NCBI GenBank assembly: GCA_009392095.1
Contig: VFHF01000182.1
Span: 1 to 55,796, forward strand
DNA length: 55,796 nt
Source of the DNA: SAR202 cluster bacterium
GTDB lineage: Bacteria; Chloroflexota; Dehalococcoidia; Lucifugimonadales; UBA3495
Direction of reading: 5' to 3'
Below, piece by piece: positions 1 through 55,796 of this stretch; positions within the stretch are counted from its first letter, which is position 1; each line of letters opens with the position of its first letter. The position numbers and the translations under genes are program-made. The notes beneath the pieces are model-generated. The model saw nothing but the letters and a program-made list of their open reading frames with translations, searched no databases and was not told the DNA's origin.

Positions 1-218
1 GGATACTCTGCCCGTTCGAATCGAGTCAATTTTGGCCCAAAAGAATTTACGTCTATTTCAGCCGCGGATCATATCTGACGCTTATTGATGGACGTCAGTC
101 GTCGGGAGTATCATGGGCGAATAAATGGGGCGGGTATATCTCACGAGAGAACCGGAATCATAGAGAAAACTGGGCTTGCCCGGATTCATTTCCGGCTCGT
201 CCTTTGACCGGATAAGTA

Positions 219-1523
219 ATGGTCCGCTACAACCCATTCTTCTGGATTCTTAAGGCGTTGATATACTTCGTCGACCGCCGGATACAGGTCAACGGCGGCG
301 TTATCGAATCCGTAGCCTATGGCCGTCGCGACAACCGGTTCTGGTTGGCTACCCGGTATTTCAGTTGGCGTAAGTTCTGGAATGTGATTCGCGTTGAAAC
401 CCAACTGCGTTTCGCCAAGCGGATCATCTGGGGCTCTCCTTACGAATGGGAGATTGACACCACCAATATCTGCCAGTTGAAATGCCCCCTATGCCACACT
501 GGCAAAGGCACCATCCACCGCGACCAGGGCGTGATGGACTTTGATTTGTTTACGAAAGTCGTTGACCAGATCAAGCATTCCTGTCTATGGCTCACTCTGT
601 ATAGCTGGGGCGAGCCGTTATTGAACCAGCGGATTCACGAATATATCGAGTACGCTCACAAGCAGAAGATTGCCACGATAATCAGCTCCAACCTGAACAA
701 GCCCTTGACTCCATTGATGGCGGAACAAGTGATCAGGTCAGGACTCGACGTCATGATCGTTTCCTTGGATGGGATCACCCAAGATGTTTACGAGGTTTAC
801 CGTGTGAACGGTCATCTGGACCGGGTACTGGAAAACCTGCGGCTCCTGGATCAAAAAAAGCTTGAGTTAGGCTCCAAAAAACCGTATATCGAATGGCAGT
901 TCATAGTCATGCGTCAGAATGAACACCAGCTCGATGAGGCCAAGGCTTTGGCCGGTGAATTGGGTGTCGATTCCCTGGTGTTCAAGAAGGTCGACTTCCC
1001 CCATGGTGAAGACGACCCGGCGGAGGCAGAACGGTGGTTGCCTCGCCAGCATCCCGAGTATCTGAGAGAAGATCCCTTCTACAAGCCTTATCAAGAAGAC
1101 GGCCAGGTCTGCTGGCGGCTCTGGCGGTCCGCAGTGGTCAATTGGGACGGCGGATTCGCCCCGTGTTGTTACCTTACGGACAAGACCCAAGATTTTGGAG
1201 ATTTGAATGATGCTTCAGTGAAAAGGATCTGGAACAACTCCAAATACACTACCGCCCGAGGGTTGTTCAAAAACGACGACGTTCCGGAGGAGTGGGTCGG
1301 GTGTTTAGACTGTAGCGTTTACTTGGGAAGCAGCGCCGCCAAACACCGTGGACCGGTTGACCTTCATCTTGAGCCTGTAGTGCTTCAGGTAAACGGCAAT
1401 AAAACGATCAATGGAAACAGAAGAGCCGGCGGAGCAGAGATGCTTGAATCAGAGGCGATTCGCGGGTCTCAAAACGGCCAGAATGAAGAGATGACGGAGG
1501 CGAAAACCGAGAAACCAGTCTGA
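219..1523 (+). CDS. radical SAM protein with SPASM-like C-terminal Cys cluster
   Basis: 434-aa ORF. CxxxCxxC triad in TNICQLKCPLCH and downstream SWGEPLL. C-terminal Cys-rich region (CWRLW..FAPCCYL..GCLDCSVY). Ends in TGA. Confidence 0.8.
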   Translation: MVRYNPFFWILKALIYFVDRRIQVNGGVIESVAYGRRDNRFWLATRYFSWRKFWNVIRVETQLRFAKRIIWGSPYEWEIDTTNICQLKCPLCHTGKGTIHRDQGVMDFDLFTKVVDQIKHSCLWLTLYSWGEPLLNQRIHEYIEYAHKQKIATIISSNLNKPLTPLMAEQVIRSGLDVMIVSLDGITQDVYEVYRVNGHLDRVLENLRLLDQKKLELGSKKPYIEWQFIVMRQNEHQLDEAKALAGELGVDSLVFKKVDFPHGEDDPAEAERWLPRQHPEYLREDPFYKPYQEDGQVCWRLWRSAVVNWDGGFAPCCYLTDKTQDFGDLNDASVKRIWNNSKYTTARGLFKNDDVPEEWVGCLDCSVYLGSSAAKHRGPVDLHLEPVVLQVNGNKTINGNRRAGGAEMLESEAIRGSQNGQNEEMTEAKTEKPV

Positions 1524-1705
1524 ATTCCAGCCCGCCGAGGTCTGGAATATTTGGTCTAACTCTGGCAGAATTTTAGTTAAGACTGTTCCGGACGAAGGCA
1601 ACCTCTTCGAAAACCGGCGCATCAAATTCAGATGAATCACGAGTGTTGGGCGGCGTGGAAGCTCCACCGTACCTGAATACAAGGGGTCATCAATAGAGCC
1701 TGACA

Positions 1706-2545
1706 ATGGCTACGATCAGACAGCATATTCCTCAATCTCCCCTATCCAGGATCTGCCTCCCGCACGTGATGGAGATAGGGATCGTTGTAGGGGCGTACTT
1801 CGCCTACATGTATTCCCGCGCGCTGGTCTTCTCAGACTTCCAAAGCACCGCCTTGGCAAATGCCCGGCGCGTGATCGAGTTTGAAAAAAGCGCTGGTTTC
1901 TTCTGGGAGCCGGGATGGCAGTCCTGGGCGATAGAAAGCGCCAGGTCATTGGTCATATTCTTTAACTGGGCATATATCGTCACATTTTTCCCCATCGTCT
2001 TGACCGCTTCCGTGGTGCTGTACTTCACCAACCGTGAGCGCTACAGGTATTACCGGAACGTCGTCCTGCTCAGCTTCCTGATCGCACTGGTGGGATTCAT
2101 GCTGTTCCCGCTGGCCCCGCCTCGGATGATCGCCGAACATTTCGTGGACACCATCAATATCTTTGGCCCTTCGGGATATGCCAGCCGGGAGCTCACCAAC
2201 TACTACAACGCCTACGCGGCCATGCCCAGCCTGCATTTTGGCTGGACCGTGATGTTTGGCATCATCTTCATCCGGACCAACCACAAACTGATCAAGATAT
2301 TTGGCGTCATCTACCCGACGATGACCTTGTTTGCCATCACCATCACCGGCAATCACTACATCACGGACGCCATTGGCGGAGGTCTGCTGATATTGGCTTC
2401 GTTCTTGGCTATGGAGCTTGGATTCCGCCGAAGGTTCTTCTTGCCAGTCATGTTCTGTTGGACTCGGAAGAAGGTGGCACTCCGTTCGGGAACCGACATG
2501 GAAGTAGGATCGACGACAGGCGGGCGACCATCTTTGGCCGATTGA
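1706..2545 (+). CDS. PAP2-superfamily (PAP2_3 / IPC-synthase-like) integral membrane protein, paralogue 1
   Basis: 279 aa with multiple hydrophobic segments. PAP2 C2/C3-like motifs AMPSLHFGWTV and GNHYITDAIGG. Start uncertain (no clear RBS). Confidence 0.7.
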   Translation: MATIRQHIPQSPLSRICLPHVMEIGIVVGAYFAYMYSRALVFSDFQSTALANARRVIEFEKSAGFFWEPGWQSWAIESARSLVIFFNWAYIVTFFPIVLTASVVLYFTNRERYRYYRNVVLLSFLIALVGFMLFPLAPPRMIAEHFVDTINIFGPSGYASRELTNYYNAYAAMPSLHFGWTVMFGIIFIRTNHKLIKIFGVIYPTMTLFAITITGNHYITDAIGGGLLILASFLAMELGFRRRFFLPVMFCWTRKKVALRSGTDMEVGSTTGGRPSLAD

Positions 2546-2568
2546 ATAGGGGCTGTTTTTAAACCAGA

Positions 2569-3342
2569 GTGATTTCCACCATTTGGGACCACCGTGCCGC
2601 TTTTGGTGAATTTTCCCTATACGTTGGCGCCTATGTCGTTTATCTGGTGACTAGGGGTTTGGTCCACTCTGATACCCGGTCCGTGGGCTTGGTCAACGGT
2701 GAAAAGGTGGTCTCACTGCAGCGGGACTTGGGGTTCCTCTGGGAGCCTGGTTGGCAATCGTGGGCCTTGGAGAATGTTGAAGCCGTGGTAGCGGCTATGA
2801 ACTGGGTGTACATCATCACTTACTGGCCGGTAATTCTCACCGTGGCCTTCATCCTGTTCATCAAAAACCGCCGGGATTACAATTTCTACCGGACTGTGGT
2901 GTTCATCAACCTTGTGGGGGCGTTGCTCACCTTCATGATCTTCCCGGTGGCCTCGCCCTTCGCCATACCCAACGTGGAACTATCGGATTCAATCCAAGAG
3001 CTAGGGCCCAAGTTTTACGGCAGCGAGAGTATGGCTTCTTATTACAACATCTCCGCCGCCATGCCGAGCCTTCATTTCAGTTGGACTGTGATTCTAGGGG
3101 TGTTGTTCTGGCGGTCTTTCCCTGGTTGTGGCCGCTATCTCGGCCTGCTGTATCCAGTCCTGACGTTCTTCGCCATCACACTCACCGGGAACCATTTTAT
3201 CCTGGACGCGATGGCCGGAGGGGTGCTTGCAGGATTGTCGTTTGGCGCGGTGTTGTTGTTGCAGGCAGCACAATCAAGGTTTTTAGTCCTTAGGCAGGCG
3301 CCGCTTACCCCACTCGGGGTGCTGGAACGATGGCAGGTTTAG
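2569..3342 (+). CDS. PAP2-superfamily integral membrane protein, paralogue 2
   Basis: 257 aa with a GTG start. Colinear with the previous gene (FLWEPGWQSWA, AMPSLHFSWTV, GNHFILDAMAGG), so a tandem duplicate. Confidence 0.7.
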   Translation: MISTIWDHRAAFGEFSLYVGAYVVYLVTRGLVHSDTRSVGLVNGEKVVSLQRDLGFLWEPGWQSWALENVEAVVAAMNWVYIITYWPVILTVAFILFIKNRRDYNFYRTVVFINLVGALLTFMIFPVASPFAIPNVELSDSIQELGPKFYGSESMASYYNISAAMPSLHFSWTVILGVLFWRSFPGCGRYLGLLYPVLTFFAITLTGNHFILDAMAGGVLAGLSFGAVLLLQAAQSRFLVLRQAPLTPLGVLERWQV

Positions 3343-4620
3343 ACGGTCGATAGGCCGGTCCACCGGAGCAACGGGTTCCGGCTTCGGTTCCTCTGCGGCG
3401 GGCGGGCGGTAAGCTTGTCCTAGATTGCGCTCCGGTCCAAGGCTGCTCAGATGTTGGGCCAAAGATTCCAGGCTATTCAAGTTATGTACCGGAAGGAAAT
3501 CGTCCACGTATGGCAGGGCTGCTTTCATTCCTTGGGTTAAGGGCTGATAGCTGGGCGATCCCAGTAGTGGGTTCAGCCAGACCAGCCGATGGCAGCTCCG
3601 CTGCAGGCGCGATGTCTCCCGCGCCAGAAGTTCAGGGTCGCCCCGGTCCCAGCCGTCGGAGATGATCAGCACAACGGCCTGGCCCCGTAACACCCGGCGC
3701 AGCCATTGGTAGTTGAAGGACTTAACCGCGTCGCCGATACGAGTGCCGCCGGCCCAGTCTGGTACTGCTTTTGAGACCTCGTCGATGGACTGGTCGATGC
3801 TTCGGTACTTCAAGTTCCTGGTGATGCGAGTGAGGCGGGTGGCGAATAGGAATGCCTCAAGTTGGTCGAACCCCCCGGCGATGGTGTGTATGAACTGAAG
3901 AAGCATACGTGTGTAACGCTCCATGGAGCCGCTAACGTCGCAGATGAGTACCAAAGAGCGGGACTTTTGTTTGCGCGACCGATAGGCCAGATCAAGGAAT
4001 TCTCCGCCGTATTTCAGGCTTCGCCGCATGGTCCGGCGCATGTCCAGTGGACCGGTTCTACCTTGAGCCAACCGGCGGGTCCGCCGTTGGCCTAGGTCCC
4101 AGGTTAGGTCAGCCATCATGTGGCGGGCTTCGGCCATCTCCAAGGACGTGAATTCGGAGAAATCCTTCTGCCGGAAGACCTCTACCTCGCTGTAGGTGCG
4201 GTTCAGGTCAACATTCTGGGCCGAGTCGTCGTCCGGGTCGCCTACCATCGTTCCGGCGCCCTCGGGCTCATAGTCACGGCCGGAGCTTACCTGCGGTTTA
4301 CGGAAGCGCTTCTGTTCGCCCAGGGAGCGCAGGTCTATGGTGGTGGTGCGGTCGGAAGGCTTGCGCCAGAACACCTGGAAAGCCTCGTCGAAGATGGGAA
4401 GGTCCTGCTTACGGTGCACCAGGATGCTGCGAGACGCCTGGAAGAACTCTCCTCGTTTGCCGATGGATACATGGTCGGTGGCGCGAACTAGGTCCAGCAT
4501 GTTGCCGGAACCGATCTCCAGTCCCACCCGGCGCAGCATCTCTCCGAACAGCGTCAGGCTATGCAGGATATGGCCGTCAGGGCCAGCGTCGTTGGGTATG
4601 ATTGGTATTGGGCCAGGCAT
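3283..4620 (-). CDS. VWA domain protein, CoxE-like
   Basis: 445 aa. MIDAS motif LICDVSGSM. N-terminal region typical of the VWA_CoxE family (DLPIFDEAFQVFW). Starts 3 nt after the stop of the MoxR gene. Confidence 0.8.
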   Translation of the reverse strand: MPGPIPIIPNDAGPDGHILHSLTLFGEMLRRVGLEIGSGNMLDLVRATDHVSIGKRGEFFQASRSILVHRKQDLPIFDEAFQVFWRKPSDRTTTIDLRSLGEQKRFRKPQVSSGRDYEPEGAGTMVGDPDDDSAQNVDLNRTYSEVEVFRQKDFSEFTSLEMAEARHMMADLTWDLGQRRTRRLAQGRTGPLDMRRTMRRSLKYGGEFLDLAYRSRKQKSRSLVLICDVSGSMERYTRMLLQFIHTIAGGFDQLEAFLFATRLTRITRNLKYRSIDQSIDEVSKAVPDWAGGTRIGDAVKSFNYQWLRRVLRGQAVVLIISDGWDRGDPELLARETSRLQRSCHRLVWLNPLLGSPSYQPLTQGMKAALPYVDDFLPVHNLNSLESLAQHLSSLGPERNLGQAYRPPAAEEPKPEPVAPVDRPIDRLNLPSFQHPEWGKRRLPKD

Positions 4621-4622
4621 GA

Positions 4623-5573
4623 TTATCCGCGACGGCGGCCGCCACGGCGTGGGCCGCGGTTCTTGGAGCGTTCCAACATGGCCCGCACCGGCTCGCCTTT
4701 GACCGACTCAATATCGTCCTGGTATTTGAGCATCATGCCCAGGGTGTCGTCAATCACCGACGGGTCAAGTTCGGTCTGGTTTAAAGCCAGCAGCGCCGAC
4801 AGCCAGTCCAAAGTCTCAGAAACGCCGGGAATCTTGAAAAGCTCGGTCTCCCGCATCTCCTGAATGAACGCCGTCACTTGCTCAGCCAGCTTGCGGGGTG
4901 CGTCGGGGATCCTGGCGCTGATGATTTGGAGTTCCTTCTGGTAGTCGGGGTAGTCCACCCAGTAATAAAGGCAGCGTCGCTTAAGGGCGTCGTGGATCTC
5001 CCGGGTGCGGTTGGAGGTGATGATAACGATGGGCGGATGGGCCGCCTTGAAGGTACCCAACTCAGGTATGGTTATCTGGTAGTCGGCAAGGAGTTCTAAG
5101 AGGAAGCCCTCAAATTCTTCATCCGAGCGGTCAAGTTCGTCGATTAGGAGGACCGGCGGTCTCTCTTCTGCCTCATCGATGGCCTGGAGTAAGGGTCGTT
5201 TGATGAGGAAGTTTTCGCTGAATAGGTCGGCGTTGGCGGCTTCCCGGTCGATGTCACCTGCCGCCTCCATAAGGCGAATCTCCAAGACCTGGCGAGTGTG
5301 GTTCCACTCGTAAACTGCCTGGTTGACGTCCAGTCCTTCATAGCATTGCAGGCGTATCAGCTTGGTGCCCAGTCCGGCGGCCAGGGCGCGGGCGATCTCG
5401 GTCTTTCCGACCCCGGCCTCCCCCTCCAGGAACAGAGGCCGTCGCAGCTTCATAGCCAGGAATATGGGAACTGCCAGGGCCCGGTCGGAGATGTAGACCT
5501 GATCGCGGAGCAGGTTCTGCACTTCTTCGATGGACTCGGGAGGTTTGTACTCAGTGGTCGTCAATGGGGTCAC
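4623..5573 (-). CDS. MoxR-type AAA+ ATPase, CoxD-like
   Basis: 316 aa. Walker A GEAGVGKT and Walker B VLLIDELD. Same operon as the VWA gene. Confidence 0.85.
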   Translation of the reverse strand: MTPLTTTEYKPPESIEEVQNLLRDQVYISDRALAVPIFLAMKLRRPLFLEGEAGVGKTEIARALAAGLGTKLIRLQCYEGLDVNQAVYEWNHTRQVLEIRLMEAAGDIDREAANADLFSENFLIKRPLLQAIDEAEERPPVLLIDELDRSDEEFEGFLLELLADYQITIPELGTFKAAHPPIVIITSNRTREIHDALKRRCLYYWVDYPDYQKELQIISARIPDAPRKLAEQVTAFIQEMRETELFKIPGVSETLDWLSALLALNQTELDPSVIDDTLGMMLKYQDDIESVKGEPVRAMLERSKNRGPRRGGRRRG

Positions 5574-5668
5574 CGTCTTTCGGGGGAATGAGTCTGGGTC
5601 CGGTCAGGCACGGTAGAATATTGTATCCCAAAGGTGTTGGGCGCACCACTGTCACGGGCACAGAAGGG

Positions 5669-6298
5669 TTAGCCCAACGGAGGAACGAACACGGACTGGA
5701 GGAACCGCCGGACCAGCTGGGCCAGACGGGTCCAGTGGTCGTTCAGGGATTCCAGCTCATCTGGAGTCAGTTCCTTGTAGGTCTTCCCGTACTTAGGGAA
5801 GTTCCAAATGGTGAAGGCCCAGAATTCAGGCACCGGCCCTGGTTGGCGGGCCCGGACTATCTCCCCGACAGCTCCAAGAAGCTCCCAGGAAGCTAAAAGT
5901 CGCCCCTTATAGGCAATGGCCAGCGCCTCGGCCCAAGAGGCGTTTCTGTCTGCTCCGTTGAAGGGCTCCATGAGTTCTAACAGCCGGTCTACCCGTTGGG
6001 AGTCGTCTACATCCGGGCCGGGGAACCTTCGTGTGTGGCGGCTTTCCCAGGCCGGGCCCAATGCAGGGATGACCAATCCACCGTCAGAGGCGATGGCCAG
6101 CATCGCGCCTGCCGCGGACCAGGCGATGGCTTTCTCTTCGGCGATGAGGCGGTGGCTGTCACCATCTTCATCGGGCGATGCGGCGACCCCGGCTTCGGTG
6201 GGGGTTACGGGGTTGAATCGGAGGCCATCCAGCAGAGACTGAAAGGCGCGCTGTTTGTCGCCGTTTCCGGTGGCCAGCAGGATGGGTTGAGCGTCCAT
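5669..6298 (-). CDS. divergent Ham1/RdgB (ITPase-fold)-like protein
   Basis: 209 aa. N-terminal LLATGNGDKQRAF resembles the ATxNxxK motif of Ham1. IASDGGLVIPALG resembles the DDSGL..aL.G motif. Weak overall match. Confidence 0.4.
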   Translation of the reverse strand: MDAQPILLATGNGDKQRAFQSLLDGLRFNPVTPTEAGVAASPDEDGDSHRLIAEEKAIAWSAAGAMLAIASDGGLVIPALGPAWESRHTRRFPGPDVDDSQRVDRLLELMEPFNGADRNASWAEALAIAYKGRLLASWELLGAVGEIVRARQPGPVPEFWAFTIWNFPKYGKTYKELTPDELESLNDHWTRLAQLVRRFLQSVFVPPLG

Positions 6299-6310
6299 AT
6301 CGGGGTCAGG

Positions 6311-6985
6311 CTAAAGGATACGGGCCACCGCTCTGGTGGCGGCGCCGTCTCCCCCCTTGAGTTTGAGAGGGAGGGCCCAGATCTCAAATTCCTTGCCAAT
6401 TAACTTATCCAGGTTGATCAGGTTCTCGATGAGCGGGATATTCTGTCCCAGCAACAGCCGGTGGACCGGGAAGTCTTTGATGGTGGACTGTGGCGAGTCC
6501 GGGTGCTTGTCGATGGGAAAATCGACGGCCACGGCGTTGGCGTCGCACTCGGCCAAGTAAGCGGCGCCATCGGTGCTGAGATAGGGTCCGTGACCATAGA
6601 AACGCGGCCCGCCGGACTCGGCCTCCGCCCAGCCGGTGAACAGAATGGCTATCTTGCCCTTTACCGATTCGAGGTTGGCGCCGGCGTCGGTAAGCTCGGA
6701 GACTGACAACGGGGACTGCCCCTTGGCTACGGTACGGAGATCCAACAAAATGGCCGGACCGGAGTATTTCTCCAGAGGCATGTCTTCAATGGTGGTGGCG
6801 CCGTCCACGAAATGGAAAGGGGCGTCAACGTGGGTGCCGATATGGGTTGCCAGGCACAGTTTCTGGTTGGAGCGGGCGTGGGTGGCGTGAGTCTGGATGG
6901 ACTCGGTCTCCACGCCGACGAGCCCGGGCACAAGACTGACACGTTCGCTGCCCAGAGTTAGGGTCAAATCAATTAGTTCAGCCAT
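6311..6985 (-). CDS. cyclase-family protein (kynurenine formamidase-like)
   Basis: 224 aa. Hallmark HIGTHVDAPFHF metal-binding motif of the putative cyclase family. Confidence 0.8.
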   Translation of the reverse strand: MAELIDLTLTLGSERVSLVPGLVGVETESIQTHATHARSNQKLCLATHIGTHVDAPFHFVDGATTIEDMPLEKYSGPAILLDLRTVAKGQSPLSVSELTDAGANLESVKGKIAILFTGWAEAESGGPRFYGHGPYLSTDGAAYLAECDANAVAVDFPIDKHPDSPQSTIKDFPVHRLLLGQNIPLIENLINLDKLIGKEFEIWALPLKLKGGDGAATRAVARIL

Positions 6986-7030
6986 ACCGCGTACCTCCTA
7001 AATCACTTCCAGATTGACGTGGTTCGCCGG

Positions 7031-8416
7031 TTAGTCCGAATCCATCTGCTCGATGAGCGCCGCCCGCGTGGCCTGCTCCGCGATTTTCTGGGTGGTCCTG
7101 GCCTCGGGAGGTAGTCCGCTCTCCCAGTCTGGTATCAGAATCTTTTTGCCGGACTCCATGCTGTAGATTACCAACACCCCGGTGAAGCTGAAGAACATGG
7201 ACATGGCGAGCGCTGGATTGAACGAGCCGGTGGCATAGATAGCCAGTCCGCCCAACACCGTGGCGGTGGCATGGCCGATAAGTGCGCCCATCATCTCGAA
7301 CCCATAGAGAGTCGCCAATGGGCCTGAGCCGAAATATTGGCGGTTGACCACCAGGTACGCCGACATCTCGCCCCCGAATCCCAGTCCAAACAATATGGCG
7401 AACAGATAGAAGGCATAGGCATCATGGGCCCAGAACAACACCAGGACCGTGACTCCCTGGACGAACAAGGCCGTCATCATGACTGGTTTTGCGCCCATGC
7501 GCTCGGCCAAGATTGGAGCCATGAACCGGCCCACGATGCTGAATACCGAGATCAGAGCCAGGATGAACGATGCGGCTCCGAGGCTTACTCCCTGCTCGAT
7601 GGCTAAAGGAATCGAATAGATCAAAACGATGCCGTGCCCGGCGCAGCCCAGGCCGTGGATGGTGGGCAGATTCCAGAATGCCCGGGTGCGGCGCATGGCT
7701 TTGTTGAAGACCTTAAGACGCAAGCGCTCAATCTCTTTGCCCAGGAATATCTCCGGCGGGTCGCCTGCAATGGAACCGAATGCAGTCGTGTTAAGATCAG
7801 CCGGTTTGGAATGAAAGAAGAAGGTCAAAACAGCAAGTGTTCCACCGCCGCCCAATCCGATGACGGTGAATGTGGTCTGCCAACCGAAGGCGTCTAGAAG
7901 GCCCGCTATCCCCGGCGCGACCGCAGCCGCTCCAACACCACCTGAGGCCCAGAGGAGCCCGGTGGCCAGGCCCAACCGCTGTTTAAACCACCCGTTGACA
8001 GAGGCCAATATGGGGACCATTGCCAGTGATTGGGTGACTGAGAGGAGGACTCCGAAGTACAGGAAGAACTGCCAGAGTTCGGTCACAGTTCCAATCAAAA
8101 CCATGCTGACGGCATACAGGATGCCGCAAGCGAGCATCATCGGCCTGGCGCCGTACCGGTCGCCTAGGATACCGGTTATCGGGGATACCAATGCTCCGCA
8201 CAGATAGTAAATTGCCAGAGCAGCGCCAATCAGGCCCATGTTCCAGCCGAACCCGCCGTCCGGGTCGTTCAGCGGCGCGACCATAATCCCAGCCGCCATG
8301 CTGATGGACTGGCCGACTATCTGGGCCACAGCCAAGATGACCAATATGATCCAAGCCCGGTGGATGCCCTTTGGGGACCGCGAGATTGCAGGGGTAGGGG
8401 TGGTGGTGACCGCCAT
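7031..8416 (-). CDS. MFS transporter
   Basis: 461 aa, about 12 hydrophobic helices. Loop 2-3 motif GILGDRYGARP. Confidence 0.8.
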   Translation of the reverse strand: MAVTTTPTPAISRSPKGIHRAWIILVILAVAQIVGQSISMAAGIMVAPLNDPDGGFGWNMGLIGAALAIYYLCGALVSPITGILGDRYGARPMMLACGILYAVSMVLIGTVTELWQFFLYFGVLLSVTQSLAMVPILASVNGWFKQRLGLATGLLWASGGVGAAAVAPGIAGLLDAFGWQTTFTVIGLGGGGTLAVLTFFFHSKPADLNTTAFGSIAGDPPEIFLGKEIERLRLKVFNKAMRRTRAFWNLPTIHGLGCAGHGIVLIYSIPLAIEQGVSLGAASFILALISVFSIVGRFMAPILAERMGAKPVMMTALFVQGVTVLVLFWAHDAYAFYLFAILFGLGFGGEMSAYLVVNRQYFGSGPLATLYGFEMMGALIGHATATVLGGLAIYATGSFNPALAMSMFFSFTGVLVIYSMESGKKILIPDWESGLPPEARTTQKIAEQATRAALIEQMDSD

Positions 8417-8508
8417 GGTAGTGGTTCAGTTCGAAGGAGACCGGTCGATTCGGTCGGCCTCCCTTCGTCCTTTTGGTTTATTTGTCGATCGCCGGGGTTG
8501 ACTCAAGC

Positions 8509-8850
8509 CTAGTGTAGGGGGCAAGCCCTTAAGAAAGCGCCGCCCCACCAAGTGTCGCTGGCCGATTCATGGCCGTCTAGGCGAGCTACTTGGTATGGCC
8601 TGGCGTTTTGGTCCCGGAGGTTGTTGCCGCTCAGGGTTGGGCTTGTGCCTGGTAGCCCGAAAGCCAGAGTGCGTTGGCCGGTGTCAGCCGATACCGCCCA
8701 GGCCCCGAAGAATATGATCAGGGCGATGACTATGGCCAGAACCACGGAGAACGTAAGCGGGACTGGTATGCGTCTTGTTGTGCTCAAACTGTGATCTGTT
8801 TCGGTTGAACGATTCCCCCAAAAAATGGTTCCTAGGACTAAAATCGCCAA
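8509..8850 (-). CDS. small single-pass membrane protein (hypothetical)
   Basis: 113 aa. Its ATG lies 2 nt after the stop of the upstream SUOX gene (coupled). One strong TM segment (LTFSVVLAIVIALIIFFGAWAV). No recognisable family. Confidence 0.35.
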   Translation of the reverse strand: MAILVLGTIFWGNRSTETDHSLSTTRRIPVPLTFSVVLAIVIALIIFFGAWAVSADTGQRTLAFGLPGTSPTLSGNNLRDQNARPYQVARLDGHESASDTWWGGAFLRACPLH

Positions 8851-8852
8851 AC

Positions 8853-9962
8853 TTAGCCTCGGACTTCCACCTCAAACGGGAAGACCATGTTGTTGCCGTA
8901 GCCCCGGCCGTCCCAAGGATTCGGGAATTCCATCGGCTGGGTGACTCCCAGCACGTTGGTGGCCCGGCACATGAGGGTATATTTACCCTCGGCGGGCGGG
9001 GTCCAGTTGTGTTCCCACCGGTACCAGGAGTAGCCTACCCGGTCGTGGAGTTTCTGGACCGGGTTCCAGGTCTCTCCGCCATCGGTGCTGATCTCAACTT
9101 CTTCGATGTCCTCTTCGCCGGACCAGGCGGCGCCGGCCAAGTTATAGCCACTGGTGGGAATGGTTTCGCCGGGTACCGGGTTGGTGATGATGGACTTCAC
9201 CTGAAGCTTATTGTAATAGCGGTACGGCTCTGGGCTGCCGGGCTCGTTCATAGTCATGTAGCGCTCGGTCATGTAGAAGCCTTTGAACTCATGGTCCAAG
9301 ACGTGGATGCCGACCAGCCACTTGACGGAGTTCATGCCGTACCAGCCAGAGACCAAGAGACGCAGCGGAAACCCGTGGTCCTTGGGCAACGGCTCTCCGT
9401 TCATCTCATAGGCCAAAATGGTGTCCTCGTGCAGGGCTTTGGCCATGGGCAGGCTGCGCTCGTAGGTGACTTCCGCGGGGTCGTTCACCACTTCGTCGGC
9501 ACCGTGATCGGCGCCTTCGAACATCACTTCGACCGCTGAGTCCTTGACTCCGGCCAGTTCCAGTACGTCCTTGAGGGAAACCCCGGCCCATTCCGCGTTG
9601 CCCATGATGCCGTGACCCTTGATCTGCTCCATCACAGAACTGATGCGCAGGGCCTTGGTGTAATAATCGGGCACCGGGCTGTTGCCGCAGCATTCGAAGG
9701 TTACTTGGAAGCGCTTTTGGGGCAACTTTTTGAGGTCTTCGAACGATAGTGTGACGGTCCGCTCAACTTCTCCGTCTATCTTCAGTTCAAAGGTGCTGAT
9801 ATCAATCTCAGGGCTGTCCTTCCAGTGGTTCCGGATGTAGAAAAGGTCGTTGGGTACGATGTTTTCTTGCAAGCCTTGCGGGGGCACGGCCCAGGTTCGA
9901 AGGCCGGCGTTTGTCGGGATGATCTGCGGTTCTGCTTTGGTGCCAATCTGTGGCAGGGCCAT
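8853..9962 (-). CDS. sulfite-oxidase-family molybdopterin oxidoreductase (SUOX fold), no signal peptide
   Basis: 369 aa. Mo-ligand Cys motif FECCGN. Conserved GFPLRLLVSGWYGMNSVKWL. C-terminal dimerisation/Ig-like domain. N-terminus lacks a twin-arginine motif. Confidence 0.85.
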   Translation of the reverse strand: MALPQIGTKAEPQIIPTNAGLRTWAVPPQGLQENIVPNDLFYIRNHWKDSPEIDISTFELKIDGEVERTVTLSFEDLKKLPQKRFQVTFECCGNSPVPDYYTKALRISSVMEQIKGHGIMGNAEWAGVSLKDVLELAGVKDSAVEVMFEGADHGADEVVNDPAEVTYERSLPMAKALHEDTILAYEMNGEPLPKDHGFPLRLLVSGWYGMNSVKWLVGIHVLDHEFKGFYMTERYMTMNEPGSPEPYRYYNKLQVKSIITNPVPGETIPTSGYNLAGAAWSGEEDIEEVEISTDGGETWNPVQKLHDRVGYSWYRWEHNWTPPAEGKYTLMCRATNVLGVTQPMEFPNPWDGRGYGNNMVFPFEVEVRG

Positions 9963-10013
9963 TTGGGCTCCTCCTCAAAATGTTTGCGTGATTTTCGTTA
10001 AGCTGAAAGGCGG

Positions 10014-10364
10014 CTATTCGAGGTGTTCCGTTTCTAGGTCTGCCGCTGGATATGCAATCAGCAGCAAGGCTGGCGTCCAGAGGTGATGAATCAGTTTGTG
10101 AGGCAGGCCCGGCGGGGCCAACAAGGTGGTGCCTGCCCGCACCGTCCGTACCTCGTCACCCAGAATCACCTGGATGGCACCGGTCAATACCTGGATGGAG
10201 ACATCCACCGGATGTGTGTGCATCCGGCCCTCGTAACCGGGAGATATCTCTACTTCTTTCACAGTCAATGATACCGCACCCTGGTCTTTAGATACCAGAT
10301 ACCGCTCCCGCACCCGCTCCATGGTCGGGGCTAGTCGGACATCTGCATGGTCGATTATCGGCAT
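10014..10364 (-). CDS. cupin domain protein
   Basis: 116 aa. Cupin motifs G..MHTHP and ..PPGLPHKL. Confidence 0.7.
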   Translation of the reverse strand: MPIIDHADVRLAPTMERVRERYLVSKDQGAVSLTVKEVEISPGYEGRMHTHPVDVSIQVLTGAIQVILGDEVRTVRAGTTLLAPPGLPHKLIHHLWTPALLLIAYPAADLETEHLE

Positions 10365-10398
10365 GGGTTCCTCCGGGTTTAGTTCGTTCTGCCGTTGG

Positions 10399-11592
10399 TT
10401 ACTTAACAGTTACAGGGTAGCCAACTATGGCACTGAAATTCTTTCTCATGTTGTTGTACCGGGGGTCGCGGGACTGAACCCGGCCCACCTCGTCGGTGGC
10501 TCGGGACATGATGTTGTACTTGCCCGCTTTGTCCGCGTCCCACCTGTAGGACCAGCGCACCCACATGAACCGGTCGCGTGGTTGTTCGATATGGGCTGAG
10601 TGCCAGGTGTCTCCGCCGTCAACGCTAACGTCCACTTCGGATATTGCGCCGGCGCCGCTCCAGGCGTAGCCGCGCACCATGTGTACGCCCCGGGTCATCT
10701 CTTCGGTGTCATCGTTGGGTTGGGTCACGATGGACTTGACGCCCAGTGTGGTGATGAGTTCCTTGTTGGGATCTTCTGGCGAGTCACCGTAGTAATAGAA
10801 CTCGTAGTGATACCAGCACTCAGGCATGTGGTCCAGTATCTCCAGGTCAGTGATCCATTTTACCGACCAGTTCCCCGACCAGCCAGGTACTAGCAGCCGG
10901 ACGGGCGCGCCGTGGAGGTGCTCAAGGAGTTGTCCGTTCTGCGCCCAGGCCAATATGGTGTCGGGATGGAGGGCCTTCTGTATGGGGAGGCCCTTGTCAT
11001 AGTAAAAGGGCTTGGTTCCCTCGGCGGCGGTGGCGGGCACTCCCTCGTCATTCCCGACGGCGCGCACGTAAAGGGACTTGTCCGAGAGACCAGCCGCGTT
11101 CAGTACCGCGGCTAACGGGACACCGGTCCATTCACTGGCGCTGAGGATCATGCACTCTTGAGTGCGGGAAGGTTTGGGGCCCTCATCCTTGAAATACTCA
11201 AAGAAAGTCGCATCGCTGCCTGAACATTCCATGACCGTACGAACGCTGCGGCCGGCGAAGCGCCTAAGCTGATCGAAGTTCAACGTTAGCTCGTTCTTGA
11301 CCTCGCCGTGAATCTTCAACTCCCATTGGTCTGTCGCCACCACCGGTGGGACAGCGAAGTGCTGCACGGTGTAGTGCAGGTCGGTGGGGGTGATCAGACC
11401 CTCCAGGTCCATCACCGGGGTGCGGATGCGTACAACGCGGCCCTCGTCGTCCATAAGGTGGACCGGGCTTAGGTCTTTGGTAGGCCAGCCGTGCCAATTG
11501 CCGGTCTTGTTGGCGTTGGCGGGGTCCGAGCCAATCGCGTCGTCCATGCGTAGAAAGTCGGGAATCGCGCCGTCTTGTCGTGTCGTCGCCAT
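10399..11592 (-). CDS. sulfite-oxidase-family molybdopterin oxidoreductase, second paralogue
   Basis: 397 aa. Motifs MECSGS and GAPVRLLVPGWSGNWSVKWI. No Tat or Sec signal. Confidence 0.85.
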   Translation of the reverse strand: MATTRQDGAIPDFLRMDDAIGSDPANANKTGNWHGWPTKDLSPVHLMDDEGRVVRIRTPVMDLEGLITPTDLHYTVQHFAVPPVVATDQWELKIHGEVKNELTLNFDQLRRFAGRSVRTVMECSGSDATFFEYFKDEGPKPSRTQECMILSASEWTGVPLAAVLNAAGLSDKSLYVRAVGNDEGVPATAAEGTKPFYYDKGLPIQKALHPDTILAWAQNGQLLEHLHGAPVRLLVPGWSGNWSVKWITDLEILDHMPECWYHYEFYYYGDSPEDPNKELITTLGVKSIVTQPNDDTEEMTRGVHMVRGYAWSGAGAISEVDVSVDGGDTWHSAHIEQPRDRFMWVRWSYRWDADKAGKYNIMSRATDEVGRVQSRDPRYNNMRKNFSAIVGYPVTVK

Positions 11593-11710
11593 CGAGTTTC
11601 TCCTCTGGTATTACTTTAGTGGCTTAGGGTTTTGCATCCGTCAATCCAGACGAAACGCCAGGAGCAGTGTCTGGCGCTCATCTGATAACCCGTCATATAT
11701 TCGTTGTCGA

Positions 11711-12349
11711 TTAACAGTTGTCCCACTTCTTAGTGCGGAACGTGGTTATCTTTCCGGTCTCCGGGTCGAAGCTGTTGCGGTCTAGTGACCGGAGATCGTT
11801 GCCGTATACGTGAACCTCCACGGTTGGCCGGTCGGTGTGATTGTCCATCTGGTGAATCTCGTCTTCATCGGGAACCAGCAGGGTAATCTCACCGGGCTTG
11901 AACGTGGCGGCGCGGTCTTTCTCTAGCTTGGCGTAGCCATCCACATCGTGGTCGTCCACGCGGCGGTACCTGGTTTCAGTGATGCTGTTTTCCAGTATCC
12001 CAATCATGCCCCAGGTCCGGTGGTCATGGGGGCCAAGGTGGTCGCCGGCGCCCCAGACGACTGCGGTGACTTGCAGTCCACTCTCGCCCTGATAGAGCAT
12101 GCGCGAGGCGTGGTTGGGGCGGGGGCCGGCGCCCAGAGGAAGCCGGAATTCCAAAGGTATGGAATCTGGCGTGCTGACCAGCCGCTCAAGCCAAGCAGAA
12201 CCTTTGTCGAAGATCTGCTGGTCACCGGGTTGGCTCTTGAGCAAGGATTCCATGTCTTGAGTGAACTCTTCTAAGGAATACTTAACGGTGGCCAAGGCGC
12301 TCCTTCTTTCCGGGGCGGATAGACTGGTGTCCCGGAGCCTGAGATTCAC
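11711..12349 (-). CDS. cysteine-dioxygenase type I family (COG5553-like) thiol dioxygenase cupin
   Basis: 212 aa. Motif GPHDHRTWGMIGILEN followed by EIHQMDN, typical of the CDO/3-mercaptopropionate dioxygenase-like metal site. Confidence 0.65.
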   Translation of the reverse strand: MNLRLRDTSLSAPERRSALATVKYSLEEFTQDMESLLKSQPGDQQIFDKGSAWLERLVSTPDSIPLEFRLPLGAGPRPNHASRMLYQGESGLQVTAVVWGAGDHLGPHDHRTWGMIGILENSITETRYRRVDDHDVDGYAKLEKDRAATFKPGEITLLVPDEDEIHQMDNHTDRPTVEVHVYGNDLRSLDRNSFDPETGKITTFRTKKWDNC

Positions 12350-12466
12350 ATGATACGAGCCTAGATTTCAGGTAATTATCGTGATGGTGGTAATGGGTGT
12401 CAATAGGACTGAAATTGGGCCAACCGATAGCTTGTAATCCTACCGTTCCGCGATTCGAAAACCAGG

Positions 12467-12475
12467 TGCTAGAAT
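12467..12475 (+). promoter_or_regulatory. extended -10 element TGCTAGAAT
   Basis: Lies 26 nt upstream of ATG 12502. Confidence 0.35.
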
Positions 12476-12501
12476 GACTTGTCAGTTGAGTCGAGGACTA
12501 G

Positions 12502-12915
12502 ATGGAAGAAGAGGAAGACCAAGGACCGTCATACCCCAGGCCCTGGTACTACCGGCCGGAGTTCATGATTCCCATGTTCATCTTCTGGCCGTCGGGAGCG
12601 CTATTGGCCATCCGGTCGCCATGGAACACAAATGTGATGTTTGGTGGGGTGGCTTGGGCGTTCATCTTTGTGTTCGGGATCTTGGGGGTCAGGTGGTTGA
12701 ACGACGGGGTTTACCAACCGATCATGACTTTTTACGTGCCTGGGGTACTCCTGACAATCATCACACAGGTACAATGGACGGCCTACCGGAAGCAGATGGC
12801 CGAAAAGGAAGATCCATCTGACGCAAATTCCGGGGAAAGGGAAGAGACGAACCCTCCGCGCCCCTCCGCCCGGAGACGCCGAAGGAACCAACGGACCGGT
12901 CGCATTAGAAACTGA
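12502..12915 (+). CDS. hypothetical membrane protein
   Basis: 137 aa. GAGGA RBS 5 nt upstream. Three hydrophobic segments and a basic C-terminal tail. TGCTAGAAT promoter-like element upstream. Confidence 0.45.
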   Translation: MEEEEDQGPSYPRPWYYRPEFMIPMFIFWPSGALLAIRSPWNTNVMFGGVAWAFIFVFGILGVRWLNDGVYQPIMTFYVPGVLLTIITQVQWTAYRKQMAEKEDPSDANSGEREETNPPRPSARRRRRNQRTGRIRN

Positions 12916-13291
12916 CGACAGCGCTGGCGTTGGCCAGTAGCGTGCCCTCCTGAGACTCGACGGTTAGCTGGCACTTCACGGTCAGTCTTCCACCCTCATT
13001 CGACTTATCAACAACCCGTCCGCAAACGCTGACCGTGTCTCCGGGCAGGAACTCAATTACGCTCTCCGTTTCAATGGTCGTACTGTCGTTGTTGACGTTA
13101 TCCGGCGGAAAGGCTTTGAGGAGCAGTTCTTTGGCGAACGCAGCCAGTTTTTCCGGGCCAACTGGGTCCTCTTGGGGAGTTCCAGCCCCTTCCTGCACCG
13201 GCGGACGGAACTCGAACTTGACCAGTATCGGTAAGTCGTCGCCAACTGATATGTTGCCGTATTCTGACGTCTGGGCCCAGAGGGTGGGCAT
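12905..13291 (-). CDS. hotdog-fold (MaoC-like) protein
   Basis: 128 aa. The C-terminal GDTVSVCGRVVDKSNEGGRLTVKCQLTVESQEGTLLANASAVV pattern is typical of a hotdog central helix and sheet. Confidence 0.5.
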   Translation of the reverse strand: MPTLWAQTSEYGNISVGDDLPILVKFEFRPPVQEGAGTPQEDPVGPEKLAAFAKELLLKAFPPDNVNNDSTTIETESVIEFLPGDTVSVCGRVVDKSNEGGRLTVKCQLTVESQEGTLLANASAVVSF

Positions 13292-13406
13292 GTGGCTTTC
13301 TCCTGGAATTATTCCGGTGTAGCCTTGGGCTATGATACACTGAATTTTGAGCCTGGATTAAGCAATTTAGATGGATTTGGGCTGATGTATTGGGAGGAAT
13401 ATTTCC

Positions 13407-14117
13407 ATGGCGGAGAACGAAGAGCCATTCCGTAGAGGGATGGTCGTCATGGCCCACCCGGATGATGCTGAGTGGAGCTGCTCCGGGACGGTGGCCAGGT
13501 GGTGTGCGGAGGGCTGGGATGTAGTTTATGTCCTTTGCACCGATGGCAGCAAAGGCAGTTCCGACCCGGAGATGACCAGCGAAAAGCTGGTGGAGATAAG
13601 AGAGAAAGAACAGCGGGACGCCGGGAACGTCTTGGGACTGCAAGATGTGGTTTTCTTAGGCTACCCAGATTCTTATCTTGAGCCAACTTTGGAGCTGCGC
13701 AAAGACATAGCCCGGGAGATACGCCGCTATAAACCAGATGTGGTGATTGTTGGCAGTCCTGGGAGAGATATCGAGAGAGGCTATTATGTGAGCCACCCGG
13801 ACCATCTTGCGGCCGGAGAAGCGGCATTGTCAGCAATATTCCCCACAGCCCGAGACCGGTTGACCTTTCCAGAACTGCTCGACGAGGGCCTGGAACCCCA
13901 CAATGTCCGGGAAGTGTGGGTGACTGGCGGCGACAACTCAGACCAGTTTGTTGATGTGGAAGCCTACATGGACACTGCCGTGAAAGCTCTGAAGGCCCAC
14001 AAATCGCAGGTAGACCAAGAGAACGCGGGGGAATGGTTCCGCCAAGGGCGCATCGACACCGGCAAAAAAGTAGGCATGGCCTACGCCGAGGGTTTCAAGC
14101 GGATACCGTTCGGGTAG
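13407..14117 (+). CDS. PIG-L/LmbE family deacetylase
   Basis: 236 aa. Motif VVMAHPDDAE and downstream HPDH. GGAGGA RBS. Confidence 0.85.
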   Translation: MAENEEPFRRGMVVMAHPDDAEWSCSGTVARWCAEGWDVVYVLCTDGSKGSSDPEMTSEKLVEIREKEQRDAGNVLGLQDVVFLGYPDSYLEPTLELRKDIAREIRRYKPDVVIVGSPGRDIERGYYVSHPDHLAAGEAALSAIFPTARDRLTFPELLDEGLEPHNVREVWVTGGDNSDQFVDVEAYMDTAVKALKAHKSQVDQENAGEWFRQGRIDTGKKVGMAYAEGFKRIPFG

Positions 14118-14138
14118 GTTCCAGTCGTTGTTCTGTAT

Positions 14139-14288
14139 ACGTAGGTGCGGGTTTTTAACCCGCCGTAACAAGGGCGATGATCTTATACTTCGCGAACCGC
14201 GTACTAGGAAAACGCCCAAGTTGGAGTTTTCTGTTAGCAGAAACAGAGTTGGCGAGAGTCAAATCGGGCCAAAAACCCGCTCCTACGG
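14139..14288. repeat. ~150-nt inverted-repeat (MITE/REP-like) element, copy A
   Basis: Left end CGTAGGTGCGGGTTTTTAACCCGCC. Right end AAAAACCCGCTCCTACGG, which is the reverse complement of CCGTAGGAGCGGGTTTTT. Left end contains the hairpin GCGGGTT-TTT-AACCCGC. Confidence 0.55.
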
Positions 14289-14307
14289 AAGTCGGTTATC
14301 CCTAAAT

Positions 14308-14348
14308 AGAAAAGGCGGGGTCTCAACAGAGACCCCGCCTTTTCTTTG
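14308..14348. terminator. bidirectional intrinsic terminator (PIG-L gene / arsM convergent pair)
   Basis: 11-bp stem GGCGGGGTCTC / GAGACCCCGCC with loop AACA, flanked by AAAA on the 5' side and TTTTCTTT on the 3' side. Confidence 0.8.
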
Positions 14349-14373
14349 CCTGGTTCAGATCTTTCAGGAGGCC

Positions 14374-15186
14374 CTAGGCGGGTTTGTGGGCTACTACTTT
14401 GTATCCGGCGGTGTTGGTGGCAGGCCGTTCGGACCGGTCGTTCATGTAGTCTGCCTGCTCGCCGGCGAACTCGATGTCCGTGAACCCGGCGCGGATCAAC
14501 CGGTCGCGGTATACGTCCACATGCTCGGCGCCTGCTGTGCAGGACACCCAGTCCTCAGGCGACGAGACGCTGGGGCCTTCGTCGGTCAAGGCCATCACGT
14601 CGGAGAGGTGGATGCGGCCGCCGGGAGACAGGACACGGAAGCTTTCGCTGAACACAGCGTCCTTGTCGGGAGAGAGGCAGACCACGCAGTTGGAGATGAT
14701 CACGTCTACGCTGGAGTCGGGGATGGGCATCTTCTCCATTTCCCCCTGGACGAAGTCCACGTTCTCTATGCCTAGTTTGGCCTTGTTGGCACGGGCCAGT
14801 TCCAGCATGGCGGGGGTCATGTCCAGTCCGGTCACCTTGCCGGTGTCGCCGACCTGCTGGGAAGCAAGGAAGCAGTCGATGCCGCCCCCTGAGCCCAGAT
14901 CCAGTACCCGTTCACCGGGTTGCAGGCCCGCTAGGGCCGTGGGGTTGCCACAACCAGCTGAGGCCGCAATCGACTCCATCGGGAGCCCGCTTAGCTGGCC
15001 TTCGTTGTACAGCAGCATGGCGTGGTCAAGGTCCTCAACACCACAGCAATCGCCGTCGGTGGAACAGCCGCAGCCGTCGGACTCGGTATTCTCGAGTTCG
15101 GCTGGGGTGAGGCTGATCACCCGCTCCGCTCGGGCGCCGTAACGTTCTCGAACCAATTCTTTTATTTGGTCTTGTTCAGTGGACAT
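14374..15186 (-). CDS. arsM: arsenite S-adenosylmethionine methyltransferase
   Basis: 270 aa. SAM motif VLDLGSGGGIDCF. ArsM-type conserved Cys contexts ASAGCGNP, SNCVVCLSPDKD and VSCTAGAE. Confidence 0.85.
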   Translation of the reverse strand: MSTEQDQIKELVRERYGARAERVISLTPAELENTESDGCGCSTDGDCCGVEDLDHAMLLYNEGQLSGLPMESIAASAGCGNPTALAGLQPGERVLDLGSGGGIDCFLASQQVGDTGKVTGLDMTPAMLELARANKAKLGIENVDFVQGEMEKMPIPDSSVDVIISNCVVCLSPDKDAVFSESFRVLSPGGRIHLSDVMALTDEGPSVSSPEDWVSCTAGAEHVDVYRDRLIRAGFTDIEFAGEQADYMNDRSERPATNTAGYKVVAHKPA

Positions 15187-15221
15187 TTTTGTCCTCCCCT
15201 GATGTGTTTTTTGCCGGTTAT

Positions 15222-15611
15222 CTACTTGCCTGTTGGAAGGGCTTGTTTGATGCAGTCCTCAACGGTGGGTACCATCCGCTGCCAGACTTGGGCGGCGGCC
15301 CTGAAAGCCTCTTCGCCGGAGTCGGTCAGCCAGCACACCCGGCGTTGCCGCCCTTGGTGCTCTTCCATGCGCCAGTCAACGTAGCCGCCGTCTTGGAGCT
15401 CCTTCATTGTCGAGTAGACCATGGCCTCGGTGGGTTCGCAGCAACCTTGGCACGCTTCCTTCATGGCCTGGTTGATGCCGTAGCCGTGCACCGGTCCCTT
15501 GGCCAGTTGGGCCAAGAGCAGGAACCGGCATAGACTGCGCTTCACCAGGTTCTCCCAATACGCCTCGGTCTGCATGGCCATTTTCTTGGGTTCTCGTTTT
15601 ATGCTGGTCAT
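15222..15611 (-). CDS. PadR family transcriptional regulator
   Basis: 129 aa. Winged-helix PadR signature LLLAQLAKGPVHGYGINQAM..YSTMKELQDGGYV. Confidence 0.85.
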   Translation of the reverse strand: MTSIKREPKKMAMQTEAYWENLVKRSLCRFLLLAQLAKGPVHGYGINQAMKEACQGCCEPTEAMVYSTMKELQDGGYVDWRMEEHQGRQRRVCWLTDSGEEAFRAAAQVWQRMVPTVEDCIKQALPTGK

Positions 15612-15780
15612 TCTACCTTTTCTTACCCTATTGAGATTCTCGAGATTTCGCCGACGGCTTCTATATTAATTTTGGAACACTAATCCGGCTTTGATACTCA
15701 ACAAGCTTAAGTATGCTATGCCAGCCGGCAACCGCTGTCAACACTTCTTTCGCAGATCGGCCAAAACTGAAGCTAGATTG

Positions 15781-15789
15781 TGTTAGAAT
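15781..15789 (+). promoter_or_regulatory. extended -10 element TGTTAGAAT
   Basis: Lies 43 nt upstream of the enolase-superfamily ATG 15833, in the divergent PadR/enolase spacer. Confidence 0.35.
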
Positions 15790-15832
15790 CGGGCCGCTTA
15801 GGTATCGGAAAGGCCCGTTGATAAGGACCAAC

Positions 15833-16933
15833 ATGAAGATTACCAAGTCGCAAGTTCAGGTACTACACGCCCCGGCCGACGAACAATTGGTGGACGTGCA
15901 GCCGAAGTCTGGGGGCATGCGCGCCTTTGTGACCGTGAAGATGATGACTGACGACGGGATCGAAGGCATCGGGCTGACCTTCGCCCCCGCCTTGGGGTTG
16001 AGCCCTCTGGCCCCGGCGTTGAAATCGGCGGTGGATGCTCTCTGCGCCCTGGCGGAAGGCCAAGACCCCATGGAGATCGAGGCCGTGATGCAGAGTCTGC
16101 GCGAGAAGACCACTGGCTCCGGGCCTGGTGGAATCCTGACCCTGGCGATGGCCGCGGTGGACATGGCTCTGTGGGACATCAAGGGTAAGGCGTTGGACCA
16201 GTCTGTTTGTTCTCTTTTGGGTGGTTACCGTAAGCGGGTGCCCACCTATGCCAGCGGCGCGTTGATGCGCCCCATGAACCTGGAACAGATGGCCGAGATT
16301 GGCCCGGCGCTGGTCCAGAAAGGGTTCAAGCAGATGAAGTCGCAGATGGGCGCGGAAGACACCCCGGCAAAAGAGGTCCTGCGCATGCGCACGCTGCGGG
16401 AGGCCGTGGGCGATGACATCGACATTATGTGCGACATCAACCAACTCTGGAATGTGAACCAGGCCATCACCATCGGTAGCCGGGTGGAGGAATACAACCT
16501 GTTCTGGCTGGAGGATGTGGTCGCCCATGACGACTACCAAGGTCTGGCCCGGGTGGCCGACGCCCTGAACACTCCCATCGCCGCGGGGGAGTACGTATAT
16601 GGAATCAACCCATTTCGGCAGCTCATCGAAAACCGCTCTATAGACATCGTGATGATCGATCTACTGCGGGTGGGAGGCATCACTGAGTGGCGTAAGGTGG
16701 CGGGCATGGCCGAGGCGTTCAACCTGCCGGTGGTGAGCCATCTGGTCCCTGAGATTCACATCCAGCTCATGGGCGCGATCCCCAACGGCCTTACGGTCGA
16801 GTACATGCCCTGGACGTTGAAGCTGTTTGAGGAGACTCCCAAGTTCGTCGATGGGTGTCTGGAAGTGCCCGACAAGCCTGGCTTGGGCCTGAAGTTCAGC
16901 GAAGACGCGATAAAGCAATATGCTGTCAGCTAA
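15833..16933 (+). CDS. mandelate racemase/muconate lactonizing enzyme family (enolase superfamily) protein
   Basis: Start moved to the internal ATG (MKITKSQVQVL). MR/MLE N- and C-domain pattern (AAVDMALWDIKGK, MCDINQLW, WLEDV). Confidence 0.85.
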   Translation: MKITKSQVQVLHAPADEQLVDVQPKSGGMRAFVTVKMMTDDGIEGIGLTFAPALGLSPLAPALKSAVDALCALAEGQDPMEIEAVMQSLREKTTGSGPGGILTLAMAAVDMALWDIKGKALDQSVCSLLGGYRKRVPTYASGALMRPMNLEQMAEIGPALVQKGFKQMKSQMGAEDTPAKEVLRMRTLREAVGDDIDIMCDINQLWNVNQAITIGSRVEEYNLFWLEDVVAHDDYQGLARVADALNTPIAAGEYVYGINPFRQLIENRSIDIVMIDLLRVGGITEWRKVAGMAEAFNLPVVSHLVPEIHIQLMGAIPNGLTVEYMPWTLKLFEETPKFVDGCLEVPDKPGLGLKFSEDAIKQYAVS

Positions 16934-17052
16934 CAGGTGTCAGCCTTTCGTAAACCGCTCAATTTTGGAATAAAAGATGGGTACTCTTAAGAGTACTGGG
17001 ATCTGAATCAGCCCTAAAAATGCTGACAGCTAAAAGCTACTGGAGGTAAAAC

Positions 17053-17364
17053 ATGGTTGCACAGATACGTACTTACACCATCAATAAGGGAATGATGGAA
17101 TCTTGGTTGGAGCTTTTCGACAAGGAGATTCGGCCTGTACACGTGAGCCTGGGGATCCCCATCGTGGCCACCTATGTCAACGCAGACCGCACCGACTTCA
17201 TCTGGGTGCGGACCTTTGAGACCGCGGAAGAGATTCCGGAGAAAGAGAAGGCCTACTTCGCTTCACCGGGACGAAAAGCCCTGGGCGACAAACCCACCAA
17301 CCACATCGCAAGGATGGACGTTAAGCTGGTGGAAGAAGTGCTTGAGACCGCCAAGGCAGCCTAG
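17053..17364 (+). CDS. NIPSNAP-family protein, copy 1
   Basis: 103 aa. IRTYTINKGMMESWLELF..IWVRTF pattern. GGAGG RBS. Confidence 0.7.
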   Translation: MVAQIRTYTINKGMMESWLELFDKEIRPVHVSLGIPIVATYVNADRTDFIWVRTFETAEEIPEKEKAYFASPGRKALGDKPTNHIARMDVKLVEEVLETAKAA

Positions 17365-17395
17365 ATACCTATCAGCTAATTTTAGGAGAGAAAAC

Positions 17396-17698
17396 ATGGT
17401 TGACCAGATGCGCAGCTACACCATCAATAAGGGAATGATGGACTCTTGGATCAAATTGTTCGAGACCGGGATCAAGCCGGCCCATGATGCTGTTGGAATG
17501 CCGGTGGTGGCCACTTGGGTCAACATGGACCATAACCAATTCATCTGGGTCCGCCGGTTCCCCGAGGGCGCCGACATCCCCGCCAAAGAAGACGAGTTCC
17601 GCAACTCTGACGGATTCAAATCTTTAGGGACCCAGCCGGGCGACCACATCGCAAAGATGGACGTCCAGAACCTCGAGCTAGGTAAGCTAGCAGCTTAA
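17396..17698 (+). CDS. NIPSNAP-family protein, copy 2
   Basis: Start set at the internal ATG 17396 behind AGGAGAG. The product MVDQMRSYTINKGMMDSWIKLF.. is colinear with copy 1. Confidence 0.7.
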   Translation: MVDQMRSYTINKGMMDSWIKLFETGIKPAHDAVGMPVVATWVNMDHNQFIWVRRFPEGADIPAKEDEFRNSDGFKSLGTQPGDHIAKMDVQNLELGKLAA

Positions 17699-17712
17699 GG
17701 GCCTTTCTTTCA

Positions 17713-17743
17713 GCGGTCAGCTAATAGGGAATTAGCTGACCGC
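17713..17743. terminator. 13-bp perfect hairpin between convergent NIPSNAP-2 and GNAT genes (possible bidirectional terminator)
   Basis: GCGGTCAGCTAAT-AGGGA-ATTAGCTGACCGC. U-tracts are weak on both sides. Confidence 0.45.
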
Positions 17744-17752
17744 TAATCGCTT

Positions 17753-18211
17753 TTAGGTGACCGCTTCCTTGCGCATCAGGACGTGGACTATGTCCGCTTC
17801 CAGGAATTTTTCCCCGCGCTCGACGTAACCGTGGGCGGAGTAGAAATCTTTGACGTACACCTGGGCGTTTAGGATATAAGTTGTTACGCCCTGAGCGGTG
17901 GCCTCATCTTCCAGAAATTGCAGTAGACGGCCCCCGATTCCCTGGCGTCGGAATTCGATGTCGACAGCCATGCGGCCGATGCGCGCCGCGCTGTCCTCGT
18001 CGCGGTAGAATACTCTGCCAGTGGCCACCACTTTATCATCGTGCCCCTCGCGGTTAGATATAACGATGGCGTGGGTGGCTGTGGCATCGGTCTCGTCCAG
18101 CTCATCTTCCATGGGTACCTGTTGTTCGCCCACGAACACCCGGAACCGCACGCCTAACGCGCCCTCCATCTCGGCCTCAGTCTCCACAAGTTTTATTGTC
18201 AGGTCGTCCAA
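17753..18211 (-). CDS. GNAT family N-acetyltransferase
   Basis: Acetyl-CoA motif RRQGIGGRLLQFLE. Probable TTG start at 18211 behind AGAGGA. The longest ORF extends to 18313. Confidence 0.75.
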   Translation of the reverse strand: MDDLTIKLVETEAEMEGALGVRFRVFVGEQQVPMEDELDETDATATHAIVISNREGHDDKVVATGRVFYRDEDSAARIGRMAVDIEFRRQGIGGRLLQFLEDEATAQGVTTYILNAQVYVKDFYSAHGYVERGEKFLEADIVHVLMRKEAVT

Positions 18212-18474
18212 TTTTTCCTCTGTCCGATGTTCTTTCCGAAGATCACTCGGCAGTAAGAGCCTTCCAGACCATTGGAATGGTCCAGAAGCGGGCGCGAATC
18301 TCCGGTTTTCCACAATGGTCGGCGATGTAATTTATCAGCTATTTTAATTGTTCTAGCAGTCGATAGCACGGACCTGGCGCGGTCCCCTACAGCCGGCCAG
18401 TCCTGGCTGGCAATCGCCTCTTCGGCTTCATTCAGGAGACGATCGATCTGTCTTTGCATTCGTTCGCTGGGCAT
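18199..18474 (-). pseudogene. orphan N-terminal gene fragment (helical/TPR-like leader), probably decayed
   Basis: The first ~37 codons (MPSERMQRQIDRLLNEAEEAIASQDWPAVGDRARSVL) look protein-like. The remainder is low quality and overlaps the GNAT start. The natural continuation (..VLAID) is in another frame and stops at once. Confidence 0.25.
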
Positions 18475-18620
18475 GATGGATGCATACTAATACTGGGGCG
18501 GCAGGCCTGTCCATAATCGCCCGATACCCCTCTATGAGATTGTTATTTCCCAACCGCAAACCAGCTACCGTTCTTCCGGACCGCAGTTGGCTATACCAAT
18601 CGTTGAGATTCCTCGCCCTG

Positions 18621-18821
18621 CTCGGAATGACAGAGCTCCCGAGAAGGCGGTGTCCTGAAATGGGAGCGCCTCGGAGTGACAGTACAATCAATATTGTCAT
18701 TCTGAGCCAGCCGCAGCGGCGAAGAATCTGCCGATTGGCTCGGAGCAAGAAGGGCGGCTGCGCAAAGGTTCGGTCGGTGGGGTCGAGTATGGCAGATCCT
18801 TCGCTTCTCTCAGGATGGCAG
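18621..18821. repeat. cluster of 13-nt motif CTCGGARTGACAG (4 copies, one inverted)
   Basis: Copies at 18621-18633, 18670-18682, inverted at 18694-18706 and degenerate at 18809-18821. Copies 2 and 3 form a 12-bp hairpin with 2 G-U pairs. Confidence 0.55.
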
Positions 18822-18871
18822 TTGCGGCAGGCAATAATGGCGCGTCCAAGTACTCAATTTCCCCAAGCCCA

Positions 18872-18906
18872 TAAAAAACAAAGCCCCCTCATTAAGGGGG
18901 CTTTGT
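18872..18906 (-). terminator. intrinsic terminator of the alcohol dehydrogenase gene
   Basis: Stem CAAAGCCCCCT / AGGGGGCTTTG with loop CATTA. On the minus strand it is followed by TTTTTT (plus-strand A-run 18873-18878). Confidence 0.8.
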
Positions 18907-18939
18907 CTGTTGAAGACCCGAAAGCTGACTGCTGAAAGC

Positions 18940-20037
18940 CTACCCGTACATTATGACGCCGCGGCCAATCTCGCCCTTGTCCATATCGCCGTAAGCCTCG
19001 TTGATCTGGTCCAGGGAATAGTGGCGGACCACTAGGTCGTCCAGGTTCAGTTTGCCGGCCAGGTACATGTCCACCAGCTTCGGCATATCGACGCTGGCGT
19101 GGGTGGAGCCGTAGTAGGTGCCACGCATGGTTTTCTCGTTACGGACCATGTCCACCGCGTTGATGCCGGCCTCAGCGCCCACCGGGGCGATGCCGACGAT
19201 GGTCACGACGCCCTTCTTGCCGGCCATGTCGTAGGCGGCCTTGGTGGTGTCGGCCGAGCCGAAGACCTCGAAGGTATAGTCGGCGCCCTTGCCGTCGGTC
19301 AGCTCCCTGACCTGAGCAACCGGGTCCTTGTCCGAGGCGTTGACCGTGTGGGTCGCGCCGAACTTCAGGGCGAACTCGAGCTGGGCCTCGCTGATGTCCA
19401 CGGCGATGATTTTGCTGGCGTTGACCAGGGCCGCGCCCATGACCACGTTCAGGCCAACTCCGCCGCAGCCGATGACGGCCACTGTGCTGCCGGGCTGGAC
19501 GTTGGCGCTGGCGGTGACTGCGCCGACGCCGGTGGGGACGCAGCAGCCGATGAGGGCAGCTACATCCATGCCGATGTTGGATTCGATGGGCACCACGGCG
19601 GCCTCCGGGACGACCGTGTGCTCGGCGAATAAGGCGGTCTTGCCAAAGTGATGGACTCGAGTGTCGCCTTTGTGCAGACGCGTGGTGCCATCGAACATGA
19701 AGGCGCCAGCGGCGGCGTGCGCGTCGCACAACTGGGAGTTGCCGGTGATGCAGCTCTTACAGCGGCCGCAAGAAGAGACGAACGAAAGGATGACCTGCTG
19801 TCCGGGCCGGACCGAGGTCACGCCGGGGCCGACAGCTTCGACGGTGCCTGCGCCTTCATGGCCTAAAACTATAGGAAGAGCGGTGGGGGCGTCGCCGTGC
19901 ATATAGTGGCGGTCGCTGCGGCAGATGCCGGCTGCGCCGACCTTGACCAGGACCTCCCCGGCTTTGGGGTCGTCCAGATCCAAGTCTTCAATGATCAAAG
20001 AGTTCTTTTGTTCGTACAGTACGGCGGCCTTAACCAT
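18940..20037 (-). CDS. zinc-dependent alcohol dehydrogenase (MDR family)
   Basis: 365 aa. Motifs GICRSDRH and GHEGAGTV. Structural-Zn Cys cluster CGRCKSCITGNSQLC. Rossmann motif VIGCGGVG. Confidence 0.9.
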   Translation of the reverse strand: MVKAAVLYEQKNSLIIEDLDLDDPKAGEVLVKVGAAGICRSDRHYMHGDAPTALPIVLGHEGAGTVEAVGPGVTSVRPGQQVILSFVSSCGRCKSCITGNSQLCDAHAAAGAFMFDGTTRLHKGDTRVHHFGKTALFAEHTVVPEAAVVPIESNIGMDVAALIGCCVPTGVGAVTASANVQPGSTVAVIGCGGVGLNVVMGAALVNASKIIAVDISEAQLEFALKFGATHTVNASDKDPVAQVRELTDGKGADYTFEVFGSADTTKAAYDMAGKKGVVTIVGIAPVGAEAGINAVDMVRNEKTMRGTYYGSTHASVDMPKLVDMYLAGKLNLDDLVVRHYSLDQINEAYGDMDKGEIGRGVIMYG

Positions 20038-20241
20038 AGGAAAGCGCCTCCTCAGCGTCTAATTCTTCTCATCGTGAGAGCGGAGGTATCATCGCGGAAT
20101 GGTGGGGGTGGTGTCAAATGGGGGAGGGTGAGTTGAGAAAGTACATCAACAAAATGGGTTAAAACCCGTTGTCTAACCAAACGCCTTTATTGCTGCGTTT
20201 CATGCCTGCCAAGGACCAGCCCAGTTCGAGCTAACTCCGAA

Positions 20242-21303
20242 TTACCCCGCCCTCCATATCTCCTCCGAGCACACCCGCGTTACCCAGCCGGACATCCAGG
20301 CTGAGTGGCGACCTCCCCCGCCGGCCACGACTACCACGATATCGTCTGGCGATGCGCAGATTGGGACCAGAGTGTTGGCGTTTGTTTGGTCGATCCAGTT
20401 GGGCCAGACCCGGTTGCCGTAGTGGGCCAGGTCTTTGAGTTGGTGGATGGGCATCCGGGCGTTGGCGTAGATGTACTCCCGGACGTCGGCCTTGGAAAGG
20501 CCCGACCCGGCGATCTCGTTGGCGTGTTCGGGGCAGAGCACCAAAACGATCTGGGAGCGGGTGCCCAGGTGGTAGTAGCCGGGGATGCCCACGCCGCGCA
20601 TGTTGGCCGTGATGGTCCGAAGGACTTCTAGGCCGGTGCCCACGGTGCTCTCCATGACGTTGTAGACGCCCAGGATGGCGGCTATGGTCACCGTGCTGGC
20701 TTCCGGCTTGTAACCCAGCTCCACGTGCCGGGGCTCCCAGGGGCTTTGGTCTTCGTTCTCGCTGAAACAGAAGCTGTAGCGGTAGGGCGTGGACAGCGTG
20801 GCCTTGTCCATGTCACCGGGTATCAGTCCGCCCAGGTTCCGGACGGCCAGCCGCAACGCCCGGCCGATGACGGCGTTGGCGCGGTAGCCTGGGCCGAAGC
20901 AGGCGGCATCGCCGTTGATCTCGAGTTCTTTGGCTATGGGCCCGTTGACGATCAGCACCTGGGCCGCGCCGCCGGTGGTGACGGCGTTGCCGGCCAGGTT
21001 GAACTCGTCCCGTAGGGCCGCCTTCAGCGCCGCCACGACCACGGGGAAGTGCTCGGGCAGGCACCCGGCCATGACAGCGTTGACCGCCAGTTTCTCCAGA
21101 GTGACGTTTGAGTTGCCGGGCTGGATGCGGCCCAGGGAGTCGGACGGTTGGCCGCCGTAGCCGGACAGCATCTCGCGGACCAATGGCTCGGTGGGTGCGA
21201 CGATGGGAAGGCCGTCGGTCCAGCTCTGCTCCCAGAAGTAGTTCTGGATGGCGCGGGGTGAGTCTTCGATTCGGACACGGCTGGACTGGAGTTTTTCGGC
21301 CAT
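20242..21303 (-). CDS. conserved hypothetical protein
   Basis: 353-aa ORF with protein-like composition (WTDGLPIVAPTEP..NAVMAGCLPEHFP). I cannot name the family. Confidence 0.6.
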   Translation of the reverse strand: MAEKLQSSRVRIEDSPRAIQNYFWEQSWTDGLPIVAPTEPLVREMLSGYGGQPSDSLGRIQPGNSNVTLEKLAVNAVMAGCLPEHFPVVVAALKAALRDEFNLAGNAVTTGGAAQVLIVNGPIAKELEINGDAACFGPGYRANAVIGRALRLAVRNLGGLIPGDMDKATLSTPYRYSFCFSENEDQSPWEPRHVELGYKPEASTVTIAAILGVYNVMESTVGTGLEVLRTITANMRGVGIPGYYHLGTRSQIVLVLCPEHANEIAGSGLSKADVREYIYANARMPIHQLKDLAHYGNRVWPNWIDQTNANTLVPICASPDDIVVVVAGGGGRHSAWMSGWVTRVCSEEIWRAG

Positions 21304-21363
21304 TCTGGGTTATCGCTCCGATTTTGTGTTCGATGTGTTGTAAATGAATAGATCAAGCGGCGA

Positions 21364-21508
21364 CGTAGGCGCCGGTTTTTAACCGGCCGTGGCTCGGGGT
21401 TGGCCAAATTAATCTGAGGAAACCGGATTGGACTGGAATCGTAATCCGGCTTCCTCACTTAGCATTGGTTTCCCTCGGGCGAACCGAGTTAAAACCCCGC
21501 ACCTACGG
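21364..21508. repeat. ~145-nt inverted-repeat (MITE/REP-like) element, copy B
   Basis: Left end CGTAGGCGCCGGTTTTTAACCGGC. Right end AAAACCCCGCACCTACGG. Contains an internal 14-bp hairpin at 21415-21457. Confidence 0.55.
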
Positions 21509-21570
21509 TGACTTGCTCAATTTTAGAGCAGGTCTTTGTATCCCAATTGATCGGAATTGCGGTGGCGAGG

Positions 21571-23847
21571 CTAGCCTATCTTCTCTAATGGCGCGAAACT
21601 GAGCAGCAGGCGTTTCTGGCCTACGCCGCCTTCAAACTCGATGGTGACCTCGGTGTCGGAGGCTGTTACGTCCACGCGGGTGACCACGCCTTCGCCAAAA
21701 GCGTTGTGGCGCACCGAGTCGCCCACCGACAAAGTTGGGCGGGCCGACTCAGGCTTGGCCCGATTGATCACCGGAGTCGGTGCCTGCCAGGTGTTCCAGG
21801 ACGGGCCCTTAGACTCGCCTGGCTTGCCAAACGATCTACTTGTACCGCCAGCGGAGCCATTAGTTGGTCCGGAGCCCGATGTGATCAGCTCGGCGGGGAT
21901 GTCTCTCAGGAACCGGGAGCCCTCCCCGGCCCGAGTGGCCCCGAAGATCGAGCGGCGGAAGGCGCGGGTCAGGTAGAGGAGTTTCTCGGCGCGGGTCATG
22001 CCCACGTAGCAAAGCCGCCGTTCCTCCTCAAGCTGGTCCTCGTCGTCCAGGGACCGGCTGTGGGGAAGCAGCCCTTCCTCCATGCCCACCATGAACACCA
22101 CCGGGAATTCCAACCCTTTGGCCTGGTGCAGGGTGATCAGCGTGATGGAGTCGTCAGCGTCCTCGTAGTTGTCCACGTCGGCCACCAGGGACAGGCGTTC
22201 CAGCAGTGTGGCCAGGCCGTCGGGCGGCGCCTCGGCGTTGAACTCCTGGGCGGTGGCCCGTAGCTCCATGATGTTCTCCCAGCGTTCCTGGGGACTGTCA
22301 TCGCTGTTCTGGATGAAATTTCGGAAGCCGGTGTCCTCAACGACCCGGTCGACCAGGTCAACGACCTTTTCCCGCTTGCTCAGCTCGATGAGCTTCTCCA
22401 GGGTCACGGCGAAGTCTGCGAAGGACGTGGCGGCCTTCTTCGTGATGGTGATGGGGCAGTCCTCGCCGGCTAACCGGGCGGCAGCTACCTCTTGCATGGC
22501 CGCAAAAAGCCCCAGGTTCTTGCTCCTAGCCCAGTCTCCCATTTGCTGCATGGACTTGGCGCCGATGCCCCGGGGAGGCACATTGATCACTCGGCCCAGG
22601 TTCACATCGTCGTTGGGGTTATAGACCAGATGCAGGTAGGCCATCAGGTCCTTGACCTCACGGCGCTTGTAGAAGCGGATGCCGCCGACGAGCCGGTACC
22701 GGGTACCTTGGTGCAGGCAGGCCTCCTCCAGGGCTCGGGACTGGGCGTTGATCCGGTACATGACCGCGCAGTCGCCGTGCTTATACCCGTTCTCGCGTAC
22801 CAGCCGTTCGGCTTCAGAGATAACGAAGGACGCTTCCTCTCCTTCGTCATAGGCCTCCCGAATCTCCACCAGGTCTCCCTTGGAATTGTCGGTGAACAGG
22901 TCCTTCTGGATGCGCTGGCCATTTATCGAGATGAGATTCTTGGCGGCGTCCAGGATATTCGCCGTAGACCTGTAATTCTGGTCCAGAGCGATGGTCTTGG
23001 CCTGAGGGTAGTCACCTTGGAAGCTGAGTATGTTGCGTATGTCGGCGCTACGCCAGGAGTAGATCGACTGGTCGGGGTCGCCCACTACGCAGATGTTCTG
23101 GTGGGACTCAGCCAGTAACCGGGCCAGTTGGTACTGGGAGATGTTGGTGTCCTGAAACTCGTCCACCATGATGTATTTGTAGCGGTCGTTGTACTTCGTC
23201 CTGACGCCGGGAAACTCCCGAAGGAGCTGTACTGTCTTCATTAAAAGGTCGTCGAAGTCCACAGCGTTGTTGCGGGTCAGGGCCTCTTCGTAATGGTGGT
23301 AGACCTGGGCGCAGATCTCCTCGAAGTAGTTGTCGGCGTTCTTGGTGAAGGCCCTGGAGTCCCACATCTTGTTCTTTGCGTTTGAGATCATGCTGAGGAT
23401 GGCCCGGGGCGGGTTCCGCTTGGGGTCGATCTCCGCCAGTTCCATGGAGTCCTTGATGATCTTGGCCTGGTCGTCGGCGTCGTAGATTGAGTAGTTGGTG
23501 TCCAGGCCAAGGTTGTGCCCGTCGATACGCAGCACTTTGGCGCAGAAGGAGTGGAACGTGCCTACGGTCAGCGCGTCGCTGCGGGAGCCGACCAGCCGGT
23601 CCAGCCTTTCCCGCATCTCCCTGGCGGCCTTGTTGGTGAAGGTCATGGCCAGAATGTTGAAGGGGCTGATCTCGTACTCGCGGACCAGGTAGGCGATGCG
23701 GTGAGTGATGACTCGGGTCTTGCCGCTGCCGGGCCCGGCCACGATGAGGAGAGGGCCATCGACGGTCTCGACGGCCTCTTTCTGCGCTGGGTTAAGTCCT
23801 TCCAGTAATCCCGAGCCTGTAGTCATGGGCCGATTATAACATGACAT
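21571..23847 (-). CDS. pcrA: ATP-dependent DNA helicase PcrA/UvrD
   Basis: 758 aa. GLNPAQKEAV and Walker A AGPGSGKT. UvrD helicase motifs (DEFQDT, VGDPDQSIY, TLHQAKGLEF). A second ATG at 23826 may be the true, leaderless start. Confidence 0.9.
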   Translation of the reverse strand: MSCYNRPMTTGSGLLEGLNPAQKEAVETVDGPLLIVAGPGSGKTRVITHRIAYLVREYEISPFNILAMTFTNKAAREMRERLDRLVGSRSDALTVGTFHSFCAKVLRIDGHNLGLDTNYSIYDADDQAKIIKDSMELAEIDPKRNPPRAILSMISNAKNKMWDSRAFTKNADNYFEEICAQVYHHYEEALTRNNAVDFDDLLMKTVQLLREFPGVRTKYNDRYKYIMVDEFQDTNISQYQLARLLAESHQNICVVGDPDQSIYSWRSADIRNILSFQGDYPQAKTIALDQNYRSTANILDAAKNLISINGQRIQKDLFTDNSKGDLVEIREAYDEGEEASFVISEAERLVRENGYKHGDCAVMYRINAQSRALEEACLHQGTRYRLVGGIRFYKRREVKDLMAYLHLVYNPNDDVNLGRVINVPPRGIGAKSMQQMGDWARSKNLGLFAAMQEVAAARLAGEDCPITITKKAATSFADFAVTLEKLIELSKREKVVDLVDRVVEDTGFRNFIQNSDDSPQERWENIMELRATAQEFNAEAPPDGLATLLERLSLVADVDNYEDADDSITLITLHQAKGLEFPVVFMVGMEEGLLPHSRSLDDEDQLEEERRLCYVGMTRAEKLLYLTRAFRRSIFGATRAGEGSRFLRDIPAELITSGSGPTNGSAGGTSRSFGKPGESKGPSWNTWQAPTPVINRAKPESARPTLSVGDSVRHNAFGEGVVTRVDVTASDTEVTIEFEGGVGQKRLLLSFAPLEKIG
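23833..23841 (-). promoter_or_regulatory. extended -10 element TGTTATAAT, candidate leaderless promoter of pcrA
   Basis: On the minus strand TGTTATAAT ends 6 nt before the ATG at 23826-23824 (MTTGSGLLEGLNP..). Confidence 0.4.
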
Positions 23848-23882
23848 AACCCGGATCCAGCCTCAAAAACCGGGTATTAAGG

Positions 23883-24491
23883 CTATTTAAGGGCTGCGGA
23901 GACTTCTTCTAGAGTGGAGATCGTGCAGAGGAAGGGTAACGCCACGGTCAGGGACGCATCGTGGGCCTCCTGGCTCACCGATGCGCAGCAGTCGCCTACT
24001 ACTATGGTGTCGTAGCCAAGGTCGCAGGCCTGCCGGGCGGTGCCCTCGACCACGAAATTGGTGGCAACGCCGGCCAGTATCAGCGTGCCGATTCGCTTGG
24101 TTCGGAGTATCTGGTCGAGGTCGGAGGCTGTAAATGCCGAAACGCCGCGCTTGGTTACAATGGGCTCGCCGGCCTGGGGAGTTAATTTCTCATGGATCTC
24201 GGAGCCCCAGGTTCCTTCCACCAAGGCGGTAGCTCCGTGCAGCCCCTGCCAAAGTCCAGCGTTCGCCGGCCGCTCAGGGTAACCAGGGCGGAACTTAACC
24301 GAGACGTAGATTATCGTTATACCGGCGCTGCGGCCTGCAGCCAATAGTTGGGCCGACTTATCCAAAACATTAGTTTCTGCCACCATCTTTGCAAATCCGA
24401 AGTCCTTGAAAGCGCCGTCGGGATGGACGATGTCATTTTCGAAGTCCATGGCCAAAAGGGCCGTGTGTTGCCGATTGATTTCCAAAGCCAT
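23883..24491 (-). CDS. isochorismatase-family cysteine hydrolase
   Basis: 202 aa. LLAMDFEND (catalytic Asp region) and catalytic Cys context VVGDCCAS. Confidence 0.85.
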   Translation of the reverse strand: MALEINRQHTALLAMDFENDIVHPDGAFKDFGFAKMVAETNVLDKSAQLLAAGRSAGITIIYVSVKFRPGYPERPANAGLWQGLHGATALVEGTWGSEIHEKLTPQAGEPIVTKRGVSAFTASDLDQILRTKRIGTLILAGVATNFVVEGTARQACDLGYDTIVVGDCCASVSQEAHDASLTVALPFLCTISTLEEVSAALK

Positions 24492-24668
24492 GTCAGCCTC
24501 CCAAGCAAATCAGATTGTTGAAATTTAAGTGAGCACTTGAAATCCAGCGTGCATTATAACTTGCCTCGTTGACCGATGGCACGGCTTGTAAGTTATTAGG
24601 CGTGAAATGGTTGAAGTTGCTGGCCGAAACGGTCCAAATATGTTTATCAGGGATAATCAAGGTCGACT

Positions 24669-25112
24669 TTGGACACTACGGCTGGGGTGAACGGGCATGA
24701 TCTGCTCGGCATGCCAACAAACAACGAACCGGGAACACAGCTTTGTATCAGATGCGGCGTGCACATGGATCGCAACCTGCCGCCACAGTTGGTGCTGGAA
24801 TCCCTCTTCACCAACGAATTCATCTGGGGAATTAACATCGGCGGCTTAGCCGTGCCATTAGTACTGCTGGCCAGCGGTGTTTTGGGAGCGTGGCTAATCT
24901 GGGATCGGGTGGGATTTTCCAGTTATTGGACCATCACTGGATTCGCGGCGCTGATGCCCGGCACATTATTTACCATGTCGCTGCTGGCCGCATTCCGCAG
25001 AGGCGAGTCTTTTTTAATGGGATTGGGAGTATTCGTCTTATTCAGTCTTGCATCGGCCGGGATACTGGGTTTGATCCTGCCTATATTCGTCTTCAACAAG
25101 AATTTTGGCTAA
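24669..25112 (+). CDS. hypothetical membrane protein
   Basis: 147 aa with 3-4 hydrophobic helices in the C-terminal two-thirds. Start uncertain (internal ATG at 24711). Confidence 0.4.
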   Translation: MDTTAGVNGHDLLGMPTNNEPGTQLCIRCGVHMDRNLPPQLVLESLFTNEFIWGINIGGLAVPLVLLASGVLGAWLIWDRVGFSSYWTITGFAALMPGTLFTMSLLAAFRRGESFLMGLGVFVLFSLASAGILGLILPIFVFNKNFG

Positions 25113-25412
25113 GGCTTGACCGGCGCCATCAGCGAACCGGCCACCGTTATGTGACGGCCTGGGTTGACGGTGATATAATCACCTACCGTTCGAACAGCCT
25201 GCTGATCACGCCTCATTGAGCGTGTTAAAAAGCAGTCAACTCTGACTGACCAGGCACATACAGCAACCGGCCCGGACGGATTGAACGGCCCTCAAATCCC
25301 GGCATTTCCCGATGCGTTGCCTGAACTAAACTGGCGTCCCAGAAAGTACCAGGGATACAATCACATACCGCTGGCACGTCACTGGAAAGCAATCAGATAG
25401 GAAAATAGACCC

Positions 25413-26522
25413 ATGCAGAGATTCCCTTCCCAAAACCTGAGAACCCCCGGCCCCACGCCCATCCCCAGCGATATCGTCGAGGCTATGACTAATCCGATGA
25501 TCAATCACCGGGGCCCGGAGTTCGACACCCTCCTCAACAAGGCCACCGAGCAGTTGAAGCAGGTGTTTATGACCAAAAACGACCTGTTCATCCTGACGGC
25601 GTCAGGCACCGGGTCTCTTGAGGCATCCATCGTCAATACTTTGTCGCCTGGTGACAGGGTCATCGCCGCCACGGCTGGGGCTTTCGGAGACCGGTTTGTG
25701 GACATGGTCGAGGCTTACGGTGCCGACGTTAAGCGTATGGACTTCGACTGGGGCGGCCCCATAGACCCGGACGACATTCGCAAGGCCCTGCAGGCGGAGC
25801 CCGACATCAAAGCGGTTCTGGTCACCCACAACGAGACATCCACGGGCGTGACCCATCCGGTGGAAGACATCGCCAAGGTTGTGAAGGGTGAGTTCGACAA
25901 ATTACTGTTGGTAGATGCTGTTTCCAGCCTGGGTTGCATACCGTTGCCCGTCGACGCCTGGGACTGCGACATGGTGGGCACCGCCTCGCAGAAGGGGTTC
26001 ATGATTCCCCCAGGCCTGTCTTTCATCAGCGTTAGTGAACGTGCCTGGAAAGCCCAGCAGACCGCCAAGATGCCCCGGTTCTACTTCGACCTGTCCATGG
26101 CCAAAAGCTATCTCCAGACCGGCCAGACTCCGTTCACTCCGAACCTGTCGGCGATGTACGGTCTGAGCCGGGCATTGGACGTCCTTTTGGAAGAAGGTAT
26201 GGAGAACGTGTTCGGGCGCCATCACACTATCGCCCAGTTGACACGCGACGGCGCGCGTGATCTGGGTTTGGAGTTGCTTGTTGCCGATGAGGCGTACGCA
26301 TCGAACACGGTGACTGCCATCAAGGTGCCAGAAGGAGTCGACCAGAAGGCGTTAATGGGTAAGATGCGCACCGAGCATAACGTTGTGCTGGCCGGAGGAC
26401 AGGGCCGGATGAGCGCGGACATTTTCCGCATCGGCCATCTGGGAGCGGTAGCGAAAGAAGACATCACTGAAGTCATGGACGCATTAAAAATCGTTCTGCC
26501 GGAAGTGGGATTCAACCCATAG
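25413..26522 (+). CDS. class V aminotransferase (alanine-glyoxylate / serine-pyruvate type)
   Basis: 369 aa. NHRGPEF. PLP-Lys context GTASQKGFM. Confidence 0.85.
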   Translation: MQRFPSQNLRTPGPTPIPSDIVEAMTNPMINHRGPEFDTLLNKATEQLKQVFMTKNDLFILTASGTGSLEASIVNTLSPGDRVIAATAGAFGDRFVDMVEAYGADVKRMDFDWGGPIDPDDIRKALQAEPDIKAVLVTHNETSTGVTHPVEDIAKVVKGEFDKLLLVDAVSSLGCIPLPVDAWDCDMVGTASQKGFMIPPGLSFISVSERAWKAQQTAKMPRFYFDLSMAKSYLQTGQTPFTPNLSAMYGLSRALDVLLEEGMENVFGRHHTIAQLTRDGARDLGLELLVADEAYASNTVTAIKVPEGVDQKALMGKMRTEHNVVLAGGQGRMSADIFRIGHLGAVAKEDITEVMDALKIVLPEVGFNP

Positions 26523-26623
26523 GAATACGCCCGGAGGAATGGGATAATTGGGTTACATAGACGTAATCGCGTGTGTAGCGGTCAAGTTACCCCGGCGTTA
26601 TCGTTCCAGGGGAGGTGCCTGAA

Positions 26624-27094
26624 ATGGCAATTTCTCAACTCGAACAAGCGATGGCTACCCTTAGGTTGGGGTTAGCTGAGATGCGGGCCAAGGAAGACCA
26701 TATGGACGCCTTGGTCAACCAATTCCGGACCCAACTGCGCCGCCTGCCACGCCAGGTAGTCTACGGCCAGACGTCCTTGGAATCGTCCCTGACCGCCATG
26801 GGGGAGATCGAGGAGCGGCTTGAAGACGCCATATCCAACCGGCGCAGGCTGTTGGCTATCAAGGACACGGCCACCCAAGAGCTGGAAGCGTTACAGTTGC
26901 TGAAACGAGTGGACGAGGCGCGTTCCAAGCTTGCTAGCCTGAAGAACGGTAATTCCGCCGATGAAGAAGTCCAGGCGGAGATCAGACAACTGGAAGATTT
27001 CATCGCCGCCAATAGCCGTCAGGCCGAACAGGCTATCACCGAGCGGTTTAAAGAACGGACTGAACGCACCAACGGCGACCGGGCATCTAGCTAA
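26624..27094 (+). CDS. coiled-coil hypothetical protein
   Basis: ATG 26624 lies 8 nt after GGAGG. Heptad-rich, charged sequence with no family recognised. Confidence 0.5.
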   Translation: MAISQLEQAMATLRLGLAEMRAKEDHMDALVNQFRTQLRRLPRQVVYGQTSLESSLTAMGEIEERLEDAISNRRRLLAIKDTATQELEALQLLKRVDEARSKLASLKNGNSADEEVQAEIRQLEDFIAANSRQAEQAITERFKERTERTNGDRASS

Positions 27095-27100
27095 CTCCCT

Positions 27101-28384
27101 CTAAAGCTCCCCCTCCAGCCGGTTGATTACCAAGCCAGTAGGCAGCTTGGGGAAGAAGAATGTGGACTTCCGCGGCAACCTTTGCCCGCCGCCCACGATG
27201 CTCTCGAATGCATCCAACGGGAATGGCTTCAGAAGGAAAACCATCTGCAACTCCCCGCTCTCGGCTTGAGCGACCGCTTCTTCATGGTCGTGCATGAAAT
27301 CCAGGTGGTCTAAAGTGGCGTCTCCCAACTCGGGGCGCAGTACCTGTTCCTCAAGGACCCAGGCTTCAGATGTGGCCAGCGCACCCCAGCTAGGCTCAAC
27401 CGCCGACTCTTTCAGCGTCAGCATGGCGGCGCCGCCACTGTCCACCGATGCGAGCAACCGCTGATTGGCTCCCAGGCGGTCTACCTGTTCCACCAAGGCG
27501 TCTGAGTTGCCGGTCAAAGTTTCCGAGTCGAACAATTCGCTTAGCTTGGCCTTGATGTTGGCGAGCTTGTCGGCTGGGACTCCGTTCAGGGTGCGGTGAT
27601 ATCCCAGCACGACCAGTCCGGGGTCGTCGAAGGCAATCAGTGTCATCATGACGAAATTGTGGGCCAGATTTGGCGCTTTGGCCGCGTTGCTCTCGGCGTG
27701 GCGGTCCAGTTGGTACTGCCTAGCTGCTTCGTAGCGGTGGTGGCCATCGGCCAAGTAGATGGGCCGGGAGGCGAAAAATTCACCGATCTGGCTTTGCACG
27801 GCCGGGTCGGTGATGCGCCAAAGGGCAGTGGCGCCGCCGGACTCGTCCGTGGCGTCAAATTCCGGAGCGCCGATCATGATCTCATGATATACGCGGTCCA
27901 ACTCCCCATCGGCGTCACGGTAGATGGACATTATTGGGCTGATATTGGCCGAAAGCGACTCCATCAACCAGACACGGTCTTGGATGGCAGGCGCTTGGGT
28001 GAACTCGTGGGGCAGCACCTGGCGCGCAGCGTAATCTTCTAACCCTACCGATGCGATCAAACCCACCCGCACCATGTTCTTTCCGCATAAAGGGAAGCTG
28101 TGGCGCATCAGGTAGTAGCTGGGCGACTCATCCTGTTGCAGGACTCCATCTTGCCGCCAGCGGTCGAACAGGTTGGAAGTTGCGGCGTATTGTTCCTTGG
28201 CTGAGGTGTTCCAGTCCAGGCCCTCGCCGGCCTCCAGATGGATGACGTTGTACTGGTTCTGGCGCTTGAGCGCTTCCTGGTTCTCCTCGTTAATCATGTC
28301 GTAGGGAGGGCACAGCACCGAGGCCATGTCTCCCACAGTTTCCTGGTTGTACCGCCATCCTCTGAAGGGGCTTACCGCTGCCAT
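27101..28384 (-). CDS. DUF1015 domain protein
   Basis: 427 aa. N-terminal SPFRGWRYN and ADGHHRYEAA motifs characteristic of DUF1015. Confidence 0.8.
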   Translation of the reverse strand: MAAVSPFRGWRYNQETVGDMASVLCPPYDMINEENQEALKRQNQYNVIHLEAGEGLDWNTSAKEQYAATSNLFDRWRQDGVLQQDESPSYYLMRHSFPLCGKNMVRVGLIASVGLEDYAARQVLPHEFTQAPAIQDRVWLMESLSANISPIMSIYRDADGELDRVYHEIMIGAPEFDATDESGGATALWRITDPAVQSQIGEFFASRPIYLADGHHRYEAARQYQLDRHAESNAAKAPNLAHNFVMMTLIAFDDPGLVVLGYHRTLNGVPADKLANIKAKLSELFDSETLTGNSDALVEQVDRLGANQRLLASVDSGGAAMLTLKESAVEPSWGALATSEAWVLEEQVLRPELGDATLDHLDFMHDHEEAVAQAESGELQMVFLLKPFPLDAFESIVGGGQRLPRKSTFFFPKLPTGLVINRLEGEL

Positions 28385-28527
28385 TCCAACACCTGCGCGT
28401 AATTATTTTTGCTAAATACCCGGTCAATCGTTAGTCTAGTCGCAGGCTCGATTATAGGTTAAGCCCCACGGCCAGTCCACAGCCATAACGGGAAAGAGGG
28501 ATGCCAGGGTGGGCTGGGTTGTGCTTG

Positions 28528-28536
28528 TGATATACT
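28528..28536 (+). promoter_or_regulatory. extended -10 element TGATATACT upstream of argJ
   Basis: Lies 56 nt upstream of ATG 28593. No good -35. Confidence 0.3.
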
Positions 28537-28592
28537 CTGTGCTTGCTCAGGCACGGATATAGAGTCTATATAACCCATAAGGAAGGTAGCCC

Positions 28593-29813
28593 ATGGCCGG
28601 CCCAATCAACCACGTAGAAGGCGGCACTATAACCACCGCCAAAGGTTTCAAAGCTGGAGGTACCTACGTGGGTATCAAGACGTTCACCGAAGACAAGATG
28701 GACATGGGACTGCTACTGTCTGACACCCCCTGCGCCGCAGCCGGAGTGTTCACCAAGAGCGCTCTGGTATCGCCGTCGGTCACCGTAAACCGTGAGACCA
28801 TGGCGGCGGGCGGACCGATCCGTGGGATGGTGGTCAATTCCGGCATCGCCAACGCCGGCGTGGGAGAGCAGGGCTACACCGACGCCAAAGAGATGGCCGC
28901 CGTGGCCGCTGCAGGACTGGGCGTGAAGGCTGAAGAAGTATTTGTCTTCAGTACCGGCGTTATCGGCGTTGAGCTGCCCATGACATTGATCAAACAGGGC
29001 GTAGAACAGATCGAGCTGTCTGATGACGGTGGAAACTCGCTGGCCCGGGCCATGATGACCACGGACACCCACACCAAAGAAGCGGCTGTCACGGTCAATG
29101 TTGGAGGCAAGGAGATCAATATCTCCGGTGTGGCTAAGGGTTCTGGAATGATTCACCCCAACATGGCGACGATGCTCTGTTTCGTGGCGACAGACGCCGC
29201 CGTGGAGCAAGACTTTTTACGAAGTATCCTGCCTGATATCGCCGACAGCACCCTGAACATGCTGGACATCGATGGCGACACCAGCACAAACGATAGCCTG
29301 GTGGTCCTGGCCAATGGGGCCGCTGGCAATGCGGTTATATCTGCTGGAAGCGCCGATGCCGACACATTTAGAGACGCCCTGATGGAACTCTTGGTCCAGT
29401 TGACGCGTCAGTTGGCCCAGGACGGCGAGGGCGCCACAACGTTGATCGTCGCAAAAGTTGAGGGCGCAAAGAACATCGCAGACGCTCGCCTGGCGGCCAA
29501 GACCATCACGTCGTCCCTTTTGGTCAAATCAGCGGTTTACGGCGCAGACCCCAACTGGGGCCGGTTGATCATGGCCCTGGGCCGGAGCGGCGCTGAGATG
29601 GTCGAGTCGAAGATAGACCTGTACATCAACGGCGTCTGCATCATGGAGTCCGGCAAGCCAGTGCCATTCGCCCGGGACGCTGTCGTAGCGCTGATGCGGG
29701 GCGATGAAGTCACCTTCGGAGTCAATTTAAATCTTTCGGACGGTCAGGCTACCGCTTGGGGCTGCGACCTCACCGAAGAATACGTGGTCATCAACAGTGC
29801 CTACACCACCTAA
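28593..29813 (+). CDS. argJ: bifunctional glutamate N-acetyltransferase / amino-acid acetyltransferase
   Basis: 406 aa. MMTTDT and autoprocessing site PNMATMLCFVATDA. AAGGAAGG RBS. Confidence 0.9.
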   Translation: MAGPINHVEGGTITTAKGFKAGGTYVGIKTFTEDKMDMGLLLSDTPCAAAGVFTKSALVSPSVTVNRETMAAGGPIRGMVVNSGIANAGVGEQGYTDAKEMAAVAAAGLGVKAEEVFVFSTGVIGVELPMTLIKQGVEQIELSDDGGNSLARAMMTTDTHTKEAAVTVNVGGKEINISGVAKGSGMIHPNMATMLCFVATDAAVEQDFLRSILPDIADSTLNMLDIDGDTSTNDSLVVLANGAAGNAVISAGSADADTFRDALMELLVQLTRQLAQDGEGATTLIVAKVEGAKNIADARLAAKTITSSLLVKSAVYGADPNWGRLIMALGRSGAEMVESKIDLYINGVCIMESGKPVPFARDAVVALMRGDEVTFGVNLNLSDGQATAWGCDLTEEYVVINSAYTT

Positions 29814-30029
29814 TCCGACTTTCAACACTACTATTGGCCTGACCACCTGTGCTCGCACACGGTTGCGTCCGAGTTCTGAGTAGACATTCGGGCGTGGGAC
29901 GGCCGTCCCTGATAGCAGGGCCAGCGGCAGTCTGATCGCATTTCCGGCGGCTCTTACGGTCCCTATTGGCAGCCGATTCCACACCCATTCGCCCCATCTT
30001 GATTTGAGTATTTTCGTTTGGAGAGATAA

Positions 30030-30872
30030 TTGGCGGGCCAACCGGTAAAAAGCCGTCCATTAGTGGTTAAGATCGGTGGCAGCACCCTGGGTAGTCACGA
30101 CACTAGCCTCCGGGACCTGGTGCGGTTGCAACAGGAAGGGCGTGAAGTGGTGGTGGTCCACGGTGGCGGCAACGTGATATCCCAATGGATGCAGCGCCAA
30201 GGCTTAGCGCCCCAGTTCGTGGGGGGCCTGCGAGTTACCGACGCGCCCAGCCTCGAGATTGTGGTTGCCGTCCTTACCGGACTGATCAACAAAGAACTGG
30301 TATCCCAGATGCACGAGTTGGGAGGTCGGTCAGTGGGCCTCAGTGGCATCGACGGCTGCATGATCGAGGCCAAGATTGGCAACCCGGAACTCGGATTCGT
30401 TGGCGAGGTGACCAGCATCAACAATGAACCGATCAGGGCTCTGCTGGATAATGGGTATATCCCAATGATCGCACCTCTGGGCGTGCACGAACGAGATGGC
30501 TCCGAGAACGCGGGCAGCCCACTCAACATCAATGGCGATACAGTGGCGGGGGAACTGGCCTACGCCTTGGAGGCCGAGCAATTGATCTTTCTGACGGACG
30601 TCACCGGCGTTATGGATGGTGGTGGCCGCGTGATTCGGCGGCTGGACCGGCGCCGGGCCAACATCCTCTTCAACTCAGGCGTGATCCAAGGGGGAATGAT
30701 CCCCAAGCTTTCGGCCTGTCTTCGGGCCCTGGAACGCTCTCCCATTGCAAACATCATTGACGGACGGCAGCCAGATGCACTTCTGGAGTGCGTCCGCGGA
30801 AACTCAAGCGGCACCACGATCATTGAAGATTTCAGAAGCGTCCGCAGACGCGATAATGCAGACGGTGTGTAA
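30030..30872 (+). CDS. argB: acetylglutamate kinase
   Basis: 280 aa. TTG start behind GGAGAG. Motifs VVKIGGS, VVVHGGG and NINGDTVAGELA. Confidence 0.9.
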   Translation: MAGQPVKSRPLVVKIGGSTLGSHDTSLRDLVRLQQEGREVVVVHGGGNVISQWMQRQGLAPQFVGGLRVTDAPSLEIVVAVLTGLINKELVSQMHELGGRSVGLSGIDGCMIEAKIGNPELGFVGEVTSINNEPIRALLDNGYIPMIAPLGVHERDGSENAGSPLNINGDTVAGELAYALEAEQLIFLTDVTGVMDGGGRVIRRLDRRRANILFNSGVIQGGMIPKLSACLRALERSPIANIIDGRQPDALLECVRGNSSGTTIIEDFRSVRRRDNADGV

Positions 30873-30922
30873 TCTTATGCGCCAAGCGCTTCTTCATTGA
30901 TCAACTAACGATTACCTAAGCC

Positions 30923-33655
30923 ATGAGCTTTGACCTAACAAACGACTCCGACGAGCCAGAAAGCCCGAACTTGCCGGGAGTCTCGGCTGTCGCTCTCCGA
31001 CGGGCGCGCAATGGATGCATAACCGCCGTTTCCCTACTCTTTGCATTCTTGGTCCTGTGGTGGCTCCGGACGGTCTACACTGATCTGCTGTGGTATGACG
31101 AACTTGGTTACCAAGGTGTGTTCACCAAGATATTGGTGATGAAGATCTGGCTTTTTGTCGGCGGGACAACGGTGACGGCAGCGGCGCTAATCGTCAACTT
31201 CTACTTCACTTTCCGGTTTTCCCGAGGCCCTTCCACCCTTCCTGTTACCGAAGAGACCATGCGGCTATTGCGGGCCCTCTTGGTGGCGGCCGTCGTGATT
31301 ACGGTTTTGACGGCTGCGCCGGTTTTCGGATCAGCCGCAGCTGGCCGCTGGGAAGTCTTTTTGCTGTTCCTGAACAAAGTATCTTTTGGTGTTTCGGACG
31401 CCGAATTCGGCCAAGACCTTTCCTTCTTCATCGTAACCGTGCGCATGCTGAATTTCGTGCAGGTCTGGGTTATGGGCATACTGATCGTGTCGGTCGTGAT
31501 GTCTTTGTTTCTCTATGCGGGGATCTACGGCCTAAGAGGTTTGAACTTCTTCCTGGCGCCTAGGATGCTGAAACACATAGGAATCCTGGGCGGTCTGCTA
31601 ATGTTGAGCATCGCCAGCGGGCATGTCCTTGTTATCTACGACTTGGTTCTGTCCTCGGGCGGATTGGTGGCTGGAGCGGGGTATACGGACATTCACGCCC
31701 GGATACCGGTTCTCTGGCTGATGACCGCCATCGCGACTCTTGGCGCGGCCGCTTTCTTCGCCAGCCATTATTTCGGTGGTCTACGGCTGATGGCCGGGGC
31801 TTTCAGCCTTTGGGTCATTATGGTTTTGTTGGCCAACCTGGCCTTCCCCGCTTTGTTCCAACGCTTCCAGGTGGACCCGAACCAGTTTGAACGCGAACAG
31901 GTCTACATAGATCGGAACATCGAGGCCACCCGGGCTGCTTACCAATTGGACCAAGTTGAACAGGTCGCCCTTCCAACGGTCGGTGATATAGATGCCGATG
32001 TGGTGGCTAACAACCTGCCGGTCATTGAGAACATCAGGTTGTGGGATGTGGAACCGTTGCAGGATGCCTATAACCAACTCCAATTTATGGAGCTTTACTA
32101 TAACTTCCTGAACATGGACTCGGACCGGTACATATTGGATGGGAAGCTGCGCCAGGTGCTTCTAGCAGCGCGGGAATTGGACCCAGAAAACCTGCCGGCA
32201 GACGCCCGAAACTGGGTAAACCGTAGGCTCCAGTACACCCACGGCTTCGGCGTCGCCATGAGTCCGGCCATCGGCTTTACTCCGGAAGAGGGACGCCCGG
32301 AGTTTTTCATACAGGACATCCCAATCCGCGGTGAGATTCCAATAGAACGGCCGGAGATTTACTACGGCGAATCCCCAGCGCCCTTCGCCATCGTGAACAG
32401 CTCGGCCCCCGAGATCGATCCTTCGGGCAGTGACCTGCATTACCAGGGAGAGGGCGGGGTGGACCTGGGTGGCACCTTCCGGCGGCTGGCTTACGCCTGG
32501 CAATTCGCCGATATCAACATATTGCTCAGCGACCAGATATCCTCCGGCACCAAGATTCAGTACCGGCGTCAGATCAGCGGCCGGGTCAAGGCGCTGGCAC
32601 CTTTTCTGACTATGGATGAAGACCCTTACCCGGTGGTGGATGGCTCAGGGAAGCTGTGGTGGTTGCAGGATGCGTTCACGACGACCGACCGTTACCCCTA
32701 CTCGACATTTACGGTCAGCGGTTTCAATTACATCCGCAATAGCGTCAAGGCGGTGGTCGATGCTTTCAGTGGCGAGGTGTCCATCTATGTCATGGACCCC
32801 AGCGATCCGCTGCTGCAGATGTACCGCCGAGCCTTCCCGGAATTGTTCTTGGACTTTGACGAGATGCCCTCTGAGCTCCAAGCCCACATCCGCTACCCCA
32901 ACGGTCTGTTCTCGGTCCAGGCGGAAATGTACCTGCGTTATCACGTCACCGATACCCAGGTGTTCTTCAACCAGGCCGACCAGTGGGCAATACCCGAGGA
33001 CAGCCGCTTTGGCAGGCGAGGAGTTGAGGTCCACCCGTCATACCTAATGTTGCAGATGCCTGGCGGCGATAGCGAAGAGTTTGTGTTAATGTTGCCTTTC
33101 AGTCCGGCCGGCGAGAAAAAGAACCTGGTCGGTTGGCTAACGGCCCGGAACGACGGCGTTCATTACGGCAAGCTAAATGCCTTCACGGTGCCTAAAGACC
33201 CGCAGGTCCATGGGCCCAGTCAAGTGGAAGCCCGGATTGAAAATGACCCGTTAATTTCCCAGCAATTCACGTTGTGGGGAGGAGAAGGAGAGGGGTCACG
33301 CATTGTCAGAGGGCAGCTGCTGGTCATACCGGTGGGCGATGCGATAATCTATGTGGAGCCTCTGTATCTCCAATCAGAAGCGCTGGCATTTCCAGAGCTC
33401 AAAAAGGTTATCCTAGCCGACGGCAGTAACGTGGTTATGGCGGACAGCGTTGGAGGGGGGTTGGCGATGCTGCTGGAGGGTAAGGCGCCTTCTGATGTCG
33501 TGCCTATTGGGTCGGGTGTGGAAGGCCAGGCGACTCCGAACTCGGAAGACTTGCGGGTAATCGAGCATGCAGTCACCGAACTGGACGAGGCCTTGAAAGA
33601 TATCCAAGAGGCTGTAGAACGCCTACGAGAGTCCTTAGAAAAGGACCCGAAATGA
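30923..33655 (+). CDS. UPF0182 family large membrane protein
   Basis: 910 aa. About 7 N-terminal TM helices, then a large soluble domain. YTDLLWYDELGYQGVF and C-terminal RGQLLVIPVGDAIIYVEPLYLQSE are typical of UPF0182. Confidence 0.8.
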   Translation: MSFDLTNDSDEPESPNLPGVSAVALRRARNGCITAVSLLFAFLVLWWLRTVYTDLLWYDELGYQGVFTKILVMKIWLFVGGTTVTAAALIVNFYFTFRFSRGPSTLPVTEETMRLLRALLVAAVVITVLTAAPVFGSAAAGRWEVFLLFLNKVSFGVSDAEFGQDLSFFIVTVRMLNFVQVWVMGILIVSVVMSLFLYAGIYGLRGLNFFLAPRMLKHIGILGGLLMLSIASGHVLVIYDLVLSSGGLVAGAGYTDIHARIPVLWLMTAIATLGAAAFFASHYFGGLRLMAGAFSLWVIMVLLANLAFPALFQRFQVDPNQFEREQVYIDRNIEATRAAYQLDQVEQVALPTVGDIDADVVANNLPVIENIRLWDVEPLQDAYNQLQFMELYYNFLNMDSDRYILDGKLRQVLLAARELDPENLPADARNWVNRRLQYTHGFGVAMSPAIGFTPEEGRPEFFIQDIPIRGEIPIERPEIYYGESPAPFAIVNSSAPEIDPSGSDLHYQGEGGVDLGGTFRRLAYAWQFADINILLSDQISSGTKIQYRRQISGRVKALAPFLTMDEDPYPVVDGSGKLWWLQDAFTTTDRYPYSTFTVSGFNYIRNSVKAVVDAFSGEVSIYVMDPSDPLLQMYRRAFPELFLDFDEMPSELQAHIRYPNGLFSVQAEMYLRYHVTDTQVFFNQADQWAIPEDSRFGRRGVEVHPSYLMLQMPGGDSEEFVLMLPFSPAGEKKNLVGWLTARNDGVHYGKLNAFTVPKDPQVHGPSQVEARIENDPLISQQFTLWGGEGEGSRIVRGQLLVIPVGDAIIYVEPLYLQSEALAFPELKKVILADGSNVVMADSVGGGLAMLLEGKAPSDVVPIGSGVEGQATPNSEDLRVIEHAVTELDEALKDIQEAVERLRESLEKDPK

Positions 33656-33685
33656 CCAAGACCGACAATGGGGAGGACACCCGCA

Positions 33686-34876
33686 ATGACCAAGAGCAGT
33701 GATTGGATCGAAGTTGAGAAGAAGTATTACGCCCAGACGGTACGCCGCCAACCGGTGGTGCTGGTCAAGGGCGAAGGTACCCGTGCTTGGGATGCCGATG
33801 GGAAAGAGTATCTGGACTTCGTGGCCGGTTGGGCTGTGAACCAGTTGGGTCATTGCCATCCGGTGGTGACCAAAGCTATCGCAGACCAAGCCGCAACGCT
33901 GATGCAGGTTTCAAACCAGTTCTACAGCGTGCCCCAACTACAATTGGCCGAGACGCTGGTTGAGAACAGCGCCCTGGACCTAGTGTTCTTCGGCAACAGT
34001 GGGGCTGAGGCCAACGAAGGGGCCATGAAACTGGCCCGCCGTTACGGCAAGCTTAACCGCGACGGCGCCTATGAGATCATCACAACCTTGAATTCGTTCC
34101 ATGGCCGGACCATGGGCACCTTGGCCGCAACCGGACAGCCCCACTACCAGGAGAACTTCACGCCTTTGCAGCCCGGTTTCGTACACGTTGATTACAACGA
34201 CGTTGAAGCCATCATGGAGGCCACCAACGAAAGGACGGCCGCAGTGATGATCGAGCCGGTGCAGGGCGAGGCGGGCGTGATTATTCCCGCTGACGACTAT
34301 CTGCAGCGAATCCGGGACTGGTGCGACAAGCAGGGAATACTGCTGATCTTAGACGAAGTCCAGACTGGCATGGGCCGTCTGGGCAGCCTGTTCGGATACC
34401 AAGAATATGGTATCGAGCCTGATGTCATGACGCTGGCCAAAGGGCTCGGATACGGCGTCCCCATCGGCGCCTTCATGTCCAAAGAGTCCTGCATGGCCTT
34501 GGTGCCGGGCGACCACGGCTCCACATTTGGCGGCAACATGCTGACTACAGCCGCCGCTTATGCGGGAACCAAATTCCTCATCGACAACGACATCCCCGGC
34601 AAGACCAAAGAGATGGAGCCCTACCTTCTGGGACGGCTGAACGACCTGAAGGACCGTTTCTCATTCGTTGCGGAGGTGAGGGGCAAGGGTCTGCTGGCCG
34701 CCATGGAGTTTGAGAGTGATATATCGCCTCAGGTGCTGACAGCAGCCAACGAGGCGGGGCTTCTGCTGAATGCGCCCCGGCCCACCACCATTCGCTTCAT
34801 GCCGCCTCTGACCGTAACTAGAGAAGAGATCGACGGGGCAGTGGAACGCCTGGGTAACGCCCTGGCGACTATCTAG
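33686..34876 (+). CDS. argD: acetylornithine aminotransferase
   Basis: Start set at ATG 33686, 9 nt after GGAGG. Class III aminotransferase motifs SGAEANEGA and DEVQTGMGRLG. PLP-Lys context TLAKGLG. Confidence 0.9.
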   Translation: MTKSSDWIEVEKKYYAQTVRRQPVVLVKGEGTRAWDADGKEYLDFVAGWAVNQLGHCHPVVTKAIADQAATLMQVSNQFYSVPQLQLAETLVENSALDLVFFGNSGAEANEGAMKLARRYGKLNRDGAYEIITTLNSFHGRTMGTLAATGQPHYQENFTPLQPGFVHVDYNDVEAIMEATNERTAAVMIEPVQGEAGVIIPADDYLQRIRDWCDKQGILLILDEVQTGMGRLGSLFGYQEYGIEPDVMTLAKGLGYGVPIGAFMSKESCMALVPGDHGSTFGGNMLTTAAAYAGTKFLIDNDIPGKTKEMEPYLLGRLNDLKDRFSFVAEVRGKGLLAAMEFESDISPQVLTAANEAGLLLNAPRPTTIRFMPPLTVTREEIDGAVERLGNALATI

Positions 34877-34985
34877 CGAACAGTCCCTTCCCTCGCGCAG
34901 AGGGAAGGTTAGGATGGGAGCGTCGGTTTACGCATCCGTCACGTCAGAATCTGGAAACAGGATCAAGGGGGCAACCTCAACAGAA

Positions 34986-36176
34986 ATGGCAAAGCCAAAA
35001 ATCGTATTGGCCTATAGCGGGGGACTGGATACCACCGTGGCTGTCCCGTGGCTACAGGAAAAGTACGACGCAGACATAATCACCTTAACCATTGACCTGG
35101 GGATGGTGGACCTGGAGTCCATCCGCCAACGGGCGCTGGCCATCGGCGCAATGCAAGCGCTAACCGTTGATGGTCGGGACACTCTAGCCAACGAATTCTT
35201 GTTCCCGTCCCTGCAGGCAGGCACGGTCTACGAAGAACAATACCCGCTGGCCACTGCGCTGGGGCGCCCGCTGATTGCCCGATATTTGGTTGAGGTTGCC
35301 AAGGAACACGGTGCCTACGCCATCGCCCACGGCTGCACGGGCAAAGGAAACGACCAGGTCAGACTGGAAGTCGGTATCGCCGCCCTGGGGCCGGGAATTG
35401 ACGTCATCGCGCCTATCCGTGACTGGGGAATGAGCCGGGAAGATGAGATCGAATACGGTCAGGCCCGGAATCTGCCCATCAACGCCAACCGGAGCCGGTT
35501 CTCCACCGACGAGAACCTATGGGGTCGGAGCGTCGAGGCCGGGGAGCTTGAAGACCCTTGGCTGGAACCGCCCGAGGACGCTTACGCCTGGACCAGTCCG
35601 GTGTCTGAAACTCCGGACGAGCCAGCCTACGTCGAGATTCATTTCGAGTGTGGCGTGCCCACTGCGGTCGACGGCGAGAACATGGCCGGGACCGACCTGA
35701 TAAATCATCTAAATACCCTATCCGGCGCCCACGGCATTGGTCGAATCGACCATGTGGAGAACCGATTGGTCGGGATCAAGTCGCGGGAGATATACGAGTG
35801 TCCGGCGGCCACGCTGCTGCACACGGCCCATACGGCGCTGGAAGCCATGACCCTGACCAAAGACCAGGCCCGCACCAAGGCCAGAATCGCCTTGGAGTAC
35901 GCCGATGTGGTCTACAACGGGCTCTGGTTTACCGCCCATCGGGCCGACCTTAACGCCTACGTCCAGAGCACTCAGCGGTACGTCACCGGCGATATCAAGA
36001 TGCGGCTGCATAAAGGCACCGGAACCGTTGTGGGGCGGCAGGCGCCCAAGGCCCTGTACAACTACGGACTGGCTACCTATGACCGCGCCGACGAGTTCGA
36101 CCACAGCTCGGCCGAGGGATTCATCAAGATCTTTGGCCTTTCAGTGCGCACCGAGAACCAGGTCCAGTCGGACTGA
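34986..36176 (+). CDS. argG: argininosuccinate synthase
   Basis: Start at ATG 34986 behind AAGGGGG. Motifs AYSGGLDT and GCTGKGNDQVR. Confidence 0.92.
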   Translation: MAKPKIVLAYSGGLDTTVAVPWLQEKYDADIITLTIDLGMVDLESIRQRALAIGAMQALTVDGRDTLANEFLFPSLQAGTVYEEQYPLATALGRPLIARYLVEVAKEHGAYAIAHGCTGKGNDQVRLEVGIAALGPGIDVIAPIRDWGMSREDEIEYGQARNLPINANRSRFSTDENLWGRSVEAGELEDPWLEPPEDAYAWTSPVSETPDEPAYVEIHFECGVPTAVDGENMAGTDLINHLNTLSGAHGIGRIDHVENRLVGIKSREIYECPAATLLHTAHTALEAMTLTKDQARTKARIALEYADVVYNGLWFTAHRADLNAYVQSTQRYVTGDIKMRLHKGTGTVVGRQAPKALYNYGLATYDRADEFDHSSAEGFIKIFGLSVRTENQVQSD

Positions 36177-36238
36177 GTTCCTGGAGTATTTCCACAAACA
36201 CTTCGCCAATTTTGTAGTCCCATGATTCCGGAGGACCG

Positions 36239-37405
36239 ATGACAGTTGCTGCCCGTATGAACGACTTGGGCACTGAGTCGGCGTTTGAGGTGCTGGCCAG
36301 GGCCCGCGCCTTGGAAGCCCAGGGCAAAGAGATAATCCACCTTGAGATCGGCGAGCCCGACTTCGAGACGCCCAGGCATATCATCGAGGCGGGCATGCAG
36401 GCTATCAGCGACGGTTTCACTCATTACGCCCCCACGGCCGGGCTGCCCGAACTTCGCGAGGCCATCGCCCGGAATAGCCGTGAAGTCCGGGGCACGGACA
36501 CCGACCCGGCCAACATTGTAGTGACGCCGGGCGCAAAACCCATCATGTTTTACGTGCTTCTGGCGCTGGCTGAGCCCGGTGTCGAAGTCATCTACCCCAA
36601 CCCCGGCTTCCCGATCTATGAATCCATGATCAAGTTCGCCGGCGCTACACCCGTGGCTATGCAGCTCATGGAAGAAACGGGCTACCACCCTGACATTGAT
36701 GCCTTGCCCGGCCTGATTACGGATAAAACACGGTTGATGATCATCAACTCTCCGGAGAACCCCTGTGGCTCGGCCCTGACCAAGGAGGAACTGGAAAAGA
36801 TCGCGGGGATCGTGATGCAGCACCCAGGGCTGTACGTGATGGCCGACGAGATCTATAAAGACATCCTCTACACGGGTGACCACTACAGCATCTCTTCCAT
36901 TCCCGGAATGCAGGAACGGACCATCATCCTGGACGGCTTTTCCAAGAGTTACGCAATGACCGGCTGGCGGATGGGCTACGGGATCCTTCCCGAGGAGTTG
37001 GTGCCCCATATCGTCAAGCTGGCCGTTAACAGCGTTTCTTGCGCAGCGCCATTCACCCAGAAGGCTGCGGTGGCGGCGCTAGAAGGGCCTAGGGATGAAG
37101 TCGAGGCCATGGTTGCCGAGTTTGGCATTCGCCGCCGGCTGATCGCTGCCGGCTTGCGAAGCATCCCTGGGGTTAACTGCCCCGAACCGGAAGGCGCGTT
37201 CTACGCATTTCCCAGCATCAAAGAGACCGGGCTCACATCCATAGAATTCGAGACTAAAGCGATGAACGAAGCCGGGGTCGCCCTGCTATCGGGCAGCGCC
37301 TTCGGCGAATACGGCGAGGGATACGTGCGTCTGTCTTACGCCAATTCCCAAGAAAATATTCAAAAAGCCATCAGCCAGTTGGACAAGATGGTACGCAGCC
37401 TCTAG
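36239..37405 (+). CDS. class I/II pyridoxal-phosphate aminotransferase (aspartate aminotransferase-like)
   Basis: 388 aa. NSPENPCG. PLP-Lys motif SKSYAMTGWRMGY. GGAGGA RBS. Confidence 0.85.
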   Translation: MTVAARMNDLGTESAFEVLARARALEAQGKEIIHLEIGEPDFETPRHIIEAGMQAISDGFTHYAPTAGLPELREAIARNSREVRGTDTDPANIVVTPGAKPIMFYVLLALAEPGVEVIYPNPGFPIYESMIKFAGATPVAMQLMEETGYHPDIDALPGLITDKTRLMIINSPENPCGSALTKEELEKIAGIVMQHPGLYVMADEIYKDILYTGDHYSISSIPGMQERTIILDGFSKSYAMTGWRMGYGILPEELVPHIVKLAVNSVSCAAPFTQKAAVAALEGPRDEVEAMVAEFGIRRRLIAAGLRSIPGVNCPEPEGAFYAFPSIKETGLTSIEFETKAMNEAGVALLSGSAFGEYGEGYVRLSYANSQENIQKAISQLDKMVRSL

Positions 37406-37427
37406 TAAGCAACAAAGGGAGTCGGAA

Positions 37428-37814
37428 ATGAGTCAGATCAAGGTTATCCATCCCGAAGGCCTGGAAGTGGAGATTCAATCAGGGGCCATGACGCGCCTGG
37501 CGGGTGTGTCCGAGAAGCTGACCGGTTCCACCGGCATCCACCTAGCCGTGGCAACCATCCCGCCCCACTGTGCCTCCAGCCCCCACTACCATGTGAATTG
37601 CGAGTCGGCCATCTACGTGGTCAAAGGCCACGGCCGTTTCGTGGTCGGCGACAATCTAGAGACCGAATTGGCTATCGGGCCCGGCGATTTTATCTACGTG
37701 CCGGCGGAGGCCGCCCACCAACCGATCAACGACGGCTCCGAGGACATGGAGATAATCGTCGCCCGTAACACGCCGGTGGAAATCGTGGTGGAAGTGGAGC
37801 CGTCTAAGGCGTAA
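37428..37814 (+). CDS. cupin domain protein
   Basis: 128 aa. Cupin motifs SPHYHVNCESAIYVVKG and YVPAEAAHQPIN. Confidence 0.7.
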   Translation: MSQIKVIHPEGLEVEIQSGAMTRLAGVSEKLTGSTGIHLAVATIPPHCASSPHYHVNCESAIYVVKGHGRFVVGDNLETELAIGPGDFIYVPAEAAHQPINDGSEDMEIIVARNTPVEIVVEVEPSKA

Positions 37815-37850
37815 CGGTTGTGACCGGCGTTATGGGCTGCTCTCCGCTCG

Positions 37851-37906
37851 TCCTGAGCCCGTCGAAGAACCCTGGCATTATTGAACCATGGTTCGACAGG
37901 CTCACC
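37851..37906. repeat. imperfect long hairpin repeat (CCTGAGCCCGTCGAAGAACC ... GGTTCGACAGGCTCACC)
   Basis: 14 pairable bases with a 3-nt bulge and one mismatch around an 18-nt loop, in the 262-nt spacer before the acyl-CoA dehydrogenase gene. Confidence 0.45.
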
Positions 37907-38076
37907 ATCAGTGGGGAGGCCTGGCTTACGATGAGCGGGTAGGACAGGTTCGTTATGATGGAACAAGCAAGCAGTCGGAGAATGACGTTGCTGAGACCAT
38001 GCCACTACCCACCCATCAGGCGATGAGATATACTGTCCGCGCTTAATCTGACTAGCAGTAAATTCGGAGGAATAGC

Positions 38077-39213
38077 ATGGACCTGGGTCTAACCGAGATA
38101 CAGCAGATGCTGAAAACCAGCGCCCAGGATTTCCTGGCTCGTGAGTGCCCTCTAACCCTGGTGAGAGAGATGGAAGAAGACTCGCGGGGATTCACCGAGG
38201 AACTGTGGCGTCAGATGGTCGGACTTGGTTGGACCGGGGTTGCTTTCCCCGAGCAATACGGCGGCACTGGCGGCAACTTTGCCGATCTGGGAGTGCTGCT
38301 GGAAGAGATAGGCCGTTCGTTGGCTCCCTCGCCCTTCTTCTCCACGGTGGTGTTGGGCGGAATGACCGTGCTTGACGGCGGCTCGGACGCTCAGAAAGAC
38401 GAACTGATCAGTCGTATCTGCGCTGGAACGATCATCATGACCATGGCCGTTACCGAGGCGGGAGCAGCTTACGAGCCCTGGGACATCCAGGCCATAGCCA
38501 GCCAGCAAGGCGGCGGATACGAGATTACCGGGACCAAGCTGTTCGTAGCTGACGCGGCGGCCGCGGACGTTATTTTAGTGGCTGCACGCACATCGTCGGG
38601 CTCAGACCCCGCTGATGGAATCTCACTGTTTTTAGTGCCTGCCGGAACTGCCGGACTCACCACCACTCCCATGCAATCCGTGGGCAACGAACGTGTTTTT
38701 GAGGTTAGCCTGGACAAGGTTAATGTGTCTGCCGACTCCGCGATCGGAGCCGTCGGAGAGGCTTGGCCAATAATCGATCGCGCAATCATGCGGGCCACGG
38801 CGGCCCAGTGCATCGAAATGCTAGGCGGGTCCGAAGCTGTGTTAGACATGACCGTCGAGTACGCCAAGGGTCGCACCCAGTTCGGTCGGGCCATCGGCAC
38901 CTTCCAGGCCGTGCAACACCACTGCGCTCGTATGGCCACCGATGTGGAAGGTTCCAAAAACATCGCGTATCAGGCCGTGTGGCGGCTGTCAGAAGGTTTG
39001 CCAGCCCAAAAGGAAGTAGCCATGGCCAAGGCTTGGATCGGCCCGGCATACCGCCGGGTGTGCGGCACGGCCCACCAGTGCCACGGCGCCATCGGCTTTA
39101 CCAAGGAACACGACCTGCAGTTGTACACACGGAGGGCCAAGGTGCACGAGCTGACTTACGGCGACGCAAACCACCACAAAGAGATCGTCCTGCAACACCT
39201 AAACGACGAATAG
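38077..39213 (+). CDS. acyl-CoA dehydrogenase
   Basis: 378 aa with ACAD N/M/C architecture (FPEQYGG, GTKLFV, RTQFGRAIGTFQAVQH). Confidence 0.85.
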   Translation: MDLGLTEIQQMLKTSAQDFLARECPLTLVREMEEDSRGFTEELWRQMVGLGWTGVAFPEQYGGTGGNFADLGVLLEEIGRSLAPSPFFSTVVLGGMTVLDGGSDAQKDELISRICAGTIIMTMAVTEAGAAYEPWDIQAIASQQGGGYEITGTKLFVADAAAADVILVAARTSSGSDPADGISLFLVPAGTAGLTTTPMQSVGNERVFEVSLDKVNVSADSAIGAVGEAWPIIDRAIMRATAAQCIEMLGGSEAVLDMTVEYAKGRTQFGRAIGTFQAVQHHCARMATDVEGSKNIAYQAVWRLSEGLPAQKEVAMAKAWIGPAYRRVCGTAHQCHGAIGFTKEHDLQLYTRRAKVHELTYGDANHHKEIVLQHLNDE

Positions 39214-39253
39214 CCTTAACCTAATTCACCAACGCCACGGAGGCGAACACGGC

Positions 39254-39601
39254 ATGACCACCACTGAATGTATCTTTTGCAATATGGCCCAAGACCCAAT
39301 GCACGCTGCCCCGGTTTACCGGGACGACCGGGTCTTCGCCATCAAGGACATCAATCCTAAAGCCCCTGTGCATATGTTAATCATCCCCAACATGCACATC
39401 GCCTCCCTGGCCTACGTCGGGCCCGGACAGGTGCCGATCATGGGACACATGTTCGTGGTGGCCGAAGAGATCGCCCGCCGTGAGGGTGTTACTCTCAGCG
39501 GCTACCGGTTGGTGCTCAACCAGGGCGAAGACTCAGGCCAGGAAATTGTCCACCCACACATGCATCTCCTTGGTGGCAAGAAATTGGGAGCCATGGGGTA
39601 G
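39254..39601 (+). CDS. HIT family protein
   Basis: 115 aa. CIFC N-terminus and histidine triad HPHMHLLGG. Confidence 0.85.
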   Translation: MTTTECIFCNMAQDPMHAAPVYRDDRVFAIKDINPKAPVHMLIIPNMHIASLAYVGPGQVPIMGHMFVVAEEIARREGVTLSGYRLVLNQGEDSGQEIVHPHMHLLGGKKLGAMG

Positions 39602-39624
39602 GGCATATCACCTGGGATTCTTAA

Positions 39625-40203
39625 ATGCCCGAGTTGCTCCAACGCCTCCAGTACCGCCTGAAGTCTCTCCCCGACGGTCTGCAGGCCCACATCTACCGCG
39701 TGCGCGACGTAGCCCAAGAACTGGCCGCCTGCCATCAAGTCGACCCTAAGCGCGCTGAGCTTGGCGCTCTGGCACATGATGTCTGCCGCGCTGTGCCTGG
39801 CGATGACCTCCTTAAGATGTCCGCTGACCTGGGCGTAACCGTGACTGACGTAGACCGCGACTTCCCGCTTTTGCTCCACGGACCTGTGGGAGCTGAACTG
39901 CTGCGACAGGAGGAAGGCCTCAACGATCTCGGCCTATATCAAGCCGTGCGTTGGCATTCAACTGCTCACGCTTCGTTAGACGACTTAGGTAAGCTGGTTT
40001 TTCTGGCCGATAAATTGGACCCGCAGAAGTCGGCCGTCTACTCCTACCAGGCCCGGCTGCACGAAACGGCGCAGGAGAGCCTGGACCTGGCGTTGCTTGA
40101 ATTCCTGTCCAGGGAGATGGCAGTCCGCCTAGAGAAAGGGGAAACGGTCCATCCGGCCAGCGTGGATGCCCGTAACAACCTTGTTCTCCGGCTCAAAAGT
40201 TAA
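39625..40203 (+). CDS. yqeK: HD-domain phosphohydrolase, YqeK-like (Ap4A hydrolase family)
   Basis: 192 aa. Motifs HIYRVRDVA..LGALAHDVCR, LLLHGPVGAELL, AVRWHS and FLADKLDP match the YqeK layout. Confidence 0.65.
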   Translation: MPELLQRLQYRLKSLPDGLQAHIYRVRDVAQELAACHQVDPKRAELGALAHDVCRAVPGDDLLKMSADLGVTVTDVDRDFPLLLHGPVGAELLRQEEGLNDLGLYQAVRWHSTAHASLDDLGKLVFLADKLDPQKSAVYSYQARLHETAQESLDLALLEFLSREMAVRLEKGETVHPASVDARNNLVLRLKS

Positions 40204-40331
40204 CCGTCGGGATTGAACCTCAAGAGAAATTGGCGCATCATAGTTTCGGAGCAGTACCTTATCAGCGCATGGTTACTGTTCATTCATTGTTTCAGTGTGC
40301 CGGAGGGGGAAACCGGCTGGAGAGGTAACTG

Positions 40332-40685
40332 ATGGAGATCAATCTGACGCCTGAGGCCGTGGAGCATATCCAGAGCAAGGGCGGCCAAGCGGCCGTGGAC
40401 TTGATTTCCTTCTCATCTTGAGGAGGTAACTCCACTGAGGTATCGGTCGATACCCGAATCTCCCGCCGCGATATCACTCCCTACCGCAAGGTAACGCAGG
40501 ATGGCGTGGAATTGTTTATTCTGCCCAACCTGGCCCAGCACACCACCACCATGAACATCGACAGCAAGAAATTCCTTTTTTTCCGACACCTGAAAGCAGA
40601 CCTGGAATTGGAAAACGGCCTGGTGTTGGGACGTCGTGCTTCCTGGGCTTAACGTTCGACTGTTCCGCTACGGCCGGCCTGTAGG
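40332..40685 (+). CDS. candidate small selenoprotein (HesB/IscA-like layout); UGA-30 read as Sec
   Basis: ATG 40332 lies 6 nt after GGAGAGG. There is an in-frame TGA at 40419-40421 and the frame stays open for 87 more codons to TAG 40683-40685. No alternative start occurs before 40551. A SECIS-like hairpin lies 17 nt downstream of the UGA. Not present in the supplied ORF track. The C-terminal ~20 aa are uncertain. Confidence 0.5.
40439..40454 (+). promoter_or_regulatory. putative bacterial SECIS apical hairpin
   Basis: Perfect 6-bp stem GGUAUC/GAUACC with loop GGUC. The loop G-U lies 27-28 nt after the U of the UGA. A second mini-hairpin, GGAG-GUAA-CUCC (40422-40433), directly follows the UGA. 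Confidence 0.45.
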
Positions 40686-40955
40686 CGACGGTTCCGTAAA
40701 TCATGGCGAAATAGAAATTTCGTTCAGCCCTGACGCCCCAGAGCACGTTCAGAAATGAGGGAACCTGGCCGTTTTTGACCTGCAATGTTTTGATCATTGA
40801 GCCGATTCCGCTGCCGAAATCGCGGTCAGCACATACCTTCTCGGGATACGGTCGAATATTGGGTGCATGTCGGAATGATAGCTGGTGTCGCTTACGTTGC
40901 TGTTCGGCGCTAGTCCTCGGTCTTACCGAATTAGCGGCCAATCCGGCTAGGCCGC

Positions 40956-41777
40956 TTAGCGGGCGTGGTACTCCGGCGCTCTCTTTTCCACGAACGACTG
41001 ACTGGCCTCTTTGAAGTCCTCGGTCAGGTGTAGTTTCAGGGGCAGCATCTGCATGTCGGCTTCGGCCCCGGTCTGGACCCACTGACGGCGTGTTAGCTTC
41101 ACTGCCGCTCGAGTGGCCAACGGTGGTGACTTCAACACCTTCTCCGCTAGCTCTTCGGCGACTCTCACGTGCTCTCCCGTGGGCACCAGGCGGTTGACCA
41201 ATCCAAGCCGGTACAGTTCGGCGGCGTCTATGTGTTCTCCTGTTATCACCATCTCCGAGGCTATCTTGGAGGGCATGAAGGCGTTGACCTTGGCCCAGAT
41301 TCGGCCGCCGGGCAATCCTCTTCTGGTCTCGGTGATGCCGAATTTTGCGTCTTCCGAGGCAACGATCATGTCGGACTCGGCGGCGATGACTATGCCCGCG
41401 CCCAGGGCGTATCCGTGGACCGCTGCGATTACGGGTTTCCAGTTGATCGACCGGCCCATGTAGCCCTCGGGGTTTGGTCCCCGCTCCCGGCGGGCGCTCT
41501 GCTCGGGAGTCATGGCCACGAACCGCTGTTTGATGTCGGCCCCAGCGCAGAAACTCCGTCCTGCGCCGTGGACGATGGCCACCCAGGCTTCGTCGTCCAG
41601 ATCGAACTCTAAGAGCGCTGAGTGCAGGTCTTCTTCGAACTGGTCATTGACCGCGTTCAGCGCCTGGGGTCGGTTGAACATGATGTAGGCGACCTTGCCC
41701 CGCCTTTTGTACATCATCGTTTCATATTCGGTAATCACCTTGGGTTCTTCAGTTGGAGTTTCGGGCACTGAGGCCAC
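40956..41777 (-). CDS. enoyl-CoA hydratase/isomerase (crotonase) family protein
   Basis: 273 aa. Motifs FNRPQALNA, GAGRSFCAGADI and AAVHGYALGAG. Confidence 0.85.
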   Translation of the reverse strand: MASVPETPTEEPKVITEYETMMYKRRGKVAYIMFNRPQALNAVNDQFEEDLHSALLEFDLDDEAWVAIVHGAGRSFCAGADIKQRFVAMTPEQSARRERGPNPEGYMGRSINWKPVIAAVHGYALGAGIVIAAESDMIVASEDAKFGITETRRGLPGGRIWAKVNAFMPSKIASEMVITGEHIDAAELYRLGLVNRLVPTGEHVRVAEELAEKVLKSPPLATRAAVKLTRRQWVQTGAEADMQMLPLKLHLTEDFKEASQSFVEKRAPEYHAR

Positions 41778-41862
41778 CTCCGGGTTTCGTGTGGGGTTTC
41801 CTGAATCTCAGGTGAGTTTGAGCGTGAATACCAAGAAAACAGAAAATCTGTTCGGCAAAGCA

Positions 41863-41892
41863 TTGACATATTCAGAACTAGTGTTCTAAACT
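41863..41892 (+). promoter_or_regulatory. sigma-70-like promoter (TTGACA -35, TAAACT -10, 18-nt spacer)
   Basis: TTGACA at 41863-41868 and TAAACT at 41887-41892, 40 nt upstream of ATG 41932. Confidence 0.4.
41874..41887. promoter_or_regulatory. LexA (Cheo-type) SOS box 1, AGAAC-TAGT-GTTCT
   Basis: Perfect GAAC-N4-GTTC with flanking A/T, located in the promoter spacer and -10 region. Confidence 0.55.
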
Positions 41893-41906
41893 TATTGAGC
41901 AATATT

Positions 41907-41920
41907 AGAACATCTGTTTT
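41907..41920. promoter_or_regulatory. LexA-like SOS box 2, AGAAC-ATCT-GTTTT (one mismatch)
   Basis: Second half-site GTTT instead of GTTC. Lies 19 nt after box 1, just upstream of the GGAG RBS. Confidence 0.4.
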
Positions 41921-41931
41921 GGAGTTACGCC

Positions 41932-42267
41932 ATGACCGCTTTAGACTGGCCTATCACTTCCAGCCCCGTTTTAGACGCCGTGCCTGAATTTTACCATTAC
42001 GAAGATACGGGTTGTGAGGTCTCCGCAGCTTGCCTCGACTGCCCACTGCCCCAGTGTAAGTATGATGATCCAGCCTGGTTCCAGCGCAACCGGCGGTTGG
42101 CACGGGACTTCAAGATCTGGTCGGCCATGCAGCAGGATGGCCTGTCGGTTGAAGAAGCTGCGGAGCGGTTCTCAGTAACAGTGCGGACCATTTTCCGAAT
42201 CATGCGCCGTTGCCGTGACGCCGCCGTCATAGACCAGGAAGAGCTGGCGGTATTTGCCGCGGATTAG
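41932..42267 (+). CDS. small Cys4 + helix-turn-helix protein (hypothetical DNA-binding)
   Basis: 111 aa. C-x5-C-x2-C-x4-C cluster (GCEVSAACLDCPLPQC), then an HTH-like LSVEEAAERFSVTVRTIFRIMRR. Confidence 0.55.
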   Translation: MTALDWPITSSPVLDAVPEFYHYEDTGCEVSAACLDCPLPQCKYDDPAWFQRNRRLARDFKIWSAMQQDGLSVEEAAERFSVTVRTIFRIMRRCRDAAVIDQEELAVFAAD

Positions 42268-42311
42268 TTGGGTCTTTACAAACGTGAGTACTTAGACACG
42301 CTCTCACCGTC

Positions 42312-42331
42312 ATTCCGGCGAAAGCCGGAAT
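42312..42331 (+). repeat. 8-bp stem / GAAA tetraloop hairpin (ATTCCGGC-GAAA-GCCGGAAT)
   Basis: Perfect inverted repeat immediately 5' of the GIY-YIG remnant. A related CCGGATT/AATCCGG stem occurs at 21423-21449. Confidence 0.6.
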
Positions 42332-42333
42332 CC

Positions 42334-42623
42334 ATGGAGACGGCCCTGCGTCTATTTACTCGCAAGCCACCGCAACGGCACTATTTACGTCGGAGTTACT
42401 TCAAATCTCGCTCACCGTGCCTGGCAGCATAAGAACGACTTGGTGGAAGGATTTACCAGACTCTACGGAGTACACACGTTGGTGTGGTACGAAGCCCACG
42501 ATACGATGGAGGCTGACGCAGCGCGGGAAAAGGCGATCAAAGATTGGAAACGGGAGTGGGAAGAAAGCGCTGATTTGGAAGACAAATCCAGGTTGGAGCG
42601 ATCTATATGAAGAATTGGTTTGA
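42334..42623 (+). pseudogene. GIY-YIG nuclease family gene, frameshifted
   Basis: The middle frame reads VYLLASHRNGTIYVGVTSNLAHRAWQHKNDLVEGFTRLYGVHTLVWYEAHDTMEADAAREKAIKDWKREW. The conserved C-terminus KKALIWKTNPGWSDLYEELV is in the next frame, consistent with an extra G in the run at ~42558. The only ATG (42334) is in a third frame. Confidence 0.6.
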
Positions 42624-42660
42624 CTGAATCATGGCCTTCGTATTTCGGTTACGGAATCAG

Positions 42661-43188
42661 CTAGATCGTAAATGTTCCGGTATCAACGAACTCCCCGGAA
42701 ATGAGTTTAGTTAGTGGGATGCCGTTGACGTGGTGCTCAAGCCCCCATAATGTCCCTGCATGGCCGATGATCAAGATACTCTGATCATGATAGTTTGGTG
42801 AAAGATCGTCGATGAAATTCTTCATCCTGTCCATCACCTGTTGCAGGCTCTCGCCATTGGGAAACGGGTTCGAGATCGACTCAGCCCTCACCGCCTTCAT
42901 TTCTGTGCGAGGGCGTTGGGTAAGATCACCATAGTCGCACTCGCGGAGACGAGCGTCCTGGAAAATCGGAATATTCCTGCCTTCGAACATCAGCTTCGCA
43001 GTGTCGTATGCCCGCCGTAGATCGGACGTGAAAATGGTGTCTATACCGAGGTCTTCGTAACGCTGTCTCTTTTCTCCAGCAGCCTGACTACGCCCGCCAT
43101 CTGAAAGATCAACATCATTGTGCCCCGATGCGAGATTTGCCTCGTTGTCCGAAGTTAGCGCATGCCCTTCAAAATATATGGTGATCAA
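42661..43188 (-). CDS. histidine phosphatase (phosphoglycerate mutase-like) family protein, atypical N-terminal motif
   Basis: 175 aa with a TTG start. Second catalytic region IIGHAGTLWGLE is present, but the N-terminal RHG motif reads FEGHA. Confidence 0.6.
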   Translation of the reverse strand: MITIYFEGHALTSDNEANLASGHNDVDLSDGGRSQAAGEKRQRYEDLGIDTIFTSDLRRAYDTAKLMFEGRNIPIFQDARLRECDYGDLTQRPRTEMKAVRAESISNPFPNGESLQQVMDRMKNFIDDLSPNYHDQSILIIGHAGTLWGLEHHVNGIPLTKLISGEFVDTGTFTI

Positions 43189-43299
43189 TCGAACTCTGCG
43201 TCTCTGCTACGTACCTAGCACTCGTCAAAGCCGCGACAACTTAGATGTTGCCTACCGCTCTTTGGGAAACTAGCGTGCGTACCACCACAAGGGTAGCCG

Positions 43300-45165
43300 T
43301 CAGATTGACGTGATAATGTTTTTATAAGGCCGGGTCATCAGATTCCAGCTATTACTGGCGGCATCGAACTTAGAGTTGACGAATACTCTCCAATTGGCGT
43401 CGTCGAGGTCAGGGAAGTCGGACCGGTAATAATAACCCGGCCAACGGGTCTCCTTTCGATGTAGCAGATGCCGCAGATGGGCTTCACCGACCCAAGTCCG
43501 GTGGATCAACTCCCAACACCGCATCAACTCATGTCGGTTTCGGGCTGCAAGGTGGGTGAGGTCTTCCCTGAACATCTCCATCAACTCGATTCCCCTTTCC
43601 AGGGTCGGTTGATTAGTGGTGTACCCAGTAGATGCGCCAGCGCCGTACTCGTCCATGATCTTCTGTAGCCGAACTAGGCCCTGTTTCGGGGTCATATAGT
43701 TGGGGTTTATCTCTGCTGATGAACTGGCTCCCTTATGTTTCTCGAAGGTTTCCAACGGCGCCCAGATGGTCTCTTGAATGCCACGGACATTGGCGTCGCT
43801 TACGGTTGGGGCGCTGGGGTTGTCGGCCACGAAATTGACGGCGGACTTGGCGGCGATACGGCCTTCAGTGAAAGAGCCGGACGAGAATTTGTGTGGCGCG
43901 GCACCTACCCCGTCTCCCGCGGCGAACAGTCCCTGGATCGTAGTCATACGGTTGTAACCCCAGAAATACTCGCCGCTTGCGATGTCTTCGGGGCCGCTGA
44001 CCCATGCGCCCGCCTCGCCGGAATGGGAACCCATGATGTAAGGCTCGGCCAGCACGACCTCGCTTGGCGTATCTTCGGGCGCTATGTTTTGGGATGCCCA
44101 GGTCAGTGCCTGGGCAACTGTCATATCCAGGAAATCTTCCCATGCTTCATCGCGGACTTTGTCCATCTTAGCCGGGTCTCCATCCGCTATCTTCTGCATC
44201 GCCACGTCGGTCCGCATATACATGGGGCCTAGGCCGTCTTTGATGTCCAAGAACATCTGATGGTTCCGGAGCGGAGTGGGTGTTGGGACAGCAGAACCGT
44301 AGGGCTCATACTTCTTCAATTCGTCCGCGCGGGTCACGGTATAATCTTCGCCATTGGCATTAAGCACTTGGGCGTGGAAATATTGGAACCACATACCCAC
44401 GGGTCCGTATCCATCTTTGAATCTGGTGGGCACGAATCGATGTTCCATCTGAGTCATTTCGGTCCCGATGGGAATCATGAGGCCGTAAGCAGCACCAGTG
44501 GCGAACACCGAGTACCACGTGCGGCCAAGCCCCTCACCCACGGAACGAGGGCGGAAAACGTTTGAAGCGCCACCGCAAGTGATTATTACGGCTTTAGCCC
44601 GGAAGACGTAGATCTTGTTCTCCCTCACTGCGAAACCGACCGCTCCAGCGATTCTTTGAGGATCATCAGCGTCGGTCAAAAGATGCGTGATCGAGACCCG
44701 TTCATAGATGTTCTCAGGCCCGATCGCTGTACGCGCTGGTTCGGCAGCGATAGGTTTTATGGACTCGCCGTGAATCGGGATCTGCCACCGCCCGACCCGT
44801 TCGTATTCGCCATTGTCTTTTTTCCAGATGGGAAGTCCCCACTCTTCCAGGAGGTGAACAGAGTTATCGACGTGTCGTCCCACGTCGTAAACCAGGTCTT
44901 CCCTTGCCAGTCCCATCATGTCATTTACTACGTAGTGGACGAAATCTTCTGGGGTATTCCAGCCGTTCCGCTGACCCATGTAGCAGTTTATGGCGGAAAG
45001 CCCTTCACCCGTGGCCCCGCTACGCTCGATGACGGCCTTTTCCACCATGACTACCTTGAGATCTCCGCTCCAGTATTTCGACTCGAATGCCGCCCCGCAG
45101 CCGGACATTCCTCCGCCGATGATTAGAATGTCGCAATCGATGGTTTCTGTGATAGGAAGGGTCAA
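43300..45165 (-). CDS. aprA: adenylylsulfate (APS) reductase alpha subunit
   Basis: 621 aa. TTG start 8 nt after AAGGAG. FAD fold DILIIGGGMSGCGAA. Size and colinearity with AprA. Immediately downstream of aprB. Confidence 0.9.
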   Translation of the reverse strand: MTLPITETIDCDILIIGGGMSGCGAAFESKYWSGDLKVVMVEKAVIERSGATGEGLSAINCYMGQRNGWNTPEDFVHYVVNDMMGLAREDLVYDVGRHVDNSVHLLEEWGLPIWKKDNGEYERVGRWQIPIHGESIKPIAAEPARTAIGPENIYERVSITHLLTDADDPQRIAGAVGFAVRENKIYVFRAKAVIITCGGASNVFRPRSVGEGLGRTWYSVFATGAAYGLMIPIGTEMTQMEHRFVPTRFKDGYGPVGMWFQYFHAQVLNANGEDYTVTRADELKKYEPYGSAVPTPTPLRNHQMFLDIKDGLGPMYMRTDVAMQKIADGDPAKMDKVRDEAWEDFLDMTVAQALTWASQNIAPEDTPSEVVLAEPYIMGSHSGEAGAWVSGPEDIASGEYFWGYNRMTTIQGLFAAGDGVGAAPHKFSSGSFTEGRIAAKSAVNFVADNPSAPTVSDANVRGIQETIWAPLETFEKHKGASSSAEINPNYMTPKQGLVRLQKIMDEYGAGASTGYTTNQPTLERGIELMEMFREDLTHLAARNRHELMRCWELIHRTWVGEAHLRHLLHRKETRWPGYYYRSDFPDLDDANWRVFVNSKFDAASNSWNLMTRPYKNIITSI

Positions 45166-45210
45166 TTCAGGTGCTCCTTGTCTTTAGGTAACCCAGGAAT
45201 ATAGCAATGG

Positions 45211-45657
45211 TTAATTGGGGGTGGGCAACCGGTCTACACCGAGCCACTGGGAGTCTCCAGCCAGGCTCTGGTTTTTAAGATCAGTTTGCCGGTCTTCGGT
45301 AAATCCTTCGTACGGGACCACTGAGCCAGCGGGCTTGGTTCGTGAAGGGTAGGTAAATTCGAAGGTACGGCCGTCTCGGAAACGGACATCCCAACGAAGC
45401 CCATCTTCGGTCCTGTGCGGTTGGACCGCTGCTCCCATAGGGACAAAGTCCGCGTAACCTCGAACGTGGATGGCCTCTGTAGGGCACAACTTAACGCATG
45501 CGTAGCACTCAGAGCACATCTCGGGTTCTTGGTTGAAACCCTTATTTACGTCTTGATCCAAAACCATCAAGTCGTTGGGGCAGATATAAACGCAGAGCGG
45601 GCCTTGGTGCTCGCCTGCGCAGGCATTACAGGCGTTGGGGTCTACATAGGTTGGCAT
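45211..45657 (-). CDS. aprB: adenylylsulfate reductase beta subunit
   Basis: 148 aa. MPTYVDPNACNAC..LCVYICPNDLM and CSECYACVKLCP ferredoxin clusters, followed by the AprB-type C-terminal tail. AAGAGGA RBS. Confidence 0.9.
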   Translation of the reverse strand: MPTYVDPNACNACAGEHQGPLCVYICPNDLMVLDQDVNKGFNQEPEMCSECYACVKLCPTEAIHVRGYADFVPMGAAVQPHRTEDGLRWDVRFRDGRTFEFTYPSRTKPAGSVVPYEGFTEDRQTDLKNQSLAGDSQWLGVDRLPTPN

Positions 45658-45712
45658 TCTGATCCTCTTAGCGGTCGGTTGTTTTCAAGTTGATTTTAGG
45701 TTCAGATTCATT

Positions 45713-45742
45713 AAAAAACCCCCGCTCGTTTTCCAGCGGAGG
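45713..45742 (-). terminator. intrinsic terminator between sat and aprB
   Basis: On the minus strand: CCUCCGCU-GGAAAACG-AGCGGGGG (8 bp including one G-U), then UUUUUU. Starts 8 nt after the sat stop. Confidence 0.7.
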
Positions 45743-45750
45743 TTCAAAGG

Positions 45751-47019
45751 TCATCCGGGGCGATGCTCGGTACAGGTACAACAGTCTAGGGTAGGCAAAG
45801 AGAATACCGGCGCCCGGTTTTCTAGGTATTCCGGGGTGACAAATGCCGAACCGGAATTGTATTTATCAGCGCATTCCCGAACGATTTCCAATATCTCAGA
45901 CCTCAATGTAGTTGGGGCCGGCTCTTGCCCACCGTCTATGATCCTTCGGATGACCGTTCCCGCCAAGTCCTCTTTCTGGTCTCGGTGGCCGCAATGGCCT
46001 TCGTATGCAACGCTCTGGCATACTGGGCAATACCACCACTCAAGTGTGAGCACCGATCTTATTCCTAGGTCTGGCAAATTCTGAAAGACCTCATGAGCGG
46101 CATAGGTATCGTAATAGTTTCCGACACCAGCATGGTCTCTTCCGAACATATGATGGCTGCAGCCCAGGTTTTTACGCACGATCGCATGAAAAACAGCCTC
46201 TCGCGGTCCGGCATAGCGCATGTCCCACATTAGTGTGGAAGTCTCATGGATGTGGGGCAGGAAAAAACCAGCCTCCCTTAGGCGACGATGGGCCAACACG
46301 ATGGCCTCATCGATGTAATCGCCCGGCTTTTTCTCGCCAATCACAGCGCTGACAAGAATACCATCGGCTTCTGATGAAAGCAAAGCCCCCTTCATCATCC
46401 ATTCGTGACCCACGTGAGGAACATTGCGGGTTTGATGGGCCACTGCCGTGCTCCAACCCAACTCAGAGAACCGCTGCCTCAATTCGCGTGGAGTTTTCCA
46501 AAACGGGGCGAAAGGCGGGTTGATGATCGGCGAGTTGACCAGAGTCACCGGACCGCCAAGGAACGTGTCTTCCAGGCCGAGGGTCCGCATCACGCCAGGA
46601 TGGTCTTGGTCCGCTGTCCCGTAGACATGCCGGGCCATGGTCTCCTGGTCGTAGGAGAATATCTCAGCCACGTCTAGCACGGCCAGCGCCTGGTCTTGGT
46701 AAGTTAGCAGAACAGAGTCACCCTGCTTCACACCAACTTCCGCAATGGCTTGGCTGGAAACGTCGAATACTATGGGGATACTCCATACCAGTCCATTGGT
46801 CAGGGTCATGTTTTTGACGACGGAATCTACCTGCGAACTAACCATGAACCCGTCCAGCGGAGAGAAGAACCCATAACATAGGTTGATTACCTCTCGTGCG
46901 ATGCTATCCCGCACAGCGATCCGGGTTAGGCCGGCCGCAAGGTGAGGCGCGTCCTTCGGAGAGGCGATCTTTTCGATCAGTTCGCCACCGTGGGGAGACA
47001 ATGTGTTGTCTATTGCCAT
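45751..47019 (-). CDS. sat: sulfate adenylyltransferase (ATP sulfurylase)
   Basis: 422 aa. Motifs HQTRNVPHVGHE and FGRDHAGVGNYY. Confidence 0.9.
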   Translation of the reverse strand: MAIDNTLSPHGGELIEKIASPKDAPHLAAGLTRIAVRDSIAREVINLCYGFFSPLDGFMVSSQVDSVVKNMTLTNGLVWSIPIVFDVSSQAIAEVGVKQGDSVLLTYQDQALAVLDVAEIFSYDQETMARHVYGTADQDHPGVMRTLGLEDTFLGGPVTLVNSPIINPPFAPFWKTPRELRQRFSELGWSTAVAHQTRNVPHVGHEWMMKGALLSSEADGILVSAVIGEKKPGDYIDEAIVLAHRRLREAGFFLPHIHETSTLMWDMRYAGPREAVFHAIVRKNLGCSHHMFGRDHAGVGNYYDTYAAHEVFQNLPDLGIRSVLTLEWWYCPVCQSVAYEGHCGHRDQKEDLAGTVIRRIIDGGQEPAPTTLRSEILEIVRECADKYNSGSAFVTPEYLENRAPVFSLPTLDCCTCTEHRPG

Positions 47020-47183
47020 CGTTTGAAACTCGAGCGTGATTCGATAGCCATTATTATCTCGGACAGGAGCCTCAGAAATCCTGCAAACAGTCGTGACGAC
47101 CTAGGTCCAACTGGAGGACGAAACGAATTATGGTCGCGCGATTATACCTACGTCAACCGATATCGTATAAGCTCACCCAGCTC

Positions 47184-48356
47184 CTACGCCACGGCTTGGT
47201 ATTCCTTGATGGCAGGTATAACTTCTTGGCTCATTAGATCGATGCTGCGCATGGCTACGTCGTGGGACATGGGACCTTCACGGCCCCACAGGACTACGTA
47301 ACCAGGGTCGATCAGGTCGATGATCTTCTTCAGTTTCTCGATGACCGTGTCAGGATTCCCGGTTATGATCTGGGCGGTCGCTTGGGCTTCTTCGTAGGGC
47401 ATGCTGGATCCGCCGGGAGTGATATTGGAAGCTGCCGACCTGGCTGCTTCCCTGGCTCCCTGGGCGGAGGACCGGGAGATGTATCCCGGGGGGGCCTGCC
47501 AGTGGGGTGGCGTCACCCCAAAAGAAGTTCCTAGTTGCCAGTAGAAGTTCTTGCCCTCTTCGTAGGCCTTCTCGTCGGTGTCGGCTACATTGACCCTGAT
47601 GGCGTAGGCACGGTGCTCTGCTGTGGGCGTCCAGCCGTCGGCCTTGGCGGTTTCGTCATAGAGGTCGTAGATACCCCTGAGCAGGTCCATTGGCGGGGCC
47701 AGGGCCACGTAGGGGTACTTGTGCTTGGCGGCCCAGACGATTGATTCGGTGGATGCCACGCCCGGAATCCAGATGGGCGGGTGTGGTTTTTGCAGAGGCA
47801 TAACCCAGGGGTTCACCACCCGGTAATGGTAGTGCTTGCCCTCGTACCGAAACGGGCCCGGATTGGTCCAAGCCTTGATGATGACATCGTGGGCCTCGTC
47901 GAACCGCTCCCGGTTGTAGATCGGGTTAGTGTTGGTGGCGATGCTTTCTTGGCCGATGCCCCGGACGAAGCCGCAGATGACCCGGCCTCCGGAGAGGATG
48001 TCAATCATGGCGACTTCTTCGGCGATCCGGAGCGGGTTCTCGTGAATTGGTAGAACGTTGCCCAGGAAAGCAATCTTGCCCTTTTTGGTCGTCCGGGCGA
48101 GGACAGACCCGATAACGTTGACCGACGGCATCATGCACAGCGGGTTGTTGTGATGCTCGTTGATCATCACGCCATCGAAGCCCGACTCGGTGCAGTACTG
48201 AAGCTCCTCGAAATACATCGAGTAGAGTTCCTGAGCCTTCTCAGGGCTGAAATACTCGTTGGGGAACATCAGATTGTTGTAGCCGAGCTCTCTGGCTTGG
48301 TCTTGCGGGTACGCTGTGTAACCCATTTCGGTGAAGAAAAGGACTTCGCGTTGCAT
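47184..48356 (-). CDS. LLM-class (luciferase-like) flavin-dependent monooxygenase
   Basis: 390 aa. FDGVMINEHH, LGNVLP and DILSGGRV, typical of luciferase-like monooxygenases. Confidence 0.85.
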   Translation of the reverse strand: MQREVLFFTEMGYTAYPQDQARELGYNNLMFPNEYFSPEKAQELYSMYFEELQYCTESGFDGVMINEHHNNPLCMMPSVNVIGSVLARTTKKGKIAFLGNVLPIHENPLRIAEEVAMIDILSGGRVICGFVRGIGQESIATNTNPIYNRERFDEAHDVIIKAWTNPGPFRYEGKHYHYRVVNPWVMPLQKPHPPIWIPGVASTESIVWAAKHKYPYVALAPPMDLLRGIYDLYDETAKADGWTPTAEHRAYAIRVNVADTDEKAYEEGKNFYWQLGTSFGVTPPHWQAPPGYISRSSAQGAREAARSAASNITPGGSSMPYEEAQATAQIITGNPDTVIEKLKKIIDLIDPGYVVLWGREGPMSHDVAMRSIDLMSQEVIPAIKEYQAVA

Positions 48357-48525
48357 GTGAAGCCTCCAGCCTATCTGGTCCGGGAAACCGTCTCAGCCTG
48401 GAGGCAGTATGTGATTGCCCACCGGCAGTGTCAAGATGCATTCGGACCTCGGTGTTCACGAGGTTGCGGAACTTGACATGCCATGACCACGACACAGAGA
48501 ATCAGCAATCGGCCCTCGCATTTCA

Positions 48526-49356
48526 ATGAACGCCCTGGAGGTAACCAGCGTGGCCTACAACACCATCATTCTGGACAAGTCCGATCACATCGCTCGCCTG
48601 ACACTGAACAGGCCAGAGCGGCTTAACGCCCTGAACGAAGAGATGTTCGCCGAGTTGAACCACGCCCTGGAAGATGTTGCCGGTGACACCAATATCAGGG
48701 TGTTCATTATCACCGGGGCCGGGCGAGCCTTCTGCGCCTCCGCCGACATCAAGGACGAGAGCCGGGGCGGCGACCAACTGCTGGGGCATAAAGAGCCTTA
48801 CGAGACCTACCAGTTCATCCGCGCCATGCCCCAGGGAGTGACCTCCAAGCTGCACAACATGGAGATACCGACCATCGCTATGGTTAACGGCTTGGCCATT
48901 GGCGACGGTTTCGATTGGGTGCTGGCCTGCGACATCAGAGTCGGCTGCGAGAACTCCCGATTCATGAATGCTTTTCTGCAGATGGGTCTGGTCTCCAATA
49001 CCGGGTCCACCTGGCTCTACAATCGGGCAATGGGCATCAGCAAGGCTCTTGAACTCCTCTACACTGGCGACTGGCTTGAGGCCGACGAAGCCAAGGAATG
49101 CGGTGTGCTGGCCCATCTGGTCTCGGCCGATAAGCTTGAAGAGACGACTATGGACCTGGCTTGCAAGATCGCCGGCAAGGCCCCCATACCGAACCGTATG
49201 GTCAAGGGAATGATGTACCGGGGCCTGACCCAGACGTTGGACGACCATCTGGCCGAGGCGGCCCAAGTCGAGGTTTTGACCCTCACCAGCCAGGACCATA
49301 AAGAGTCCTTGGCTTCATTCCGGGAGAAACGCGCCCCCGTTTACAAGGGCGAGTAG
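48526..49356 (+). CDS. enoyl-CoA hydratase/isomerase family protein
   Basis: 276 aa. Motifs LNRPERLNAL, GAGRAFCASADI and AMVNGLAIGDG. Confidence 0.85.
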   Translation: MNALEVTSVAYNTIILDKSDHIARLTLNRPERLNALNEEMFAELNHALEDVAGDTNIRVFIITGAGRAFCASADIKDESRGGDQLLGHKEPYETYQFIRAMPQGVTSKLHNMEIPTIAMVNGLAIGDGFDWVLACDIRVGCENSRFMNAFLQMGLVSNTGSTWLYNRAMGISKALELLYTGDWLEADEAKECGVLAHLVSADKLEETTMDLACKIAGKAPIPNRMVKGMMYRGLTQTLDDHLAEAAQVEVLTLTSQDHKESLASFREKRAPVYKGE

Positions 49357-49368
49357 CGAGGAACTGCC

Positions 49369-49875
49369 GTGGCCAGCCTACTGGAAATTTTAAAGGAGAC
49401 CGTAGGGCAAGAGATCGTCATCAAGGCGCCTGATGAGATGGGCCGATCTTCGCTGCGCCAGTACGCCTTGGCCATCGGAGATTTCAACCCGCTTTATTCC
49501 GACCGTGAATTTGCCCAGGCGCACGGATTACGGGACGTCATGGCTCCTCCGACGCTGGTCTGTGACACCTGGCAGTACGTGGACAGCGACATGGACGACC
49601 GGGGCGACCTTGTAGGCCGTGGTCCAATCAGGGACTTGGAGGGTCTGCGGGCCGGCAACGAATACGAGTTTTTCCAGCCCATCCACCCCGACGACGTTAT
49701 CACCGCCCGCTGGACCGTCAAGGACGTTTACGAGAAGACGGGGCGCACGGGTTCCCTGATCTTCCAGGTGATTGAGACTTCGTTCTACAACCAGTCTGAG
49801 GAATTGCTGGCGCGAAACATCGAGACCATGTTCTACAGGTCACCAGTTCCAGGCGAAGAATCGCAGGATGATTGA
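49369..49875 (+). CDS. MaoC-like dehydratase, N-terminal-type hotdog subunit
   Basis: 168 aa. GTG start 6 nt after GAGGA. YALAIGDFNPLYSD..FAQAHG pattern. Confidence 0.7.
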   Translation: MASLLEILKETVGQEIVIKAPDEMGRSSLRQYALAIGDFNPLYSDREFAQAHGLRDVMAPPTLVCDTWQYVDSDMDDRGDLVGRGPIRDLEGLRAGNEYEFFQPIHPDDVITARWTVKDVYEKTGRTGSLIFQVIETSFYNQSEELLARNIETMFYRSPVPGEESQDD

Positions 49876-50311
49876 AAAAGCCAAACGCTTCGAAGATATT
49901 CAGATCGGCGACGAGATCACGCCCCTGGTCAAAGAGATCGGTATGGCCCGCATGATGGCCTACGGGGCGGCGACCTGGGACTTCATCAGGCTGCACTACG
50001 ACGCTGACTACGCTCGGGAGCTGGGTTTCGAAGCCCCATTTGTCGACGGCCAGATGATGGGCGGGTTCTTGACCCAGCATGTCCAGGATTGGGCTGGGCC
50101 GGGAGCGTTCCTCCGCAAGCTGGCCTTTCGCAACCGGGTCATGGCATATCCCGGCGACTCGCTGACCTGCCACGGCGTGGTCACCGATGTCTCATCTACT
50201 GAAGAGGGTGGCATGGTTGAGTGCGACCTTTGGATGGAGAACCAACGGGGCGAGAAGGTGGTCGACCCGGCCAGCGCGTTACTTCGTTTCCCTTTGATTG
50301 CAGGCAGCTAG
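49868..50311 (+). CDS. MaoC-like dehydratase, C-terminal-type hotdog subunit
   Basis: Internal ATG 49868 overlaps the upstream stop by 8 nt (ATGATTGA). AATWDFIRLHYDADYARELGF..DGQM pattern. Confidence 0.75.
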   Translation: MIEKAKRFEDIQIGDEITPLVKEIGMARMMAYGAATWDFIRLHYDADYARELGFEAPFVDGQMMGGFLTQHVQDWAGPGAFLRKLAFRNRVMAYPGDSLTCHGVVTDVSSTEEGGMVECDLWMENQRGEKVVDPASALLRFPLIAGS

Positions 50312-50315
50312 CACA

Positions 50316-51548
50316 ATGCTTGAACAAGGCGCTCTATCGGGCCTAAAGGTCGTTGAGCTTACAGACCGGGTGTCCGGGCAGGTAGCCGGGTCGTTCTGTG
50401 CCCGGTTGCTGGGCGATGCCGGCGCCGACGTTGTGAAGGTGGAGCCGCCTGAAGGCGATGCCTACCGCAGAAACGGACCCTATCCGGCTGGCGTCCCTGA
50501 CCCGGACCACAGCGGACTTTTTCTTTATCTGAACTCCAACAAACGTGGTGTGAGACTCGATATTGAATCTCCAGAGGGCCGGGCTGCGTTCTTGGACCTG
50601 GTTTCAACGGCGGATTTCTTGGTCTTGGGCCAGAACAGCTTAGAAGTTGAGCGTCTGGGACTGCGCCGGGAGAAGTTGGCGGTGGCAGATTCTGGGCTGA
50701 TAGTTACAACCATCACGCCTTTCGGTCTTGCCGGTCCTAACAGCGTCTATCTTGGCGACGACCTGATCGCCATCAGCGCCGGGGGGATGGCTTTTGCAAC
50801 ACCTGGTATCCCAGACCGGGTTGGGGATCTTGCCTCGGAACCACCCCTTCGTTCCAATACCCATATGGCCGGCTACCTGGCTGGTGTCCAAGGTGCGATG
50901 GCCAGTCTCGCGGCGTTGCTATCAAGAACAATTCAAGGCACTGGCTGTGAGATCGACCTCAGCATGCAGGAAGCTGTGGCCGCCGTGATGCCCTTTGAGC
51001 TGGCCCATGCTTCCTACCATGAGGCCAAACCACGCAAGCCGGAGATCTTTGGGGTGATGCCCAACGCGTATCTCCCCTGCAAGGACGGCTACGTGGTGGT
51101 TATGGCAGTGATGGAAGCCCACTGGCGCAATCTGATGGACCTGGCCGATAACCCGGACTGGGCGGAACTCGAGGTGTTTTCCTCTGGCGTGGAGCGCGCC
51201 CGAAATTGGGACGCCCTGGAACCGTTGCTGTTGGAATGGACCATGTCCCACTCCGGCGCTGAGATCGCGAAATTGGCTCAGGAACGGGGCATCCCCTGCT
51301 TCCCGGCGTACACAGTTGGCCAGATGGTGGACTCGTCCCATGTGACCGAGCGTGGCTTCATGGTAGACATGCAGGGTCCCGGCGGAGAGAAGTTCAAGCT
51401 GCCCGGCTATCCCGTCCGCCTGGAGCGCACTCCGTGGCAGTTGTTCCGCCCGGCCCCCAAGCTGGGCGAACACACATCTGAGGTGCTGGCGGAGTGGCTG
51501 GGATATTCGGCCGTCGAACTAGCAGCCGTAGGCGTGTGGGCCAGATGA
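50316..51548 (+). CDS. CaiB/BaiF family III CoA-transferase, subunit/paralogue 1
   Basis: ATG 50316 lies after the upstream stop. LSGLKVVELTDRVSG..LLGDAGADVVKVEPP N-terminus is typical of family III CoA-transferases. Confidence 0.85.
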   Translation: MLEQGALSGLKVVELTDRVSGQVAGSFCARLLGDAGADVVKVEPPEGDAYRRNGPYPAGVPDPDHSGLFLYLNSNKRGVRLDIESPEGRAAFLDLVSTADFLVLGQNSLEVERLGLRREKLAVADSGLIVTTITPFGLAGPNSVYLGDDLIAISAGGMAFATPGIPDRVGDLASEPPLRSNTHMAGYLAGVQGAMASLAALLSRTIQGTGCEIDLSMQEAVAAVMPFELAHASYHEAKPRKPEIFGVMPNAYLPCKDGYVVVMAVMEAHWRNLMDLADNPDWAELEVFSSGVERARNWDALEPLLLEWTMSHSGAEIAKLAQERGIPCFPAYTVGQMVDSSHVTERGFMVDMQGPGGEKFKLPGYPVRLERTPWQLFRPAPKLGEHTSEVLAEWLGYSAVELAAVGVWAR

Positions 51549-52756
51549 CGTCGCTGCCGTTAGAGGGGATCCGCATCGCCGATTTCGGCCAGATTATCGC
51601 CGTTCCCTATACCGCCCAGATGCTGGCCTGGCTGGGAGCAGAAGTGATTCTGATTGAGAATGAGCAACGGCTTACCACCCGGATATGGCCGCCGTTCGCC
51701 GAGGCCGAGCCTGGCGTCAACCGCAGCGGCGGGTTCAACACGGTCAACTCCAGCAAGATGAGCTGCACCTTGAACCTCAGAGACCCCGAAGGCGTGGCCC
51801 TAGCTAAGCAGATCATCGCTGTAAGCGACGTAGTGGTTGAAAACTACTCCAGTGGCGTTATGGAACGCATGGGACTAGGTTATGTCGACGTACGGGGCTT
51901 ACGGCCCGACATCGTGTATCTGTCGCTGGGGGCCTTTGGACGCACCGGCCCAATGAAAGACCTGGTCGGTTTTCACAGCGTGATCAACCTATTCAGCGGA
52001 CTGGCTTCCGTTACCGGGCATAAAGGGTCGCACCCACGGATCATGGGCGGCCTGTTCCCCGACGCGTTCAGCGGCTGTTACTGCGTTCTAGCTCTGCTCG
52101 AAGCTCTTTACCACCGGGCCAACACGGGGGAAGGACAGCACATCGAAGTTGCCATGACTGAGACCCTGGCTACGCTCTTGCCCGAGGCGGTCATGGAATA
52201 TACGCTGGACGGCACAGAGCCAGAGCGAGTGGGCAATCGCCATCAGGGCAAGGCGCCCCACGACATGTTCCGATGTCAGGGAGAAGAGAATTGGGTGGCG
52301 ATCTCTGTAGAGAATGATGCTCAGTTTCAGGCGCTGGCGCATACGGCTGGTAGTCCAGGCTGGGCAGACGACCCCAGATTCGCAACCGTCGAAGCGCGAT
52401 TAGACCATCAAGATGAACTAGGATGCTTGGTCCACCGGTGGACCGAAAGGATGGACGTCCAAGAAGTTGTCGAGAAACTGCAGGCTGTGGGGGTGCCAGC
52501 CGGGCCGGTATTGGACTCGGCCCAGGTGTTGGCCGACCCGCACATGGTTGCAAGGGGCTTTGTGCAGTTGCCAGACCACCCGGAGGTGGGACCACGGCCG
52601 CTTGGTGCTTTCTCCTGGGCCGTTGACGGCAGACGGCCCGGAACCGCCGGCAGCGCTCCGCTGATGGGCGAACACAACCGGAAGGTGATTCAAGAGCTAT
52701 TACAGGTGCCGGAGCAAGAATTCGAGCGTCTGGTCAAGAGCGGGGCAATCAGTTGA
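51545..52756 (+). CDS. CaiB/BaiF family III CoA-transferase, subunit/paralogue 2
   Basis: ATG 51545 overlaps the upstream TGA (ATGA). LEGIRIADFGQIIAVPYTAQMLAWLGAEVILIE. Confidence 0.85.
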   Translation: MTSLPLEGIRIADFGQIIAVPYTAQMLAWLGAEVILIENEQRLTTRIWPPFAEAEPGVNRSGGFNTVNSSKMSCTLNLRDPEGVALAKQIIAVSDVVVENYSSGVMERMGLGYVDVRGLRPDIVYLSLGAFGRTGPMKDLVGFHSVINLFSGLASVTGHKGSHPRIMGGLFPDAFSGCYCVLALLEALYHRANTGEGQHIEVAMTETLATLLPEAVMEYTLDGTEPERVGNRHQGKAPHDMFRCQGEENWVAISVENDAQFQALAHTAGSPGWADDPRFATVEARLDHQDELGCLVHRWTERMDVQEVVEKLQAVGVPAGPVLDSAQVLADPHMVARGFVQLPDHPEVGPRPLGAFSWAVDGRRPGTAGSAPLMGEHNRKVIQELLQVPEQEFERLVKSGAIS

Positions 52757-52780
52757 CCCACAAGATAGACCGGAGTTGAG

Positions 52781-53989
52781 ATGAGTAAGAACATCATTGA
52801 AGTAGACCCAGCCAAGTTCCCTTGGTTGGACTTGAACCGGTATACATTTTGCATGGGAGCGGAGAACAGCGGCATCCTGTATCTGTCCGGCCAGACCGCC
52901 AGTGAGTATGACCCGAAGCTGGACCGGGTGGTCTGCAAGGGCGACCTGCTGGATCAAACACGAGTGATTTATGAAAAGCTAGCCGTGGTTTTGAAAGCCG
53001 CGGGAATGAGCTTCCAGAATGTGGTGCAGACGGTGGACTACATCGACGCAACCGCGCTGCCCCTGTATCGCGAGACCGGCGCCATCCGGAAGGAGTATTT
53101 GGGAGACAACAACCCGCTGGGCGCCACGGGCATCTGCGTGGAACGGTTGCTGCGGCCCGACGCCTTCATCGAAGTGAGCATGGTGGCGATGCGGGGCGAG
53201 AAGAAGCCCATCAATCCCGGCTGGGACCGCTACGGCCAGCTAACCTACGTGCCTGGAGTGGAAGTGGAAGACATGGTCTGGACCTCAGGATTCGTCGGTA
53301 GCGAGGATATTAATGGTCAGACCAACTACCCACAGGACACGGCCAGGCAGGTGGAGCTGACCTACGGCATCATCGGCAAGGTGCTGGCTGGCGCTGGCGT
53401 TGGGCCCGAAGACGTGGTCAAGACTTTGGACTACATCTCGCCACAGTGCCTGCTCCAATACCCGAACACGGCGGATGTGCGCCGGGGCTTCTTCGGAGAC
53501 CGCTTCCCAGCGTCCACCAACATTCCTGTAAACCGTTTACTGCGTCCGGAGGGACACGTGGAGATCGAAGTGGTGGCGGTTAAAGGCGGCGACAGGCAAG
53601 AGATTCGAGTGCCCGAATGGGAACAGCATTACGGCGGCCTCACTCAGAATGCTGGGGTCAAGAAAGGCCGGATGCTCCAGATATCAGGCCAGTCTTCGGT
53701 GGACCCGGCAACTGGGGCCACGGTTGGAGGATACGATATCGTAGCCCAGGCCGAGCAGGCCTACAGCAATATCGCCCGCATCATGGGCGAGGGCGGCTAT
53801 TCGATGGATGACATCGTGAACACCATCGAATGGGTCGCCCCCAACGGAATGATGGACTACCGGAAGGTGGGAGAGGTGCGGCGCAAGTACTTCGGCGACC
53901 GATTCCCCTCTGCCACTGGGGTTTCGATGCACCAGATACTGGGCCGGCCGGAGCAGTTGATCGAGGTTACGGCTGTAGCTGTGATTTAG
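52781..53989 (+). CDS. triple-domain RidA/YjgF/TdcF-family fusion protein
   Basis: 402 aa made of three ~131-aa repeats. Each repeat has a helix (QTRVIYEKLAVVLKAAG / QVELTYGIIGKVLAGAG / QAEQAYSNIARIMGEGG), an R(K/R)x(Y/F)(L/F)GD motif at aa 103, 234 and 366, and a ..RLLRP..IEV..VA ending. Confidence 0.75.
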   Translation: MSKNIIEVDPAKFPWLDLNRYTFCMGAENSGILYLSGQTASEYDPKLDRVVCKGDLLDQTRVIYEKLAVVLKAAGMSFQNVVQTVDYIDATALPLYRETGAIRKEYLGDNNPLGATGICVERLLRPDAFIEVSMVAMRGEKKPINPGWDRYGQLTYVPGVEVEDMVWTSGFVGSEDINGQTNYPQDTARQVELTYGIIGKVLAGAGVGPEDVVKTLDYISPQCLLQYPNTADVRRGFFGDRFPASTNIPVNRLLRPEGHVEIEVVAVKGGDRQEIRVPEWEQHYGGLTQNAGVKKGRMLQISGQSSVDPATGATVGGYDIVAQAEQAYSNIARIMGEGGYSMDDIVNTIEWVAPNGMMDYRKVGEVRRKYFGDRFPSATGVSMHQILGRPEQLIEVTAVAVI

Positions 53990-54035
53990 GCTGAAATAAG
54001 CGGATTCTGAGGTTTACTGCCCGCCCGGGGTTATC

Positions 54036-54437
54036 GTGCATTCAACCACGGGTCCGACCCCTGCGGAGTCACCCGCGCCACCTGACGGCGGAGGTGTCTC
54101 AGTGGACGGGGATTCGATAGTCATTACTTCGCCGTCACCGCTCGTGATCGTCGTCTCGATCATATCCGCCACAACCAACTCTGCATCTGGCGAATCCCAC
54201 TTCAGGGCGTCTGACGATACTGCCGTTGGGTCAGGCGGAGATTCCGACTGTTGTGCGGCGGTGGTCGTTGGATATCAGCTGCCCAACGATGTGGTTAGCG
54301 TGTCGGTGCGGATTCCACCAGAAACTGAAGTTACCAACGTTTCTCCCGAGCCAACTTCTGCTACGACCGGTTGGCTTGGTCTCGAATTCCCATTGAATCA
54401 AGATACCGAACTGACGGTGTCATTTCGCGTCCGTTAG
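54036..54437 (+). CDS. doubtful hypothetical ORF
   Basis: Only open frame in a 527-nt gap. GTG start, no RBS, low-complexity N-terminus. The C-terminal part has a beta-rich pattern (VVSVSVRIPPETEVTNVSP..TELTVSFRVR). Confidence 0.25.
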   Translation: MHSTTGPTPAESPAPPDGGGVSVDGDSIVITSPSPLVIVVSIISATTNSASGESHFRASDDTAVGSGGDSDCCAAVVVGYQLPNDVVSVSVRIPPETEVTNVSPEPTSATTGWLGLEFPLNQDTELTVSFRVR

Positions 54438-54516
54438 CGAGGTGAAATCGGGTCCAGCTCTCCACTGCTATGCGCCGCTTAGGCCGACGGCATTGCCCAG
54501 GTGAAACTCCGTTCCG

Positions 54517-55236
54517 TTAATTGGTCTCATGTTCTTCGGTTGCTCCGTCTGCATCCGCCCTATTATCGCCACCATTTTTCGGATCATTCTCAGTAGAAAG
54601 CTTTGCCGCTTCGGCTGCGGACTGCTGCTGATCCATCCAGTTCTGGAACCATCGGCGGTACTCGTCCAGGGCTGGTGGCGACACGTAGAACACCTCGATG
54701 TCGCTGGGGAATTGGACCTGATGGCGTTCGCTGATCAACAGCAGCCCTGTCTCGTTCTCCCCGAGGGTGTTGTCGATCTGGTCGGCGATGTGTTCGTAGC
54801 GTTGGCGGTTACTGTCGGCATGCCATTCCTGGAGCCTCGATCCAACATTAGCGCTGGCCAGAGGAATCATCATGCACCGCTGGAGATCCAGGGTTTCCAG
54901 CAGAACATCCATGTCCTCGGTTGCCTCCAGAACTGCGCCGGACAGGGTCTTGGCGGTGATGAAGCCATGGCTGCGCTGGTCGGCGGCGCCCAGTTGTTCC
55001 AGGCCTTCGTCTTCGCCTACGGTCAGGCTTTCATGGTAGATGTGCTGTAGGCCTCCCAGAGCGGCCTCCAGGGCATCTACCTGGGTCTGCATCTGCTCCC
55101 AGTAATTCTGAAGGACCTCCGCCCCGGCAGGGTCGTCTGCTTGGGGTCCGTAGATAAGGGGCACCAGTAACAGCTTGCGCCGGCCGTCATACTGGCTCGC
55201 CGTAGGGCGCTGAATCCGGCCCAGTTCTTCCGCCAT
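54517..55236 (-). CDS. conserved hypothetical protein
   Basis: 239 aa. GGGAGG RBS. Protein-like composition with an acidic/basic C-terminal tail. Family not recognised. Confidence 0.6.
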   Translation of the reverse strand: MAEELGRIQRPTASQYDGRRKLLLVPLIYGPQADDPAGAEVLQNYWEQMQTQVDALEAALGGLQHIYHESLTVGEDEGLEQLGAADQRSHGFITAKTLSGAVLEATEDMDVLLETLDLQRCMMIPLASANVGSRLQEWHADSNRQRYEHIADQIDNTLGENETGLLLISERHQVQFPSDIEVFYVSPPALDEYRRWFQNWMDQQQSAAEAAKLSTENDPKNGGDNRADADGATEEHETN

Positions 55237-55355
55237 GATGCCGCCTCCCGGTGCGGTGAAGTCGCGTGTAACGCCGATTGGAATGACCCGTCACCATGAA
55301 TTGTATTGACGCTCAGGGACGGAGGCAAGTTGCCGTGGTGGTTGGGAATGGCGTT

Positions 55356-55364
55356 TGCTAAACT
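55356..55364 (+). promoter_or_regulatory. extended -10 element TGCTAAACT upstream of the zinc-ribbon gene
   Basis: Lies 43 nt upstream of ATG 55408. Confidence 0.3.
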
Positions 55365-55407
55365 GGAGAAGCTCCGAACATCGATGTTTTCCCCAGGAGA
55401 TGCAATT

Positions 55408-55614
55408 ATGGTCGCCACCAACTTCCACTGCGCCAAGTGCGCAAACCAAGAGTACGAGACCAGTGAATTCAGGGCGACGGGTGGGTTCTTGTCCAAGATA
55501 TTTGACATCCAGAACCGCAAATTCACCACGGTGACCTGCACCCGTTGCAAGTACACAGAAATCTACAAGGCCGACAGCAGCGCGTTGGGAAATATATTTG
55601 ATTTGTTTACTTAG
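55408..55614 (+). CDS. zinc-ribbon protein (Zn_ribbon_13/DUF2082-like)
   Basis: Start at ATG 55408, 8 nt after AGGAGA. 68 aa with a CxxC..CxxC pattern (FHCAKCAN...VTCTRCKYTEIY). Confidence 0.7.
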   Translation: MVATNFHCAKCANQEYETSEFRATGGFLSKIFDIQNRKFTTVTCTRCKYTEIYKADSSALGNIFDLFT

Positions 55615-55616
55615 TT

Positions 55617-55706
55617 TGGCGGAGAGAGTGGGATTCGAACCCACGATGAAGTTGCCCCCATACCGGTTTTCGAGACCGGCGCTTTCGTCCGCTCAGCCAT
55701 CTCTCC
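55617..55706 (-). tRNA. tRNA-Ser (anticodon CGA), CCA encoded
   Basis: The reverse complement folds as a class II tRNA: acceptor GGAGAGA/TCTCTCC, anticodon stem CCGGT/ACCGG with loop CUCGAAA, a long variable arm, T-arm GTGGG-TTCGAAT-CCCAC, then G-CCA. Confidence 0.9.
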
Positions 55707-55796
55707 GAGGCTACTATTATAGCCGATGATTTGGCTTTAGCGCACGCCTGACCGAGGCTTGTGAAATCTGGTACAATATCTCCAGATAGCCCCAGT

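Follow-up and report, generated by a model that had tools for sequence, protein, structure and literature searches.

Does the in-frame TGA at positions 40419–40421 end a short reading frame, or is it translated as selenocysteine within a longer one? The question arises in the window, by which we mean the whole stretch of 55,796 nucleotides of SAR202 DNA that was analyzed, where a plus-strand frame starting at ATG 40332 meets this TGA after 29 codons and then stays open. A sequence-only reading of the window had put the locus forward as a candidate small selenoprotein gene, and this proposal is supported by the comparative, HMM and fold evidence described below. We consider it very probable that 40332–40652 on the plus strand is a genuine, so far unannotated selenoprotein gene of marine SAR202/Dehalococcoidia, whose UGA is read as selenocysteine (Sec) via a SECIS element. 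The elements of the reading frame are:

40319–40325, plus strand: Shine-Dalgarno-like GGAGAGG, 6 nt 5' of ATG 40332, read directly from the DNA.
40332–40652, plus strand: the very probable selenoprotein coding sequence; by translation 29 codons, UGA (Sec30), 76 codons and TAA, with a product of 106 aa.
40419–40421, plus strand: the in-frame UGA, very probably selenocysteine at residue 30; TGA in 41 of 41 lineages, Cys in distant homologues.

Codons 1–29 of the gene encode MEINLTPEAVEHIQSKGGQAAVDLISFSS. The ribosome-binding motif, its distance of 6 nt from the start codon and the open frame beyond the TGA are all present as the sequence-only reading had described them, and purine-rich GAGG-like motifs occupy the same place in the orthologous loci. 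The length of the frame had been overestimated: instead of 87 codons after the TGA, a product of 117 aa and an end at 40685, the DNA gives 76 codons and 106 aa, with the terminal TAA at 40650–40652. The translated product contains no cysteine at all. TGA serves as the normal stop in 8 of the 35 Pfam-supported genes of the window, and the genome is therefore not recoded, in agreement with the sequence-only reading.

For the comparison between lineages, one genome per GTDB species was scanned, which yielded 38 loci, all of them from Dehalococcoidia/SAR202/Chloroflexota MAGs. Together with the window, locus L001 and the SAR202 MAG Io17-Chloro-G9 (L005) they form a set of 41 lineages. Each of the 38 loci starts with ATG, has TGA as codon 30 and encodes a protein whose sequence is conserved before as well as after this codon. 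In the full set codon 30 is invariably TGA (41 of 41), in contrast to the true stops at the end of these genes, which vary (TAA in 20, TAG in 15 and TGA in 6). The 29 N-terminal codons evolve as coding sequence in these 41 lineages, with invariant residues spread over many synonymous codons.

This pattern bears on the reading in which the UGA is a true stop, be it in a pseudogene or between two ORFs, a 29-aa peptide and an independently started product. In public assemblies only a C-terminal fragment is annotated, or nothing, and some lineages do have a GTG or ATG at codon 34–35, both of which would suit such a reading. A genuine stop, however, is difficult to reconcile with a codon that is never TAA or TAG, and with purifying selection on the protein in both halves, which are furthermore predicted to fold as one IscA-like domain. 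In the window the first in-frame start codon after the TGA does not come before codon 59, yet residues 31–58 are conserved. The earlier statement that no ATG, GTG or TTG occurs between the TGA and 40551 was too strong, since an in-frame GTG at 40506 and TTG at 40512 exist; the argument against separate initiation that was built on it nevertheless holds, because both codons lie 3' of the conserved residues 31–58. We regard a true stop as highly improbable.

An error in sequencing or assembly, with TGC, TGT or TGG as the true codon, has a negligible chance of accounting for the TGA. It could be invoked on the strength of one public gene call, P0001 (L001:119–439, L002), which is full-length and shows Trp at residue 30. 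The underlying DNA, however, reads TGA, and the Trp stems from the use of genetic code 4 in gene calling. Five independent assemblies of the window population, obtained from different samples, all have TGA at this site, and sequencing error, which the earlier reading had named as a point to be checked, is therefore excluded; the 38 species genomes likewise all have TGA. As a side observation, gene calling with code 4 can leave selenoproteins concealed or wrongly labeled in catalogues of metagenome proteins.

Immediately downstream of the UGA lie the elements of the predicted recoding signal:

40422–40438, plus strand: spacer of 17 nt between UGA and hairpin, fixed in length among the Sec forms in a gap-free alignment of 40 sequences.
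40439–40454, plus strand: predicted SECIS core hairpin with a 6-bp stem GGUAUC/GAUACC and the apical loop GGUC (40445–40448), overlapping codons 36–41 (EVSVDT).
40422–40463, plus strand: possible lower stem, inferred, formed by GGAG (40422–40425) with CUCC (40460–40463).

A perfect GGUAUC-GGUC-GAUACC hairpin 17 nt after the UGA had already been described from the sequence, and it is indeed found there, its arms GGTATC (40439–40444) and GATACC (40449–40454) pairing perfectly. A lack of conservation in orthologous loci had been named as grounds for refutation; the hairpin is kept in all 38 of them, and 36 of the 40 sequences in the alignment share the 16 nucleotides without change. Every stem cell is paired (240 of 240 in the 40 sequences), compared to 14–51% when the partners are slid against each other. 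L018 and L020 (and L019) have the stem GGUGUC/GACACC, in which one A-U pair has been replaced by G-C through a change on both sides. The loop is GGUC in 40 of the 41 Sec forms and AGUU in the remaining one (L030). The G-U at loop positions 2–3 never varies, neither in this AGUU loop nor in the GGUA loop of L003, a relative without Sec that is described further below.

The hairpin also leaves its mark on codon usage. Synonymous-site entropy at codons 36–41 is 0–0.38 bit in the 41 lineages, as against mostly ~1.1–2.3 bits at other conserved codons with four- or six-fold degeneracy and 0.3–1.0 bit at those with two-fold degeneracy. Val at codon 37 is encoded by GTA in 38 of 41 lineages, and GTA is rare at other Val codons. 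The genes of the Cys-form homologues have no hairpin, and the EVSVDT peptide varies in them (EAAIDT, EIALDT, ELAADT and others), so that the invariance among the Sec forms reflects a constraint on the RNA. With frozen synonymous sites, a pair changed on both sides and absence from the Cys forms, the structure is conserved beyond the coding need.

In bacterial SECIS elements the apical loop is found 16–37 nt after the UGA (PMC10778597). The loop in the window starts 23 nt after the UGA and is thus inside this range. The sequence-only reading had given GGUC as the loop of the E. coli fdhF SECIS and had judged the spacing in the window to be about 5 nt longer; both statements agree with the fdhF locus, which shows TGA, 18 nt and then GGTC. 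Like the fdhF element, the structure in the window is a stem-loop inside the ORF just 3' of the UGA, with an apical GGUC and a conserved G-U. It differs from fdhF in that the upper stem is a perfect 6-bp helix without bulged U and the loop is located 5 nt farther from the UGA. In contrast to fdhF and to bacterial SECIS elements in general, the lower stem of the window clade is short and unsupported by covariation.

For this lower stem 81% of the cells are paired in the window clade (22–49% in slid controls), with covariation no better than in the controls. A clade of sponge-associated and long-read sequences has a longer lower stem that starts directly after the UGA, with a minimum free energy of about −35 kcal/mol; here, too, covariation is not above the controls, and for this reason the lower stems are listed as possible only. 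The stability of the hairpin is not unusual with respect to shuffled sequences (z = 0.57), and the minimum-energy fold of the single sequence does not contain it. An Rfam scan of 40200–40800 with E-values up to 10 resulted in chance matches only, with no SECIS family among them. On the evidence of aligned sequences, we take the hairpin at 40439–40454 to be a bona fide bacterial SECIS element, for which binding of SelB is predicted.

To classify the protein, the translation with U replaced by C was compared with the NCBIfam model NF041239, annotated as 'CC/Se motif family (seleno)protein' and 'Moor_selen_rel'. It scored 45.4 bits (cutoff 40) over model positions 1–89 of 91. Pfam's counterpart of this model is PF28096 (CC_Se_fam), for which relatives of the protein carry precomputed assignments. 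The CC/Se family had been mentioned in the sequence-only reading as a known selenoprotein family. Among 5.8 billion proteins 58 matches were obtained, mostly C-terminal fragments of 60–75 aa and many with PF28096; the fragments arise because gene callers stop at the UGA. A HMMER search of 1.84 billion cluster representatives yielded 40 clusters only. The full-length clusters P0069, P0073, P0081, P0092, P0094, P0095 and P0096 are of the Cys form: they share a G-C-G motif and have a further Cys close to the C-terminus. Sec30 is aligned by BLASTP with the Cys of P0069 and P0073, and P0094, which is above the NF041239 cutoff, can be aligned without gaps and has Cys at column 30. The spacing D-x6-U versus D-x6-C matters in this comparison, because MAFFT, when run with X at the Sec position, shifts the Sec/Cys alignment by one residue. 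The column of the UGA is thus occupied as one would look for in a selenoprotein, a point that the earlier reading had asked about: TGA in the 38 orthologue loci and Cys in distant full-length homologues.

The CC/Se family is characterized by the motif CxxU, and its selenoprotein was first predicted in Moorella thermoacetica (2026 review, PMC13188914). The window protein shares with this family homology over the full length (~90–106 aa) and Sec or Cys in the same column, in a turn after the second strand. In comparison to CxxU, however, it has Phe at position −3 and no partner Cys, which leaves the motif that marks membership incomplete. Sister SAR202 clades show other arrangements, UxxC (U-A-G-C) in clade 2 and CxxxU in Io17-Chloro-G9. 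The second Cys that the Cys-form relatives have near their C-terminus is likewise missing from the SAR202 Sec forms. Since the HMM cutoff is passed but the partner Cys is absent, we treat the protein as part of a divergent subfamily: judged by the curated HMM, it belongs to the known CC/Se family, within a SAR202 subfamily that lacks the partner Cys. None of the public sources names these SAR202 genes as selenoproteins, and we found no direct description of SAR202 selenoproteins in the literature.

Two forms of the gene have a sense codon at position 30. In L003 (L003:203–523, ENA ERZ24945626 NODE_25043, contig coverage 1.39), a homologue with 69% identity, GGA (Gly) replaces TGA, new Cys residues are found at 26 and 28, and the hairpin is retained with the loop GGUA. 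Either Sec has been lost in this sequence, or the contig, with its low coverage, contains an error. L057:533–838 and L058:280–585 (ENA, two samples) have CGA (Arg) at codon 30 of a homologue that is 47% identical (P0097) and retain the hairpin in the stem variant GGUGUC-GGUC-GACACC. L003 and L057/L058 have the appearance of descendants of Sec forms in which the SECIS persists as a fossil. With Gly in the one and Arg in the other, it follows that not all lineages depend on Sec at this position.

The same relatives can be cited in favor of a different decoding, in which a standard amino acid (e.g. Trp, Cys, Arg or Gly) is inserted at the UGA and the hairpin aids a programmed switch between stop and read-through: they keep the hairpin, and the column evidently tolerates ordinary residues. 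The absence of Sec machinery genes from the DNA at hand can be added to this; selA, selB, selD and a gene for tRNA-Sec were found neither within the 55.8-kb window nor in the fetched loci, and ARAGORN scans of the window and of 39 loci were likewise negative for tRNA-Sec. On the other hand, Cys is found at exactly this column in distant homologues, as is classic for Sec/Cys pairs; the GGUC loop of the hairpin is of the fdhF type, with its invariant G-U at the right distance; and the curated description of the family is that of selenoproteins. Dehalococcoidia, moreover, include selenoprotein-rich genomes. We consider insertion of a standard residue very unlikely and prefer decoding as Sec. As to the background of the lineage, the COGs of SelA and SelB are present in each of the sponge-symbiont bins 16, 22 and 127, for which a SAR202 single-cell genome is the nearest relative by 16S (PMC5649159). 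Genes for tRNA-Sec have been reported for Chloroflexi (PMC5389517), and SAR202 MAGs carry GrdB (bioRxiv 2022.01.25.477282). The ten selenoprotein-richest bacteria in BSepDB include two Dehalococcoidia MAGs, with 49 and 46 such genes (PMC13326102).

The fold was modeled with AlphaFold (AF2) for the homologue P0001 (80% identity with the window protein), which contains the artefactual Trp at residue 30. An alignment consisting mostly of C-terminal fragments led to a pLDDT of 43.6; after inclusion of full-length Cys homologues the pLDDT was 86.9 with a pTM of 0.76, and the model comprises a single domain. The strands formed by residues 19–29 and 32–40 make up one hairpin with residue 30 at the turn. 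This strand hairpin spans the position of the UGA, and in the model both halves of the protein therefore form one domain.

A Foldseek search of the PDB with the P0001 model gave structures of the IscA/SufA/HesB type as the top 11 matches, 9a4q_B among them being unrecognisable as such from its title. The best match was SufA (PDB-entry 2d2a) with an E-value of 7.6e-5, followed by IscA (1x0g, 1r94, 1s98), these four with a TM-score of ~0.54 and a probability of 1.00, and then by 2apn, 2p2e, 1nwb and DsrR (2k4z). At the sequence level the relationship is faint. The score for Pfam PF01521 (Fe-S_biosyn, IscA/HesB) is 17.6 bits and thus below the gathering threshold of 26.3, and only 2 of 26 family members match this model at E < 0.1. 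An hhalign comparison with E. coli IscA places the G-C-G of the family on Cys35 of IscA, a weak match with a probability of 9%. A sequence search of the PDB gave nothing significant, the best hint being DsrR (2k4z) at an E-value of 1.1. The resemblance to HesB/IscA-like proteins that had been noted from the sequence alone is borne out at the level of the fold. From the model we are confident that the window protein would adopt an IscA/SufA (HesB-type) fold, with Sec30 at the position of Cys35 in E. coli IscA.

Like the P0001 model, the A-type Fe-S carriers IscA, SufA and ErpA have this fold, and the Sec is located at the site of their first ligand Cys (Cys35). In contrast to IscA and SufA, the C-terminal C-G-C ligand pair is absent, leaving only the first of three ligand positions occupied, by Sec. 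Without C-G-C, a single chain cannot build the cluster site of three Cys. The HesB-like selenoproteins (TIGR01911) are likewise small and HesB/IscA-related, and their Sec lies close to the site of the first ligand (PMC1794560, PMC13188914). Their motif, however, is UxGP, whereas the window protein has S-S-U-G-G, and TIGR01911 did not match it at E-values up to 10; we regard the two as separate families. DsrR (2k4z) resembles the window protein in combining an IscA fold with the loss of the canonical Cys ligands, but differs in having neither Sec nor Cys at the site, and the sequence similarity is not significant.

We propose the following mechanism for the expression of the gene. During translation, the UGA at 40419–40421 would be decoded as selenocysteine and not as a stop. 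The hairpin 17 nt downstream with its loop GGUC would act as a bacterial SECIS element. SelB in complex with GTP and Sec-tRNA(Sec) would bind the loop, presumably via its G and U, and, once bound, would bring the Sec-tRNA(Sec) to the UGA in the A site of the ribosome. The product would be a single-domain CC/Se protein of 106 aa with Sec30 in the turn between strands 2 and 3. This recoding mechanism is well supported by the comparative evidence, and we hold it to be correct in all likelihood.

The possible function of the protein is best discussed together with its genomic neighborhood. Upstream of the gene lie two genes in the same orientation:

39254–40203, plus strand: upstream neighbours, identified by Pfam as a HIT-family gene (39254–39601) and an HD-domain (yqeK-like) gene (39625–40203).

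The gene order ACAD-HIT-HD-selenoprotein gene is kept in almost all of the 38 loci and in L005. The gap of 128 nt between the HD gene and the selenoprotein gene contains no terminator-like or plus-strand promoter-like sites, and all three genes (HIT, HD and selenoprotein) probably share one transcript. On the 3' side a convergent enoyl-CoA hydratase gene and then a conserved ORF of 111 aa follow in nearly all loci.

Because the window protein has no Cys, Sec30 would be its sole chalcogen nucleophile. It may work between molecules, either in a homodimer, with a metal or cluster bridge or a diselenide at the IscA-like interface, or by selenenyl-sulfide exchange with a partner. The protein would then be a small redox or carrier protein that is presumably co-expressed with the HIT and HD genes. 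This proposal is a tentative one; it is a real possibility that we would not call probable. A more far-reaching variant, in which the SAR202 proteins are a functionally distinct, Cys-free offshoot of the IscA fold, appears unlikely to us. Their single selenol would act between subunits or partners, for example by carrying metal, sulfur or selenium in a selenium-dependent manner, in connection with the operon of the HIT/HD nucleotide hydrolases, and the Gly and Arg forms would be lineages that are losing the Sec trait.

The locus is of use for genome annotation as well as for the selenium biology of SAR202. Gene callers miss the selenoprotein gene, which is either absent from the annotation or listed as 'hypothetical protein, partial'; once it was rescued by a wrong genetic code that turned UGA into Trp. 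Pelagic and sponge-associated SAR202/Dehalococcoidia would keep at least one selenoprotein almost universally. This near-universal retention implies a selenium requirement in a very abundant lineage of the dark ocean. For the CC/Se family, the model would provide a structural anchor, namely the IscA/HesB fold with Sec at the position of a ligand Cys. The sequences also constitute a clean natural set of SECIS elements, with 41 Sec forms, 2 sense-codon forms with the hairpin and Cys forms without it, which should be useful to train selenoprotein finders.

Some further observations concern the neighboring genes. The HD protein encoded at 39625–40203 occurs with identical sequence in 112 blocks of a public assembly collection, including 30–70-kb contigs that come from several ocean metagenomes, and the population represented by the window is therefore widespread. 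The 111-aa ORF mentioned above is located at 41932–42267 on the plus strand, belongs to no Pfam family and has an N-terminal Cys cluster, CEVSAACLDCPLPQC. Nearly all SAR202 loci have it beside the gene for enoyl-CoA hydratase, at 59–95% identity. Two copies of the selenoprotein gene (L033 and L039) are found ~3.0 Mb apart on a single contig of a Dehalococcoidia MAG (CBDFLW010000004.1), each with HIT, HD, enoyl-CoA hydratase and 111-aa ORF neighbors; they stem either from the duplication of a segment or from a chimeric assembly.

We also looked through the window for other selenoprotein genes, defined by an in-frame TGA, a frame open on both sides and a hairpin with an N-G-U-N loop. Only the gene at 40332 stood out. 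The candidates at 14374–15336 and 54517–55644, both on the minus strand, were rejected, as their upstream parts look non-coding. The first of them overlaps a gene for a SAM methyltransferase (Methyltransf_31/25/11) at 14374–15186 on the minus strand, which has a Cys-rich N-terminus, DGCGCSTDGDCCG. This gene was rejected as a second selenoprotein gene: an in-frame TGA lies upstream at 15261, and the sequence preceding it is not coding-like.

Elsewhere in the window, sulfur-oxidation genes are located on the minus strand at 43300–47019, 8853–11592 and 11711–12349. Among them are genes for an AprA-like flavoprotein and for an ATP sulfurylase, which flank AprB in the gene calls of related loci, as well as two sulfite-oxidase-type molybdopterin enzymes and a cysteine-dioxygenase-like gene. 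Finally, two adjacent genes for family III CoA-transferases are found on the plus strand at 50298–51548 and 51494–52756. Their listed ORFs overlap by 55 nt, and the second gene probably begins farther downstream than listed.
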